Of a stretch of 57,853 nucleotides of DNA, positions 1-57,853 are shown in pieces (position 1 is the first letter of the stretch; every line of letters begins with the position of its first letter). Below the pieces are notes generated by a model. That model was not told the DNA's origin and did not search any database. It was given only the letters and a program-made list of their open reading frames with translations. The DNA comes from an uncultured Spirochaetales bacterium (GTDB lineage: Bacteria; Myxococcota_A; UBA9160; PR03): the NCBI GenBank assembly GCA_964353555.1, contig CAYGWM010000017.1, forward strand, positions 1 through 57,853, given 5' to 3'. The position numbers and the translations under genes are program-made.

Positions 1-1
1 G

Positions 2-151
2 TCCTTCGAGCGCCGCTTCGGCGCCGATCTGGCCAGCGGCCGCGTGCGTCCGATCGTCGACCGCGTGGTTCCGCTCGAGCAGGTCGCCGATGCCCATCGA
101 GCGATGAAGGCGAGCGAGCACTTCGGGAAGATCGTGCTGCGCGTCTCATGA
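2..151 (+). CDS. C-terminal fragment of NAD(P)H-quinone oxidoreductase (zinc-binding ADH/MDR family), truncated by window edge
   Basis: Frame 2 reads [49 protein letters not shown]-stop (TGA 149-151), the typical MDR C-terminal pattern (IDRVFPL..AH..M....HFGKIVL). Confidence 0.8.
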
Positions 152-154
152 AGT

Positions 155-186
155 CTCGCCGCTCGCCTGCGGCTCGCTACGCGGGA
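155..186. repeat. REP-like dispersed repeat, copy 1
   Basis: CTCGCCGCTCGCCTGCGGCTCGCTACGCGGGA, directly after a stop codon; near-identical to 29502-29533 and to the reverse complement of 35598-35629. Confidence 0.8.
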
Positions 187-263
187 TCCTATGGTTGGAG
201 TTCGTTGCCTGCTCGACTGCGCTAGGTTGCGCGCCCCGAACCAGGCGAGGAGAGAAGCGAGTC

Positions 264-704
264 ATGGCCGTCGAGCGCACGTTTTCGATCATCAAGCCGG
301 ACGCCGTCGAGAAGAACGCAGTGGGCGCGATCTTGAAGGCGATAGAGGACTCGGGTCTGCGCGTGATCGCGCTGAAGATGATCCATCTCACCGAGCGGCA
401 GGCGGGCGGCTTCTACGCCGTTCACAAGGCGCGGCCGTTCTTCGCGGATCTGGTGAAGTTCATGACCTCGGGGCCGGTGGTCGTCTGTGTGCTCGAAGCA
501 GAGGGCGCGATCGCTCGCTGGCGTGAGCTGATGGGGCCTACCGATTCGAAAAAGGCGCCGAAGGGCACCATCCGCGGCGACTTCGGGACTGATGTGGAGC
601 GCAACGCTTCGCACGGCTCGGATGCTCCCGAGACCGCACGGGTCGAGATCTGCTACTTCTTCAATGCGAGCGAGATTCAGGGCGTGGTCGAAGCGCTTCC
701 CTGA
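264..704 (+). CDS. ndk: Nucleoside diphosphate kinase
   Basis: [15 protein letters not shown]...[18 protein letters not shown] (active-site His); GGAG upstream of ATG 264. Confidence 0.97.
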
Positions 705-714
705 GTCGTCGAAC

Positions 715-831
715 TCAGGTGTAGGCGCGAACCAATAACAGCATGATGGTCACGTAGGCGACTGTGAGCCAGAGCTGGTGGCTGCGAATGGCGCGCGTCA
801 CGATACCCCCCGAAACCGTTTCGATGCTCAT
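715..831 (-). CDS. Possible small single-pass membrane protein (38 aa), absent from the ORF track
   Basis: Hand translation MSIETVSGGIVTRAIRSHQLWLTVAYVTIMLLLVRAYT-stop; GGGGAGAG about 11 nt upstream; hydrophobic stretch; fills the gap between the enoyl-CoA hydratase and ndk. Atypical codons (TTA, ACA) weaken the call. Confidence 0.35.
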   Translation of the reverse strand: MSIETVSGGIVTRAIRSHQLWLTVAYVTIMLLLVRAYT

Positions 832-881
832 TCGACGAAAACTCTCCCCGGCTTGAGACAAGCCCTTCGATACGCTGACGG

Positions 882-1694
882 TCAACGACCCTCGAAGCGC
901 GGCGAGCGTTTCTCACGCAGCGCGCGAAGACCTTCGGCCAGATCCGCGCTTTCGTAACAAACGGCCTGCTGCTCCGCTTCCAAATCGAGCTGCGCTTCGA
1001 GCGTGACTTCGCCCGCCCGGGCGAGCGCGCGCTTGGCGCCTCGCACCGCGATCGGCGCGCACGACGCGATCTCGTCGGCCGCTGCGAGCGCCGTCGCCAG
1101 CACGGTGTCGCGCGGAACGGCCCGGTTCACGAGACCGATGCGCTCGGCGAAGGCGCCGTCGATGATGCGACCGCTGAACAGCAGATCGGCCGCGTGCGCA
1201 GGACCCACCAGCTGCGGCAGCGTCCACGACGAGCCCATGCCGGGGTGGATGCCGAGCTTCGCGAAGTTCAGACCAAGCTTTGCTTCACGGGCTGCGATGC
1301 GCAGGTCGCAGGCCAGCGCGACGGCGAGGCCAGCACCGATCGCGGCGCCCTCTATCGCCGCGATGCTGGGGCAGGGCAGGTTTCGCACCGAGAGGAAGAG
1401 CCCGTAGAAGTCGCGCATGAAGGTGCGGTTGCGCGCGCGCGCCGCTTCGCCGGGTTCGGCGCGACCGGCACGCGACTTGTCTTCGAGCATCGCGAGGTCG
1501 CCGCCCGCAGAGAAGGCCGCGCCAGCGCCGGTCAGCACGACAGCGCGCACGGCGGAATCGGAGCTGAGCCGGGCCACTACATTCGTGAGGGCCCGGCCCA
1601 TCGTCTCGGTCATTGCGTTGCGACGCTCGGGATCGTCGAAGACGACCAGCGCGACGCCGCCGCGCAACTCGACACGCACCAGCTCCGGCGCCAT
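882..1694 (-). CDS. Enoyl-CoA hydratase/isomerase (crotonase) family protein
   Basis: MAPELVRVELRGGVALV..DDPERRNAM..AFSAGGDL..IAAIEGAAIGAGLAVALACDLR..GIHPGMG; start moved to ATG 1694. Confidence 0.93.
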   Translation of the reverse strand: MAPELVRVELRGGVALVVFDDPERRNAMTETMGRALTNVVARLSSDSAVRAVVLTGAGAAFSAGGDLAMLEDKSRAGRAEPGEAARARNRTFMRDFYGLFLSVRNLPCPSIAAIEGAAIGAGLAVALACDLRIAAREAKLGLNFAKLGIHPGMGSSWTLPQLVGPAHAADLLFSGRIIDGAFAERIGLVNRAVPRDTVLATALAAADEIASCAPIAVRGAKRALARAGEVTLEAQLDLEAEQQAVCYESADLAEGLRALREKRSPRFEGR

Positions 1695-1713
1695 GCGCGC
1701 CGCTCCGTCCGAA

Positions 1714-3111
1714 CTAGTCGGCAGAGCGGCGCAAGAAGGCCGGGAGCTCGCGATCCCCGTCGTCGCCGCGGCGCTTGCGCAGGAATGCCGGCTCGTCGAA
1801 CTCGTCTTCGAAGGGCGAGTCGAAGCCGTCGAGCTTCTCCTGCACGGGCTCTTTCTGCGGACCACGCGCCTGCACTTCGAAGTCGTGTTCGGCGGCGGTG
1901 CTCGGTTCTTGCGCGACCTCGATGGGATCGCGCCGCAACGGCGTGACCTTGCCGAATTCGCTGCTGCGGTCCGTGGTGGGCTCGGGGCGATCGCGACCAC
2001 GGCCAATGCGGCCGTCGTCGAGACCGGTCGCTATCACCGTGACGCGCACTTCGCCTTCCATCGCTTCATCGATCACCGCGCCGAAGATGATGTTGGCGTC
2101 CTCGTGCGAGGACTCCTGGATCAGCTTCGCCGCTTCCTCCACCTCGTGCAGGGTCATGTCCGGCCCGCCGGTGAAGTTGATCAACACGCCGCGTGCGCCC
2201 TCCATCGAGAGATCCTCGAGGAGCGGGTTCGAGATTGCCGAACGCGCCGCGTCGGTCGCGCGCGTCTCGCCTTTCGAGACACCTGAACCCATCAGCGCCA
2301 TGCCCATCTCATTCATGATCGCCCGGACGTCGTTGAAATCGAGATTGATCAGGCCGTGTCCGGTGATCAGGTCCGAGATACCGCGCACCGCACCGAGAAG
2401 CACGTCGTCCGCGAGGCGGAAGGCGTCCTTCATCTTGGTGTTCTTCCCAGCCACCGCGAGCAGGCGCTGGTTGGGAATCGTGATCAGCGTATCGACGACG
2501 CGATGCAGCTCGTCGAGCCCGCGCTCGGCGTGTCGTTGCCGCACGCGTCCCTCGAACAGGAACGGCTTCGTGACGACGGCCACCGTGAGTGCGCCCACTT
2601 CTCGGGCGACCTCGGCGACGATCGGCGCGGCGCCCGTTCCGGTGCCGCCCCCGAGGCCAGCGGTCACGAAGACCATGTCCGCGCCGATCAGCAGCTCGCG
2701 CAGTCGATCGCGCGCTTCGAGCGCCGCATCGCGACCCTTGTCGGGGTTCGCGCCGCAGCCGAGCCCGCGCGTGACCTCGTTACCGAGCTGCACGCGCACC
2801 GACGCGAGGCTGTTCGTCAGGTCTTGTGCGTCCGTGTTCGCCGCGACGAACTCCACGCCCGCAAGACCCGAGGCGATCATCGTGTTCAGTGCGTTGCCGC
2901 CGCCGCCGCCGACGCCGACGACCTTGATCACCGCTTGGAGCTTCGTTGCGTTCTCGAAGTCCAGCAGGTCGTCTGAACCGTCGTCCGGACCGATCTCGAG
3001 GAGATCGACCGAGTCATGCGACGGGTTCGACTGATTCGACTCGAATGACTGTTGCTTGCGCGCGGAGACGAACATCTCCGCGTCCCGCTTGTCGCGGTTA
3101 CTCGGCGCCAT
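1714..3111 (-). CDS. ftsZ: Cell division protein FtsZ
   Basis: [25 protein letters not shown] tubulin signature, T7 loop NLDFND, C-terminal PAFLR peptides; RBS AAGGGGGGTGAG before ATG 3111. Confidence 0.98.
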
Positions 3112-3134
3112 ACTCACCCCCCTTGGCACGAACG

Positions 3135-3150
3135 GCGCAATATATTGTGC
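3135..3150. promoter_or_regulatory. AT-rich imperfect palindrome (possible operator or internal promoter) upstream of ftsZ
   Basis: GCGCAATATATTGTGC, 16-bp palindrome with one mismatched pair in the 76-nt ftsA-ftsZ spacer; contains TATATT on the minus strand. Confidence 0.4.
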
Positions 3151-3187
3151 GCAGTTTACACAAGACGTACTAAACCGCAGCGGCCTT

Positions 3188-4426
3188 TCAGTCGAATTCG
3201 CCGTGAAACCACTCGCGCATTCGTTGTCGCACCCGCCGGAAGATCGATTCATCCCGGATACGGAAGCGACTGTACGGGAATGCGCGGCCGTGATTCGCAC
3301 CGTAGAGCGCGAGACCGACACCAGTTGCGTACATCGGGTCGCGCACGACGTCTTGCAGACCGCCGACGCGGGTCGGCATTCCCACGCGCACCGGCGACTC
3401 GAAGATCTCCTCCGCGAGCTCCGCGATGCCGGCGAGCGCTGCGCATCCGCCCGACAACACGATGCCCGACGGAATGCGGTCCTCCATGCCGGCGCGCATC
3501 AACTCCTGTCGCGCGAGCGAGAGGATCTCCTCGACGCGCGGCTCGATGATCTCGCAGAGCAGTTTGCGCGAGACCTCACGTGGCCGGCGTCCCCCGACGC
3601 TCGAGACCGACAGGATGTCGTCGCCTCCGAGCAATCGCGCCGAGGCGACGCCGAACTTCTTCTTGGTCCGTTCGGCCTCGTCGAAGGGCGTGCGCAGCCC
3701 GACCGCGATGTCGTTGGTGATGTGATTCCCACCCAGTGCGAGCACTGAGGTGTGCGCGATCGAGCCATCGCAGAACACGGCGAGATCGGTCGTGCCGCCG
3801 CCGATGTCGATCAGGCATACGCCGAGTTCGCGCTCGTCACCGGCCAGCACCGCCTCGGCCGATGCCAGCGGTTCCAGAACGATGTCGATCACGTTCAGGC
3901 CAGCTTTGTTGGCGCACTTCACGATGTTCTGGGCGCTGGTAACGGCCGCGGTCACGATGTGGATCTTGGCTTCGAGCCGGACCCCGCTCATGCCGAGCGG
4001 CTCGCGGATCCCGTCCTGTTCGTCGATCACGAATTCCTGCGGGATCACGTGGATCACCTCGCGATCCATCGGGATCGCGACGGCTTTGGCCGCGTCGATC
4101 ACGCGCCGCACGTCTCCTTCGGAGACTTCGTGATCCTTCACGGCGACGATGCCGTGCGAGTTGAAACCGCGGATGTGGCCGCCCGCGATGCCGGCGTAGA
4201 CCGACGAGATCTCGCAGTCGCTCATCAGCTCCGCTTCTTCGACGGCGTGCTTGATCGACTCGACGGTCGCGTCGATGTCGACCACCACTCCCTTGCGCAG
4301 TCCGCGCGACGGGTGCGTGCCGATGCCGACGACGTCGACCCCGTCTTCCGTGCGCTCCGCCACCACGGCGCAGATCTTGGTCGTTCCGATGTCGAGTCCG
4401 ACGATCAGGTCTTCCTTGCGAGCCAT
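3188..4426 (-). CDS. ftsA: Cell division protein FtsA
   Basis: [31 protein letters not shown] actin-fold motifs; C-terminal amphipathic helix ([12 protein letters not shown]); RBS AAGGGGTGAGG. Confidence 0.97.
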
Positions 4427-4431
4427 TCCCC

Positions 4432-5538
4432 TCACCCCTTCCTTTGCTCGGGAGACCGCCGGCTCTCGCCGGGCCGGTCTCCGGTTGCACGACGCGGCGC
4501 CGGGACGCCGGTCGCAGAACCCGGCGCATCCGCGCCGGACGTCGGGCCGTCGTTCCCCAATTCGGGGGCGACGACGGGCCGCAACACCACTTGCTCCTCG
4601 AAGCGGAGATCGATCTCGCGCGCCTGCATGGCGCGCAGCGCCTGGCCCGCCGGATCAGAAGGCATGGCGCGCAGCGCCTGGCCCGCCGGATCAGAAGGCA
4701 TGGCGCGCAGCGCCTGGCCCGCCGGATCAGAGGGCTGGTCCTCTGGATCATGGGACCGGTCGCGGGCGAGCAGTCGCACCAGCTTTGCGAGCTTCTGCGC
4801 CGGGTCGCCTGCGCCGAGTACGATGCGTGCGTCCACGCCTTGCACGCGCAATGCGGGCAGCGCGTTCGGATCCTCGCCGTCGAGCGACAACTCGATGCCG
4901 CTGAAGCCCGCCTCCGAAACCGCGCGTGCGAGTGCGATGCCCTGCGCGAGCAGCGGATCGCGGCGATCGCGCGGCGGCGGACTCGCCACCACGAGCCGCG
5001 GGAGCGAATCCCACTCGGCGCCCTCGGCCTCCGCGAATGCGACGCCCTGCGCGTTCACCAGCAGTCGCGCTTCGCCCACCGCGCAGGCCAGCGCCGCGGG
5101 CTCTTGTTCCTCGATGCGCGCGACGACGGCGCTCGGCGCGACGCGCGCGACCGCCGCGTGCGCGATCCACGGATGCGCTTCGAGTCGCGACGCAATCTCC
5201 TCCAGCTCCATCGGCTCCGGCGCGCCTTCGGGCAACACGGCGCGCGCCAGCGCGGCCGCGTCGAGACGCTGCGCACCCTCGATCTCCAGTCGCTGCACGA
5301 CGAACAACTCGGGCCGCGCCGCCGCGCCGCGCGCCGCAACGCGATCCGCGAGCGCGAGTCCCGCCAGAAACGCCAGCGCCGCACAACCCGGTAGGCCGAT
5401 GCGCAGCCACGCTCGCCGGCGCGATTCGGCGCTCTGCTGGCGGCGCAGTCGTTCGCGGGCGCGCTCGAGCGCGGCCTGGCGCTCGGCGTAGGTCGGTCGC
5501 AGGTCGTTGGCCTTGCGGCGTCGCAGCCAGCCGATCAT
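4432..5538 (-). CDS. ftsQ: Cell division protein FtsQ/DivIB with an internal 12-aa tandem repeat
   Basis: N-terminal tail, TM segment, POTRA-like region (VQRLEIEGAQRL..LEAHPWIAHAAV), C-terminal IDLRF; lies between murB and ftsA; ATG 5538 overlaps the murB stop. Confidence 0.88.
   Translation of the reverse strand: MIGWLRRRKANDLRPTYAERQAALERARERLRRQQSAESRRRAWLRIGLPGCAALAFLAGLALADRVAARGAAARPELFVVQRLEIEGAQRLDAAALARAVLPEGAPEPMELEEIASRLEAHPWIAHAAVARVAPSAVVARIEEQEPAALACAVGEARLLVNAQGVAFAEAEGAEWDSLPRLVVASPPPRDRRDPLLAQGIALARAVSEAGFSGIELSLDGEDPNALPALRVQGVDARIVLGAGDPAQKLAKLVRLLARDRSHDPEDQPSDPAGQALRAMPSDPAGQALRAMPSDPAGQALRAMQAREIDLRFEEQVVLRPVVAPELGNDGPTSGADAPGSATGVPAPRRATGDRPGESRRSPEQRKG
4627..4734. repeat. 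36-bp tandem repeat x3 inside ftsQ
   Basis: Unit CATGGCGCGCAGCGCCTGGCCCGCCGGATCAGAAGG at 4627, 4663 and 4699 (third copy has one mismatch); encodes (PSDPAGQALRAM)x3. Confidence 0.95.
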
Positions 5539-6449
5539 CCGGGCCTCCCGACGACACGCGCCTCGGGGACGAGTTCGATGCCGCGCTGTTCTCGCACCGC
5601 GTGCTGCGCGCGCTCGATCAGCGCGATCACATCGGCGGCCGTGGCGTTCCCGGTGTTGACGATGAAGTTCGCGTGGAGCGACGAGATCTGCGCGCCACCT
5701 TCGCGCGCGCCCTTCAATCCCGCCGCTTCGATCAAGCGGCCGGCATGTTCGCCCGGCGGATTCTTGAACACCGAGCCGCAGGACTGCTGATCGATCGGCT
5801 GCGTCTTCCGACGGTGTGCGAGATGGCGGTCGATCTCGATGCGGATCTGCTCGCGATCGCCTTCCTCGAGCTGGAAATGCGCCGCGAGCACGACCGCTCC
5901 CGCCGGGATCCCGGAGACGCCGCGGTACTCGAAGCGCAGTTCGTCGCGCCCGATCCACATCGTGCCGTCGCTCGGTGTCGCGACTCGAATTTCCGCGACG
6001 AGCGGGCCGACCTCGTGCTCGGGGATGCCGGCGTTCATCGTCACCCAACCGCCCACCGAGCCCGGAATGCCCGCGCTGAACTCGAGTCCGGCGAGGCCGC
6101 GCTCCTGGCAGACCCGGGTCACCTGCGAATGCGAAACGCCCGCCTCGGCGTACAGCAAACCGCCACGGGAGACCTCGATCTCGCGCAGTCGCTGCGTGCG
6201 CATCGCGACGCCCTCGATGCCGCCGTCGAGCACCAGCGTGTTGAAGCCGCCGCCGAACACGTGGAGCGGGACGTCGTGCTCGGCGCACAGCTTCACCAGC
6301 GCCTCGACTTCTTCGGCCGTCTCTGGAACCGCCAGCGCATCGGCCGGTCCGCCCACGCCGAGCGACGTGAAGCGGCCGAGCAGCGCATTGAAGCGCACGC
6401 GCTCGGCGAGGAGATTCCGCAGTGCCGTGCGCGCCTCCGCTGCGATCAT
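5535..6449 (-). CDS. murB: UDP-N-acetylenolpyruvoylglucosamine reductase
   Basis: GGGFNTLV, GLEFSAGIPGSVGGWVTMNAG, SCGSVFKNP, ISSLHANFIVN, IELVPEAR. Confidence 0.96.
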   Translation of the reverse strand: MIAAEARTALRNLLAERVRFNALLGRFTSLGVGGPADALAVPETAEEVEALVKLCAEHDVPLHVFGGGFNTLVLDGGIEGVAMRTQRLREIEVSRGGLLYAEAGVSHSQVTRVCQERGLAGLEFSAGIPGSVGGWVTMNAGIPEHEVGPLVAEIRVATPSDGTMWIGRDELRFEYRGVSGIPAGAVVLAAHFQLEEGDREQIRIEIDRHLAHRRKTQPIDQQSCGSVFKNPPGEHAGRLIEAAGLKGAREGGAQISSLHANFIVNTGNATAADVIALIERAQHAVREQRGIELVPEARVVGRPG

Positions 6450-7831
6450 TCCACCGTCTCTCCCAATGCCTGTAGCAGCCTCGGGCCGAGCGCCGACACG
6501 TTGCCGGCGCCGAGCGTGATCACCAGGTCGCCGGCCGTGAGGTCGGGCACGAGCGCCGCCGGGACCGCGTCGACGTTGGCGACGAAACGCACGTCGCGCT
6601 GGCCGTGGGCGCGGATCGCTTCGGCGAGTCGTGCGCTCTCGACGCCGGGGATCTTGTCTTCGCCGGCCGCGTAGATCTCGGTCAGCACCAGCAGGTCGGC
6701 TTGGTGGAACGCGGTGGCGAAATCTTCGAAGAGCAGTTGCGTGCGCGAGTAGCGATGCGGCTGGAACACGACCACCACGCGACCGCTGTGGACCTGGCGC
6801 GCGGCGGCAAGCGTCGCGCGGATCTCGGCGGGGTGATGGCCGTAGTCGTCGACGACGCGTACCCCGCGTGCCTCGCCCTTGTGCTCGAAGCGCCGCTCGA
6901 TTCCCGGGAACGTCGCCAGCGCGGCGACGGCGACGGCGAACGAGACATCGAGTTCGAGCGCGACGGCGAGTGTCGCGAGCGCGTTCTGGACGTTGTGCTC
7001 GCCGGCCAGCGGAACGCAGGCGCGGCCGAGCGGTTCGCCGCGGTGTCGGACCGCGAACGAAGTGCCGCCCGCATCGAGTTCGAGTTCGCTGGCGACGAGG
7101 TCGGCCTGCGGCGAGAATCCGTAGGTGACAGTGCGACGGGTCATGCGCGGCAGCAGCGCCTGCACGCCAGGGTGATCGAGGCAGAGTACCGACAACCCCC
7201 AAAAAGGTACCCGATTCGCGAACGACACGAATGCTTCGTGCAGTGCGTCGACGCTCCCGTAGTGATCGAGGTGCTCGGGATCGATATTGGTGACGACCGC
7301 GATGATCGGCGCGAGCCGCAGGAACGAACCGTCGCTCTCGTCCGCCTCCGCGACGAGCAGGGGGCCCGCGCCGAGGCGTGCCCCAGTGCGTTCCGAGGTC
7401 GACAGCACGCGACCGCCGATCACGGCGGTCGGATCCAATCCGGCGACGTGCAACACGTGCGCGATCAGCGAGGTGGTCGTCGTCTTGCCGTGGCTGCCGC
7501 CGACGGCGACGCCGTCCTTGAGCCGCATCAGCTCGGCGAGCATCTCGGCGCGCGGGATCACCGGGATCTTGCGGCGTTCCGCCTCGACCAACTCGGGATT
7601 GTGCGGCCGCACTGCGGACGAGTAGACGACGACGTCGGCGTCGCCGACATGATCGCTCGCGTGGCCGACGCTCACTTCGACACCAAGCGAGCGCAGTCGC
7701 GCGACGGTCGGGCCTTCTTTCAGGTCGGAACCCGTCACGCGATAGCCCTGACCGGCGAGCAACTCGGCGATGCCGCACATGCCGATGCCGCCGATGCCGA
7801 CGAAATGAACGCGCTGGATGCGGCGGAACAT
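6446..7831 (-). CDS. murC: UDP-N-acetylmuramate--L-alanine ligase
   Basis: HFVGIGGIGMCG, GSHGKTTTT, EADESDGSF, NIDPEHLDHY, DDYGHHPAE, FQPHRYSRT. Confidence 0.98.
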   Translation of the reverse strand: MFRRIQRVHFVGIGGIGMCGIAELLAGQGYRVTGSDLKEGPTVARLRSLGVEVSVGHASDHVGDADVVVYSSAVRPHNPELVEAERRKIPVIPRAEMLAELMRLKDGVAVGGSHGKTTTTSLIAHVLHVAGLDPTAVIGGRVLSTSERTGARLGAGPLLVAEADESDGSFLRLAPIIAVVTNIDPEHLDHYGSVDALHEAFVSFANRVPFWGLSVLCLDHPGVQALLPRMTRRTVTYGFSPQADLVASELELDAGGTSFAVRHRGEPLGRACVPLAGEHNVQNALATLAVALELDVSFAVAVAALATFPGIERRFEHKGEARGVRVVDDYGHHPAEIRATLAAARQVHSGRVVVVFQPHRYSRTQLLFEDFATAFHQADLLVLTEIYAAGEDKIPGVESARLAEAIRAHGQRDVRFVANVDAVPAALVPDLTAGDLVITLGAGNVSALGPRLLQALGETVE

Positions 7832-9063
7832 CAGCGCCCCCCTCTTCGCATCGATCCCTCAGGGGCAGAGGATGTCGCTGCGGCTCCGGGTCGCGGGTTG
7901 GGGCCCCGCGACTCGTTCAATAGTTGATGGCAGCTATCGAGGATCTGCGCGGCGGCGTCCGGCCGCGCAAGAGAATGCGCGATCGCGCCCATCTGCAGCA
8001 GTGTCTCTGGCCGCTCGCAGAGCGCCGAGAGCGCGTCGGCCAACTGCTTGCCGTCGAAGCTGGAGGGATCGAGCACGCGCGCCGCGCCGGCCTCTGCCAG
8101 CGCACGCGCGTTGGCGCGCTGGTGGTCGTCGGCGGCATGCGGGTACGGAACGAGCAGCGAGGGCAAGCCCGCCAGCGCGAGTTCCGCGACCGTGAGCGCA
8201 CCCGCCCGACACACGCCGACGTCTGCCCAGCGATAGCGTGCGGGCAGCTTCGAGTCGAAATCGACCACCTCTGCGTTGAAGCCGGCGCGCGCGTAACCCG
8301 CGGCCACGCGCTCGCGATCTGCTGCGCCGGTTTGATGGAAGAACTCGAAGCGGGCGGTGTCTAGGTAGCGGAGTGCTTCGAGCATCCCTTCGTTGAGCTG
8401 GTGCGCGCCCTGGCTGCCGCCGACGACCAGCACGCGGAACGGCGCCGCCGGTCTTCGCCTCGTCGCTGCGTTCGCGAAGGCGTCGAGTAGTTCGCGGCGC
8501 AGCGGCGCGCCGAGCGAGAGCACGCGCCCGGGCCCGAGCGTCGCGACGAACGGCGGAGCGGCCGCCTCGAACGCGGTGAAGACGCGCGCGGCAAAGCGCG
8601 CCATCGCGCGATTCGTGCGACCCGGAACTGCGTTTGGCTCGACCAGTACCAGCGGAACGCGCGCGAGCACGGCGGCCGCGGCGGCAGGCGCAGACGCGTA
8701 GCCGCCCACCGAAATCACCAGCGGGACGCGGCGCCGTCGCAGCAACGCGAGCGCCTGTGCGGACGCGCCGGCGAGCGCGAGCGCGCCTGCCGCGCGCGCG
8801 AGTAGCGGCCGGCCGAGCAGCGGCTGCGCGGGCAGCTTTACCAATTCGAAGCCGGCCTGCGGCACCAGCTTCGCTTCGAGCCCGCGCTCCGAGCCGACGA
8901 AGAGCACGTCGTCGCCGCGCCGCGCGATCTCTTCTCCGAGCGCGAGCGCCATCGTCACGTGGCCGCCGGTCCCGCCGCCCGCCACCACCCAAGTCCCCTG
9001 ACTCGGGTTGGCGAGTCGCCGGCCAGCGGCGAGCGGTTCGACGCGTTTGTTCACGGACTCCAT
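7831..9063 (-). CDS. murG: Lipid II N-acetylglucosamine transferase MurG
   Basis: AGGGTGGH, GGYAS, EPNAVPG, GGSQGA, RAGALTVAEL..GLP..LVPYP..HQRANA; start placed at ATG 9063 (uncertain). Confidence 0.95.
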   Translation of the reverse strand: MESVNKRVEPLAAGRRLANPSQGTWVVAGGGTGGHVTMALALGEEIARRGDDVLFVGSERGLEAKLVPQAGFELVKLPAQPLLGRPLLARAAGALALAGASAQALALLRRRRVPLVISVGGYASAPAAAAAVLARVPLVLVEPNAVPGRTNRAMARFAARVFTAFEAAAPPFVATLGPGRVLSLGAPLRRELLDAFANAATRRRPAAPFRVLVVGGSQGAHQLNEGMLEALRYLDTARFEFFHQTGAADRERVAAGYARAGFNAEVVDFDSKLPARYRWADVGVCRAGALTVAELALAGLPSLLVPYPHAADDHQRANARALAEAGAARVLDPSSFDGKQLADALSALCERPETLLQMGAIAHSLARPDAAAQILDSCHQLLNESRGPNPRPGAAATSSAPEGSMRRGGR

Positions 9064-10208
9064 GACCGCCACGAGTCGCCGCCGGCAGCGACGGGTTCCT
9101 TGGTTTGCGCTTCGCGTCGCCCGATTCCGACCAGTGTGCCGACCGCGATGAAGCTCACGAGCAGCGACGTGCGTCCGTACGAGAGGAACGGCATCGCGAT
9201 GCCCTTCGGCGGCACCATCCCCATCACGACCGCGGCGTTCAGGGCTGCGGGCACCGTGAGCAATGCAGTCATCCCCGCGGCCATCAGAAAGTTGAAACGA
9301 TCGCGCGATCGCAGCGCAATGCGGCAGCCGGCGATCAGCAGAGCCGCGAATGCGCCAATCACGAATGCGACACCGACCAAGCCCAGCTCTTCGGCGAGCA
9401 CCGAGAGCACGAAGTCGGTGTGCGCTTCGGGCAGGTAGTAGAGCTTCTGACGACCGTCGCCCAGCCCGACGCCGAAGAGGCCGCCACGCGCGAAAGCGAC
9501 GAACGACTGCACGAGCTGGAAGCCCTGGTCGTCCGCGTGCGCCCACGGATCGCGGAAGGCGAGGATGCGGTCCCAGACGTAGGGACGGAACTGGACCGCG
9601 ACTGCGAGTGCGGCGCCGAGCAGCGCGCCCGGGATCGCGAAGATCCGCAGCGGCGCGCCGGCGACGAAGAGCAGCAACGCGACGAGGCCGAGCAACACGA
9701 TGGCGCTGCCGGTATCGGGCTCGATGAAGATCAGGCCGGCGGGGACCGCTGCGAGCGCGAGTACGCCGAGCGTCCCGGTCCAGGCGCGGCGCGCAACTTG
9801 ATCGCGACTGGCGAGCATCGTCACGGCCGCCACTAGCGTCACCCAGCGCGCAAACTCGCTCGGTTGGAACTGGAAGCCGAGACCCGGAACCGTCAGCCAG
9901 CGGCGCGAGCCGTTCACCTTGTCACCGACCAGCGGGACGAGCACGAGCATCACGATGGCCGCGCCCCACAGCGGCAACGCGATTCGCTTCCAGCGCTCGG
10001 GCGTCATCCGACTCGCCGCGAACGCGAGAATCAGCCCGATCGCGAGACCCGCGAGCTGGCGCACGAAATGCGGCGGCACGAACTCGCCGGGCGCGAAGGG
10101 CGCCGTTGCGCTGTAGACCATCACGATGCCGATCGTTGCGAGCAGCGCCGTCACGATCAATACGGAACCCGTCTGCGGCAGCAGTCTGCCCGCGGTCTCA
10201 CTCGTCAC
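9051..10208 (-). CDS. ftsW: Peptidoglycan polymerase FtsW (SEDS family)
   Basis: Multi-TM; NGSRRWL, QPSEF, EPDTG, LPEAHTDF, PFLSYG; GTG 10208 overlaps the murD TGA. Confidence 0.95.
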   Translation of the reverse strand: MTSETAGRLLPQTGSVLIVTALLATIGIVMVYSATAPFAPGEFVPPHFVRQLAGLAIGLILAFAASRMTPERWKRIALPLWGAAIVMLVLVPLVGDKVNGSRRWLTVPGLGFQFQPSEFARWVTLVAAVTMLASRDQVARRAWTGTLGVLALAAVPAGLIFIEPDTGSAIVLLGLVALLLFVAGAPLRIFAIPGALLGAALAVAVQFRPYVWDRILAFRDPWAHADDQGFQLVQSFVAFARGGLFGVGLGDGRQKLYYLPEAHTDFVLSVLAEELGLVGVAFVIGAFAALLIAGCRIALRSRDRFNFLMAAGMTALLTVPAALNAAVVMGMVPPKGIAMPFLSYGRTSLLVSFIAVGTLVGIGRREAQTKEPVAAGGDSWRSWSP

Positions 10209-11545
10209 GTGTTTTCCCCCTGCGCTGCGATCCATGCGCGCGCGGCTTTGCCGAAGCGTTCGCCGCGATCTTCGTAGTTGCGGAACTGGTCGAAGCTCGC
10301 GCACGCCGGCGAGAGCAGCACCACGTCACCGGCGCGCGCCACTTCCGCTGCGATTGCGACGGCATCCTCGATGCAGGGCGCGCGGCGCACTGGCAGACGC
10401 CCGGCGATGGCGGCTTCGATCGCACCGGCCGCTTCGCCGATCAGCACCACGGCGCGCGCGCGCTTCACCGCGAGATCGGCGAGCGGGCGCAGATCGACGC
10501 CCTTGTTGCGGCCGCCAGCGATCCAGACCGCGGGCCCCGTGAGTGATTCGAGTGCGAGACGCGCAGCGTCGGGATTCGTGGCCTTCGAGTCGTTCACGAA
10601 CGCGACGCCGCCGAAGCGCGCCACGACCTCGCGCCGATGTGGCGGCGGCGTGAAACCCTGCAGCGCGGTAGCGGCCTTCGCGACGTCGGCGCCGACGGCC
10701 CGGCACGCGAGCAGCGCGGCGAGCACGTCTTCCACCGGCGGCGCAGCGTCCGCGCTCTCGAGCGCCTCGAGCACGATGCGCTGCGTCTCCGCGCCGTCGC
10801 GAAACACCGCGCAGCCGGCATCCCAGAACGCGCCGTGTTCGACCGCGTTGCGCGCCGAGAACAGCCATGTGTGGCCGCGACTCTGCTCTGCAATGCCGCG
10901 CGCCGCATCGTCGTCGGCGCAGGCGATCGCGACGTCCTCACGCTGCTGCCGCGCGACGATGCGCGCTTTGGCCGCAACGTAGCCCGCGAAGTCGCCGTGC
11001 CGGTCGAGGTGATCGGGCGTGATGTTCAGGATCACCGCGGCCCGCGGTCGGAACGCGTCGACGGCTTCGAGCTGGAACGATGAGACTTCGAGCACCGCGA
11101 CGTCGAGCGGGCGTCCCACCAGTTCGAGCGCAGGGCGCCCGATGTTGCCGGCTGCCTCCGCGCGCAGGCCCGCAGCCAACAGCATGCGTGAACACAGTTC
11201 GGTGGTGGTTGTCTTGCCGTTCGTTCCGGTGATCGCGATCACCGGAACCGTCAGCGAGCGGAACGCGAGCTCGACGTCGCCGAGTGCGCGCCGCGCCGAC
11301 GCGAAGCGCACAGCCGGCACGCCCGGGCTCGGCACCACCAGATCGAATGCGCTGGGATCCGGGAACGGCTCGCCGAGGCGAAGTTCCACGTGACCACGCA
11401 GCGCGTCGAGTTCTTCGATCAGCTCGGGTGCACGCTCATCGGCCGCGACGACGTCGGCCCCGCGGGCAGCCAGGAACCGGGCCGCGCTGCGACCGGAGCG
11501 GCCGAGACCGAGCACCAGTACGCGCTGCCCGGTGACGTCTAGCAT
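10205..11545 (-). CDS. murD: UDP-N-acetylmuramoyl-L-alanine--D-glutamate ligase
   Basis: VLGLGRSG, SPGV, TGTNGKTTT, EVSSFQL, DHLDRH, NDSKATN, LSPACASFDQF. Confidence 0.97.
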   Translation of the reverse strand: MLDVTGQRVLVLGLGRSGRSAARFLAARGADVVAADERAPELIEELDALRGHVELRLGEPFPDPSAFDLVVPSPGVPAVRFASARRALGDVELAFRSLTVPVIAITGTNGKTTTTELCSRMLLAAGLRAEAAGNIGRPALELVGRPLDVAVLEVSSFQLEAVDAFRPRAAVILNITPDHLDRHGDFAGYVAAKARIVARQQREDVAIACADDDAARGIAEQSRGHTWLFSARNAVEHGAFWDAGCAVFRDGAETQRIVLEALESADAAPPVEDVLAALLACRAVGADVAKAATALQGFTPPPHRREVVARFGGVAFVNDSKATNPDAARLALESLTGPAVWIAGGRNKGVDLRPLADLAVKRARAVVLIGEAAGAIEAAIAGRLPVRRAPCIEDAVAIAAEVARAGDVVLLSPACASFDQFRNYEDRGERFGKAARAWIAAQGENT

Positions 11546-12621
11546 CAGCGCAGCTTCAGCGAGGAGAGGGCAACCAGGCCGAGGATCGCGGAGATGATCC
11601 AGAAGCGGATCACGATCGTCTGCTCGTGCCAGCCCATCTTCTCGAAGTGGTGGTGGATCGGCGCCATCAGGAAGACGCGCTTCCCAGTCAGCCGAAACCA
11701 GCTCACCTGGATCATCACCGAGAGTGTCTCGATCACGAAGATGCCGCCGACGACACCGAGCAGGATCTCCTGGCGGATCAACACCGCGATCGTGCCGAGC
11801 GCGCCGCCGAGCGCGAGCGAACCGACGTCGCCCATGAAGAGGTTCGCTGGATAGGCGTTGAACCACAGGAACGCGAGACCGCCGCCAACCATTGCGCCGC
11901 AGAAGATCGGGAGCTGGTCCGCGCCGGCGACGTACTTGATCGCGAGATAGTCCGCGATCTTCACGTGCCCGGCGGCGTAGGAGAGCAACAAGAACGTGCC
12001 GGCGGCAATCATCACCGGGCCGATCGCGAGGCCGTCGAGGCCGTCGGTGAGATTCACGCCGTTGCTGGCGCCGACGATCACGATCACCGCGAGCGGGATG
12101 TAGAGGATGCCGAGGTTGGGCGTGAAGTCCTTGAAAAACGGAACCGACAGCTCGCGATCGAAGCTCGGATCGGTGTAGATCGCGATCGCCACCGCGGTGG
12201 CGATGACGACCTGCCCGAGGATCTTCGCGCGCGCCGAGAGGCCCGCCTCGTTCCGCTTCTTCGTGACCTTCTGGTAGTCGTCGAGGAAGCCCAGCGTTCC
12301 GTAGCCGATCGTCACGCCGACGACGATCCAGACCAGGCGGTTCTCCAGATTCGCCCAGAGCAGCACCGAGATCAGCAGCGAGAGCAGGATCAACAGGCCG
12401 CCCATCGTCGGTGTGCCGGCCTTCGATTGATGCGCAGGACCGATCTGGCGGATCGGTTGCCCCGCGCGCAGTCGGGCGAGCGATCGGATCAGTGTCGGGC
12501 CGACGAGGAACGCGATGAAGAGCGCCGTGAGCGAGGCCGCCGCAGTGCGGAACGTGACGTAGCGGACCACGTTGAGTCCGGGAATCTCCGACGACATCGA
12601 GTAGAGCAGGTGGTAGAGCAT
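11545..12621 (-). CDS. mraY: Phospho-N-acetylmuramoyl-pentapeptide transferase
   Basis: KAGTPTMGG, GFLDDY, NLTDGLDG, FMGDVGS, MAPIHHHFE. Confidence 0.98.
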   Translation of the reverse strand: MLYHLLYSMSSEIPGLNVVRYVTFRTAAASLTALFIAFLVGPTLIRSLARLRAGQPIRQIGPAHQSKAGTPTMGGLLILLSLLISVLLWANLENRLVWIVVGVTIGYGTLGFLDDYQKVTKKRNEAGLSARAKILGQVVIATAVAIAIYTDPSFDRELSVPFFKDFTPNLGILYIPLAVIVIVGASNGVNLTDGLDGLAIGPVMIAAGTFLLLSYAAGHVKIADYLAIKYVAGADQLPIFCGAMVGGGLAFLWFNAYPANLFMGDVGSLALGGALGTIAVLIRQEILLGVVGGIFVIETLSVMIQVSWFRLTGKRVFLMAPIHHHFEKMGWHEQTIVIRFWIISAILGLVALSSLKLR

Positions 12622-14046
12622 CTAGGGCTCCGCCTCGGCCGCGGACGCGGATCCGTTCTGCGAGAGCGCCTGCACGACGCGCTCCATTTTCATCGAGCGC
12701 GAGCCCTTCACCAGCACCCAGTCGCTGCCGCGCAGCACTGCGCGCACGCGGCTCGCGAGATCGTCGTGGTCGCTGCCGGCGATCGCGCGCTCGCGCGGAA
12801 GGCCGCCCGCGACGGCGCCGGCCACGACGTCGCCCGCGTGCTCGCCGAGGGCAAACACGAAGTCGATGCCCAGTTCGGCGGCGAGGCGACCGGCTTCGCG
12901 GTGCGCGCCCTGCGCGGTGTCGCCGAGTTCGCCCATGTCGCCGAGTACCGCGAGGCCGCGGCTCGAACCCTTCAGTTCGGCGAGAGATCGCAGCGCGACT
13001 TCCATCGACTGGGGGTTGGCGTTGTAGGTGTCGTTCAGCAGGATCACGTTGCGCGGCAGCGCCACCGGTTCCAGGCGACCGCTGGGAGGCCGGTAGTCTT
13101 CGAGGCCGGCCCCGACGTCGTCGAGCGTCGCGCCCGCCGCGAGCGCCGCAGTGGCCGCGGCGAGTGCATTCAGCACGGGGATCTGTCCGATGCCGGCGAC
13201 GCGCACCGACGCGCGTCCCGCCGGCGCGATCAGCTCGAACGCACAGCCGCGCTCGCCGAGCGCGACGACATGTTCAGCGCGCACATCGGCGCCGATCTCG
13301 CGCCCGAAGGTGACCGCGCGCGCCTTGGTGCGCGCGAGCTGCGCGACGACGCGCGGGTCGTCGAAGTTCGCGACCGCGACGGCGTCCTCGCCGAGCGCCT
13401 CGAAGAGCGCTCCCTTTTCGCGCGCGATCGCGTCCTGCGAGCCCAGATTCTCGATGTGCGCGGTGCCGACGTTGGTGATCAGGCCGACGGTGGGCCTGGC
13501 GATTGCCGCGAGCGGCGCGGTCTCGCCGGCGTGATTCATGCCGATCTCGACCACCGCGGCGCGCTGCGATTCGTCGCGCCGCAACAGCGTGAGCGGGAGT
13601 CCGTACTGGTTGTTGAGGTTGCCCTCGGTCTTCAGGCAGGGCGCGCGCACCGCGAGGATCGCTGCGCACATCTCCTTGGTCGTGGTCTTGCCGTTGCTGC
13701 CGGTGATCGCGACGACGGGGCCTCGGAAGGTCGCGCGATGGCCCGCCGCGAGCAGTCCGAGCGCGCGGGTCGTATCGCCGACCGCGACGATCGCGCAGCG
13801 CGCGCGCACGGCGCCGGGAATCGCAGCGCCGGCTTCGACGAGCAGACATGCGGCGCCGGCGTTCGCGGCGTCCTGCAGGAACGCGTGGGCGTCGTGGTTC
13901 GGACCGCGGATCGCGATGAACAGGGAGCCCGGCTCGACGCGTCGCGAGTCGATGCTGACGCCGCGGCACTCACGGCGCGCATCGCCCGCGAGCAGGGTGC
14001 CGCAACTCCAGCGGACGACATCATCGATGCCGAGGCGAGCGCTCAC
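12622..14046 (-). CDS. murF: UDP-N-acetylmuramoyl-tripeptide--D-Ala-D-Ala ligase
   Basis: SIDSR, TGSNGKTTTK, NNQYGLP, EIGMNHAGE, DTYNANP, LVKGSR; RBS GGGGGAG before GTG. Confidence 0.97.
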   Translation of the reverse strand: MSARLGIDDVVRWSCGTLLAGDARRECRGVSIDSRRVEPGSLFIAIRGPNHDAHAFLQDAANAGAACLLVEAGAAIPGAVRARCAIVAVGDTTRALGLLAAGHRATFRGPVVAITGSNGKTTTKEMCAAILAVRAPCLKTEGNLNNQYGLPLTLLRRDESQRAAVVEIGMNHAGETAPLAAIARPTVGLITNVGTAHIENLGSQDAIAREKGALFEALGEDAVAVANFDDPRVVAQLARTKARAVTFGREIGADVRAEHVVALGERGCAFELIAPAGRASVRVAGIGQIPVLNALAAATAALAAGATLDDVGAGLEDYRPPSGRLEPVALPRNVILLNDTYNANPQSMEVALRSLAELKGSSRGLAVLGDMGELGDTAQGAHREAGRLAAELGIDFVFALGEHAGDVVAGAVAGGLPRERAIAGSDHDDLASRVRAVLRGSDWVLVKGSRSMKMERVVQALSQNGSASAAEAEP

Positions 14047-14062
14047 CGCGAACTCCCCCTGG

Positions 14063-15610
14063 TCATCGGGTTCGGAGCCTCCCGGCGAGCGCGCGACGCG
14101 CTTCGATGCGGTCGTCGAACGGAAGTCGCTCGCGGCCGACGATCTGGTAGTCCTCGTGGCCCTTGCCGGCGATCACCACGGTGTCGATTCCGCGCGCGAT
14201 CCCGATCGCCAGCTGGATCGCCGCGCGCCGATCGGCCAGGCACGCATAGGACGCGTCGACGCCGTCGAGGTCGGCGGGTTCGACGCGGCGCAGCCGCCGC
14301 AGGCCGAGCTCGACGTCGGTGAGGATCGCCTCGGGATCTTCGCTGCGCGGATTGTCACTGGTTGCGATGGCGCGGTCGCTCCAGCGCGCGACCGCTTCGG
14401 CCATCGGCGCACGCTTGGTGCGGTCGCGATCGCCACCGCAGCCGAACACCGTGATCAGCCGCCCGCGGGCCATCGGGCGCACCGTGCGCAGCAACTTGTC
14501 GACGGCATCGGGCGTGTGCGCGTAGTCGACGAGGACGGTCGGCGTCTCGGCGAGGCCCGCGTCGACGCGCTCGACGCGACCCGGCACCTGCGGGCACGAC
14601 TCGACGCCAGTTGCGATCGCCGAAGCGGGGATATCGAGGCCGACCGCGACACCGACCGCCACCAGCAGATTCTCGACGTTGAAGTCGCCGAGCAGCGGCA
14701 GCGCGACTTCGAGCGGGCCCGACGGCAAGCGCAGCCGCACGCGCGTACCGCCGAGGTCTACGTGCGCTTCTGGCGCCGCCACGTCGACGCCCGGTCCGGG
14801 TTTGCGCGCCACACAAATCGGTCGGCCGCCGCCGTCGCGCGCGGCGGCGAGGAACTCGGCGGCAGCGGGATCGTCGAGATTCACCACCGCCGCCGCTCCC
14901 GGCCGTAGGTGTTCCCGGAATAGCCGCGTCTTCGCGAGGCGATATGCCTCCATCGTCTCATGGAAGTCGAGGTGGTCCTGCGTGACGTTGGTGAACGCGG
15001 CGGCTTCGAAGCGGCAGCCATCCGTGCGTCCGATCGCCAGCGCGTGCGACGAGACCTCCATCGCGACGGCGTCGATGCCGCGGGTTCGCATCGCGCGCAG
15101 CAAGCGTTGGAGTTCGAGGCTCTCGGGAGTCGTGTTCACCGAGCGTAGATGCTCGCCGGCGTAGCGCACTTCGACCGTACCGATCAGCCCGGGACGACGC
15201 CCGGCGGCACCAAGGATCGATTCCAACAGGTACGTGGTGCTGGTCTTCCCATTGGTTCCAGTGACGCCGATCAGAGACAGCTCTTCGGACGGATGGCCGA
15301 AGAAGAGCGCGGAGAGCGGAGCGAGGCTCTGGCGTGCGTCGCGTACTGCGACGGCGGGGCGCCCGCGCAGGTCGATGCCGGCCGGGATGCGCTCGACGAC
15401 GACGGCGGCGGCGCCGCGGTCGATTGCCTGCTGCAGATGCTCGTGGCCGTCGACCGCCGAGCCGCGCAGCGCGACGAAGAGGTCACCGGGCACGACGGCG
15501 CGGGAGTCGATTGCAATGCCACGGATCGGCGTATCGTCCTCGTGCTCGCCCTCGATGCGCAGAACGCCCCGTTCGGGAGGCAGGCCCGCTAGCAGCGCGG
15601 CCAGGCGCAT
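14063..15610 (-). CDS. murE: UDP-N-acetylmuramoyl-L-Ala-D-Glu--meso-DAP ligase
   Basis: TGTNGKTS, EVSSH, DHLDFH, DYAHTPD, FGCGGDRD, DNPR (DAP-specificity motif), GKGHE. Confidence 0.97.
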   Translation of the reverse strand: MRLAALLAGLPPERGVLRIEGEHEDDTPIRGIAIDSRAVVPGDLFVALRGSAVDGHEHLQQAIDRGAAAVVVERIPAGIDLRGRPAVAVRDARQSLAPLSALFFGHPSEELSLIGVTGTNGKTSTTYLLESILGAAGRRPGLIGTVEVRYAGEHLRSVNTTPESLELQRLLRAMRTRGIDAVAMEVSSHALAIGRTDGCRFEAAAFTNVTQDHLDFHETMEAYRLAKTRLFREHLRPGAAAVVNLDDPAAAEFLAAARDGGGRPICVARKPGPGVDVAAPEAHVDLGGTRVRLRLPSGPLEVALPLLGDFNVENLLVAVGVAVGLDIPASAIATGVESCPQVPGRVERVDAGLAETPTVLVDYAHTPDAVDKLLRTVRPMARGRLITVFGCGGDRDRTKRAPMAEAVARWSDRAIATSDNPRSEDPEAILTDVELGLRRLRRVEPADLDGVDASYACLADRRAAIQLAIGIARGIDTVVIAGKGHEDYQIVGRERLPFDDRIEARRALAGRLRTR

Positions 15611-17616
15611 CAGCCCTCTCCTCCGGGCTCGGTAAAGCGCACCCGCAGCCGGGTGCGTCCGTCCGAGATCACCGTACCGGGATCGGGCTCTTGCGCCACC
15701 GCGCGACCACGACCGAATACTTCGAGCTCGACGGGTGCTTGGGACACGATGCGTTTCACCTCGGCCACGGTGAGTCCGTGCAGATCGGGGACGAGCAGGC
15801 GCCCCTCTTGCTGGACCACGGATTCGCCGAGTTTCTCGTCGACTGCGTTCGCGTTGGCGTTGCGTTGCGGCTGCGAGTCCGGCTTCGCAGTCGGAGCGGT
15901 GGTGGCGGTGCGCGTCGTCGGTGTGGGCGGGAGCAGCGGCTCGGTGGGAATGCCGAGCTGCGTCAGCAGGGCGCCGGCAACGCGAGCGAATACAGGCGCC
16001 GCGACGGCGCCGCCCGTGTGGACGCCGCGGGGCTCGTCGATGCCCACCGCGATCGCGACGCGCGGCGCTTCGATCGGCGCCAGACCGATGAACCACGCGA
16101 CGTACTTGTCGTTTGCGTAGTGCCCGCCGTTGAGCTTCTGCGCGGTCCCGGTCTTGCCGCCGACCCGTACGCCGCGAAGTTGCGCACGCTTACCGGTGCC
16201 GCCTTCGCCGCTGACCACGCCTTCCATCATCGCGCGCATCGCAGCGGCCGTCTCGGGTGACACCGCGCGACGGGCTTCGGCCGCTGGCGTCGCCTCCCAC
16301 TTGCCGCCCGGCCGCCGGCGTCCGCGTACGATCTGCGGCTTTCTCCAGACGCCTTCGTTGCCGAGTGCGGCCGTAGCGGCTGCGAGCTGCAGCGCGGTGA
16401 CGCTGACGCCCTGGCCGAATGCGACCGTTGCCGCATCGACCGGTCGCCAGCGCGTGTAGCTGCGAAGGATCCCGCTCGACTCGTCCGGAAAACCGCTGCC
16501 GGAGCGCTCCCCGAAGCCGAAACGCCGGAGCGTTTCGTAGTGGCGCTGCGGTCCGAGCCTCTGTCCGATCTTCACGGCGCCCACGTTGCTCGAATGGCGA
16601 AGGATGCCCGCGACGTCGAGCGAAGGCCGCGGGTGGAGGTCCTTGATCTGCTTGCCCGGGACGTAGAGACCACCGCGCAGGTCGAAGACGTCGGTCGGTC
16701 GCACGACGCCGGCATCGACTGCCGCGGCGATCAAGAAGGTCTTGAAGGTGGATCCCGGCTCGACGGCGTCGGTGAAGTTACGCGCGCGTGTGTCGGGGAA
16801 GGAGAGGTGCCGGAAGTCGTTCGGGTCGAAGCGCGGCTGTTCGGCGAGCGCGAGCACTTCGCCGCTGCGCGGATCGATCGCGACGACAAAACCACCGCGC
16901 GCCTTCGCCGACGCAATGCCGTCGGCGAGTGCCTGCTCGGTCTCGGCCTGCATCGCGATGTCGATGGTGAGCTCGACGTCGCCACCGACCGTCGTGTTGC
17001 GCTCGAGTCCGGGCCCGAGCAGCAGTTGTCCTCGCGCGTCGCGCTCGACCGCAACGCGGCGCGGCTGCCCGAGCAGCCACTTATTCTCCTGCTGCTCGAT
17101 GCCGCGTACGCCCGCGCCGTCCATGTTCGAGAAGCCGACGAGACTCGCGGCGAGCGCGCCGAACGGATACGCGCGACGCGGCTCTTCGACGATTCCGATC
17201 CCGGGGAGTCCTCGCGCCATCAGCACTTCGACGCGCTTGGGGTCGACCCAGCGCTCGATGTAGACGAAAGAGCGGCGCTGCGAGAGTCGCTCTAGTGCAC
17301 GCTTCGCGTCGGTACCGAGGATACGGGCGACCTCGGCGGCGGTCGCCGCCGGATCCTGCACGGCGGGCGGCACGCCGTACACCGCGGGCACCGCGACGGT
17401 GAGCGCGAGTTCGTTGCCCTGCCGGTCGACGATGCGACCCCGTTCGGGCGGCAGTGAGAGCGCGGTGTCGAGCTGACTCACGCCGCGCTGCTCGCCGCGC
17501 TCGGCGTACAGTGTCAGATGTGCCGCTCGAACCGTGAGCGCGAGAAACGCGGCGAGCACCACCGTCTCGGCGATGCGCAGCCGCACGCGCAGCGGTCGGA
17601 GGTCGGCGGCTCTCAC
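15610..17616 (-). CDS. ftsI: Penicillin-binding protein 3/FtsI (transpeptidase with C-terminal PASTA domain)
   Basis: RGRIVDR, STFK (SxxK), SSN (SxN), KTGTAQK; C-terminal VPDLHGL..AQEPDPG PASTA-like segment; GTG 17616 overlaps the ftsL stop. Confidence 0.95.
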   Translation of the reverse strand: MRAADLRPLRVRLRIAETVVLAAFLALTVRAAHLTLYAERGEQRGVSQLDTALSLPPERGRIVDRQGNELALTVAVPAVYGVPPAVQDPAATAAEVARILGTDAKRALERLSQRRSFVYIERWVDPKRVEVLMARGLPGIGIVEEPRRAYPFGALAASLVGFSNMDGAGVRGIEQQENKWLLGQPRRVAVERDARGQLLLGPGLERNTTVGGDVELTIDIAMQAETEQALADGIASAKARGGFVVAIDPRSGEVLALAEQPRFDPNDFRHLSFPDTRARNFTDAVEPGSTFKTFLIAAAVDAGVVRPTDVFDLRGGLYVPGKQIKDLHPRPSLDVAGILRHSSNVGAVKIGQRLGPQRHYETLRRFGFGERSGSGFPDESSGILRSYTRWRPVDAATVAFGQGVSVTALQLAAATAALGNEGVWRKPQIVRGRRRPGGKWEATPAAEARRAVSPETAAAMRAMMEGVVSGEGGTGKRAQLRGVRVGGKTGTAQKLNGGHYANDKYVAWFIGLAPIEAPRVAIAVGIDEPRGVHTGGAVAAPVFARVAGALLTQLGIPTEPLLPPTPTTRTATTAPTAKPDSQPQRNANANAVDEKLGESVVQQEGRLLVPDLHGLTVAEVKRIVSQAPVELEVFGRGRAVAQEPDPGTVISDGRTRLRVRFTEPGGEG

Positions 17617-18071
17617 GGAGGTCCGCCTGCGGGCGCGGAAGGCGGCTGCGCCAGCGCACTCACCCATTCGGGTCGCGCGAGACCGAGCGAACGCCCGAGG
17701 GCGGCCAGTCGCACCGGATGCCGCAGCTGTTGCTGCTCGACGGTGAGTCGGCGCTGCTCTTCGAGCAGCAGCTGCTCGTTCTGCATGGAACTCGCGAGTC
17801 GGTAGCGCAGATCGATCGACTCGGTTCGGAGCTGCACCAGTACCAGCGCGGCGGCGAGACCGCCGGCGGCGATCGCAACCCACGCGCTGCGCGGGACGGA
17901 ACGGCGTTCGCGGCGCAGCTCGGGCGCCGACAGATCCTGGCCGGTGGCGATGGGCGGAACGCCGCGAGGCCCGCGGCCGCGCGTCCGCGGTCCTACGCGC
18001 GCCCGCTGGCGCCGCGACGGAGCGGCGGGTCGCGATCGCAAGTCCCTGCCAGTCGTCTTTCGGGTGTCCAT
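17613..18071 (-). CDS. ftsL: Cell division protein FtsL-like
   Basis: Arg-rich N-terminal tail, one TM (WVAIAAGGLAAALVLV), coiled coil ending LRHPVRLAALG..LGL..P; lies between rsmH and ftsI. Confidence 0.8.
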   Translation of the reverse strand: MDTRKTTGRDLRSRPAAPSRRQRARVGPRTRGRGPRGVPPIATGQDLSAPELRRERRSVPRSAWVAIAAGGLAAALVLVQLRTESIDLRYRLASSMQNEQLLLEEQRRLTVEQQQLRHPVRLAALGRSLGLARPEWVSALAQPPSAPAGGPP

Positions 18072-19030
18072 CAGGCTGCCTCCGGTAATCGCTCGGCGAC
18101 GCGAAGTCGGACCGAGCGGGCGCGCGGGTTTTCGCGCAGCTCCTCGGCGCTGGCTTGCACGGCGCGCGGCGTGACGATGCGCACGCGCGGCTTTCGGCCG
18201 CAGGTGCAGACGGGTTGGCGGGGCGGGCAGACGCAACCGCGCGCTTCCGCGCGCAGGCGTTGCTTCACGAGCCGGTCTTCCAACGAGTGATACGAGAGCA
18301 CGACGAGGCGACCGCCGGGCACCAGCGCATCCATGGCCGCGTCGATCGCGTCGGCGAGTGCGCCGAGTTCGTCGTTCACGGCGATTCGCAGCGCTTGGAA
18401 TACCAACGTCGCAGGATGGTGACGGCGCCCGCCGCCGACCCGGGCGTGTTCGATGACGCGCAGCAGGTCGCGCACGGTGCGGAGCGGGGCATGGCGACGC
18501 GTCTCGTCGATGGCGCGGGCCAATCGGTGTGCTCCGGGCAGCTCTCCGTATTCGCGCAGCCATCGTTCGATCTCTGCCGCGCTGGCGCTCGACAACAGAT
18601 CGGCGGCGGTGGCCGGAAGACGTTGGTCCATGCGCATGTCGAGCGGCGTCACGTCCGCCGTTTCCTCGGAAAAACGAAAGCCCCGTTCTGGGGCATCGAG
18701 CTGTCGGGAGGAGACACCGAGATCGAGCAACACCGCGTCGACCCGCGCCCACTCGAGCTTTTGGAGTACGCTCCGAAGCTCGCGAAATGACGCTTGTTCG
18801 AGATGGACGCGGTCGCCGGCGGGAGCGAGCCGCGCGGCAGCGGCCGCGAGCGCCTCCCCATCGACGTCGAGTCCAAGCAAAGTGCCGGTAGGACCGATCA
18901 GCCGGAGAATCGCCTCGGCGTGACCACCACCGCCGACCGTCCCATCCACCACGTGGTGGCCCGGTCGGAGGGCGAGCCCGTCGAGGCTTTCGCAGAGTAG
19001 AACGGGCCGGTGGTGGAAGGAGCCGGCCAT
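18071..19030 (-). CDS. rsmH: 16S rRNA m4C1402 methyltransferase RsmH (MraW)
   Basis: HRPVLL, DGTVGGGGHA, LLDLGVSS.QLD..ERGF, FQALRIAVNDEL, SYHSLEDR, NPRARS. Confidence 0.97.
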   Translation of the reverse strand: MAGSFHHRPVLLCESLDGLALRPGHHVVDGTVGGGGHAEAILRLIGPTGTLLGLDVDGEALAAAAARLAPAGDRVHLEQASFRELRSVLQKLEWARVDAVLLDLGVSSRQLDAPERGFRFSEETADVTPLDMRMDQRLPATAADLLSSASAAEIERWLREYGELPGAHRLARAIDETRRHAPLRTVRDLLRVIEHARVGGGRRHHPATLVFQALRIAVNDELGALADAIDAAMDALVPGGRLVVLSYHSLEDRLVKQRLRAEARGCVCPPRQPVCTCGRKPRVRIVTPRAVQASAEELRENPRARSVRLRVAERLPEAA

Positions 19031-19050
19031 GTGCGAAGTCTCCAGCTGCC

Positions 19051-19192
19051 TTCTCGACGGCATCCGCCGCCGAGAAAAAAGGGGTGCCTCGGAGCCCCTG
19101 AGAATGCGGTTCGAACCCCCCTTTTCTCCCCGCATTCCATGTTGGGGCTCCGAGAACACCCCCTCTCGATCGGAGACATTGCTGTCTCCGAT
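19051..19192 (-). ncRNA. Candidate structured cis-regulatory RNA/attenuator in the mraZ-rsmH spacer
   Basis: Three helices read directly: 10-bp stem 19169-78/19183-92 with a GCAA tetraloop on the transcribed strand; nested rod 19081-86/19157-62, 19088-98/19144-54, 19102-09/19130-37 followed by U6; 11-bp stem 19051-61/19066-76. Confidence 0.5.
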
Positions 19193-19218
19193 CCCCCCAG
19201 CGTGTCGAACCTCTCCCC

Positions 19219-19677
19219 CTAAATCCCTTGCTTCGGGGTTCGCGCGGCGTTCGAGACGACCGTTTGAATCTCCCGGAAATTGCCTTGCGTGCGCGCGATG
19301 ACCTCGTCGAAGCGCGCGCGGTCCCAGATCTTGATATGCGTGCCGGCGCCCGCGATCACGACGTCCTTGTCCAGGTGCGCGTGTTCGCGAAGCGCGGGCG
19401 GGATCAGAATTCGACCCTGGCCGTCGGCTGCGCAGAGCGACGCGCCTGATAACATGAACAGCTGGAGATCCTGCGCCTCGGGCAGGAACGGATCGGTCGA
19501 GAACAGACTCTCTTCGTAGGCGAGCCAGTCTTCATGCGGGTAGAGCGCCAGATGGTCCGGCATGTTGGAGAGAAACGGAGCGTTGTCACTTCGCCGCTGC
19601 AGTTCCACTCGCAACTCCGCCGGCAGACTCACGCGACCCTTTGCGTCGATCGTGTGCATGTAACGGCCTCGGAACAT
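19219..19677 (-). CDS. mraZ: Division/cell wall cluster transcriptional repressor MraZ
   Basis: MFRGRYMHTIDAKGRVSLP and second repeat DGQGRILIP..LREHA.L.K.VVIAG. Confidence 0.96.
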   Translation of the reverse strand: MFRGRYMHTIDAKGRVSLPAELRVELQRRSDNAPFLSNMPDHLALYPHEDWLAYEESLFSTDPFLPEAQDLQLFMLSGASLCAADGQGRILIPPALREHAHLDKDVVIAGAGTHIKIWDRARFDEVIARTQGNFREIQTVVSNAARTPKQGI

Positions 19678-19728
19678 CGGGGGCCTCGAACCACTTGGTT
19701 GGCGTCGTGGGCCCCACTGAATGAACAA

Positions 19729-19762
19729 CCACTCAATCCCACTTCATCCCACGAAACGCCAC
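19729..19762 (-). promoter_or_regulatory. MraZ operator: four GTGG repeats at a 10-bp period
   Basis: Plus-strand CCAC at 19729, 19739, 19749 and 19759 (minus strand GTGG-N6 x4) upstream of mraZ; matches the established MraZ box pattern. Confidence 0.85.
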
Positions 19763-19763
19763 C

Positions 19764-19793
19764 CTTATAACTCCCCATCCCACGGGAGTGCAA
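19764..19793 (-). promoter_or_regulatory. Sigma70-like promoter of the dcw cluster
   Basis: Minus strand TTGCAC (19793-88)-N18-TATAAG (19769-64), T-rich tract upstream, directly upstream of the MraZ boxes. Confidence 0.6.
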
Positions 19794-19908
19794 GCAAAAA
19801 AATCAATCAAATCAGAGCTTTCGCCGATGTTTCGCCTGTCACGCCAAATCTTGTGGATCGGCACGCGACGAAATACGAAATGGCGACGTGGGAAAAACGC
19901 GGCGCGGA

Positions 19909-20964
19909 TCAGGCGGCGCCGAGGTCCGCGAAGCGATCGCGATGAACGGCCGCGACCCGGCGAATCAGCTGCGCGAGCGTGCTGCCGGCCACGGGCTCGG
20001 GCGCTTGCGCGAGAAGTGGCGCGGCCGGGTCGAGCAAAGCGTCGAGCACCGCCGAAGTGCCTTCGTAGAGGCCGCTCGGGGCGTAGCCGCCTTCGAGCAC
20101 GAACAGCAGGCGACCGCCGCAGACCGTCTCGGCGAGCGCGCGCACGATGCGCGTCATCTCCGCGAAGCCCGCGCGGCCGAGCTCCATCGACGCCAGCGGA
20201 TCATCGTGGTGCGCGTCGAAGCCACACGACACCATAATGAGTTCAGGGCGAAACGCGAGTGCGACGGGCACGAGAATCCGGCGCAGCACGCCAACGTAGT
20301 CCTCGTCACCGCAACCGGGTGGGAGCGGCACGTTCACCGTCGCGCCGACGCCATCCCCGCGTCCCGCTTCGACGAAGTCGCCGGAGCCGGGATAGAACGG
20401 GAACTGATGCGTCGAGAAGTAGAGCAGGTCGCGATCTTCCTCGAAGCAATGCTGCGTGCCGTTGCCGTGGTGAACATCCCAATCGACGATCAGTAGCCGT
20501 TCTACGCCGTCGCGTCGCAACGCCTGGGCGGCGATGGCGATGTTGTTGAACAGGCAGAATCCCATCGCGCGACTCGCTTCCGCGTGATGGCCGGGCGGGC
20601 GAACGGCGGCGAACGCCGCGTCGGCCCGACCCTGCGCGACGGCGCGCGCAGCATCGATCGTCGCTCCTGCGGCGAGTCGTGCAACGTCGTAGCTCGCACG
20701 CGATACATAGGTATCCGGATCGAGTCGCATCGGCGCCATTCGCACCGCGGCCGCGATCTGCCGGAGGTGGTCAGCGGCATGTACGGCGACCAGTTCGCCT
20801 TCGTCCGAGGGCCGCGCCTCGATGGGAATCAGCTGGCTGCGACGCTCTGTGATCGCGCGCCCCACGGCGGCGAGTCGCTCAGGACACTCAGGATGACCGA
20901 TCGGAGAACGGTGCTCGGTGAAGCGCCGGTCTTCGACGATCGCGACGCGACGGGTGGCGCTCAT
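19909..20964 (-). CDS. Histone deacetylase family (AcuC/AphA-like) Zn-dependent deacetylase
   Basis: HPECPERL, RPPGHHA..AMGFC.FNN, DWDVHHGNGTQ, SCGFDAH..DPL, LEGGY. Confidence 0.95.
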   Translation of the reverse strand: MSATRRVAIVEDRRFTEHRSPIGHPECPERLAAVGRAITERRSQLIPIEARPSDEGELVAVHAADHLRQIAAAVRMAPMRLDPDTYVSRASYDVARLAAGATIDAARAVAQGRADAAFAAVRPPGHHAEASRAMGFCLFNNIAIAAQALRRDGVERLLIVDWDVHHGNGTQHCFEEDRDLLYFSTHQFPFYPGSGDFVEAGRGDGVGATVNVPLPPGCGDEDYVGVLRRILVPVALAFRPELIMVSCGFDAHHDDPLASMELGRAGFAEMTRIVRALAETVCGGRLLFVLEGGYAPSGLYEGTSAVLDALLDPAAPLLAQAPEPVAGSTLAQLIRRVAAVHRDRFADLGAA

Positions 20965-21026
20965 CGAGGCGCATGGTATCTGACCGGCAGCAGCGTCGCT
21001 GGATCGCGACGCGGGAGGGAGCGTTC

Positions 21027-21995
21027 GTGAACGCGCCTGCGACTGTCGCGGTCACCGGCCTGCGCACGTTCATCGGTCAGCGCATCGCCGAGCGACTCGC
21101 CACGCGCGCGCCGCGGCTGCGCGTGGTGGGCATCGACCTGCGAAGACCGCAGCGCCTCGAACGCAAGATCGCGTTCGAGCGCGTCGACCTCACCGATCCG
21201 GCTTCCCACACGCGGCTCGCCGAGATCTTCGCTCGCGAGCGCGTCGAGGCGGTGCTCCACGCGGCCTTTCGCCGCGATCCGACGCCGGACCTCGAGACGG
21301 ACCACGAACTCGAGACGGTCGGCACGCTGCAGCTTCTACACGCCTGCTCGGCTGCGAAGGTGCCGCGCCTCGTGGTCGCGTCGAGCACGATGCTCTACGG
21401 GCCGCGCGCGGACAACCCGCAGTATCTGTCGGAGTCTCATTCGCTGCACGGTCATCCCGAAGCCCACTGTGTGAAGAACCGTGTGCAGGTGGAAGCGTTG
21501 CTGGCGGAGTGGGCGCGCCGACACCCGCACGCGCAGGTGACGGTGCTGCGCTGCGCATGGCTGATGGGACCGACCTATTTCGACCGCGTCGTGCGTCACT
21601 TCGCGCGGCCCATCGTGCCGACGCTGCTCGGCTACGACCCGCTGCTCCAGTTCGTGCACGAGGAAGACTGTCTCGATGCCTTCGAGCAAGCCGTGCTGGA
21701 CGCCCACCCCGGCGTCTACAACGTGGTGGCTCCCGAACCGCTGTCGCTCTCGAAGATCCTGCGTCTTTCCGGTGTTGCGAGCGCACCCCTGCCGGCGCCG
21801 ATCCTGTATCGTCTGCGCGACCTGGCCGCTCGCGCGGCAACCGGCGATCCGCCGGCTGCGTTCTACGACTACTTGCGATGGACGTGGGTGGCCGACGGCG
21901 AGCGTGGCTACGCGGCCTTCGGCGAACCGGCCTACACGTCGCGCGAATCCTGGATCTCGTTCCTATCGTCGCGCCGGCTGCGGCAATACCGCTAG
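21027..21995 (+). CDS. NAD-dependent epimerase/dehydratase (extended SDR) family protein
   Basis: VAVTG..TFIG, VDLTD, HAAF, VVASSTMLYG, LQFVHEED; RBS GGGAGG before GTG 21027. Confidence 0.85.
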   Translation: MNAPATVAVTGLRTFIGQRIAERLATRAPRLRVVGIDLRRPQRLERKIAFERVDLTDPASHTRLAEIFARERVEAVLHAAFRRDPTPDLETDHELETVGTLQLLHACSAAKVPRLVVASSTMLYGPRADNPQYLSESHSLHGHPEAHCVKNRVQVEALLAEWARRHPHAQVTVLRCAWLMGPTYFDRVVRHFARPIVPTLLGYDPLLQFVHEEDCLDAFEQAVLDAHPGVYNVVAPEPLSLSKILRLSGVASAPLPAPILYRLRDLAARAATGDPPAAFYDYLRWTWVADGERGYAAFGEPAYTSRESWISFLSSRRLRQYR

Positions 21996-22040
21996 GAGAT
22001 GTACTCGTGAATCACGGGGTGCGCAGCGACGCCGAATCGA

Positions 22041-23069
22041 ATGAGTCGCGTCGAAGCCGAAGCGGTGGCACCTTCGTCGCATCGGGGGATCTCGCGCGTG
22101 AGTGAGCAGGACGGCGATCTCGGCGCGCCGGGCGCGGCACCCGGTCACGCACCCGTGCTGAGCGATGCGCTCGATGCGTTGCGCGATCGACTCGGCGAGC
22201 GCTTCACGCCTCCGCGTTCGGACGGCGTCGACTGGATGGCGCTCTACGAATCGCTGCGGCGGCGCTTCGCTTCCGCAGGCATGCGCGATCTCTCCGCCGA
22301 CGTCGACGACTTCGGCATGGATGCCGATGCGATCGCCAGCGCACGGCCGTGGCTCGACCTGCTCTACGACCGCTGGTGGCGCGTTGGCGTGTCGGGGGCG
22401 GGCGAGGTCCCGCGCGGAAGGCCGAGTCTGTTCGTCGCGAATCACGCGGGCCTGCTGCCTTGGGACGCGCTGATGATCGTGAGTGCACTCGAGAGACACC
22501 AGCCCGCTGCTCCGCGCGCGCGCTTCCTGGTCGCGGATTGGCTAGCGACGCTGCCTTTTGCGCAGCCGTGGATCACGCGCCACGGCGGCGTGCGCGCGTG
22601 CCGGGAGAACGCCGAGCGATTGTTGGACAGCGGTCGCTCGGTGATCGCATTTCCGGAAGGCGCGAAGGGAGCGACCAAGGTCTTTCGCCAGCGCTATCGC
22701 GTGCAGCGCTTCGGCCGTGGTGGCGTCGTGCGGACCGCACTCGCACTGGGTGTGCCGCTGGTGCCGGTCGCGGTGGTCGGGGCGGAAGAGGCGCACCCGG
22801 TGCTCTTCAAGCTGGAGACGGCCGCTCGCGCGCTCGGGCTTCCCTTCATCCCGGTGACACCCACTTTTCCGGCCCTCGGGCCGCTCGGGATCGTGCCACT
22901 GCCGACGAAGTGGTCGATTGCGTTCGGCGCCCCGATCGAGACCGCCGAGATTGGCCCTGCGGCCGCCGACGACGAGATCCTGGTGTGGCGCATGACGGAG
23001 GAACTGCGCTCGCAGATCCAGTCGATGGTGGAAGCGGGCGTTCGCGAACGCGCCTCCGTCTGGCGCTAG
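22041..23069 (+). CDS. Lysophospholipid/glycerol acyltransferase (PlsC-like)
   Basis: NHAGLLPWD (HX4D), FPEG, F.RGG.VR.A, VPVAVVGAEE; start may be a later GTG. Confidence 0.88.
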   Translation: MSRVEAEAVAPSSHRGISRVSEQDGDLGAPGAAPGHAPVLSDALDALRDRLGERFTPPRSDGVDWMALYESLRRRFASAGMRDLSADVDDFGMDADAIASARPWLDLLYDRWWRVGVSGAGEVPRGRPSLFVANHAGLLPWDALMIVSALERHQPAAPRARFLVADWLATLPFAQPWITRHGGVRACRENAERLLDSGRSVIAFPEGAKGATKVFRQRYRVQRFGRGGVVRTALALGVPLVPVAVVGAEEAHPVLFKLETAARALGLPFIPVTPTFPALGPLGIVPLPTKWSIAFGAPIETAEIGPAAADDEILVWRMTEELRSQIQSMVEAGVRERASVWR

Positions 23070-23076
23070 CAGCCTG

Positions 23077-23691
23077 CTAGTGCTCGCTCGGCTCGAATGC
23101 GCGGGATTCCGCCGCGGTTCGCTCGGGGGCAGGCGCTTTCGCATTCTCGTGCGGGCGCGCGCCGAGCTCCTCGAGCACGCGGTCGAGGCGCTGCTCCAAA
23201 GCTTCGAGATCCGAGCGACGCGGCAAGTCGAGGACGCGCAGCACGCGCTCGAGCGCGCGCTGCACGAGGCGGTCGAGGTCCGGCGACGACAGCGCGATCC
23301 AATCGGGACGTTGGCCGGCGGCGAGCTCGCGCGGTGACAACAGCTTCTTCATGTTGCGCTGCAGCTCTTCGAAGCCTTCCGACGCGTCTCCAACGCGGCG
23401 CTTCAGCGCGCTGTAGAGCACGTCGCCACTGCGCTGGATCAGATCGGAGAGAACGGTGCCAGGCACGCGTCGATTGGTCCGCTCGGTGTCGACCAGGATC
23501 TGCGACAGCGTGACGGAGGTGATGTCCTCGCCAGTCTCGTTGTCGATCACACGCACTTCGTCGCCGGCTTCGATCAGCTCGGCGATGCCCTTTAGCGTGA
23601 TGTAGCGGCTCGTCGCGGTGTTGTAGAGCTTGCGGTTCGCGTAGCGCTTGATCAGGATCACGCCGGGCTGCGAATGGGGCGACGGTTCCAC
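23077..23691 (-). CDS. PhaR-like regulator (PHB_acc_N DNA-binding domain) with a phasin-like C-terminal coil
   Basis: IKRYANRKLYNT..SRYITL..IAELI..G..V.VID..TGEDIT..TLSQI is the PhaR N-terminal signature; C-terminal LDLPRRSDLEALEQRLDRV. Confidence 0.85.
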   Translation of the reverse strand: MEPSPHSQPGVILIKRYANRKLYNTATSRYITLKGIAELIEAGDEVRVIDNETGEDITSVTLSQILVDTERTNRRVPGTVLSDLIQRSGDVLYSALKRRVGDASEGFEELQRNMKKLLSPRELAAGQRPDWIALSSPDLDRLVQRALERVLRVLDLPRRSDLEALEQRLDRVLEELGARPHENAKAPAPERTAAESRAFEPSEH

Positions 23692-23751
23692 GGCGACGTG
23701 TTCCTCGATTGCGGATGGGGGCGCGCAATCTAACGAAACGGTCGTGGCCGG

Positions 23752-24327
23752 TCAGCCCTTCACCGGGACGCGCTCGATCCGGACCGACGGAACGCGAGGG
23801 GACGGCCGCGGAACGCGCGCACGACGCGAATCGAGCGGTGTCTCCTCGCGCGGCGACGCGCTACGGCGCAGGCCCGCGTCTTGGGACGGCTCGCGCGCTT
23901 CGGGCTCGCTTCGCTTGCCGTGGGCCGGGCGAAGTCCGAACTCCCAGAGGATCTCGCGCACACCGAGGAAGGCGCGCAGCACGGCGCGCGCCTCAGGGTC
24001 GTCGCGACCCCTCGTCTCCCAGCGCTCGATCTCCGCGTCCAGCACGCGCGCCACTGCATCGAGCCACGGCGCTCCGCTACGCCCGGCTCCGGCTTGCAGC
24101 TGCTCCGCGATCTGGTCGAGCCAGCTGCTCGCGCCCACAATCGCTGCGTGCGCATCGGAGGGAGCACCCGTCGCTGCAAGCGACGCGGCGTCGACGAGTG
24201 CGCGCAACGCGAGAGCGCTTTCCGCGAGCGCCGCGAGTCCGTGTTGGCGCGCTCGCGCCATCGCCTCGTCGGCGCTGCGCGGCGGCGGCGCGGTCTTCGG
24301 TCCTCGTTCGTGATCTCGATCCGTCAT
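23752..24327 (-). CDS. Hypothetical alpha-helical protein (191 aa)
   Basis: ATG 24327 overlaps the stop of the upstream ATPase (ATGA); coding-like composition; no motif recognised. Confidence 0.7.
   Translation of the reverse strand: MTDRDHERGPKTAPPPRSADEAMARARQHGLAALAESALALRALVDAASLAATGAPSDAHAAIVGASSWLDQIAEQLQAGAGRSGAPWLDAVARVLDAEIERWETRGRDDPEARAVLRAFLGVREILWEFGLRPAHGKRSEPEAREPSQDAGLRRSASPREETPLDSRRARVPRPSPRVPSVRIERVPVKG
23891..23910. repeat. Degenerate REP-like copy, in frame within a hypothetical ORF
   Basis: Reverse complement AGCGAGCCCGAAGCGCGCGA matches the rlmN copies (AGCGAGCCGGAGGCGAGCGA) at 17/20 positions; encodes SEPEARE. Confidence 0.45.
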
Positions 24328-25547
24328 CGGTTCTCTCCGTTCTCGCGTCCGCTCGGCTCGGCCTCGAGTACCAAATCTGCCACGCGCGCGAGGCCCTCGA
24401 GGTCGTGCACGTCGCCCGAGAGCTCGGGAACACGCCGCACGAAGCCACCCATCCTTGCGACGCGCGCCGTGAGTTCCGCGGTCGACTCCGCGTCCGCCCG
24501 CACCAACGCAGCGTAGCCATCGGCCGCGGCCAGCGCAGCGCGCGCGGCTGCATCGGCGGGGAACGCCGGTCCCGCGGCACTCGCGAACGCGGCTGCGAGG
24601 GCGCGCTGCGCTTCGGATGCGCGATCTGCGGTGGGAACGCGGCCCGGTGTCGAATCGCCGCCTGGCCAAGTGTGAATGCGGTTCACCACCACGCCCGCGA
24701 GCGGCACGCCGGCCGCGGTGAGTCGCTCCAGCATGCTGAGCGCGTGGCGCGTCGACTGCGTTGCCGGTGACGCCGCCAGCACGAACGCCGCATCGGGTCC
24801 AACGAGTCGGGCCTGCACCTCGCGCGCGCGCTCGCGGAAGCCCTCGGACATCCCCTCGAAGGCGAGCAGGAACTCGGAGATGTCTTCCAGGAACGCAACG
24901 CCCGACACGCGCTCGACGAGACGCAGCACGCGCTCGCTGCCGCGCTGGAAGACCCGCACGCCGAAGCGGCCCGCAGCGAAGGCCGGATGCAGCAGCAGCT
25001 GCACGAGCCGACTGTCGAGGAACTCGACGAGCCGTCGCGGCGCTTCGAGGAAGTCGAGCGCGTGCTGCGAGGGCGGCGTGTCGACGACGATCAGGTCGAA
25101 GTCGCGCCGTTCCGACAGCTCGAAGACCTTCTCCATCGCCGAGTACTCGGCGCTGCCTGCGAGGGCATCGGAGACGTGCTGATAGATCCGGTTGCCGAGG
25201 ATGCGCTCGCGTGCTTCCTCGGAATCGGTGAAGCGCGCAACCAGTTCGTCGAAGGTTCGCTTCATGTCCAGCATCAGCGCGGCGAGTCGTCCCTCCGGCG
25301 GCACGCCCAGCGCGGCGAGGCGCTCGCGCGGGAGATCGGTCGGTTGATTGCCGAGTTCGGCGATGCCGAGTGCATCGGCGAGGCGGCGGGCCGGGTCGAT
25401 CGTCAACACCGCGGTGCGGCGCCCGAGGCGTGCGCCTGCGAGCGCGAAGCTTGCGGCGAGCGTGGTCTTGCCGACGCCCCCGGTGCCGACGCACACGATG
25501 ATGCGACGATCGCGCACGAGCTCGATGGGACCCTGCGCTGCGCTCAC
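24324..25547 (-). CDS. ArsA/GET3-like ATPase (second of pair)
   Basis: IIVCVGTGGVGKTT, TIDPARRLADALG, YSAMEK, DLIVVDTPPSQHALDFL. Confidence 0.88.
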   Translation of the reverse strand: MSAAQGPIELVRDRRIIVCVGTGGVGKTTLAASFALAGARLGRRTAVLTIDPARRLADALGIAELGNQPTDLPRERLAALGVPPEGRLAALMLDMKRTFDELVARFTDSEEARERILGNRIYQHVSDALAGSAEYSAMEKVFELSERRDFDLIVVDTPPSQHALDFLEAPRRLVEFLDSRLVQLLLHPAFAAGRFGVRVFQRGSERVLRLVERVSGVAFLEDISEFLLAFEGMSEGFRERAREVQARLVGPDAAFVLAASPATQSTRHALSMLERLTAAGVPLAGVVVNRIHTWPGGDSTPGRVPTADRASEAQRALAAAFASAAGPAFPADAAARAALAAADGYAALVRADAESTAELTARVARMGGFVRRVPELSGDVHDLEGLARVADLVLEAEPSGRENGENR

Positions 25548-26518
25548 GCCGGCGGTCCTTGCGGCGGCGCAACGAGCGCTTCCGCGAGCGGCGCCAGGTC
25601 GTCCGGACCGTGCACACCGCGCGCAATCCGCGGCAGCACGACGAGTCCGAGCTTCGTCGTGTCGGCGAGCACCCGCATCCAGCGAGCGTTCAGTTCGTGG
25701 CGCGCGCGCAGATGAGCCGCGCACGCGGCCAGCGTTCCCGGCGACGGCGCGCCGGGCACGACGAGATCAGCGGGCAGACGCGCGAGCCACGCATCGAGGT
25801 CGTCGAGGCCGGGCGGGAAGGGCGCGGCAGTCACCGCGTTCACCACCACGCGGTCGACGGCGACGCCCACCTGATCGCGCAAACGCGCGACCAGTTCCGC
25901 CGTCTCGCGCGCCGGAAGTTCTTCTGCCAGCGAGACGGGCAGCAGCGCGGTGCGTTTGGGATCGCGGACCATGTCCTCGACCCAGCCCGCGTGGCGACGC
26001 AACGGGCCCGCGCGCACCGCCGATCCCACCACGCGCGGCACGTCCAGGAAGGTGAGTCCGTGTCCGGTCGCGGGCGCGTCGACCACGATCAGATCGAAGC
26101 GCGGCTTCCCATCCTTCTGTTTCATCTGTTCGAGATGCCAGATCTTCCCGAGCGTGATCAACTCGCGCCAACCGGGCGCGGCGTCCATCAATTGCCGAAA
26201 CGAGTGATTGCCGAGCACCCGCCTCGCCAGACCGCGCAACCCGATCTGCAGCCCCAGGTATTCGGCGAGCGCTTCGTAGGGATCGATGCGCATCACGCGC
26301 AGGTGCTTGCGCAAGTCGCGACCTTCGTAGCCGACTGGGCTCGTGCCGGGCGCGAGCAGCACGGGTATGTGCTCGTCGAGGCCGACTTCAGCGACCAGCA
26401 CGCGGCGGCCGGCCGAAGCCGCCGCGATCGCGAGCGCGGCCGCGACGGTGGTCTTGCCGGTGCCCCCCTTGCCGGTGACGACGACGAGCCGGCGATCTAG
26501 CAGCGAGAGAAGGGGCAC
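25544..26518 (-). CDS. ArsA/GET3-like ATPase (first of pair)
   Basis: LVVVTGKGGTGKTT, APGWRELITLGKIW, DLIVVDAPATGHG..FL; start placed at GTG 26518. Confidence 0.88.
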   Translation of the reverse strand: MPLLSLLDRRLVVVTGKGGTGKTTVAAALAIAAASAGRRVLVAEVGLDEHIPVLLAPGTSPVGYEGRDLRKHLRVMRIDPYEALAEYLGLQIGLRGLARRVLGNHSFRQLMDAAPGWRELITLGKIWHLEQMKQKDGKPRFDLIVVDAPATGHGLTFLDVPRVVGSAVRAGPLRRHAGWVEDMVRDPKRTALLPVSLAEELPARETAELVARLRDQVGVAVDRVVVNAVTAAPFPPGLDDLDAWLARLPADLVVPGAPSPGTLAACAAHLRARHELNARWMRVLADTTKLGLVVLPRIARGVHGPDDLAPLAEALVAPPQGPPA

Positions 26519-26712
26519 TCGATTCCGGGGATGCGGCACCGCATGGCGGGGCCAGGAATGCTGGCGGCTAAAGACGTGCGCCGGCACGTCCGAAACCAAC
26601 CTGGGCAGAAGCGAACGCGAGCGGACGCGACGTAGTTCCGGCGCAAACAGCCGGTGCACCTATAGCAAAAGCATCCTTGGCCCAACGGCCCACGGACCGC
26701 ATCGAGGCACCC

Positions 26713-27840
26713 TTGAACCTCAGTTGTGAGCGCTGCGAGACGCGCTTTCGCCTGGACGAGAAGCGACTGCCGGCAGGCGGCGCGCGCGTCCGCTGCTCGC
26801 GCTGCAAGCACGCATTCTTCGTGAACCCCGGCGGCGCGCCTGCCCCGGAAGTCGTCCACCAGCTGGCCGAAGCCGCCGTGACGCAAACCCGTCCGCCCGC
26901 GCCCGCACCTTGCTGGGATCTCAAGGAAGACGCGAATGGTCGCACCGCACAGCCGGTCCACCCCGTGCGCGCGCCGGTCGCCCCCGATCCCGCCGCGGCG
27001 GAGTTCGAGGAAGAGAGCGACTGGCGCTTCGAGGACGAGATGCAACTCGGCGACACGGGTGCGTCGCTCGATCTGCCGAACGGCCAAGCACCGACGCCTC
27101 CGAACGCGGATCCGAACGAGAGTTCCTTCGCCGAACTCGGCGATCCGGAGAGTTGGGATCTGCTCTCGAGCCCCGCGCCGGATCCGACGCCACCGGTGAC
27201 TGCGCGGTCCGCGATGCCGACGCCGCTGCCGATCGAACGCGTCATGGCGAAGGTGTCCGTGCCGGAGCCGCGCGAGCCCGCTCGTGACGTCGCGATCGCT
27301 GCCAGCGCCGTCGAGGTGCTGCCGATCGTCCCCGGCTCCGATCTTCCGCCGGCGCTGCGCTGGGGCGCATGGATCGCGCTGGCCGTGCTCGTCGCGCTAG
27401 CGACCTGGACGAGCATCGTGCCGGTGGCACCGGCGGCAGCGCCGCCTCTCGGTGTCGTGTCGTTCGGTGCGCTGGAGTTGAGTTCTCTGCGTGCGCGGCA
27501 GATCGAGAACGCCGCGGTCGGTGAGATCTGGGTCGTGTCCGGCGAAGTGCACAACCCGACCAAAGATCCGCAGCCGATCGGTGCGACGCTCGCTGTGTCG
27601 CTGCTCGATCGTGCGGGCGCACCGATCGGCGCTGCCCAGACGACGCTGCGCGCGGCTCTCGCGACCCAGCGGCTGCGCGAAGAAGATCCGCAGCGCTTGC
27701 GCGCGGAGTCGGACGCTTCCGCCGCCAAGCTCGCATCGCAAGTGCTTGCGCCGGGTGCGTCCCTCGCGGTCGACGCGGTCTTCGCGACCCCCGCACCCGA
27801 AGCCGCTCGCTTCGTCGTGGAGACGCGGCCTGTGAACTAG
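26713..27840 (+). CDS. Zinc-ribbon (MJ0042-like) membrane protein with a probable DUF3426-type C-terminal domain
   Basis: CERCETRFRLDEKRLPAGGARVRCSRCKHAF, acidic Pro-rich linker, one TM, beta-rich C-terminal domain (VVSGEVHNP); TTG start with GAGG upstream (alternative start 26677). Confidence 0.8.
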   Translation: MNLSCERCETRFRLDEKRLPAGGARVRCSRCKHAFFVNPGGAPAPEVVHQLAEAAVTQTRPPAPAPCWDLKEDANGRTAQPVHPVRAPVAPDPAAAEFEEESDWRFEDEMQLGDTGASLDLPNGQAPTPPNADPNESSFAELGDPESWDLLSSPAPDPTPPVTARSAMPTPLPIERVMAKVSVPEPREPARDVAIAASAVEVLPIVPGSDLPPALRWGAWIALAVLVALATWTSIVPVAPAAAPPLGVVSFGALELSSLRARQIENAAVGEIWVVSGEVHNPTKDPQPIGATLAVSLLDRAGAPIGAAQTTLRAALATQRLREEDPQRLRAESDASAAKLASQVLAPGASLAVDAVFATPAPEAARFVVETRPVN

Positions 27841-28040
27841 GCCGGCGGACCGCCGCGATCCGAACCCTCATCGGGTTTGGTCGGCGTCACGTCGATCTCG
27901 TCCTTGCCCGAGATGCCGGTCTTGAAGTTCTTGATCGCCTTGCCGAGACCAGAGCCGATCTCGGGAAGCCGTCGCGCGCCAAACAGCACGACGACGATGG
28001 CAAGGATGATCAGAAGTTCAGTGGCTCCGAGGCCGAACAC
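27837..28040 (-). CDS. tatA: Twin-arginine translocase TatA/TatE
   Basis: MFGLGATELLIILAIVVVLFGARRLPEIGSGLGKAIKNFK. Confidence 0.95.
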   Translation of the reverse strand: MFGLGATELLIILAIVVVLFGARRLPEIGSGLGKAIKNFKTGISGKDEIDVTPTKPDEGSDRGGPPA

Positions 28041-28149
28041 TGTGGTCTCTCCCGCTGGAGCGGAACCCGACTACCAGAATGCCCCTCGTACTGGGTGGGG
28101 TCAACCGGCCCGACTGCGCCCCAGGGCGTCGCGGCTAGAATGCGCCGCC

Positions 28150-29499
28150 ATGTCGATTTTCAAGGCATACGACATTCGCGGCGTGGTTCCGGGCGAGCTG
28201 CGCGCCGAAGCCGTCTACCGGATCGGTCGGGCGGTGGCGCGCTGGCTCGGAGGCGTCGAGCTGGCGGTGGGTCGCGATGCGCGTCGCAGCTCGCCCGAAC
28301 TCGCCGAAGCGCTCGTGCGCGGCATCAACGACGAAGGCGTATCGGTCGTCGACATCGGTCTGGTCTCGACGCCGATGCTCTACTTCGCCGTCGACCAGAT
28401 GGCGCTCGCCGGCGGCGTGATGATCACCGCGTCGCACAATCCCGCCCACTACAACGGGCTCAAGATCTGCCGCGAGCACGCGATCCCTGTGGGCGGCGAC
28501 TCGGGCTTGCCGGAGATCGAGAAACTCACAGCCGAAGCGACCGGTGTCGCCCGTGCGCCGCGCGGCTCCATGCGCAGTGCCGACGTCCGGGACGCATACG
28601 TGCGCCACGCGAGCTCCGTCGGCGGCCGTTGCCCGAAGCTGCGAATCGTCATCGACTGTGGCAACGGCATGGCGTCGGTGGGACTCGAACGGCTGCTGCC
28701 CGGACTGCCGCTCGACGTTGAACGGCTCTACTTCGAGCCCGACGGCACCTTTCCGAATCACGAAGCCGACCCGCTGAAGCGCGAGAACCTCGAAGATCTG
28801 ATCGCCGCCGTAAAGCGCAGCGGTGCGCAACTCGGTGTCGCATTCGACGGCGATGGCGACCGCGCGATGTTCGTCGACGAAACCGGCGAGCCGATCAGCG
28901 CGGACCTGATCACGGGCCTGCTCGCGGCTTCGCAGCTCCGCCGCCACGGTGGCAGGGGCCTCGTTCTCTTCGATCTGCGCTCGAGTCGCGCGACGGCCGA
29001 GGCGATCGCGGCCGCGGGCGGCACGCCCCGCATGTGCCGGGTGGGGCACGCCTTCATCAAGGCGCAGATGCGCGAGAGCGGCGCGATCTTCGCGGGCGAG
29101 CTGTCGGGTCACTTCTACTTCCGCTTCAGCTCAACACTCGTTCACGACGACGGCACGGCCGCGCTGGTCGCGCTGCTCGACGTGCTCGCGGAAACGGGCA
29201 AGCCGCTCTCGGAACTGGTGCGACCGCTGCGACGCTATGTAGCGAGCGGTGAGCTCAACCAGCACGTCGCCGACATTCCCGGGCTGCTCGCGGCGCTCGA
29301 AGCCGATCACGCTGGCAACGCGGAGATCTCCAAACTCGATGGGCTGCTGGTCCGCTATCCCGAATGGTGGTTCAACGTGCGCGCTTCGAATACCGAGCCG
29401 GTCGTGCGGCTGAATCTCGAGGCAGCGAACGACGCCGCGATGTGTGCGCACCGCGATGCGCTGCTCGCGCAGATCGCGACCTTCGCGCGCAACTCATGA
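28150..29499 (+). CDS. Phosphomannomutase/phosphoglucomutase
   Basis: MSIFKAYDIRG, TASHNP (phospho-Ser), FDGDGDR (metal loop), GELSGH, RASNTEP. Confidence 0.96.
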   Translation: MSIFKAYDIRGVVPGELRAEAVYRIGRAVARWLGGVELAVGRDARRSSPELAEALVRGINDEGVSVVDIGLVSTPMLYFAVDQMALAGGVMITASHNPAHYNGLKICREHAIPVGGDSGLPEIEKLTAEATGVARAPRGSMRSADVRDAYVRHASSVGGRCPKLRIVIDCGNGMASVGLERLLPGLPLDVERLYFEPDGTFPNHEADPLKRENLEDLIAAVKRSGAQLGVAFDGDGDRAMFVDETGEPISADLITGLLAASQLRRHGGRGLVLFDLRSSRATAEAIAAAGGTPRMCRVGHAFIKAQMRESGAIFAGELSGHFYFRFSSTLVHDDGTAALVALLDVLAETGKPLSELVRPLRRYVASGELNQHVADIPGLLAALEADHAGNAEISKLDGLLVRYPEWWFNVRASNTEPVVRLNLEAANDAAMCAHRDALLAQIATFARNS

Positions 29500-29501
29500 T
29501 C

Positions 29502-29533
29502 CTCGCCGCTCGCCGTTGGCTCGCTACGCGGGA
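29502..29533. repeat. REP-like dispersed repeat copy
   Basis: CTCGCCGCTCGCCGTTGGCTCGCTACGCGGGA just after the phosphohexomutase stop, between convergent genes. Confidence 0.8.
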
Positions 29534-29548
29534 CTAGCGCGGCGCCCG

Positions 29549-30331
29549 TCACGCGACGTTCAGGTGCTTCGCGAGGAAGCTCCACATCGTCTTGAGGCCC
29601 GCGCCGGGCAGATCGTCGTGACCGCATTCGAACCAGGCGATCTCCTTCGGGTCGCCCGCGGCAGCGTGCAGTGCTTCGGCGGCGGCGCGCGGGATCCGCT
29701 CGTCGCGGGTCGCGTTCACGAAGAGCAGCGGACGCGGCGCGAACGCTCCGATTCGCGCCGCCGGGTCGAAGTCCAGCGGGCCGATGCCCGCCCCGCCGAG
29801 TGCGAGCGCAGCGGCACGCGGGCGCGGATCGGTCGGGCAGAACAGCGCGCCGAGGATCGCTCCGAGGCTGAATCCCGCATAGGCGACCCGCTGCGCATCG
29901 AGTTCGGGGAACTCGGCGAGCGCGTCGAATGCGCGTCCGAGATCGACGACCGATTGTCGCGAGAACTCGCTCCAGAGCGCGATCGTGTCCGCGTGCGCCG
30001 CGCGCACGGTGTTCGCCGCCACGCCGAGCAGCTGCTCGCTCAGCTTCGCCGAACTCCGCTCGCCGTGGAGCGGGAAGTCGATCGACGCGACCGCGACTCC
30101 GCGCTGCACCCACGGCAGCCGCGCCGCGTCGAGGTAGTCGGAATGCTTCGAACCGCCGGCGCCATGCTGCAGCAGCACGAGCGGGAAGGGCCCGTGACCT
30201 TCGGCGGGGAGCAACAGCAGCCCCGGCACGCGATCGCCGCGACTCGAGTACTCGAAGCGTCGCGCGCGCAGGCTCGGAGCGTCTGCGGGCGCCTCGGCAT
30301 CGGTGGTCCACAACGCAATGGGTTCGGTCAT
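29549..30331 (-). CDS. Alpha/beta hydrolase (dienelactone hydrolase-like)
   Basis: VLLQHGAGG, GFSLG nucleophile elbow, NATRDERIP, WFECGH. Confidence 0.85.
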   Translation of the reverse strand: MTEPIALWTTDAEAPADAPSLRARRFEYSSRGDRVPGLLLLPAEGHGPFPLVLLQHGAGGSKHSDYLDAARLPWVQRGVAVASIDFPLHGERSSAKLSEQLLGVAANTVRAAHADTIALWSEFSRQSVVDLGRAFDALAEFPELDAQRVAYAGFSLGAILGALFCPTDPRPRAAALALGGAGIGPLDFDPAARIGAFAPRPLLFVNATRDERIPRAAAEALHAAAGDPKEIAWFECGHDDLPGAGLKTMWSFLAKHLNVA

Positions 30332-30420
30332 CGGCGCAGTCTACCGCCGGCAAAGAGCGGGCAAGAAAAAGCGCGCAAGAGCAGAGCCCTCGCGCGCTTT
30401 GGAATCGGCTCCATCCAGCC

Positions 30421-31002
30421 CTAGCTGGCCAGCAGTAACTTACGGGCGCGGTAGAGATGCGACTTCACCGCGTCCTCGCTCTTCGATAGCAACTGCGCGA
30501 TCTCTTGGATCGAGCGGTTTTCGATGTGATGGAGTTGAAAGAGCTGGCGCTGCTCGTCGGAGAGGTCGGTCGACACGGCACCCTCGAGACGCGCCAAGCG
30601 CTCGGAATACTCGTACGCCTCGAGCGGGTCGGGCTCACGGGCGACGCCGTGGTAGCCGGTCTCGGCATCGTCTTCGCCGAGCGGGACGAGAGTGGGAATC
30701 CGCTTCTTGAAGCGTCCGGCGACCGTGCGCCGCGTGAGTCCGAAGACCCAAGCGCCAAACGGCGCCTCACCACGGAAGGAGTCGATTGAAGCGAACACGT
30801 TGACGAAGACCTCTTGGACAGTCTCCTCGGTGTCCGCGCGATTTCGTAAGCGACGTGCCACGAAATGGAAGATGCGTGCGAAGTAGCGCTCATAGAGCTC
30901 GCCAAAGGCATCCTGTTCGCCCGAGCGGACCCGCTCGACCAGGATCTCATCGGCTACCGGACAAGCAGCGAGCTCAGGGCTCGCCAGCGTCGGTGCGGCC
31001 AT
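30421..31002 (-). CDS. ECF (sigma-24 type) RNA polymerase sigma factor
   Basis: Region 2 FGELYERY..DTEETVQEVFV..F..W; region 4 LSDEQR..F.L......SIQEIA..L..SEDAVKSHLYRARK.L. Confidence 0.93.
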   Translation of the reverse strand: MAAPTLASPELAACPVADEILVERVRSGEQDAFGELYERYFARIFHFVARRLRNRADTEETVQEVFVNVFASIDSFRGEAPFGAWVFGLTRRTVAGRFKKRIPTLVPLGEDDAETGYHGVAREPDPLEAYEYSERLARLEGAVSTDLSDEQRQLFQLHHIENRSIQEIAQLLSKSEDAVKSHLYRARKLLLAS

Positions 31003-31139
31003 ACCGTCCGTTCCCCTTTCCCCAGGTTCCGCGGCGCACCCACTTCATGATGCAGCTCCACGTCGCAGGGTTCCGATTGCTCAGAACCTCTGCAGGCATC
31101 CAGCCCCCGGTGAGGTAGTGGCGTCGGCCCCTGCACAGG

Positions 31140-31174
31140 TGTCAAAAAACGTCACTTTTTGACCAGAATTGTCA
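31140..31174. promoter_or_regulatory. Operator-like inverted and phased repeats upstream of the ECF sigma gene
   Basis: GTCAAAAA-N7-TTTTTGAC perfect inverted repeat (31141-31163); GTCA at 31141, 31151 and 31171; TTGACA on the minus strand at 31145-31140. Confidence 0.55.
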
Positions 31175-31306
31175 GTGATGGCGCGTGGAAACGGCCCCGA
31201 AGGCTCCGGATACCGGCGAACCGAGCCCAATTGACCTGGCGCGCGAGGCAGCGCGCGCCACACCCCTCCGCAACCAAGGTGGCGCAGAGGCACCGCACGT
31301 GGCGTC

Positions 31307-31834
31307 TCAGTTGGCGAAGTCGGCCTCGCGGAGCCCGGTGCGGAACACCGAGGCGGGCCGACGCGAGGGCGCAGGTCCTGCGCGGTCGACGCGACGCTCC
31401 GGCTCGACGCATTCGAGTTCGACCTGCCCGGCTTCCCCGGCGATCCGCCATCGCGCCAGCACGATCGCAGCGCCCGCTGCTTCCCGCGCCGCGATACGCA
31501 TGGCCCGGTCGAAGTCGCGAGCAATCAACAGCGCGCGCGCGGGCGGCTCCTCCCGCACGGCGAGCGTCGGCGCCAGCTTGCGCCAGTCGGCGATGCGCGC
31601 CTCCACCCAGGCTCGTTGCACGAGACCCGCTTGCAGCAGTGCCGCGCTTCCGGTGCCGTTCGCGACGAGCACCACGAATGCGCGACCATCCGGTGCGGCG
31701 GCCACCCAATCGATCACACCGTCTGCTTCGCCGAGCACGTCCTCGGCGATCACTTCGAGTGGCGTTCCCAGTTGGCCCAGGTGCGGCGCAAGTGCGCGAC
31801 GCAGCGCTCTCTGGTCATCGTCGGCTTCAGCCAT
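31307..31834 (-). CDS. Hypothetical protein, possibly a degenerate NucS/PD-(D/E)xK-fold protein
   Basis: LEVIAEDV...GVIDWVAAAPDGRAFVVLV..G...LLQA resembles the IDxLAxDxxGxxVVIELK core but lacks ExK; ATG overlaps the upstream stop. Confidence 0.55.
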   Translation of the reverse strand: MAEADDDQRALRRALAPHLGQLGTPLEVIAEDVLGEADGVIDWVAAAPDGRAFVVLVANGTGSAALLQAGLVQRAWVEARIADWRKLAPTLAVREEPPARALLIARDFDRAMRIAAREAAGAAIVLARWRIAGEAGQVELECVEPERRVDRAGPAPSRRPASVFRTGLREADFAN

Positions 31835-32594
31835 CCGCGGCGCCATGCGCGTCTTCGAGCAGCATCGCCGCGACGTCGGCAAGCGCACGCGCCGATGCCG
31901 CGTGGGCGCTCGCGAGCGCGATCGGCCGACCGGTGACGATCGAGCGCGAGAGATGGACGTCGTCGACCAGCAGTCCGTAACTGATCAGCGTACAGCCGAG
32001 CCGCTGCTCGGCGGCGGCGGCGAGCCGTTCGAAGCAGTCGCGGGCTTCTGCGATCGACCGGACGCCAAAGACGGTCACGCCGATACGAGCGTTGCGCGAA
32101 TGCGTCGCGATCGCTTCGAGCGCGGTCCACGCGTCGTGCGCCTCCGCCTCGTGGGGCCGCACCATCAGCAACGTCCATCGGAGCAGCGCTTCTGCGTCCG
32201 CCGTCTTGTCGAGATACGATGCCGGGAGCGCCACCAGCGCGAGCGCGCGATCGCGTGCGGCGGCGCCACGCACCCACTCTTCGGCGATGCGCGCCAGCTC
32301 CGCGGGCGCGTCGGCCTCGGCGCGAATCGACAACGCGCCGAGCGGTCCGCGACCCGGCAGCGGCCAAGCGGGTGTCGCGCACAGCGAACGCGGCGCCAGC
32401 AGCGCAGCGCGTGCGTTCTGGCGGGCCGCTTCGACCGCCAGGTTCCACAGCAGCGCCCCGCGCACCGGGTCGGCATTCGCGAACGGCACACCGACGAGCG
32501 GCAGCGCCTCGTCCGTCCCGTCTGTGGGCACCGCAGCACTGCCGGTCAGCTCCGGCGCGAAGAAGTGCAGTACGTCGCCGAGATCGTGCGGCAT
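31827..32594 (-). CDS. MinD/FlhG/ParA-like protein with a degenerate P-loop
   Basis: LVGVPFANADPVRGALLWNLAVEAARQNARAALL aligns with the MinD N-terminus but lacks KGGxGKT; C-terminal YGLLVDDVHLSRSIVTGRPIAL...ASARALADVA resembles the FlhG/MinD end. Confidence 0.65.
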   Translation of the reverse strand: MPHDLGDVLHFFAPELTGSAAVPTDGTDEALPLVGVPFANADPVRGALLWNLAVEAARQNARAALLAPRSLCATPAWPLPGRGPLGALSIRAEADAPAELARIAEEWVRGAAARDRALALVALPASYLDKTADAEALLRWTLLMVRPHEAEAHDAWTALEAIATHSRNARIGVTVFGVRSIAEARDCFERLAAAAEQRLGCTLISYGLLVDDVHLSRSIVTGRPIALASAHAASARALADVAAMLLEDAHGAADG

Positions 32595-32600
32595 CGGAAC

Positions 32601-32645
32601 CTCATGAACTTCGATCGGCTGCGAAGACTTTCCCTCGCGGCGCGG
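32601..32645. repeat. Degenerate REP-like copy between ParA-CBM and the MinD-like gene
   Basis: CTCATGAACTTCGATCGGCT...CCTCGCGGCGCGG versus the reverse complement of the rlmN copy, ATGAACTTCGCTCGCCT..GCTCGCTGCGCGG. Confidence 0.45.
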
Positions 32646-32658
32646 CGACGGTCGCCTG

Positions 32659-33741
32659 TTAGCGGACCACCAGCAGTGAGTTCGGCGGCCCCATTGCGGT
32701 GGCTATGCGATCGGGATTGGCCGGATCCTCGCGCCACTCGCCGTCGACCACGTAGCGGTACTCGTAGGTGCCCGGCGCGAGTCGCAACACCTTGCGCCAC
32801 ACGCGCGTCTCGCCCTCCTGGTGCGTCGAGGACAACACGCCGCGATCGGGCACCCAGCCGTTGAAGTCGCCCGCGATGCGCACGTCGGCGACGCCGGGGT
32901 CGCGGTATTCGATCACCACCTCGCGCGGCGGCGGCGCGGTGATCGCCGTTTCCGCCATCTGCTCGAGCTGCGCAGGCGCGCGCGCGGCGACTTCGGTCGC
33001 GAGTGCAGCGTAATCGGCGGCCCCGTTCGAGGACGGCGCCATCCGCACGACGGGCAACCCGCGGCGCGCGGCCTCGCGGAGCTTCACGCTGTTGCGGATC
33101 ACCGTGTCGAAGCAGGCGTCGCCGAAGCGCGTGCGGATCTCGGCGAGGGTTTCGCGGGCGAAACGCGTGCGACCGTCATAGAGCGTCGCGAGGATGCGTA
33201 CATCGGGCGCAATTTGCAACCGCTCGGCCAGCAGCGCGATCGTTTCGAGCAGCTTGTGGACGCCGTGCAACGCGAAGTGACTCGCCTCGACCGGCACGAT
33301 CACTTCGTGCGCCGCACGCAGCGCGTTGAAGGTGAGCAGCCCCACGTTCGGCGGACAATCGATCAGCACGTAGTCGTAGGGTTCCGGAAGCTGCGCGAGC
33401 GCGCGCGCCAGCCGATCGGTGCGCGATTCGGCGCGCTGCTGGGCGAGCTTCTGCTCGAGCGCCGACAGCACGATCCCCGATGGCGCCACGTGAAGTCGCT
33501 CGCCGGCGGGCACGATCACTTCGGCCAGCCGCGCGACGCCTTCCTCCTCGGCGAGTACTTCGTAGAGGTTCTCGTCGAGCGACTCCGGGTCGATGCCGAG
33601 CGCGATGCTGGCATGCGCCTGCGGGTCGATGTCGACCACGAGCACGCGTGCTCCGTCCATCACGAGACAGCCGGCGAGGTTCACGGCCGTGGTCGTCTTG
33701 GCGCAGCCGCCCTTTTGGTTCACGATGGCGATGGTGCGCAT
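32659..33741 (-). CDS. ParA/Soj-family ATPase fused to a C-terminal glycogen-binding CBM48/AMPK-type domain
   Basis: NQKGGCAKTT deviant Walker A, DIDPQAHA, DCPP, YDGRT, IRNSVKLREA; C-terminal VRIAGDFNGW...LAPGTYEYRYVVDGEW.EDPANP...NSLLVV. Confidence 0.92.
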   Translation of the reverse strand: MRTIAIVNQKGGCAKTTTAVNLAGCLVMDGARVLVVDIDPQAHASIALGIDPESLDENLYEVLAEEEGVARLAEVIVPAGERLHVAPSGIVLSALEQKLAQQRAESRTDRLARALAQLPEPYDYVLIDCPPNVGLLTFNALRAAHEVIVPVEASHFALHGVHKLLETIALLAERLQIAPDVRILATLYDGRTRFARETLAEIRTRFGDACFDTVIRNSVKLREAARRGLPVVRMAPSSNGAADYAALATEVAARAPAQLEQMAETAITAPPPREVVIEYRDPGVADVRIAGDFNGWVPDRGVLSSTHQEGETRVWRKVLRLAPGTYEYRYVVDGEWREDPANPDRIATAMGPPNSLLVVR

Positions 33742-33761
33742 GACGATCCTCCCTCCGCTAC

Positions 33762-34178
33762 TCAGGAACCCGATCGCGCCTCCGCTTCGAGCCCCAGTCC
33801 CTGCTCGACTTCGCGCTGGAGCTTCGACACCTCGAAGATCCACTCCTGTCCGGAGACGGCTTCGAAGGTCGAGCCTTCATGCAGCACCAGCACGAGGTCG
33901 CCCGTCGCGACCAGGACCAACTCGGAAAGCGGCCTCTGCACCTCGGGAAGGATCCGTTTGAGCGAGCCGATGCTGTGACGGATCCGCTGGACCGAGACGC
34001 CGGCGTCGATCAATTGCCTCGCAGCGCGAAGCGCCACGAGATCTTCGAACGTGTAGCGGTGGTGCCCTCCCTGGGTCCGAGCCGAAGGGGCGACGAGGTC
34101 CGTCTCTGCCCAGTACTGAAGCTGGCGGCGCGAGACGCCCAGGATCCGGACCACCTGACCGGTACGAAACAGACGCAT
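33762..34178 (-). CDS. MerR-family HTH transcriptional regulator
   Basis: FRTGQVVRILGVSRRQLQYWAETDLVAPS..GGHHRYTFEDL..LR..RQL.DAGVSVQRIR. Confidence 0.9.
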   Translation of the reverse strand: MRLFRTGQVVRILGVSRRQLQYWAETDLVAPSARTQGGHHRYTFEDLVALRAARQLIDAGVSVQRIRHSIGSLKRILPEVQRPLSELVLVATGDLVLVLHEGSTFEAVSGQEWIFEVSKLQREVEQGLGLEAEARSGS

Positions 34179-34280
34179 TGCGCGAGCGCCGGATCTCGCA
34201 GCGAGAGCGGATGACGGACGCAGCGAAGAAGACGGTGAAGTCACGGACCGAACACCCCCAAACACGTCCTCAGTGCCGAC

Positions 34281-34308
34281 GTTATCTGCGGGCGCGACAG
34301 GAAGTCAA
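34281..34308 (-). promoter_or_regulatory. Possible sigma70 promoter for the MerR-ParA operon
   Basis: Minus strand TTGACT-N16-GATAAC. Confidence 0.4.
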
Positions 34309-34377
34309 TCAGAAACACAGCGGATTTGTTGTGGTCGGACCGTTCCCGCTCGCAAACGCGTGCGGTAGGCTGCGCAT

Positions 34378-35559
34378 ATGAAGCCCCAAGCGAGGCGGGG
34401 CGACGCGACCACGAGCGGTCGCGAGCGCATCTACATCGAGCACGACGCGGTTCGGCGGCCGTTCATGCGCGGGATCCTGGTGCATTCGCTGATGGCGCGT
34501 GGGCTCGCCTTCGAAGACGCCTACGCCAGCGCGAACGCGGTGCGCGAACGTTTGCGCGGGCGCGGCTCGGTCACGGTCGAAGACCTCGGCCGCGCCGTGC
34601 AAGAAGTGCTGCGCGAGCGCTCGCTGCCCGAGGAAGTCGCGGGTCCCCCCGTCGGCCCCACCATTCACGTGACGACTCCCACGGGCGCGGCGCCCTTCTC
34701 GAAGGGCTTCCTGTCGCAGTCGCTGCACGCGGCGGCGATCGAGCCGAACGACGCCTTCGACGTCGCGCGCGAGATCGAGGGCCAGCTCGCGCTGCGTGGC
34801 GTTCGCGAAATCGATCGCCGCGAACTGCGCCGGCTTTCGTTCCAGGCGCTCGAGCGCCGCTTCGGGTCGCGCACGGCGGAACGCTACCTCGTCTGGCGTC
34901 GCTTCCAGGAACCGGATCGCCCGGTGATCCTGCTACTCGGCGGCGCCGCCGGTGCGGGCAAGACGTCGCTCGCGCTCGAAGTCGGACACCGGCTCGGCAT
35001 CCACCGCGTGCTCTCCACCGACGCGATCCGCCAGATCATGCGCATCATGCTCTCGCCCGAGCTGATGCCCGCCATCCATGCGTCCTCCTACGATGCCCAT
35101 CGCGCGCTCGGTCGTGGCGACGATGCGGTGATCGACGGTTTCCTCGCACAGGCGTCGATCGTGTCGGTAGGCGTGCGTGCGATGCTGGATCGCGCCGTCG
35201 CCGAGAATTCGAGCCAGATCCTCGACGGCGTTTCGATCGTGCCGGGACTCGTCGATCTCGCGGCCTACGCCGAGAGCGCGCACGTGATCTTCCTGGTCGT
35301 CGCGACGCTCGACGAGCGCTCCTTTCGCGCACGCTTCGAATCGCGCGCCCGCATGTCGCATCGGCCGGAGCATCGCTATCTCGAGCACTTCGACTCGATC
35401 CTGAAGATCCAGGACCACTTCCTCGAACTGGCCGACCGCCACGACATCCCGATCGTCGACAACGACTCGATCGAGTCGTCGGTGCTCTCGATCATCAAGC
35501 ACGTGACCGAGACGCTGCGGAAGGTCGGGCCTTTCGACGCCCAGGAACTGCTCGCGTAG
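34378..35559 (+). CDS. 2-phosphoglycerate-kinase-like P-loop kinase with two ATP-cone-like domains
   Basis: PFMRGILVHSL and PFSKGFLSQSL ATP-cone-like starts; ILLLGGAAGAGKTSLA.EVGHRLGI..V.STD.IRQIMR..IH.SSY; ILDGVSIVPG. Confidence 0.82.
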   Translation: MKPQARRGDATTSGRERIYIEHDAVRRPFMRGILVHSLMARGLAFEDAYASANAVRERLRGRGSVTVEDLGRAVQEVLRERSLPEEVAGPPVGPTIHVTTPTGAAPFSKGFLSQSLHAAAIEPNDAFDVAREIEGQLALRGVREIDRRELRRLSFQALERRFGSRTAERYLVWRRFQEPDRPVILLLGGAAGAGKTSLALEVGHRLGIHRVLSTDAIRQIMRIMLSPELMPAIHASSYDAHRALGRGDDAVIDGFLAQASIVSVGVRAMLDRAVAENSSQILDGVSIVPGLVDLAAYAESAHVIFLVVATLDERSFRARFESRARMSHRPEHRYLEHFDSILKIQDHFLELADRHDIPIVDNDSIESSVLSIIKHVTETLRKVGPFDAQELLA

Positions 35560-35597
35560 CCGCTGCGCCGCCGCCCGCCATTGCCGCTAAGATCGCC

Positions 35598-35681
35598 TCC
35601 CGCGTAGCGAGGCAAAGCCGAGCGGCGAGATCACAAAGATCACTTCCCGCGTAGCGAGGCAAAGCCGAGCGGCGAGATCAC
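35598..35681. repeat. Two direct copies (37 bp, period 47) of the REP-like element
   Basis: TCCCGCGTAGCGAGGCAAAGCCGAGCGGCGAGATCAC at 35598-35634 and 35645-35681; reverse complement matches copies at 155 and 29502. Confidence 0.9.
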
Positions 35682-35713
35682 CAGGCTCGGCTCGCAAGCC
35701 CGAAGGAGAGCGC

Positions 35714-37126
35714 ATGGCTTCGAGTCCCCCGGCACCGCGCACGCTCGGTGACCTGCGCAAGGCCGGGATCCGCACGCGACCGCTGCGCGAAGAACTGCGC
35801 ACCAACCTGCTCGCACGAATCCGCGCCGGTCGCCCGCTCTTCAACGGCATTCTCGGCTACGACGACACCGTGGTGCCCGCCGTCGAGAATGCGCTGCTCT
35901 GCGGTCACGATCTGATCTTCCTCGGCGAACGCGGCCAGGCGAAGACGCGGATGATCCGCCAACTGACCGCGCTGCTCGACGAGTGGCTGCCGATCATCGC
36001 GGGCTCGGAGATCCACGACGACCCGTTCGCGCCGGTTTCCGCGTACGCCCGCCAGCTCGCGGTGGAGCAGGGCGACGAGACTCCGATTGCCTGGGTACAC
36101 CGCGACGATCGCTACGTCGAGAAGCTCGCCACGCCCGATGTCTCGACCGCCGATCTGATCGGCGACGTCGATCCCGTGAGGGTGGCTGCCGGACGCTCGC
36201 TCGGCGACGAACTCACCATCCACTTCGGGCTGCTGCCGCGCGCCAACCGCGGGATCTTCTGCATCAACGAGTTGCCCGATCTCACGGAGAAGGTGCAGGT
36301 CGGCCTGTTCAACGTGATGCAGGAGCGCGACGTGCAGGTGAAGGGCTACCGCGTGCGGCTGCCGCTCGACGTGCTGATCGTCGCGAGCGCGAACCCGGAG
36401 GACTACACCAGTCGCGGTCGGATCATCACGCCGCTGAAGGATCGCTACGCCGCACAGGTTCGTACCCACTATCCGCCGACGCGCGAACTGGAACTCGCCG
36501 TCGTGCTGCAGGAGGCGAAGCTGCCGCAGCTGGACGGCGTCGCAGTGCACGTGCCACACTTCGTGCAGCAGCTCGTCGCGGAACTGACGCTGCAGGCGCG
36601 AAAGAGCGCCGACGTGAACCAGAGTTCGGGCGTCTCGGTGCGGATGTCGATCGCCAACTACGAGACGCTGGCCGCGAACGCGGTGCGCCGCGCGCTGCGA
36701 CTCGGGGAACCCGAAGCGGTGCCGCGCATCTCGGATCTGGCGGCGCTCGGCGTATCGACCGCGGGCAAGCTCGAACTCGAGTACGCCGGCCAGGAGCGCA
36801 CGCCGGCGGAAGTCATCGGCGATCTGGTGAAGCGCGCGACGCGGCAGGTATTCGACGAACTCGTTCCGCTCGAGGGAATCGGCAGTGTGGTGCAAGCCTT
36901 CGAGCAGGGTTGGAAGGTCGAGGTCTCGGCGGCGATGCCGTCGGCCGAGTATCAGCAGGGTCTCGACGGGATTGCCGGTTTGCGTGACGCCGCCGCGCAG
37001 CTCGCCGGCGGCGACTCGCCGCCGCGCCTCGCGTCGGCGATCGAGTTCGTGCTCGAAGGCCTGCATCTCGCCAACCGCCTCAATAAGACCGAGGACGACG
37101 GTCGCGTCCGCTATGCGCGGCGCTGA
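35714..37126 (+). CDS. AAA+ ATPase, Mg-chelatase/MoxR-related
   Basis: GERGQAKT variant Walker A, KLATPD, FGLLPRANRGIFCINELPDL, SANPEDY..RG.IITPL.DR. Confidence 0.88.
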   Translation: MASSPPAPRTLGDLRKAGIRTRPLREELRTNLLARIRAGRPLFNGILGYDDTVVPAVENALLCGHDLIFLGERGQAKTRMIRQLTALLDEWLPIIAGSEIHDDPFAPVSAYARQLAVEQGDETPIAWVHRDDRYVEKLATPDVSTADLIGDVDPVRVAAGRSLGDELTIHFGLLPRANRGIFCINELPDLTEKVQVGLFNVMQERDVQVKGYRVRLPLDVLIVASANPEDYTSRGRIITPLKDRYAAQVRTHYPPTRELELAVVLQEAKLPQLDGVAVHVPHFVQQLVAELTLQARKSADVNQSSGVSVRMSIANYETLAANAVRRALRLGEPEAVPRISDLAALGVSTAGKLELEYAGQERTPAEVIGDLVKRATRQVFDELVPLEGIGSVVQAFEQGWKVEVSAAMPSAEYQQGLDGIAGLRDAAAQLAGGDSPPRLASAIEFVLEGLHLANRLNKTEDDGRVRYARR

Positions 37127-37129
37127 TCG

Positions 37130-38737
37130 ATGAAGGTCTGGCGCTACAGCCGCTGGGATGGATCGCAGCAGCAGTTCTCGCTCGATCCCGATGCAGCGCT
37201 GGGCGCGCTCTCCGACCTGATGATGGAAGGCCTCAGCGCCGAGGAGGCGCTCGCGTGGATGGAGCGCGCCGGTTTCGATCTGGCCGGTCAGGACATGCGC
37301 GTGATGGGCATCGACGAAGTGCTCGATGAGCTGCGCGCCGAGCTGCAGAACCTCGAGCGGCGCTATCGGATGGACGAGGCCACCGCCGACCTGCGCCGAC
37401 GCCTCGATGAAATCCTCGACCGCGAGGAACGCGCCCAGCGCACGCAGCACGGCTACGAATCGCAGCGGATGAACGAGTTCCTCGATCGTCGCCATTCGCC
37501 GTCGGCGAAGGTCTCCGACGCGATCGAGCGCTTCCGCGATTGGGAGTTCGCCGACGCGGAAGCGGGCGAACAGTTTCGTGAATTGCTCGATGAGCTCGGA
37601 CGCACGCGCAAGCTCGAGGAGTTTCTCGCGAAGCGCGGCGATCGCTTCCGCGGTCAGCAAGCCGCCGACTACGAGACCGCGCAGCAGATTCGCGAGCGCA
37701 TCGAAGCGCTGGAGCAACTCGCGCGCGATCTCGCCAACGGCAATTTTCAGACGATCGATCCCGAGCAGTTGCGCGAGTTGCTGGCGGAGAACGCGCTGCG
37801 ATCGCTGCTGCTGCTGCGCGATCTGCGCGCATCGCTAGATCGTGCCGGCTACCTGCGCGGCGGCGACGACGTGAAGCTTTCCGCGCGGGCGATCCGCCGC
37901 ATCGGCGCACAGGCGCTCGCGACCGTCTACGGCGCGCTGCGCAAGGGTCGGCCCGGTGGCCACGACACGGTGCGCACGGGTGTCGCCATCCCGCGTCCCG
38001 ATGAAACGCGTCCGTGGCAATTTGGCGACGCTTTCAACGTGGACGTCGTGAAGTCGCTGCTGAACGCGGTCAACAGGAACGGAACGAGCACGCCGATCGC
38101 GTGGTCTCCGGAAGATCTGGAAGTCTGCGAGATGGACTACCAGACGAACTGCACCACGGTGTTGTTGCTCGACATGAGCTGGTCGATGTGCTGGGCCGGA
38201 CGCTTCCCGGCGGCGAAGCGGGTGGCGATCGCGCTCGATCACCTGATTCGCACGCGCTACCCGCGCGATCATTTTTTCGTGGTCGGCTTCTCGACACGCG
38301 CCCGCGAGATCCGCGTGCACGACCTGCCCGAAGCCAGCTGGAACGCGGGCGAGCCGTTCACGAACTTGCAGGAAGGCCTGATGCTCGCCGAGCGACTGAT
38401 CGCGCGGAACCCGAGCCCGAGCGCGCAGGTGCTGGTCATCACCGACGGTCAGCCCACCGCGTACTTTCAGGGCCGCGAACTCCACGTCGAATGGCCGTCG
38501 GGCTTCGGCGGCGTCTCGCCCCACGCGGTCGCCGAGACACTGAAGCAGGTGCGCCGCATCACGAGTCGCGGGGTCACGATCAATACCTTCATGCTCGACG
38601 CTTCGCCGCAACTGGTCTCGTTCGTCGAGTCGATGACGCGGATCAACAAGGGGCGGGCGCTCTACACGCAACCGTCGCGGCTCGGCTCCTACGTGATGGT
38701 CGACTACTTGTCGCGACGCCGGACGCTGCGGCGCTGA
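37130..38737 (+). CDS. vWA domain-containing protein
   Basis: LLLDMSWSM (MIDAS DxSxS), TNLQEGL, VITDGQPTA; N-terminal RYSRWDGSQ; directly follows the AAA+ gene. Confidence 0.88.
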   Translation: MKVWRYSRWDGSQQQFSLDPDAALGALSDLMMEGLSAEEALAWMERAGFDLAGQDMRVMGIDEVLDELRAELQNLERRYRMDEATADLRRRLDEILDREERAQRTQHGYESQRMNEFLDRRHSPSAKVSDAIERFRDWEFADAEAGEQFRELLDELGRTRKLEEFLAKRGDRFRGQQAADYETAQQIRERIEALEQLARDLANGNFQTIDPEQLRELLAENALRSLLLLRDLRASLDRAGYLRGGDDVKLSARAIRRIGAQALATVYGALRKGRPGGHDTVRTGVAIPRPDETRPWQFGDAFNVDVVKSLLNAVNRNGTSTPIAWSPEDLEVCEMDYQTNCTTVLLLDMSWSMCWAGRFPAAKRVAIALDHLIRTRYPRDHFFVVGFSTRAREIRVHDLPEASWNAGEPFTNLQEGLMLAERLIARNPSPSAQVLVITDGQPTAYFQGRELHVEWPSGFGGVSPHAVAETLKQVRRITSRGVTINTFMLDASPQLVSFVESMTRINKGRALYTQPSRLGSYVMVDYLSRRRTLRR

Positions 38738-40362
38738 TGGCGCTCATTCCCGGAGTCGTGCGCCGCGCCAGCGGCAACGCCGCGCGCGCGGCGCGTCTGT
38801 TGGCGGCGCGCGCGGTGCTGGGTCGCCGCGCTCCATTCTGGTTGCTCGTGCGTCTCGCACCGCCGTTCGAAGAAACGCGCACCGCGCGGCTGCCGTTCTC
38901 GCGCGGCCGATCGCCGAGTCTGCTCGAAACACTGCGCGCGCTCGATGCCGCGGTGAGCGACCGGCGCGTCGGTGGCGTGCTGCTGCGCTGCGCCGGCGCG
39001 CCGCATGGCTACGCCGCCGCCGCTTCGCTGCGTCGCGCGGTCGCTGCGGTGCGCGCGGCCGGCAAGCCCGTCGCCGCCTACGGCGAGAGCATGCACCAGG
39101 CGGAGTACTGGGTGGCGAGCGGCGCTGACAAGCTGTGGCTGCCGGAAACGGGATCGATCCATCTGGTCGGGCTGCGCAGCGAATCGATGTTCTTTGCGCG
39201 ACTGCTCGCACGGCTCGAGTTGAAGCCCGATGTCGTGCGGGTCGGCTCGCACAAGGCGGCCGCTGAGAGTTTCACGCGCGAGTCGATGTCGCCGGAGAGT
39301 CGCGAGCAGATCGAGGCGTACCTCGACGACGTGTTCGGTGAACTGGTCGCTGCGATCGCAACGGGCCGTCGTCTCGATGCGGCCGTCGTGCGCGAGCGCA
39401 TCGACGCCGGCCCGTACCGCGCCGAAACCGCGTGCGAAGCGGGCCTGGCCGATGGCTGCCTGTATCCGGATCAAGTCGAGGAAGCGCTGGCCGACCTGTT
39501 GCCCGCGAGCGGCGAGGCGCCTACGTCGGGTGCGGCGCCGCGCGCGCGTCTGATCGACGCGGAGACCTACGCTGCAATCCACGCCGACGACCCGGGCTGG
39601 TCGCCGCTCTTTCGCGCGCGTCCCCGCATTGCGTATCTCGTTGCGAGCGGCGCGATCCAGCGGCGCACCGGCATGGCAGGGATCTCGGCCGAAGCGCTCT
39701 CGCGCACGCTGCGCGCGCTCGGTGAGGACGACGATGTCCGCGCGATCGTGCTGCGCATCGAGAGTCCCGGCGGCGACGCGCTCGCCTCCGACATCCTGTG
39801 GCGTGCGGCGAGCGTCGCGAAGCGCGAGAAACCGCTGGTGGTGTCGATGGGAGAGGTGGCGGCATCGGGTGGCTACTTCGCCGCGGTGGCTGGCGACGCG
39901 ATCTTCGCCGAGGCGCCGACGCTGACCGGTTCGATCGGCGTGGTCGGTGGCAAGCTCGACGCCGGCGCATTGCTCGAAAAGCTCGGCGTCGATCACGACG
40001 CGGTCGAGCGCGGTCGCCGTGCGGGTCTGCTGACGCCGCTGCGCGGCTTCACGCCCGAGGAGCGGAGTCTCGTGCGCCGCGACATGGAGGCGGTGTACGA
40101 CGTATTCCTGCGCCGCGTCGAGGCCGGTCGCAAGCTCACCCGTGCAGACCTCGCGGGCATCGCGCAGGGTCGGATCTGGAGCGGCCTGCGTGCGCTCGCG
40201 CTCGGTCTGATCGACGCGCACGGCGGACCGCTCGAAGCGATCCGCGAGGCGCGTTCGCGCGCCGGCCTTGCTGCCGAGGATGCGGTTGCGCTCGATGTGC
40301 AACCGAGCCATGCGCCGCTCGACCTGGTGCGGGGCCTGCTGGGGATCGAAACGGGCCTGTGA
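38737..40362 (+). CDS. sppA: Signal peptide peptidase SppA (long form)
   Basis: GSHKAAAE, LRIESPGG, VSMGEVAASGGY, TLTGSIGV, AQGRIWSG..A..LGLID..G. Confidence 0.9.
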   Translation: MALIPGVVRRASGNAARAARLLAARAVLGRRAPFWLLVRLAPPFEETRTARLPFSRGRSPSLLETLRALDAAVSDRRVGGVLLRCAGAPHGYAAAASLRRAVAAVRAAGKPVAAYGESMHQAEYWVASGADKLWLPETGSIHLVGLRSESMFFARLLARLELKPDVVRVGSHKAAAESFTRESMSPESREQIEAYLDDVFGELVAAIATGRRLDAAVVRERIDAGPYRAETACEAGLADGCLYPDQVEEALADLLPASGEAPTSGAAPRARLIDAETYAAIHADDPGWSPLFRARPRIAYLVASGAIQRRTGMAGISAEALSRTLRALGEDDDVRAIVLRIESPGGDALASDILWRAASVAKREKPLVVSMGEVAASGGYFAAVAGDAIFAEAPTLTGSIGVVGGKLDAGALLEKLGVDHDAVERGRRAGLLTPLRGFTPEERSLVRRDMEAVYDVFLRRVEAGRKLTRADLAGIAQGRIWSGLRALALGLIDAHGGPLEAIREARSRAGLAAEDAVALDVQPSHAPLDLVRGLLGIETGL

Positions 40363-40416
40363 GCGTCGCTTTGCATCGGCGTCGCGGCTTCGGGAGCTGA
40401 CTCCTAGACTGCGCGG

Positions 40417-41061
40417 ATGCCGCGGCGCCTGAAGCTCGATATTCCCGGTCCCGACCGCCGCGTGACGCCCGGTGACGTGCTCGCGAAGGGCTGGACCCCA
40501 CTTTTCGCTCCCGATCTCGCCGCACCGCTCCGCATGGTGCTCGAGATCGGCTTCGGCCGCGGTGAGTTCCTGATCGATCTCGCGCAGCGGGCGCCGGCGG
40601 TCGCGCACGTCGGTGTCGAGATCTCGCGCAAGCGCGTGCTGAAGCAGGCGCGGCGCCTCGCGAAGAGCGAGATCGCGAACGTGCGACTCGTGCACTGCAC
40701 CGGCGAGCAGGCGCTGGCCGATCTCGTAGGTCCGGCGTCGCTCGAAGCGGTGTGGATCAACTTCTCGGATCCGTGGCCGAAGAAGCGCCACCATCGCCGC
40801 CGGCTGGTACAGGCGCCGCTGGTCGCGGCGGTCGCGAACCGGCTGAAGCGCGGAGGCATGCTGCACGTGGCGACCGACGACGTCCCGTACGCCGAGCACA
40901 TCGACGCGGTGCTGGCGGCCGAGTCGCAACTCGAGAATGCCTTCGCACCCGCGCGGTGGCTCGCCGACGTGCCCGGCCGCATGCCGACTGGCTATGAACT
41001 CGAGTGGCGCGCCGAAGGTCGCCCGCTGCACTTCTTCGCGTATCAAAGGATCTCGGGCTGA
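40417..41061 (+). CDS. trmB: tRNA (guanine-N7)-methyltransferase
   Basis: LEIGFGRGEF, GVEI, INFSDPWPKKRHHRRRL, ATD. Confidence 0.95.
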   Translation: MPRRLKLDIPGPDRRVTPGDVLAKGWTPLFAPDLAAPLRMVLEIGFGRGEFLIDLAQRAPAVAHVGVEISRKRVLKQARRLAKSEIANVRLVHCTGEQALADLVGPASLEAVWINFSDPWPKKRHHRRRLVQAPLVAAVANRLKRGGMLHVATDDVPYAEHIDAVLAAESQLENAFAPARWLADVPGRMPTGYELEWRAEGRPLHFFAYQRISG

Positions 41062-41062
41062 G

Positions 41063-42238
41063 ATGCGCGAAGCGCAGCTGCACCTGCAGGATCACTCGAT
41101 CGAGTCGCTGCGTGCGTGCTTCGCAGCGCAAGGGATCGAGCCGTGGCGCGCGGAGCAGGTTGCGGGCTGGCTCTACGGTCGCGGGATTGCCGACCCGTCG
41201 CAGTGGACCGATCTCCCCGCATCGCTGCGCGACCGCTTCATCGCAGACTGGCAATGGCACGCGCTCGAGTGGGACGGGGTTCAGCGCTCCCGCGATGGCA
41301 CCGTGAAGGGTCGCCTGCGCGCGCGCGACGGCGCGCTGGTCGAATCGGTGCTGATTCCCGAGGCCGACCGCACGACGCTCTGCATCTCCACCCAGGTGGG
41401 ATGTCCGCTCGCGTGTTCGTTCTGCGCGACTGGCGTACTCGGTTTCACGCGCAACCTCACGGTTGCCGAGATCGTCGACCAGGTGTGTCGGATGCGGGAG
41501 CAGCTCGCCCCGGGTCAGCGCCTCACCAACGTCGTGTACATGGGAATGGGCGAGCCGCTGCTGAACCTGCCCGCGGTGCTCGAATCGGCGCGCCTGCTGC
41601 TGCATCCGAAGGCCTTCGCGCTCGGCCCGCGCAAGGTGACGGTGTCGACGGCGGGCGTCGTGCCGAAGATCCCGACGCTGCTGGCGAGCGTGCCGGTGAA
41701 TCTCGCTGTTTCGCTGCACGCTGCGACCGACGCGGTGCGCGACGAACTCGTCCCGCTGAATCGCCGCTTCCCGCTCGCGATGCTGATGGAGGCGCTACGC
41801 AGTCTCGAAACGGTGACGCCGCGCCGTCCGGTTTTTTTCGAGTACACGCTGATCGAGGGCGTGAACGATTCGCCCGAAGACGCGCGCGCCGTCGCGCGTC
41901 TGGTGCGCGGCTTGCCCTCGAAGCTCAACGTGATTCCGATGAACGCGCACGAGGATTCGCGGTACCGGCCGCCGTCCGACGCGGTGCTGACGCGTTTTGC
42001 CGGCGATCTGGTGCGCCTCGGCCTCACCGTCACCGTGCGCCGGCCGCGCGGTGCGGACATCGACGCCGCCTGCGGGCAGCTCGCCGCAAGGCGGGCCGCA
42101 GGCCCGCCGCGCAGCGAGCCGGAGGCGAGCGAAGTCGTCACCGGGAGGCGGGCCGCAGGCCCGCCGCGCAGCGAGCCGGAGGCGAGCGAAGTTCATCTGG
42201 CCGAGGGCGCGCTCACGCCGGCGGCGCTGCTGCCCTGA
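41063..42238 (+). CDS. rlmN: 23S rRNA m2A2503/tRNA m2A37 methyltransferase RlmN (radical SAM)
   Basis: CISTQVGCPLACSFCATG, NVVYMGMGEP, VSTAG, SLHA, EYTLIEGVND, DIDAACGQL; C-terminal tail derived from repeats. Confidence 0.96.
   Translation: MREAQLHLQDHSIESLRACFAAQGIEPWRAEQVAGWLYGRGIADPSQWTDLPASLRDRFIADWQWHALEWDGVQRSRDGTVKGRLRARDGALVESVLIPEADRTTLCISTQVGCPLACSFCATGVLGFTRNLTVAEIVDQVCRMREQLAPGQRLTNVVYMGMGEPLLNLPAVLESARLLLHPKAFALGPRKVTVSTAGVVPKIPTLLASVPVNLAVSLHAATDAVRDELVPLNRRFPLAMLMEALRSLETVTPRRPVFFEYTLIEGVNDSPEDARAVARLVRGLPSKLNVIPMNAHEDSRYRPPSDAVLTRFAGDLVRLGLTVTVRRPRGADIDAACGQLAARRAAGPPRSEPEASEVVTGRRAAGPPRSEPEASEVHLAEGALTPAALLP
42089..42192. repeat. Two 47-bp direct repeats (period 57) in the rlmN 3' end: GC hairpin + REP core
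   Basis: AGGCGGGCCGCAGGCCCGCCGCGCAGCGAGCCGGAGGCGAGCGAAGT at 42089 and 42146; encodes RRAAGPPRSEPEASEV twice. Confidence 0.93.
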
Positions 42239-42915
42239 TGCTCTACGCGGTCGGTGACATCCACGGGCGTCTCGACAAACTCGAAGCGCTGCTGACGATG
42301 CTCCCGCTGGAGCCGGGCGACCGGCTGGTCTTTCTCGGTGACTACGTCGACCGCGGTCCCGCTTCGCGCGGCGTCGTCGAGCGGCTCCTCGAAGTAGCCG
42401 ACGCCTATCCGTGTGCGTTCTTGCTCGGCAACCACGAGTCGATGTTCCTCGACTACCTCGGCTGGGAAGGGCTGGCCTATTTCGGGGCCGACGTGTTCCT
42501 GCCGAACGGCGGCGCCGAGACGCTCGCTTCCTACGGCTGGCACGAAGCGCGCCCGCCGCGTCCCGGCGAGTTCAGGCTGCCACCGAAGCACGCAGCGTTC
42601 TTCCGCTCGCTGCGGCTGCACCATGCCGAGGGCGCCTACGTGTTCGTCCACGCGGGGCTCGGTCGCACGCTCACGCGCACCAGCGATCCAGGCTGGGCGC
42701 TCACACACGCACGCGTCGAGGAACTGCTCTGGGATCGCGCGACCGCCGACTCGCAACACGAACTCGGCGTGACGATCGTCTACGGCCACACGCCGCGCCC
42801 CGATTTCCAGGTGCGCTGGAACCTGCCGCACAGCATCGGCATCGACACCGGAGCGGTCTACGGCGGACCGCTGACGGCGATCCGGCTCCCCGACGAGACG
42901 ATCTTCCAGGTCTGA
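42238..42915 (+). CDS. Calcineurin-like metallophosphoesterase (PphA/ApaH-type)
   Basis: GDIHG, GDYVDRG, GNHE, FVHAG, YGHTP, IDTGAVYGG.LTA. Confidence 0.93.
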   Translation: MLYAVGDIHGRLDKLEALLTMLPLEPGDRLVFLGDYVDRGPASRGVVERLLEVADAYPCAFLLGNHESMFLDYLGWEGLAYFGADVFLPNGGAETLASYGWHEARPPRPGEFRLPPKHAAFFRSLRLHHAEGAYVFVHAGLGRTLTRTSDPGWALTHARVEELLWDRATADSQHELGVTIVYGHTPRPDFQVRWNLPHSIGIDTGAVYGGPLTAIRLPDETIFQV

Positions 42916-42935
42916 TGGGCTGGTCGCGCTCGCGA

Positions 42936-44558
42936 TCAGTCGGGAATCCGAAGTCGTTGGCCAGCGCGTACGCGGTGCGTCGCGGAGATCCCGTTGGCAG
43001 CGGCGAGTTGCTTGACCGAGATGCCGCTGCTGCGCGCGATCGCGGTGAGCGTCTCTCCCTGCTTCACGGTGTGGCTGCGCACGACCGGTTTTGCCTTCGC
43101 AACCCTCGTCGTCTTCGTCGTTTTGGGGGCCGGCTGCGCCTTGGCGGCGCCCGCCGTCGTGGTCGCGGCCTTCGCGGTGGCCTTCATCGGCGCGCGATCC
43201 GCAGCGGCGACTTGCCGATCCGCTTTCGCCGCGCCCGGAATCCGCAGCGTCTGGCCGACGCGCAGGTGGCTGTTCGTGCGCAGTCCGTTCGCCTTCGCGA
43301 GAGTGCTCGCCGAGACGCTGTACTTTCTTGCGACCTTCGTGATCGTGTCGCCGCGGCGGACGCGATGGCTGCGCGCGGAACCTCTCGGGCTGATGTCGGG
43401 CTCGCTCACTTCCTCGCTGCGCGGAAGCGACGCTGCGAGTTGCTCGGCCGACGCACGTCCGGCGACTTTCGGAATCCGTACCGCATAGCCAGCCGGCACC
43501 GAGATGCGTCCGCTCCAGACACTGTCACGCAGGCCGAGGTTCAGTTCGCGCAGCAGGCCCACATCGACGCCGAAGGTGCGTGCGAGCGCGGTAGCCGAGG
43601 TGGGATGACGCGTGACGATGATCTCATTGTCCGCAGGCACTTCGCGCGAGATCGCACCGAAGTGACGGCCCGCGGCCTTCTCGACGTCGTGCGCGGCCAG
43701 GAACTCGGTGTAGAAATTGCGCGATGCGAAGCCGAAGCTGTCGCTCTGGTAGCGGTCGATGATCACCGAGATGTCTTTGGTGCCGAGCTGCTTCACCGCG
43801 CGCATCATGCCGCCGGCGCCGTGGTTGTAGGCGGTGACGGCGAGCGGCCACGCTCCGGTGATGCGGTAGTTCTCCCGCATCAGCGCGGCGGCGGCCTCGC
43901 TCGAACGCCACGGGTCGTAGCGCTCGTCCACCGCGCGATCGATGCGCAGGAAGCGCTTGCCGGTTCCCGGCATGAACTGCCACAGCCCCGCGGCTCCCAC
44001 CTTCGAGTACGCGGCTGGGTTGAAAGACGACTCGACGTGCGGCAGCGAGGCGAGTTCCTCCGGCAGGCCGGCGTCGCGGAACACGCGCCGAATATGGGGC
44101 TCCCATTGCCCGGCGCGGACCAGCCCGTCGCGGAATCGATCGGCGAGTCCGCGCTGAAAGCGCACGCGATCGACCGCAGCGCCGAGCGATGCACGCGACA
44201 CGCCCGGCGGGAACAGCGCGAGCACGCGCCGCTCTTCGGCACTGAGCGGTGTCTTGCCGCTCGCGAGTCGTTCGAGGATCGCCTGGTAGTGCTTCTTGGT
44301 GCGCGCGATGCGCGCCTCTTGTTCGCCGCCCGAGAGCGTCTTCGGCCAGCGAATCACTTCGTAGACGACGTCGAGTTCCTCGGCGTCGTGGATCAGGCCA
44401 CCGTTCGAGTCGACTTCGGAGTAGACGCGTGTCCACAGCCGAATGCGCGCATGAATGCCCGGCGGGCGCGGGAACTGCGCTTCCGACGCGGCGGCCGAGC
44501 CGGCCGCAACGGCGATCCCCGTAGCGACGGCAAGGGCAAACGCGACGGTGCTTCGCAT
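42936..44558 (-). CDS. MltD-like lytic transglycosylase with LysM domains
   Basis: Signal-peptide-like N-terminus; LPHVESSFNP.AYSKVGAAGLWQFM SLT motif; AYNHG.G; two LysM repeats (HRVRRGDTI, HTVKQGETL); start 44558 or 44561. Confidence 0.92.
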   Translation of the reverse strand: MRSTVAFALAVATGIAVAAGSAAASEAQFPRPPGIHARIRLWTRVYSEVDSNGGLIHDAEELDVVYEVIRWPKTLSGGEQEARIARTKKHYQAILERLASGKTPLSAEERRVLALFPPGVSRASLGAAVDRVRFQRGLADRFRDGLVRAGQWEPHIRRVFRDAGLPEELASLPHVESSFNPAAYSKVGAAGLWQFMPGTGKRFLRIDRAVDERYDPWRSSEAAAALMRENYRITGAWPLAVTAYNHGAGGMMRAVKQLGTKDISVIIDRYQSDSFGFASRNFYTEFLAAHDVEKAAGRHFGAISREVPADNEIIVTRHPTSATALARTFGVDVGLLRELNLGLRDSVWSGRISVPAGYAVRIPKVAGRASAEQLAASLPRSEEVSEPDISPRGSARSHRVRRGDTITKVARKYSVSASTLAKANGLRTNSHLRVGQTLRIPGAAKADRQVAAADRAPMKATAKAATTTAGAAKAQPAPKTTKTTRVAKAKPVVRSHTVKQGETLTAIARSSGISVKQLAAANGISATHRVRAGQRLRIPD

Positions 44559-44616
44559 CATCACCTCGGCATCGACGGACCAGGGATCGTTCCCTGGCGC
44601 ATGGCAACGGTTCGCA

Positions 44617-46149
<1,533 letters not shown>

Positions 46150-46244
46150 GGCCGCCTCCGAGAGGGCGCAGCATAAGGGATTGGCCGGTTGCTTTCCCGG
46201 GCGCGGCCGTGCTAGCTCCCGGCGACGACGCGAGCGGAGGGCAG

Positions 46245-46460
46245 ATGCCGACCCAGGTCGAGGCGCAGATCACCGGAAACGTGTGGAAGATCGTGAAGGC
46301 GGTCGGCGACTCGGTCGCCGAGGGTGAGGAACTGATCATCCTCGAGTCGATGAAGATGGAGATTCCCGTCGAGGCGCCGTGCGCCGGTCGCATCGCCGAG
46401 TTCCGCGTTCGCGAAGGCGAAAGCGTCGAAGAGGGCGCCGTTCTCGCGCTGATCGAGTAG
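46245..46460 (+). CDS. Stand-alone biotin carboxyl carrier (biotinyl/lipoyl domain) protein
   Basis: 71 aa; GNVWKIV..VGD.V..GEELIILESMKMEIPV.AP..G; GGAGG RBS. Confidence 0.92.
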   Translation: MPTQVEAQITGNVWKIVKAVGDSVAEGEELIILESMKMEIPVEAPCAGRIAEFRVREGESVEEGAVLALIE

Positions 46461-46495
46461 CCCAAGCGAAGTTGCTTCGGATCGGAGATGTCGCG

Positions 46496-47368
46496 ATGGC
46501 CACCGCCCCCGAAGCGCAAGGACGCACTGGGCGCGTGATCGTCCGAACGCTGCGCAACCGCGATCGCGAAGTGGCGCTCGCGCGTTTGCGCGGTCGCGCT
46601 CGCGATGATCTGTTCCTGCTCGATCTGGTGCGCCAGATCGGCACCAACGCGAGCGCCGATCTCCCGTCCGAGGTGCTCGGCGCGTGGCGCGGTCCAAACC
46701 TGGTCGGCGTCGCGTCGCTGCGCCCGACGCTGGTGATCGAGTCGCAAATCGAGCGGCCCGTGCTGGAGGCGCTGCTCGGACCGCTCTCCGATCTCGGCTC
46801 GGGACTCGTCCGCTCCGAGTTGAGCGCGACGGCGGCGCTGTGGGGGCGACTCGCCGGGCGTGGCCGGCGCGCGCTGGTCGATCGTCGCGAGACGTCGCTG
46901 GTGCTGGAGCGAGACGACCTGCGCGCGACCGCGCCGTCGCGCGACATCGCGATTCGCGCCGTGTCTTCCTCCGATCTCGAGCCGCTCGTCGAAGCCGCGC
47001 GCGCGAGCCTGCGCGAGGAGGGTCGCCCCGATCCTTTCATCGGCGACCCGCGCGGCTTTCGCCGTTGGGTCAGCGCGCGCTTGCCGCGCGCACTGATCGC
47101 GGAATGCGCCGGCGAGGTCGTCTGGGTCGGCTACGCCGACGTGCGCATCGAAGAGGGCTGGTTGCTCCAGGGCATCTACACCTGGCCCGCGTGGCGGCGT
47201 CGCGGCCTCGCGGCCGCGGGCGTCACGGCGCTCTGCCGCAGCGCCTTCGCGTCACGCGCCGAGCACGTGCAACTTTCCGTCGTCGAAGGCAACCTCCCCG
47301 CCCACTCCCTCTACGAATCCCTAGGCTTCCGCCCCCACACCACCCTCCGCACCCTCCTCTTCATCTAA
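46496..47368 (+). CDS. GNAT family N-acetyltransferase
   Basis: C-terminal LQGIYTWPAWRRRGLA..L.V..GNLPA..LYESLGF; start placed at ATG 46496. Confidence 0.85.
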   Translation: MATAPEAQGRTGRVIVRTLRNRDREVALARLRGRARDDLFLLDLVRQIGTNASADLPSEVLGAWRGPNLVGVASLRPTLVIESQIERPVLEALLGPLSDLGSGLVRSELSATAALWGRLAGRGRRALVDRRETSLVLERDDLRATAPSRDIAIRAVSSSDLEPLVEAARASLREEGRPDPFIGDPRGFRRWVSARLPRALIAECAGEVVWVGYADVRIEEGWLLQGIYTWPAWRRRGLAAAGVTALCRSAFASRAEHVQLSVVEGNLPAHSLYESLGFRPHTTLRTLLFI

Positions 47369-47370
47369 GA

Positions 47371-47484
47371 GGAGAAAGGGGACGGTCCTCGATCGTGCCT
47401 GGCTGTGGAGAAAGGGGACACGCCTCGCGAGGTGTGTCCCTCGAGTCCACGGTTCGGTCACGTTGAGGACCGTCCCCTTTCTCC
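47371..47484. repeat. MITE/REP-like element with perfect 20-bp terminal inverted repeats
   Basis: GGAGAAAGGGGACGGTCCTC (47371-90) and GAGGACCGTCCCCTTTCTCC (47465-84); internal partial copy at 47407 and a 26-bp near-perfect palindrome at 47415-47440. Confidence 0.85.
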
Positions 47485-47522
47485 CTAGGCTGCTTCTCTC
47501 TCGACACTAGGAGGCAGAGGGA

Positions 47523-48368
47523 ATGGGCGTTCTGGACGGGAAGGTGGCGATCGTGACGGGGTCGGGCGGCGGGATCGGACGCGAGCATGCGCTCGCGCTC
47601 TCGGCCGCGGGTGCGGCGATCGTCGTGAACGACCTCGGCGGCACGCGCGACGGCGCGGGCGCGGGCCACAACATGGCCGACACCGTGGTCGAAGAGATCC
47701 GCAAGGCGGGCGGCACGGCGGTCGCGAACTACGACAACGTCGCGACCGTCGCGGGCGGGAAGGGCATCCTCACGACCGCGGTCGACACCTTCGGTCGCGT
47801 CGACGTGCTCGTCAACAACGCCGGCATCCTGCGCGACAAGACCTTCGCGAAGATGGAAGAGAGCGAGTGGGACTCGGTCATCGCGGTCCACCTGAAGGGC
47901 GTCTATTGCGTGACGCGCCCGGTCTTCCAGCACATGCGCGAGCAGACCGGCGGCGGCTCGATCATCAATACGTCGTCTACCTCCGGTCTCGAGGGCAACT
48001 TCGGTCAGACCAACTACGGCGCGGCGAAGGCGGGCATCGCGGGCTTCACGCGCTGTCTCGCGCTCGAAGGCCAGAAGTTCGGCATCCGTGTGAACGCGAT
48101 CGCGCCGGTCGCGCTGACGCGCATGACCGAGGATCTGCCGTTCGCGCAGAACGAAGCCTTCAAGGAACGCATGCATCCCCGGCACATCGCGCCGCTGATC
48201 GTCTATCTCGCGAGTGACCTCGCGAAGGACGTCACCAAGAAGATCTTCTTCGTCGGCGGCGGTCAGATCTCCGAGATGCGCATGGTCCGCACCGAGGGCG
48301 TGACCAAGAAGAACGGCGTGTGGACGCCCGACGAGATCGCCGCGCAGATCGGCACGATTCTCGGGTGA
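47523..48368 (+). CDS. Short-chain dehydrogenase, MFE-2/3-hydroxyacyl-CoA dehydrogenase-like
   Basis: TGSGGGIG, VVNDLGG, NNAGILRD, NYGAAKAG (YxxxK). Confidence 0.93.
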   Translation: MGVLDGKVAIVTGSGGGIGREHALALSAAGAAIVVNDLGGTRDGAGAGHNMADTVVEEIRKAGGTAVANYDNVATVAGGKGILTTAVDTFGRVDVLVNNAGILRDKTFAKMEESEWDSVIAVHLKGVYCVTRPVFQHMREQTGGGSIINTSSTSGLEGNFGQTNYGAAKAGIAGFTRCLALEGQKFGIRVNAIAPVALTRMTEDLPFAQNEAFKERMHPRHIAPLIVYLASDLAKDVTKKIFFVGGGQISEMRMVRTEGVTKKNGVWTPDEIAAQIGTILG

Positions 48369-48454
48369 CGTCGAGATGACGCGTGGCCCGGTCGGCGTTG
48401 CCGGCCCGGCCGCCCGCTACGGCATCGGCAGAGTCGCTGACCTATCTTCGCCCG

Positions 48455-51031
48455 ATGCCTCCCGTCGATCTTCGCGATCCGCTGTCGGCGATGACGCCGC
48501 GCTTCAACTTCTTCTTCCGCTGGTTCGCGAAACGATTCTTCGGCGAGATCACGCTCGACGAGCCGACCGCCGTGCGGCTGCGCGCACTCGAGTCCGCCGG
48601 CAGCGTCGTCTACGTGATGCGCTACGCGAGTCGCCTCGACTACTTCCTGTTCAACTGGCTCTTCCTGCGCCACGGCTTGCGCCTCTCGACCTTCGCGAAC
48701 GGCATCCGCTTCGACTACTACCAACCGTTCTGGCAGGCGCTGCGCGGACGGCTGCGCGCGGTTCGCAACCGTCGCGGCGCGCTCTCGGGATCGGATCGCG
48801 ACCGCGTCCGCGCGCAGGTGCAACGCGGCTCGTCGCTATTCGTGTTCCTGCGCACCGAGCGGGTCGGCTCGTGGCTACTCGGGCGACGCCATGTTGCAGC
48901 GGCCGAGCGTTCCGATCTCGACATGCTCGCTGAAGCCGTCGGCGCTGCTTGGGACGGCGCGACACCAGTCGCGGTCGTTCCGATCGCGCTGTTCTGGCGG
49001 CCGGGACCGCGCAACGAGCGCCGTTTCCTTAATCTCGCCTATGGCGCCGCGACGCGGCCCTCGGACTTCGCGAAGGTCGCGTCGTTCCTCGTCAACTATC
49101 ACAACCTCGCCGTGAAGGTCGCAGACCCGATCGACCTCACCGGCTTCGTCGAGCAGCGGCGCGCCGAGGGCCAGGATGCCGTCGCCCGCAAAGTGCGTCG
49201 CTCGATCCTGGTGTTCCTATACCGCGAGGAGAAGGTGGTCGAGGGGCCGACGCTGCGCCCGCGCCACAAGGTCCAGGAGACGATCCTCGCGAGTCCGCGC
49301 GTGCGCGTCGCGATCGAGGAGCGCGCGCGCGAACGGGGTCGCTCCGCGGAAGCCGCGCGTGCCGAAGCCGAGAAGATGTTCGGCGAGATCGCGGCGAACA
49401 TGAACTCGACCTTCCTCGCGGTGCTGAACGTGATCGTCACCGCGGTGTTCCGGCGCGTCTTCGTGTCGATCGAGACCTTCGGACTCGAGAAGGTGGCCGA
49501 GTACGCCAAGCGCCATCCGATCGTATTGGTGCCGAGTCACCGCTCATACTTCGACTTCCTGCTGCTCTCGGTGCTCTTCTACGCGCACCACCTGGTGCCG
49601 CCGCATATCGCGGCACGCGAGAACATGGGCTTCGGGCCCTTCGGCTTCATCTTCCGGCGCGCCGGCGCCTTCTTCATGCGCAAGAGCTTCGACGACGCGC
49701 TCTACAAGGAAGTGTTTCGCGCCTACGTCGAGTACCTGGTGCGCGAGGGCTTCACGCAGGAGTTCTTCATCGAAGGCACCCGCTCGCGCACCGGACGCAC
49801 GATGGCGCCAAAGCGCGGCTTCCTGTCCTGGGACGTGGACGGCTTCCTCGCCTCGCAGCGCCGCGATCTGTTCCTCGTGCCGATCGCCATCACCTACGAG
49901 CGGCTGATCGAAGAGGGCTCGATGCTCGACGAACTCTCGGGCGGTGCGAAGAAGGACGAGAGCATGCTCGGCCTGGTGCGCGCGCGGAAGGTGCTGCGCC
50001 GCCGCTGGGGCAGCGCACACCTCAGCTTTGGCGAGCCGATCTCGCTGGCGGATTCGATCGGCGACCGTCGTGCCCGCTTTGCGCTCGAAGCGAGCGAAGA
50101 GGACGTCGCCGAGAAGCACCGCTTCGTCGACGATCTCGCCCAGCGCGTGGTCGAACGCATCAACGCGGCGACCTTCGCCAACGCGACGGCGGTCGGCGCC
50201 TGTGCGTTCCTCGGCGAGACGCGCCGCGGGATGCTGCGCCACGAATTCACCAGCCGGATGCAGGAACTCGTCGATCTGCTGCGGCTGCAAGACGCGCGAC
50301 TCACGCCCGCGCTGCTGCACGACCAGCCCGACTTCGACGACGCGATCGCGTTCCTGCTGCGCAGCGATCTGGTCGAGTCGAAGCCCGATCCGCGTGGCGA
50401 GATCCTCTTCTACGAGGACGACAAGCGACGCGTCCTCGATATCTATCGCAACAGCATTCTGCATTTCCTCGCCGCGCCGAGTTTTGTCGCGAGGCGGCTG
50501 CTCGCCGGCGGATCGCAGGATGCACTGCGCGAGGACCTGCGCTTCTGGCTCGACCTGTTCCACAACGAGCTGTTCACACAGCGACCGCTGATACTCGCGG
50601 CGCACTTCGAGGCCTTCCTCGACTACTTCGAGCGGCTCGAAGTGGCTGAGCGCCACGAGAGCCAATGGCGCGCCAGCGAGAAGGGCGCCGCCTATCTGCG
50701 GCGGCTCGCGATGCAGACGCGAGGGCTCATCGAGGTGTACGCGGCCGCGTTCTCGTCGGTGCTCTCCGATGCCGAACTCGGCAGCGGGAAGAACCTCACG
50801 CGTCGCGCATCGGAAGCGTTCGCGCGCTCGGTGCTGCTCGGCGAAGTCGAGGCGACCGAGGTTTCGAATCGCGCGACGTTCCAGGGCGCGCTCGACGAAT
50901 TGGTGCGCCGCCACATCCTGGTGCGCGAACGACCCGAGGGCGCACGCGAGGCCGTGTACGCGCGCGGCCCGGCATTCGACGAACTCGCGGGGCTCGTCGA
51001 ACGGCTGGCGGGTGCCGTCTCGGGCGGGTAG
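48455..51031 (+). CDS. plsB: Glycerol-3-phosphate acyltransferase PlsB-like
   Basis: PSHRSYFD (HX4D), GAFFMRKSF, FFIEGTRSRTG, VPIAITYERL.E; N-terminal region of PlsB type; start uncertain (48383/48455). Confidence 0.85.
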   Translation: MPPVDLRDPLSAMTPRFNFFFRWFAKRFFGEITLDEPTAVRLRALESAGSVVYVMRYASRLDYFLFNWLFLRHGLRLSTFANGIRFDYYQPFWQALRGRLRAVRNRRGALSGSDRDRVRAQVQRGSSLFVFLRTERVGSWLLGRRHVAAAERSDLDMLAEAVGAAWDGATPVAVVPIALFWRPGPRNERRFLNLAYGAATRPSDFAKVASFLVNYHNLAVKVADPIDLTGFVEQRRAEGQDAVARKVRRSILVFLYREEKVVEGPTLRPRHKVQETILASPRVRVAIEERARERGRSAEAARAEAEKMFGEIAANMNSTFLAVLNVIVTAVFRRVFVSIETFGLEKVAEYAKRHPIVLVPSHRSYFDFLLLSVLFYAHHLVPPHIAARENMGFGPFGFIFRRAGAFFMRKSFDDALYKEVFRAYVEYLVREGFTQEFFIEGTRSRTGRTMAPKRGFLSWDVDGFLASQRRDLFLVPIAITYERLIEEGSMLDELSGGAKKDESMLGLVRARKVLRRRWGSAHLSFGEPISLADSIGDRRARFALEASEEDVAEKHRFVDDLAQRVVERINAATFANATAVGACAFLGETRRGMLRHEFTSRMQELVDLLRLQDARLTPALLHDQPDFDDAIAFLLRSDLVESKPDPRGEILFYEDDKRRVLDIYRNSILHFLAAPSFVARRLLAGGSQDALREDLRFWLDLFHNELFTQRPLILAAHFEAFLDYFERLEVAERHESQWRASEKGAAYLRRLAMQTRGLIEVYAAAFSSVLSDAELGSGKNLTRRASEAFARSVLLGEVEATEVSNRATFQGALDELVRRHILVRERPEGAREAVYARGPAFDELAGLVERLAGAVSGG

Positions 51032-51063
51032 GTTCCGCGCCCACCCAACGCCCCGGAACCCTC

Positions 51064-51447
51064 ATGGACCCCCTCGCATCGCTCGATTTCACCAAGGGCA
51101 ACGGCCTCGTCGCCGCGATCGCCCAGGACCACGAGACGGGCGAGATCCTGATGCTCGCGCACATGAATGAAGAGTCGCTGCGCGAGACGCTGCGCCGCGG
51201 GCAGGTGGTGTACTGGAGTCGCAGCCGCGGTCTGTGGCACAAGGGCGAGCAGAGCGGGAACGTGCAGATCCTGAAGAGCCTGTCGATCGACTGCGACGGC
51301 GACGCGGTGCTGCTGAAGGTCGAGCAGGTCGGTCGCGCCGCCTGCCACACCGGCAAGCGACACTGTTTCTTCCGGCGCTGGGACGGTTCGTCCTGGGTCG
51401 ACGAAGGCGAGCAGGTCTTCGATCCCAAAGAGGTCTACGGCGGCTGA
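51064..51447 (+). CDS. hisI: Phosphoribosyl-AMP cyclohydrolase
   Basis: [44 protein letters not shown]. Confidence 0.96.
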
Positions 51448-52331
51448 TGGCGACCGGCAAACGCGTGCTGCGACTCGGCATCCCGAAGGGCAGTCTTCAG
51501 GACACGACCGTGAAGCTGTTCGCGCACGCCGGCTATCAGATCGACGCGCCGTCGCGCTCGTACTACCCGCGCATCGACGATCCCGAGATCGAGTGCATCC
51601 TGATCCGCGCGCAGGAGATGGCGCGTTACGTCGCGCAGGGCGTGATGGACGCGGGCATCACCGGCCTCGACTGGGTGCTCGAGACGCGCGCCAGGGTGAA
51701 GGAACTCGCCGACCTGCGCGCGCCGTGGCCGAACTATCGAGAGGTACGCTGGGTGCTCGCGGTAAAGGCCGACTCGCCGCTCGAGAAGGTCGGCGATCTT
51801 TCGGGCAAGCGCATCGCGACCGAGGCCGTCGGACTCACCAAGGGCTACCTGAAGAAGCACGGCGTGAAGGCCGAGGTCGAGTTCTCGTGGGGCGCCACCG
51901 AAGTGAAGCCGCCCGTACTGGCCGACGCGATCGTCGACGTCTCCGAAACGGGTTCGAGTCTGCGCGCCAACAATCTGCGCGTGATCGACGTCGTGCTCGA
52001 GAGCACGCCGCGCTTCATCGCGAACCCCGAGTCGCTGCACGACGCGTGGAAGCTCGACAAGATGGAGCGCCTGCTGATGTTGATCCGCGGCGCGATCGCC
52101 GCGATCGACCGCGTCGGGTTGATGATGAACGTGCCGCGCAAGAACCTCGACATCGTGCTCGCGCAGCTTCCCGCACTCGGCACGCCGACGATTTCGACGC
52201 TGTCCGATGAGCGCTGGGTGGCGGTCAACACCGTGATCCAGGAGACGCTGGTGCGCGAGCTGATTCCGAAGCTGAAGGCGTGCGGCGCCGCGGGCATCGT
52301 CGAGTACCCGCTCTCCAAGATCGTCGCGTAG
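51447..52331 (+). CDS. hisG: ATP phosphoribosyltransferase, long form
   Basis: [48 protein letters not shown]; C-terminal regulatory domain. Confidence 0.96.
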
Positions 52332-52344
52332 AGCGCCGCGCATT

Positions 52345-52899
52345 GTGAGCCGGATCTGGCGCGTCGCCGGCGTGCTGCCTGCCTACACCGAGATCATCTG
52401 GGGCGCGCTTGCGCCGCGTGCGATCGGTGGCGCGGGTCGCGCGCGCATCGCGCAAGCGGTGGTGCGATCGGAAGGCCGCGTGCTGCTCTGCTTGCGGCGC
52501 GAGCTACGCGGTTGGGAGTTGCCCGGCGGCGCGGTGCAGCCCGGCGAGCGCGACGACGACGCAGTCGTGCGCGAAGTGCGCGAGGAGACCGGAGTCGATG
52601 TCGCGCCGCTGCGTCTCGTCGGCACCTACCAGCGCAGTGGCTTTCGCGCCCACGAGGCAGTGGTCTTCGAGTGCCAGGCCGTGGGCGGCACGCTCGCGCC
52701 GAGTCGCGAAACGCCGCGTGTCGCATGGTTCGATCTCGCGGCGCTGCCCGACACGATCTTTCCCTGGTTCCGCACGCCGCTCGACGACGCACTCGCCGGC
52801 CACCCCGAGCCGGTGCACCGCAGCGAACACCAGGGCCTCGCGGCGATCGCCGCGGGCGCGCGCATCGATCTCGCGATGCGCTGGCGCGGCGAGGCGTAG
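52345..52899 (+). CDS. NUDIX hydrolase
   Basis: [12 protein letters not shown]...[11 protein letters not shown] Nudix box. Confidence 0.9.
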
Positions 52900-52912
52900 G
52901 TCTGGCGCGTCG

Positions 52913-52932
52913 GGCTCCCTCTTTGGGGAGCC
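52913..52932 (+). terminator. GC hairpin after the NUDIX gene (possible terminator)
   Basis: GGCTCCC-TCTTTG-GGGAGCC; no clear U tract follows. Confidence 0.3.
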
Positions 52933-53115
52933 GATCAACCTGTTCGCCGAGTGCAAGAAGGCGGGCCCAGACCCAGCCTACACGCGCAGCAGTTGACCCG
53001 GGCCCTCGTCACGTGAGAAGATCCGCCGCCGGTGTGGGCGGTCTCACAGCGATCCAGCCGCCTGGGTCCCATTCTGGTCGAAACCTCGAGAGGGGCTCAT
53101 CAGGGAGAGCGGAGA

Positions 53116-56100
53116 ATGCGAGTCGCCCGTTCCACGACTGCAGGCGAACGTCTCGGCCTGGTCGTCGCGCTGCTTGCGCTGCTCGCTCCTCAGCAGAGCG
53201 CCGCGAACTGCAACGTCATCCCCGGCACCACGAACACGTTCCGCGCTGCGATGGGCGAGTTGGATCGTCCCTTCGCGATGCCGGGCGACTTCCTCGAGTT
53301 GCGCGTCCGACCCGCTGTCTGCGATGCGGCGTCGGTAGGCGTCGCCGATCATGATGGCAACGCGACGATCGACGGCCGCGACGTGCTCGTGACGGTGCTC
53401 TTCGAGCCGCCGGCAGGCGGCGCAAAGAACGCCGTCATCGTGGCGCGCGACTGCGCCGCCCTCGCGTCGCAGCTCGCCAGCTGCGACGCGGCGATCTCCG
53501 GCACCGCGACCTGCGTCGAGGCGCCCGCCACCGACCTCGTCGCATTCTCCGATCCGATCACGGCACGGGTGCGCTTCCGCTTCCCCGACACCGACGCGCT
53601 CGTCGGCACGCTCGCCGACGACCGCACGCTCGCAGGACCTGCGACGATCGCGGTGACGCCGTCGAACCTGCCGCTGCCGTGCGGCGCGCTCGCCGCGGGT
53701 CGGTGTGCCGACACCGGCGGTCTCGTGGCCTGCGCTGACGAGTTGTACCCGGTCGGCACCTGCGACACCGCGAGCGCCGCCGCCGATCCGACCTTCGGCC
53801 ACTTCGTCGCACTGCCGCCGCCGAACAACTACGAGGCCGTGTGCGAGACGCCCGGAACGCCGTGCGATGGCACTGCCACCGAGGTGCGTTTCACCACCGA
53901 CGCCGCCGGCAATGCGCTGGTGCCGTGGGACTGGCGCGGCGTGCTGGTGCGTCTCGAAGACGTGCCGATCCCGCGGCTCGTGCGGATGACGACGACGCTG
54001 CCGGCCTTCACCGGCGCGCCCGATCCGGCGTCGATCCCGGGCAACACGTTCCTCTCGGCGTGGTCGCCCGAGGGACACCGGATCGCGCCGGTCTTCGATC
54101 CGCTGACCGATCCGAACGCGAGCGGCGCGACGGTGCTGTTCGGCTCGGTCGACGCGCCGCTCGGCGTCTCGCGCATCGTGCGGCGCGGCTGCCTCGGCGG
54201 ATCGGCGGAAGGCCTTGCGTGCACGAGCGACGCGCAGTGCGCTACATCGACCTGCGGCGCGCCGCTCTTCGACTTCGCGGATCGCTACGCGGGCGGCGTC
54301 GGGCCGATCGTCGTTTCGGATGCGCAGTACACGGCGGCGGCGGAGAGCCCGGTGCCCCTCGACGGGCTCGTGGAGACGCCCACCGCATTCGCCTTCTCGG
54401 TCGCCGAGGGCCTCGCGAACCAGGACCTGAATGGCGACGGAGACCAAGCGGACTACGTCGTCACGCTGCGCAACCGTGGGACTGGCGAAGTCCTCCCGAT
54501 CGGCCCCGGAGGAGCGCCGGGCCTCGCGGTCGTGCGCGCGCGTCAGGGACGGTTCGCGTTTGCTGCCGTCGAGGCGCAGGGCGGCCTGGTCGGCTTCCTC
54601 GAGTCGGAGCCCAACCAGGGCTACACGGATCTGAATGCGAACGGGAACGTGTTCGACTCGGTCCTGCGAATCTTCCGCCTGGGCCTCGGCAGCGCTGCCG
54701 AGGTGACGAACCCGTCTGCGCCGATCACGGCGGACGCTGCACCCGTCGTCGACGGACGCAGCATCGTCCAAGCGGGACCGTACTTCTTCCGGACCGTCGA
54801 GGGGGCGGAAGCCACGGCGACCACGACTCGGGTCAGCGTCAGCGGCGAGGGAGCGCAAGGGAACGGCGCGAGCGTCCTGCGCAATCGAATCGATTGGCCT
54901 GCGATCAGCGCCGACGGCAGGTTCGTCGCGTTCTCGAGCTACGCGTCGAATCTCGTGCCAGGCGATACGAACGGCGTCGCAGACATCTTCTTGCACGATC
55001 GGGCGACGGGGTCCACCACCCGTCTAAGCGTCGGGGTGAACGGCCAGCAGGTGAACGGTGACACTTTTCGCCCATCGATCTCCCCGGACGGCCGGTTCAT
55101 CGCCTTCGACAGCACGGCTAGCAATCTGGTTCCAAACGACGCGAACGGCGCGAGTGACGTCTTCGTCTACGATCGCAACACGGGAGCTACGATCCGCGTC
55201 AGCGTGGCCTCTCCCAGCGTCGGCACGCCGCCACTCGGCGGGCCTTGGGGGAACGGCTCCGCCAACGGCGACAGCTACGTTCCGTCGATCTCCGCTGATG
55301 GTCGTTTCGTCGCGTTCGAGAGCTGGGCCTCGGACCTCGTCGTCGGTGATACGAACGTCAGTTCGGACGTATTCGTTCGTGACCTCGTACTGGGGACCAT
55401 GACCAGAGTCAGCGTCGATAGCGATGGCGCGCAGGCCAACTCCCTCACCTACGCGCCCAAAATCTCCGGGGATGGTCGATTCATCGCCTTCAGGAGTGCG
55501 GCTTCGAACTTGATCCCGGATGATACGAACGGCAAGTTCGACGTGTTTCTGCACGATCGCGTGACGGGAACGACGACCTTGGTCAGCGTTGCCAAGAACG
55601 GCCAGAAAACATTCGCGGATAGCTTTGAGCCTGCCATCTCTGGTGATGGACGACTCATCTCCTTCGGTGTCGATACGAACAACCTAGTCCCTGGCGATAC
55701 AAACTCCGGTACAGATATCTTCGTCAAGGATCGGATCACCGGAGACGTCACGCGGGTCAACGTGAGCAGTTCTGGAGATCAAGCGATCTTTCCGGCTTGC
55801 GTGAGCAACCAAAGCATCTCGCTAGATGGTCGCTTCGTTGCGTTCCGCTGCGGTGCCGCGAATTTGGTGCCCGGCGATACGAATTCCAGAAGAGACATGT
55901 TCGTCCACGACCTCTCGACGGGGAACACAGTTCGAGTCAGCGTGGGCGCTAGTGGCACACAAAGCACGGTCGATGCCGTTCAATGGCCTGCCATCTCATC
56001 GGACGGTCAGACCGTGGCATTCGTCAGCGAAGCGACGGATCTCGTAGCCGGCGACACGAATGGATTCTCCGATGTCTTCGTGAGGGGGCCGAGCCTGACC

Positions 56101-57853
56101 GATCTTGCGGTCGACCGGACGGCCGACCTCGAGTTGGATGACACGGTGCTACGCAGCTTCGACGCGAGCACCACACCGCCCGCGATCACGGATCTGTGTC
56201 CTGTCACGGAGGTAGCCGTCAGTGGCGGGCGGTTGGCCTTCCTGCGCCCCGAGGCGGCCGGGCTGGTGGCGACGGCGGGTTGCAGCCAGCCGAACGCCGA
56301 CCTGAACGGCGACGGCGACACGAGCGACCTGATCGTGCAGGAGCGTCCGGCTGCGGGCGGCGCGGTCGTGAACCACGCGCTGGCGGCGCGCGAGATCGCC
56401 GCGTCGGACACGGCGCTCGCAGCGCTGGTGTCGGAGGCGGACCAGTTCGGCCAGGACCTGAACGGCGACGGCGATGCGGATGATCTCGTTTTGTCGGTCT
56501 TTACGGACGCGACGGGTTGGACATCGACGGGCCTGGCGGGAGACGCGATCGGCGTCGCCGGCAGCCTGGTGGCGCTCGCCGCCGCCGAGGCCGACCAGGG
56601 TCAGGACCTGAATGCCGATGGCGACCAGACGGATCGGGTGCTGCAGCTCGTCGATGCCACGACGGGCGCAACCGTCAATACCGGACAATCCGTCGCCGAG
56701 TTCGTCTCGGGCGCGGGCTTCGTGGCCTTCCGCACCCGCGAGTGCGACGAGAGCGGCGGCGAGACGGACGGCTGTGCGAGCGGTGGCACGGACTTGAACG
56801 GCGACGGCGATGCGGCCGACGCCGTGCTTCAGGTGTGGGTCTCGACTGGTCCTGGGACAGGCTTCGTGCACAACACGGGACTCGCGGCTGTGACTTGTGA
56901 CTTCGAGGCCTGCGACCCGCGCTTCCCCTACCGGGTGGCGGGCTCGACGATCACCTTCCTCACGATCGAGTGCCAGCAAGGAGGGCCGGTCACAGCGGAA
57001 TGCGCCGGCGGCGGCTCGGATCTCAACGGCGACGGCGACGCCGGCGACCTGGTGCTGCAGGTCTTGAACGTGGACAGGATCGAGGCGCCCGCACCGGGCT
57101 TTGCGTTCGCCCCGTTGGCGCGTCAGGTGGAGGGGCTGACGCTCGATGCGGCATCGGACGGCCCGATACAGGCCCTCGCTGCAACGAACGCAGGCGTCTG
57201 CACGAGCACGGGCGCACCCTGCGCCTTCGACGCCGACTGCGGCACCGGGACGTGCTTCGTGCCGCCCGGGGCGTGCGTGCTCGACCTTGGGACCGCCTGC
57301 TCCTCGGGCTCGTGCCCAACGGGCCAGTTCTGCCGGACGCCCCTCTCCAACCCGTTAATATTGACGTGCCATCAGGTACAAGGGCCTTGTGCGGGCACAA
57401 GCGAGTGCGCCGCACCTGCGCTGTGCGAGGACGTCGATCAGCAGCGGCAGCGGGTCGTTGCCCCCTTGGCCAGCGCTGTGGTCGCCGGGGGCGAGACCTC
57501 GGGCGCACAGGTCTTCGCGAGCACCGGCATCTGCCGCGAGAGCCTCGGAGTTACGTGCGTGCCCGCGCCTTCAGCGGGCCAGGGGACGGGATGCGGGGTG
57601 GGCGAGGCCTGCCTCGCGGTGAGCCCGGGCTCGAGCGCAGGGATCTGCTACCGCGAGCACGGTTCCTGCGAGGTGAGTTCCGACTGCGTTGCGGGCGCGT
57701 GTATCAAGGACCTCCTCATCACCGCCACCGCCGCCGACCGCGACGGCGACTCGCTCGCCGACCCGATCGACAACTGCCCCGACGTCGCCAACCCGGATCA
57801 AGCCGACGCCGACACCGACGCGATCGGCGACGCCTGCGATCCCTGGACCTGCG
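53116..57853 (+). CDS. Very large secreted repeat protein (>1579 aa, truncated by window end): Ca-binding DLNGDGD repeats, 7-bladed TolB/PD40-like propeller, Cys-rich repeats, thrombospondin type-3 repeat
   Basis: Hand translation of frame 1 from ATG 53116 shows no stop to the end of the window; signal peptide MRVARSTTAGERLGLVVALLALLAPQQSAA; seven IS.DGR..AF blades; DLNGDGD x7; DRDGDSLADPIDNCPDVANPDQADADTDAIGDACD. Confidence 0.92.
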   Translation, partial: MRVARSTTAGERLGLVVALLALLAPQQSAANCNVIPGTTNTFRAAMGELDRPFAMPGDFLELRVRPAVCDAASVGVADHDGNATIDGRDVLVTVLFEPPAGGAKNAVIVARDCAALASQLASCDAAISGTATCVEAPATDLVAFSDPITARVRFRFPDTDALVGTLADDRTLAGPATIAVTPSNLPLPCGALAAGRCADTGGLVACADELYPVGTCDTASAAADPTFGHFVALPPPNNYEAVCETPGTPCDGTATEVRFTTDAAGNALVPWDWRGVLVRLEDVPIPRLVRMTTTLPAFTGAPDPASIPGNTFLSAWSPEGHRIAPVFDPLTDPNASGATVLFGSVDAPLGVSRIVRRGCLGGSAEGLACTSDAQCATSTCGAPLFDFADRYAGGVGPIVVSDAQYTAAAESPVPLDGLVETPTAFAFSVAEGLANQDLNGDGDQADYVVTLRNRGTGEVLPIGPGGAPGLAVVRARQGRFAFAAVEAQGGLVGFLESEPNQGYTDLNANGNVFDSVLRIFRLGLGSAAEVTNPSAPITADAAPVVDGRSIVQAGPYFFRTVEGAEATATTTRVSVSGEGAQGNGASVLRNRIDWPAISADGRFVAFSSYASNLVPGDTNGVADIFLHDRATGSTTRLSVGVNGQQVNGDTFRPSISPDGRFIAFDSTASNLVPNDANGASDVFVYDRNTGATIRVSVASPSVGTPPLGGPWGNGSANGDSYVPSISADGRFVAFESWASDLVVGDTNVSSDVFVRDLVLGTMTRVSVDSDGAQANSLTYAPKISGDGRFIAFRSAASNLIPDDTNGKFDVFLHDRVTGTTTLVSVAKNGQKTFADSFEPAISGDGRLISFGVDTNNLVPGDTNSGTDIFVKDRITGDVTRVNVSSSGDQAIFPACVSNQSISLDGRFVAFRCGAANLVPGDTNSRRDMFVHDLSTGNTVRVSVGASGTQSTVDAVQWPAISSDGQTVAFVSEATDLVAGDTNGFSDVFVRGPSLTDLAVDRTADLELDDTVLRSFDASTTPPAITDLCPVTEVAVSGGRLAFLRPEAAGLVATAGCSQPNADLNGDGDTSDLIVQERPAAGGAVVNHALAAREIAASDTALAALVSEADQFGQDLNGDGDADDLVLSVFTDATGWTSTGLAGDAIGVAGSLVALAAAEADQGQDLNADGDQTDRVLQLVDATTGATVNTGQSVAEFVSGAGFVAFRTRECDESGGETDGCASGGTDLNGDGDAADAVLQVWVSTGPGTGFVHNTGLAAVTCDFEACDPRFPYRVAGSTITFLTIECQQGGPVTAECAGGGSDLNGDGDAGDLVLQVLNVDRIEAPAPGFAFAPLARQVEGLTLDAASDGPIQALAATNAGVCTSTGAPCAFDADCGTGTCFVPPGACVLDLGTACSSGSCPTGQFCRTPLSNPLILTCHQVQGPCAGTSECAAPALCEDVDQQRQRVVAPLASAVVAGGETSGAQVFASTGICRESLGVTCVPAPSAGQGTGCGVGEACLAVSPGSSAGICYREHGSCEVSSDCVAGACIKDLLITATAADRDGDSLADPIDNCPDVANPDQADADTDAIGDACDPWTC

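What the first reader, a model, noticed from the sequence alone, without database searches (positions are those of the whole stretch)
19031..19218. Almost fully base-paired 188-nt mraZ-rsmH spacer: candidate attenuator or novel RNA controlling the dcw cluster
Seen, on the transcribed strand: a perfect 10-bp stem capped by a GCAA GNRA tetraloop, then an ~80-nt three-tier rod (6+11+8 bp perfect segments) ending in CACCCC-UUUUUU, terminator-like. An 11-bp stem overlaps the end of that U tract. The rod's loop (GAGAAAAGGGG) is complementary to CCCCUUUUUUCUC, so alternative folds are possible. Established: mraZ and rsmH are usually nearly adjacent. Inference: conditional termination or processing could uncouple MraZ from the essential downstream genes.
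Basis: partly seen in the sequence, partly recalled or inferred. Interest (0 to 1): 0.65.

Follow-up and report, generated by a model that had tools for sequence, protein, structure and literature searches.

The report
New structured RNA between mraZ and rsmH
The 188-base gap between the first two genes of the cell-division gene cluster encodes a real folded RNA that is not in Rfam. It is kept in nearly every genome of one uncultured order of Myxococcota, and it is most likely a control or processing element for the division operon rather than a simple transcription stop signal.

Summary
The mraZ-rsmH spacer (window 19031-19218, minus strand) folds at -113 kcal/mol, with z = -7.5 against shuffles.

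It is not a repeat. It is single-copy in its genome and matches no Rfam 15 family, including the actinobacterial mraW motif RF01746.

A covariance model built from relatives finds exactly one sense-strand copy in 179 of 193 genomes of the same order (Myxococcota MAGs, including UBA9160). Five more appear with filters off. The copy lay directly after mraZ in all 20 genomes compared and had mraZ before and rsmH after in 35 of 36 loci. About 250 other genomes of the phylum gave no credible match. In two sister-order genomes mraZ and rsmH overlap, with no spacer.

Covariation is strong: 39 of 50 pairs change on both sides and 93.5% of cells pair, against about 50% for slid controls.

The conserved anatomy is:
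- a 5' G-tract just after the mraZ stop codon;
- a GGAGG/CCUCC hairpin;
- a GAGAG junction;
- a long rod capped by an invariant GGGGGG loop;
- a pyrimidine tail with two competing partners.

The U6 "terminator" tail exists only in the window's own genus, so conditional termination is not the conserved function.

Best reading: a new family of cis-acting intercistronic RNA in the dcw operon. The mechanism is inferred, not shown.

The parts
19219..19677 (-). mraZ coding sequence (152 aa). Its UAG stop lies directly before the RNA element.
   Evidence: ORF and translation MFRGRYMHTIDAKGR.... Homologues lie immediately upstream of the RNA in 35 of 36 loci and in 20 of 20 genomes.
19060..19208 (-). 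Core of the conserved structured RNA, as matched end to end by covariance model R1.
   Evidence: 157.5 bits, E = 8e-43 on the minus strand. The plus strand of the same place scores 36.5 bits.
19193..19198 (-). 5' G6 tract. It is the predicted 5' strand of the closing helix P1, pairing with the pyrimidine tail.
   Evidence: RNAalifold on two independent MAFFT alignments pairs it with the tail. In the 35-row model alignment the tract is mostly G4-G6 and is shortened or interrupted in a few rows. In most loci it sits 4-22 nt after the mraZ stop.
19168..19193 (-). P2 hairpin GAUCGGAGACA-GCAA-UGUCUCCGAUC. Order-wide consensus is nCGGAGGnn...nnCCUCCGn.
   Evidence: Fold. Of its 11 pairs, 8 change on both sides and 92% of cells pair (helix 2).
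19163..19167 (-). Junction GAGAG (GAGAGGUU in most families). It is a competing partner for the pyrimidine tail.
   Evidence: Nearly invariant. Cognate junction/tail duplexes are more stable than non-cognate ones (-6.77 vs -5.89 kcal/mol, permutation p = 0.002). Compensatory variants seen by eye: GGUU/AACC, GAUU/AAUC, GGCU/AGC, GGACU/AGUCC, GGAU/AUCC.
19081..19162 (-). P3 long rod. Its basal helix is GGGGUG/CACCCC, followed by (C/U)C(C/U)CGGAGC/GCUCCG(G/A)GG, a variable middle and a distal helix.
   Evidence: Helices 3-6: 26 of 31 pairs change on both sides, and 99% of cells pair in the basal 17 bp.
19116..19121 (-). Invariant GGGGGG in the apical loop of the rod.
   Evidence: Identical in 35 of 35 diverse sequences. 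It is also kept in divergent variants that lack P2 or whose basal helix has changed to GAAGUG/CAUUUC (G024, G047). The closing 3-bp stem covaries (GUG/CAC, GUC/GAC, GAA/UUC, GCA/UGC, helix 6).
19072..19080 (-). Pyrimidine tail, UUUUUUCUC here. This is the feature that looks like a terminator.
   Evidence: The U6 is confined to the window's genus. Other lineages have CUCUU, CCUCC or CCCCC.
19052..19075 (-). H3 hairpin UCUCGGCGGC-GGAU-GCCGUCGAGA. It is specific to the window's family.
   Evidence: Fold. Compensatory changes within the family: GGCGGC/GCCGUC, GGCGGU/ACCGUC, GGCUGC/GCAGUC. It is not part of the order-wide model.
19040..19043 (-). GGAG Shine-Dalgarno sequence of rsmH, about 10 nt before the AUG at 19030.
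   Evidence: Read directly from the sequence. In the G000 fold it is embedded in an outer helix with the sequence just after the mraZ stop. That helix is not supported across the order.
18071..19030 (-). rsmH (mraW) coding sequence, the 16S rRNA m4C1402 methyltransferase. It is the first gene downstream of the RNA.
   Evidence: ORF with N-terminus MAGSFHHRPVLL. rsmH starts 9-140 nt after the model match in 33 loci.
19713..19783 (-). GTGGG repeats upstream of mraZ. They are likely MraZ operator boxes at the operon promoter and are given here as context only.
   Evidence: Pattern positions. The assignment rests on general knowledge of MraZ boxes and was not tested.

Best explanation
The spacer encodes a previously uncatalogued family of structured RNA that is transcribed as part of the dcw operon mRNA, between mraZ and rsmH.

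**Anatomy.**
- A G-tract starts about 13 nt after the mraZ stop codon.
- Next comes a GGAGG/CCUCC hairpin (P2).
- Then a GAGAG(GUU) junction.
- Then a rod of about 35-45 bp (P3), whose tip displays an invariant GGGGGG in a 7-8-nt loop above a purine-rich internal loop.
- Last is a pyrimidine tail. The tail can pair either with the 5' G-tract, closing a three-way junction, or with the GAGAG junction, lengthening the rod.

**Proposed action (inferred, not shown).** I propose that it acts in cis and after transcription. It sets or adjusts the expression of rsmH and the fts/mur genes behind it relative to mraZ. The G6 loop would be the contact point for a trans factor: a protein, the pyrimidine-rich 3' end of 16S rRNA, or a small ligand. 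The choice of partner for the tail would be the part that moves. Because the G-tract lies within reach of a ribosome terminating at the mraZ stop, mraZ translation could bias that choice.

**What is shown.** The RNA structure, its strand, its single-copy syntenic position, its spread across one order, and the lack of a conserved terminator.
For: **Structure.** z = -7.5.

**No known family.** No Rfam family matches at E <= 10. RF01746 does not hit the spacer, while the Corynebacterium glutamicum control does hit.

**Single copy.**

**Distribution.**
- One sense hit in 179 of 193 genomes of the order, and in 68 of 74 genera.
- With filters off, G169, G170, G172, G047 and G024 also carry a version.
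- Three of the remaining misses have no detectable mraZ, and one (G180) has mraZ about 140 nt from a contig end, with weak partial hits downstream of it.
- There are no hits in 32 genomes of other orders of the class.
- About 250 other genomes of the phylum gave only one 26-bit hit.
- In the sister order mraZ and rsmH overlap, with no spacer.

**Synteny.** mraZ ends just before the element and rsmH follows it.

**Covariation.**
- A MAFFT + RNAalifold analysis made without the model finds 25 of 50 pairs compensatory.
- On 35 diverse sequences, 39 of 50 pairs change on both sides and 93.5% of cells pair, against 45-54% when partners are slid. No shuffle out of 500 reaches the observed values.

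**Strand.** 209 G-U cells on the sense strand; 157.5 bits sense against 36.5 antisense.

**G6 loop.** Invariant in 35 of 35 sequences, and retained where the basal helix has covaried or P2 is missing.

**Two partners for the tail.** Each shows an advantage of cognate over non-cognate pairs (p < 0.0002 and p = 0.002).
Against: - Every organism with the element is an uncultured MAG.
- No conserved expression platform was found. The rsmH start lies at a variable 9-140 nt from the element. No terminator is conserved. A helix linking the region after the mraZ stop to the rsmH ribosome-binding region is not supported across the order (p = 0.09 overall, p = 0.25 outside the window's family).
- Much of the sequence conservation lies inside helices. 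That fits protein or RNase recognition as well as it fits switching.
- The cognate/non-cognate tests count lineages, not independent events.
- The factor that binds the G6 loop is unidentified.
Confidence: 0.55

Rival explanations
1. Conditional intrinsic terminator or attenuator. The rod plus U tract would stop a fraction of transcripts after mraZ, and alternative folds would relieve the stop.
For: In G000 the GC-rich rod is followed directly by UUUUUU. The same U6 is present in G002 and G005.
Against: Only 2 of the 35 aligned representatives have a U run of 4 or more after the rod. Most read AAU, AGA or GAC and then CUCUU or CCCCC. Even inside the genus, four species read UUUCUU. The U/C tract is predicted to be base-paired, with the G-tract or with GAGAG, rather than free. 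A terminator does not explain the invariant G6 loop. The terminator scan did not call the site.
Confidence: 0.08
2. RNase III (or other RNase) processing and stability element. The long double-stranded rod would be cut, separating the mraZ message from the rsmH-fts-mur message. The leftover hairpins would protect the new ends and so set different half-lives.
For: The rod is 35-45 bp and nearly continuous when the tail pairs with GAGAG. It sits exactly between two cistrons that overlap in the sister order. [quoted passage not shown]
Against: RNase III sites rarely need an invariant apical loop or invariant helix sequences. No cleavage data exist.
Confidence: 0.17
3. A stable non-coding RNA excised from the operon transcript and acting in trans, with the G6 loop as a seed for C/U-rich targets or as a protein sponge.
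For: It is a compact RNA of about 150 nt with stable hairpins at both ends and an exposed invariant loop. There is a precedent in operon-derived decRNAs from the same operon in E. coli that bind Hfq or ProQ (PMC6156199).
Against: No conserved 3' terminator or own promoter is evident. The strict synteny with mraZ/rsmH is more typical of cis elements. No target was sought.
Confidence: 0.1
4. A riboswitch. The junction plus the G6 loop would form a pocket for a metabolite linked to the downstream genes, for example SAM/SAH for RsmH or a peptidoglycan precursor, and ligand binding would select one of the two tail pairings.
For: It has a multi-stem architecture, invariant unpaired nucleotides (GAGAG, G6) and mutually exclusive pairings. 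It is always upstream of the same gene. The analogous actinobacterial mraW motif is likewise an unassigned candidate, listed as 'switch ?' (PMC2864571).
Against: Most invariant positions are inside helices. No expression platform is conserved. It matches no known SAM or SAH riboswitch class.
Confidence: 0.08
5. Not an RNA at all: a repeat or MITE, a DNA-level palindrome or protein operator, or chance self-complementarity in GC-rich DNA.
For: The genome does hold an unrelated palindromic repeat family with 73 copies of its 13-mer terminus. G-runs resembling MraZ boxes occur in the spacer.
Against: The element is single-copy in its genome. It has 209 G-U pairs on one strand, and the sense strand scores 121 bits more than the antisense strand. 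Compensatory changes occur in 39 of 50 pairs. The spacing of the G-runs (35 and 42 nt) does not fit the 10-nt MraZ box period.
Confidence: 0.02

Closest known systems
mraW RNA motif (Rfam RF01746; Weinberg et al. 2010, PMC2864571)
   Same: A conserved structured RNA in the presumed 5' UTR of mraW (= rsmH) at the head of the dcw cluster. It is a candidate cis-regulator with no known ligand or partner and is confined to one bacterial lineage.
   Different: That motif is found in Actinomycetales. Its covariance model does not match this spacer: there is no hit at E <= 10 in the region, and the best hit anywhere in the genome is 20 bits against a 50-bit cut-off, while the C. glutamicum control passes. 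The present RNA is longer (about 150 nt against 107 model positions) and has its own signature: G-tract, GGAGG/CCUCC hairpin and a rod with a G6 loop. It is analogous by position, with no detectable homology.
UpsM and the extended 5' leader of the Rhodobacter sphaeroides dcw cluster (PMC5089854)
   Same: A lineage-specific structured RNA embedded in the dcw operon transcript that modulates read-through into the division genes.
   Different: UpsM lies upstream of mraZ, ends at a terminator and is released as an sRNA. The present element lies downstream of mraZ and has no conserved terminator. I saw only the title and abstract of that paper.
[quoted passage not shown]
   Same: Stable, structured, RNase-resistant pieces of the same operon's mRNA.
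   Different: Those pieces lie inside coding sequences and were found from RNA-seq. This one is intercistronic, was found by covariation, and has no expression data.
Rho-independent terminators and attenuators
   Same: In G000 only: a GC-rich stem followed by U6.
   Different: The U tract is absent from most representatives and is predicted to be paired.

Membership tests
mraW motif (RF01746) | Scores at or above the family's gathering threshold (50 bits) with the Rfam covariance model | tested here: not met
   There is no RF01746 match in 18500-20100 at E <= 10. In the whole genome the best match is 20 bits on another contig, while the Corynebacterium glutamicum control is over the cut-off.
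mraW motif (RF01746) | Located in the 5' UTR of mraW/rsmH | tested here: met
   rsmH follows in all 36 loci and starts 9-140 nt downstream in the 33 loci where a start could be placed.
mraW motif (RF01746) | Taxonomic range Actinomycetales | tested here: not met
   Named records that carry the element are Myxococcota or 'Deltaproteobacteria' MAGs, including UBA9160.
Intrinsic terminator | GC-rich hairpin immediately followed by a U-rich tract | tested here: inconclusive
   It is present in G000 (UUUUUU) but was not called by the scan. Only 2 of 35 representatives have a U run of 4 or more.
Intrinsic terminator | RNA 3' ends at the U tract | not testable with these tools
REP / MITE-type repeat | Many dispersed copies in the genome | tested here: not met
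   BLAST of the spacer against the genome finds only itself plus chance matches under 30 nt. The covariance model finds one locus.
Riboswitch | Conserved multi-helix aptamer with invariant unpaired nucleotides, upstream of a consistent gene class | tested here: met
Riboswitch | Conserved expression platform (terminator or sequestered ribosome-binding site) coupled to the aptamer | tested here: not met
   There is no conserved terminator. The distance to the rsmH start is variable. A helix from the post-stop region to the ribosome-binding region is not supported.
Riboswitch | Specific ligand binding | not testable with these tools
   This needs in-line probing or ITC.
RNase III substrate | About 20 bp or more of near-continuous double-stranded RNA | tested here: met
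   Predicted and covariation-supported rod.
RNase III substrate | Cleavage by RNase III | not testable with these tools
   This needs an enzyme assay or 5'-end mapping.

The most novel reading that the evidence does not exclude
The element is a sensor RNA, either a new riboswitch class or a ribosome/rRNA-sensing leader. Its invariant G6 loop and GAGAG junction would bind a signal, for example a cell-envelope precursor, SAM/SAH, or the pyrimidine-rich 3' end of 16S rRNA in 30S subunits. Binding would flip the tail between its two partners, tying expression of the essential division and wall genes to that signal and to mraZ translation.
Probability: 0.12. Interest if true: 0.85.

Novelty: new member of a known kind. 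Interest (0 to 1): 0.58.

Why it matters
Control of the dcw cluster after its promoter is poorly understood, and the one catalogued RNA motif at this position (mraW, in Actinomycetales) is still an orphan. Here a second, unrelated lineage has independently placed a large, strongly conserved folded RNA at the same junction, where sister lineages simply overlap the two genes.

That suggests the mraZ/rsmH boundary is a recurrent control point for the balance between MraZ and the genes behind it.

The family now has about 180 representatives, a well-supported secondary structure, an obvious mutational target (the invariant G6 loop) and a concrete pair of competing helices. It can therefore be tested in vitro and in reporters even though the hosts are uncultured.

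Tried and rejected
1. **Known RNA family.** The permissive Rfam scan gave only chance hits (livK and two microRNA models, 20-22 bits). RF01746 is negative.

2. **Repeat or MITE.** Rejected.

3. **Pseudoknot in G000.** I considered pairing between the post-stop GGUUCGA and the loop UCGAACC. The 5' segment is absent in genus g6 and in other families, so I dropped the idea.

4. **Long-range helix joining the post-stop region to the rsmH ribosome-binding/start region (structural translational coupling).** It is predicted in the G000 fold and is plausible within the family by eye. The advantage of cognate over non-cognate pairs is not significant (p = 0.09 overall, p = 0.25 outside the family).

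5. **Small ORF.** The AUG in the P2 loop and the 93-codon frame are not conserved. Loops differ, and alignments show 1- and 2-nt indels.

6. **Mimicry of 16S rRNA around C1402 or the 3' end.** I compared by eye against E. coli rRNA sequence recalled from memory. Only a shared GGGGUG/CACC helix and, within the family, GCUGG..GAUC..CCUCC were seen. This is not convincing. The MAG has no 16S 3' end to compare with.

7. **MraZ operator boxes in the spacer DNA.** The spacing is wrong.

8. **G-quadruplex formed by the G-runs.** It cannot be excluded, but the covariation supports helices.

Full report
**Setting.** The window is GC-rich (the whole genome is 68% G+C). On its minus strand it carries the head of a dcw cluster: mraZ (19219-19677), then the 188-nt spacer (19031-19218), then rsmH (18071-19030), followed by ftsL/ftsI-like genes. 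GTGGG repeats with a 10-nt period lie upstream of mraZ at 19713-19783. They are probably MraZ boxes, but I did not test this.

**The observation.** Folded as RNA, the transcribed strand of 19020-19230 reaches -113 kcal/mol. Dinucleotide shuffles average -79.1 (sd 4.5), so z = -7.48, and none of 200 shuffles does as well.
- the first stem is 11 bp with a GCAA loop;
- the rod is about 90 nt and ends in CACCCC followed by UUUUUU;
- a 10-bp hairpin overlaps the end of the U run.

The promoter/terminator scan called no promoter and did not call the rod.

**Not a known family, not a repeat.** A permissive Rfam 15 scan of the region returned only chance matches of 20-22 bits. The actinobacterial mraW motif (RF01746), the one catalogued RNA at this genomic position, does not match the spacer. 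Its best hit in the whole genome is 20 bits on another contig against a 50-bit cut-off, while the Corynebacterium glutamicum control passes. BLAST of the spacer against its own 4.6-Mb genome finds only itself and short chance matches.

**Relatives.** BLAST found the spacer in 14 relatives from the same family, always as one copy. A MAFFT alignment already showed compensatory changes in all three hairpins. Two named, more distant records have the same architecture between mraZ and rsmH but with different sequence in the stems. These are 'bacterium TMED88' and 'Deltaproteobacteria bacterium SOY_29'.

RNAalifold on 17 sequences predicted 50 pairs, 25 of them with changes on both sides. I built a covariance model from that alignment (R1: 150 positions, 50 pairs).

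**Distribution.**
- R1 finds a hit in 179 of 193 genomes of the order: 95 of 101 high-quality genomes and 68 of 74 genera.
- Where a genome shows a second hit, it is the antisense strand of the same locus. In G000 the scores are 157.5 bits sense and 36.5 bits antisense.
- Among the 14 misses, three have no detectable mraZ. One (G180) has mraZ about 140 nt from a contig end, with weak partial hits downstream of it.
- Five others (G169, G170, G172, G047, G024) do show the rod with its G6 loop once Infernal's filters are off. Some of these lack the first hairpin or have a covaried basal helix, GAAGUG/CAUUUC.
- No hit was found in 32 genomes of other orders of the class.
- About 250 further genomes of the phylum gave only a single 26-bit match.
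- In two sister-order genomes mraZ and rsmH overlap or abut, with no spacer.
- Records that carry an exact 21-mer of the motif are titled Myxococcota or 'Deltaproteobacteria' MAGs, among them isolate UBA9160. The order is therefore an uncultured Myxococcota lineage. I infer this from record titles, not from a taxonomy assignment.

**Synteny.** In 20 of 20 genomes checked by coordinates, mraZ ends 7-51 nt before the model match. In 35 of 36 oriented loci mraZ precedes the element and rsmH follows it; the one exception sits at a contig end. The 5' G-tract begins 4-22 nt after the stop codon in most loci, most often 13-14 nt. rsmH starts a variable 9-140 nt after the match.

**Structure and covariation.** I aligned 35 diverse sense hits to the model. 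On that alignment 93.5% of cells form standard pairs, against 45-54% when partners are slid by 1-3 columns. Thirty-nine of 50 pairs show changes on both sides, and no shuffle out of 500 reaches any observed measure. This alignment is fitted to the model, so it leans towards the model's structure. However, two MAFFT/RNAalifold analyses made without the model recover the same helices.

There are 209 G-U cells on the sense strand. This, together with the score asymmetry between strands, argues for RNA rather than a DNA palindrome.

The consensus anatomy is:
- a G-tract;
- P2, nCGGAGGnn-loop-nnCCUCCGn;
- the junction GAGAG(GUU);
- P3, with a nearly invariant base GGGGUG/CACCCC, then (C/U)C(C/U)CGGAGC/GCUCCG(G/A)GG, a variable middle, and a distal helix with a purine-rich internal loop;
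- a 3-bp apical stem that covaries (GUG/CAC, GUC/GAC, GAA/UUC, GCA/UGC);
- a loop holding GGGGGG, identical in 35 of 35 sequences;
- a pyrimidine tail.

The third hairpin of the window (19052-19075) is real but specific to the window's family.

**What the tail pairs with.** RNAalifold pairs the tail with the 5' G-tract, closing a three-way junction. Single-sequence minimum-energy folds more often pair it with the GAGAG(GUU) junction, which lengthens the rod. Anchored listings show matching changes for the junction pairing: GGUU/AACC, GAUU/AAUC, GGCU/AGC, GGACU/AGUCC and GGAU/AUCC.

In a cognate against non-cognate duplex test, both pairings are more stable for native partners:
- junction-tail: -6.77 against -5.89 kcal/mol, p = 0.002;
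- 5' region-tail: -11.23 against -9.74 kcal/mol, p < 0.0002.

These tests do not correct for shared ancestry. I read them as support for two mutually exclusive pairings, not as proof of a switch.

**Terminator idea.** A U run of 4 or more after the rod is seen in 2 of the 35 aligned representatives. Within the window's genus, three species have U6 and four have UUUCUU. The conserved function is therefore not intrinsic termination. Partial termination in G000 itself remains possible but untested.

**Other mechanisms examined.**
- An outer helix in the G000 fold joins the sequence just after the mraZ stop to the rsmH ribosome-binding region. This would give structural translational coupling. It looks plausible within the family but is not supported across the order (p = 0.09 overall, p = 0.25 outside the family).
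- A small ORF, rRNA mimicry, MraZ boxes and a family-specific pseudoknot were considered and set aside (see Tried and rejected).

**Reading.** What is shown is a new, order-wide, single-copy, strand-specific structured RNA fixed between mraZ and rsmH. How it works is inferred.

Its tight link to the mraZ stop codon, its loose link to the rsmH start, the invariant exposed G6 loop and the two competing partners for the tail point to a cis-acting post-transcriptional element. Such an element would be recognised by a trans factor and might be influenced by ribosomes finishing mraZ.

The main rivals are RNase III processing of the long rod, release as a stable non-coding RNA, and a riboswitch. Release as a stable RNA has a precedent in the decRNAs of the same operon in E. 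coli (PMC6156199).

The closest known thing is the actinobacterial mraW motif (PMC2864571). It shares the position and the orphan status, but no homology is detectable.

**Earlier notes.** The scan's notes on this genome concern other loci and did not bear on this finding.

Noticed in passing
window 47371-47484 (also G000 contigs C22, C47, C9, C164, C116, C86, C54 and others): A palindromic unit with termini GGAGAAAGGGGAC...GTCCCCTTTCTCC belongs to a genome-wide repeat family. The 13-mer occurs 73 times on 32 contigs, against 0.17 expected from composition. There are 26 hairpin-type units, and copies are 80-92% identical over 80-116 nt. It is REP/MITE-like and unrelated to the single-copy spacer RNA. 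Its terminus does resemble the family-specific loop GGAGAAAAGGGGGG of the spacer.
   Followed up: partly
window 19713-19783 (minus strand, upstream of mraZ): GTGGG/GTGGT repeats lie upstream of mraZ. Three of them are spaced 10 nt apart (19728, 19738, 19748), next to a TTGC..TATAAG promoter-like stretch. These are probably MraZ operator boxes of the dcw promoter.
   Followed up: no
L187 (G195) 6-1360 and L193 (G197) 2-1323: In the sister order mraZ and rsmH overlap (by 4 nt in G195). The 150-190-nt RNA-bearing spacer is therefore an insertion specific to the window's order.
   Followed up: partly
L184 (G047) 482-593; L194 (G024) 1812-1939: Reduced or divergent versions of the element lack the GGAGG/CCUCC hairpin or carry a doubly compensated basal helix (GAAGUG/CAUUUC). 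They still keep the GGGGGG apical loop.
   Followed up: partly
36 oriented loci, first bases after the mraZ stop codon: Many lineages have a Shine-Dalgarno-like GAGG(U)U or GGAGU directly after the mraZ stop (UAG GAGGUU...). The same word occurs in the GAGAGGUU junction. Its role is unknown.
   Followed up: no
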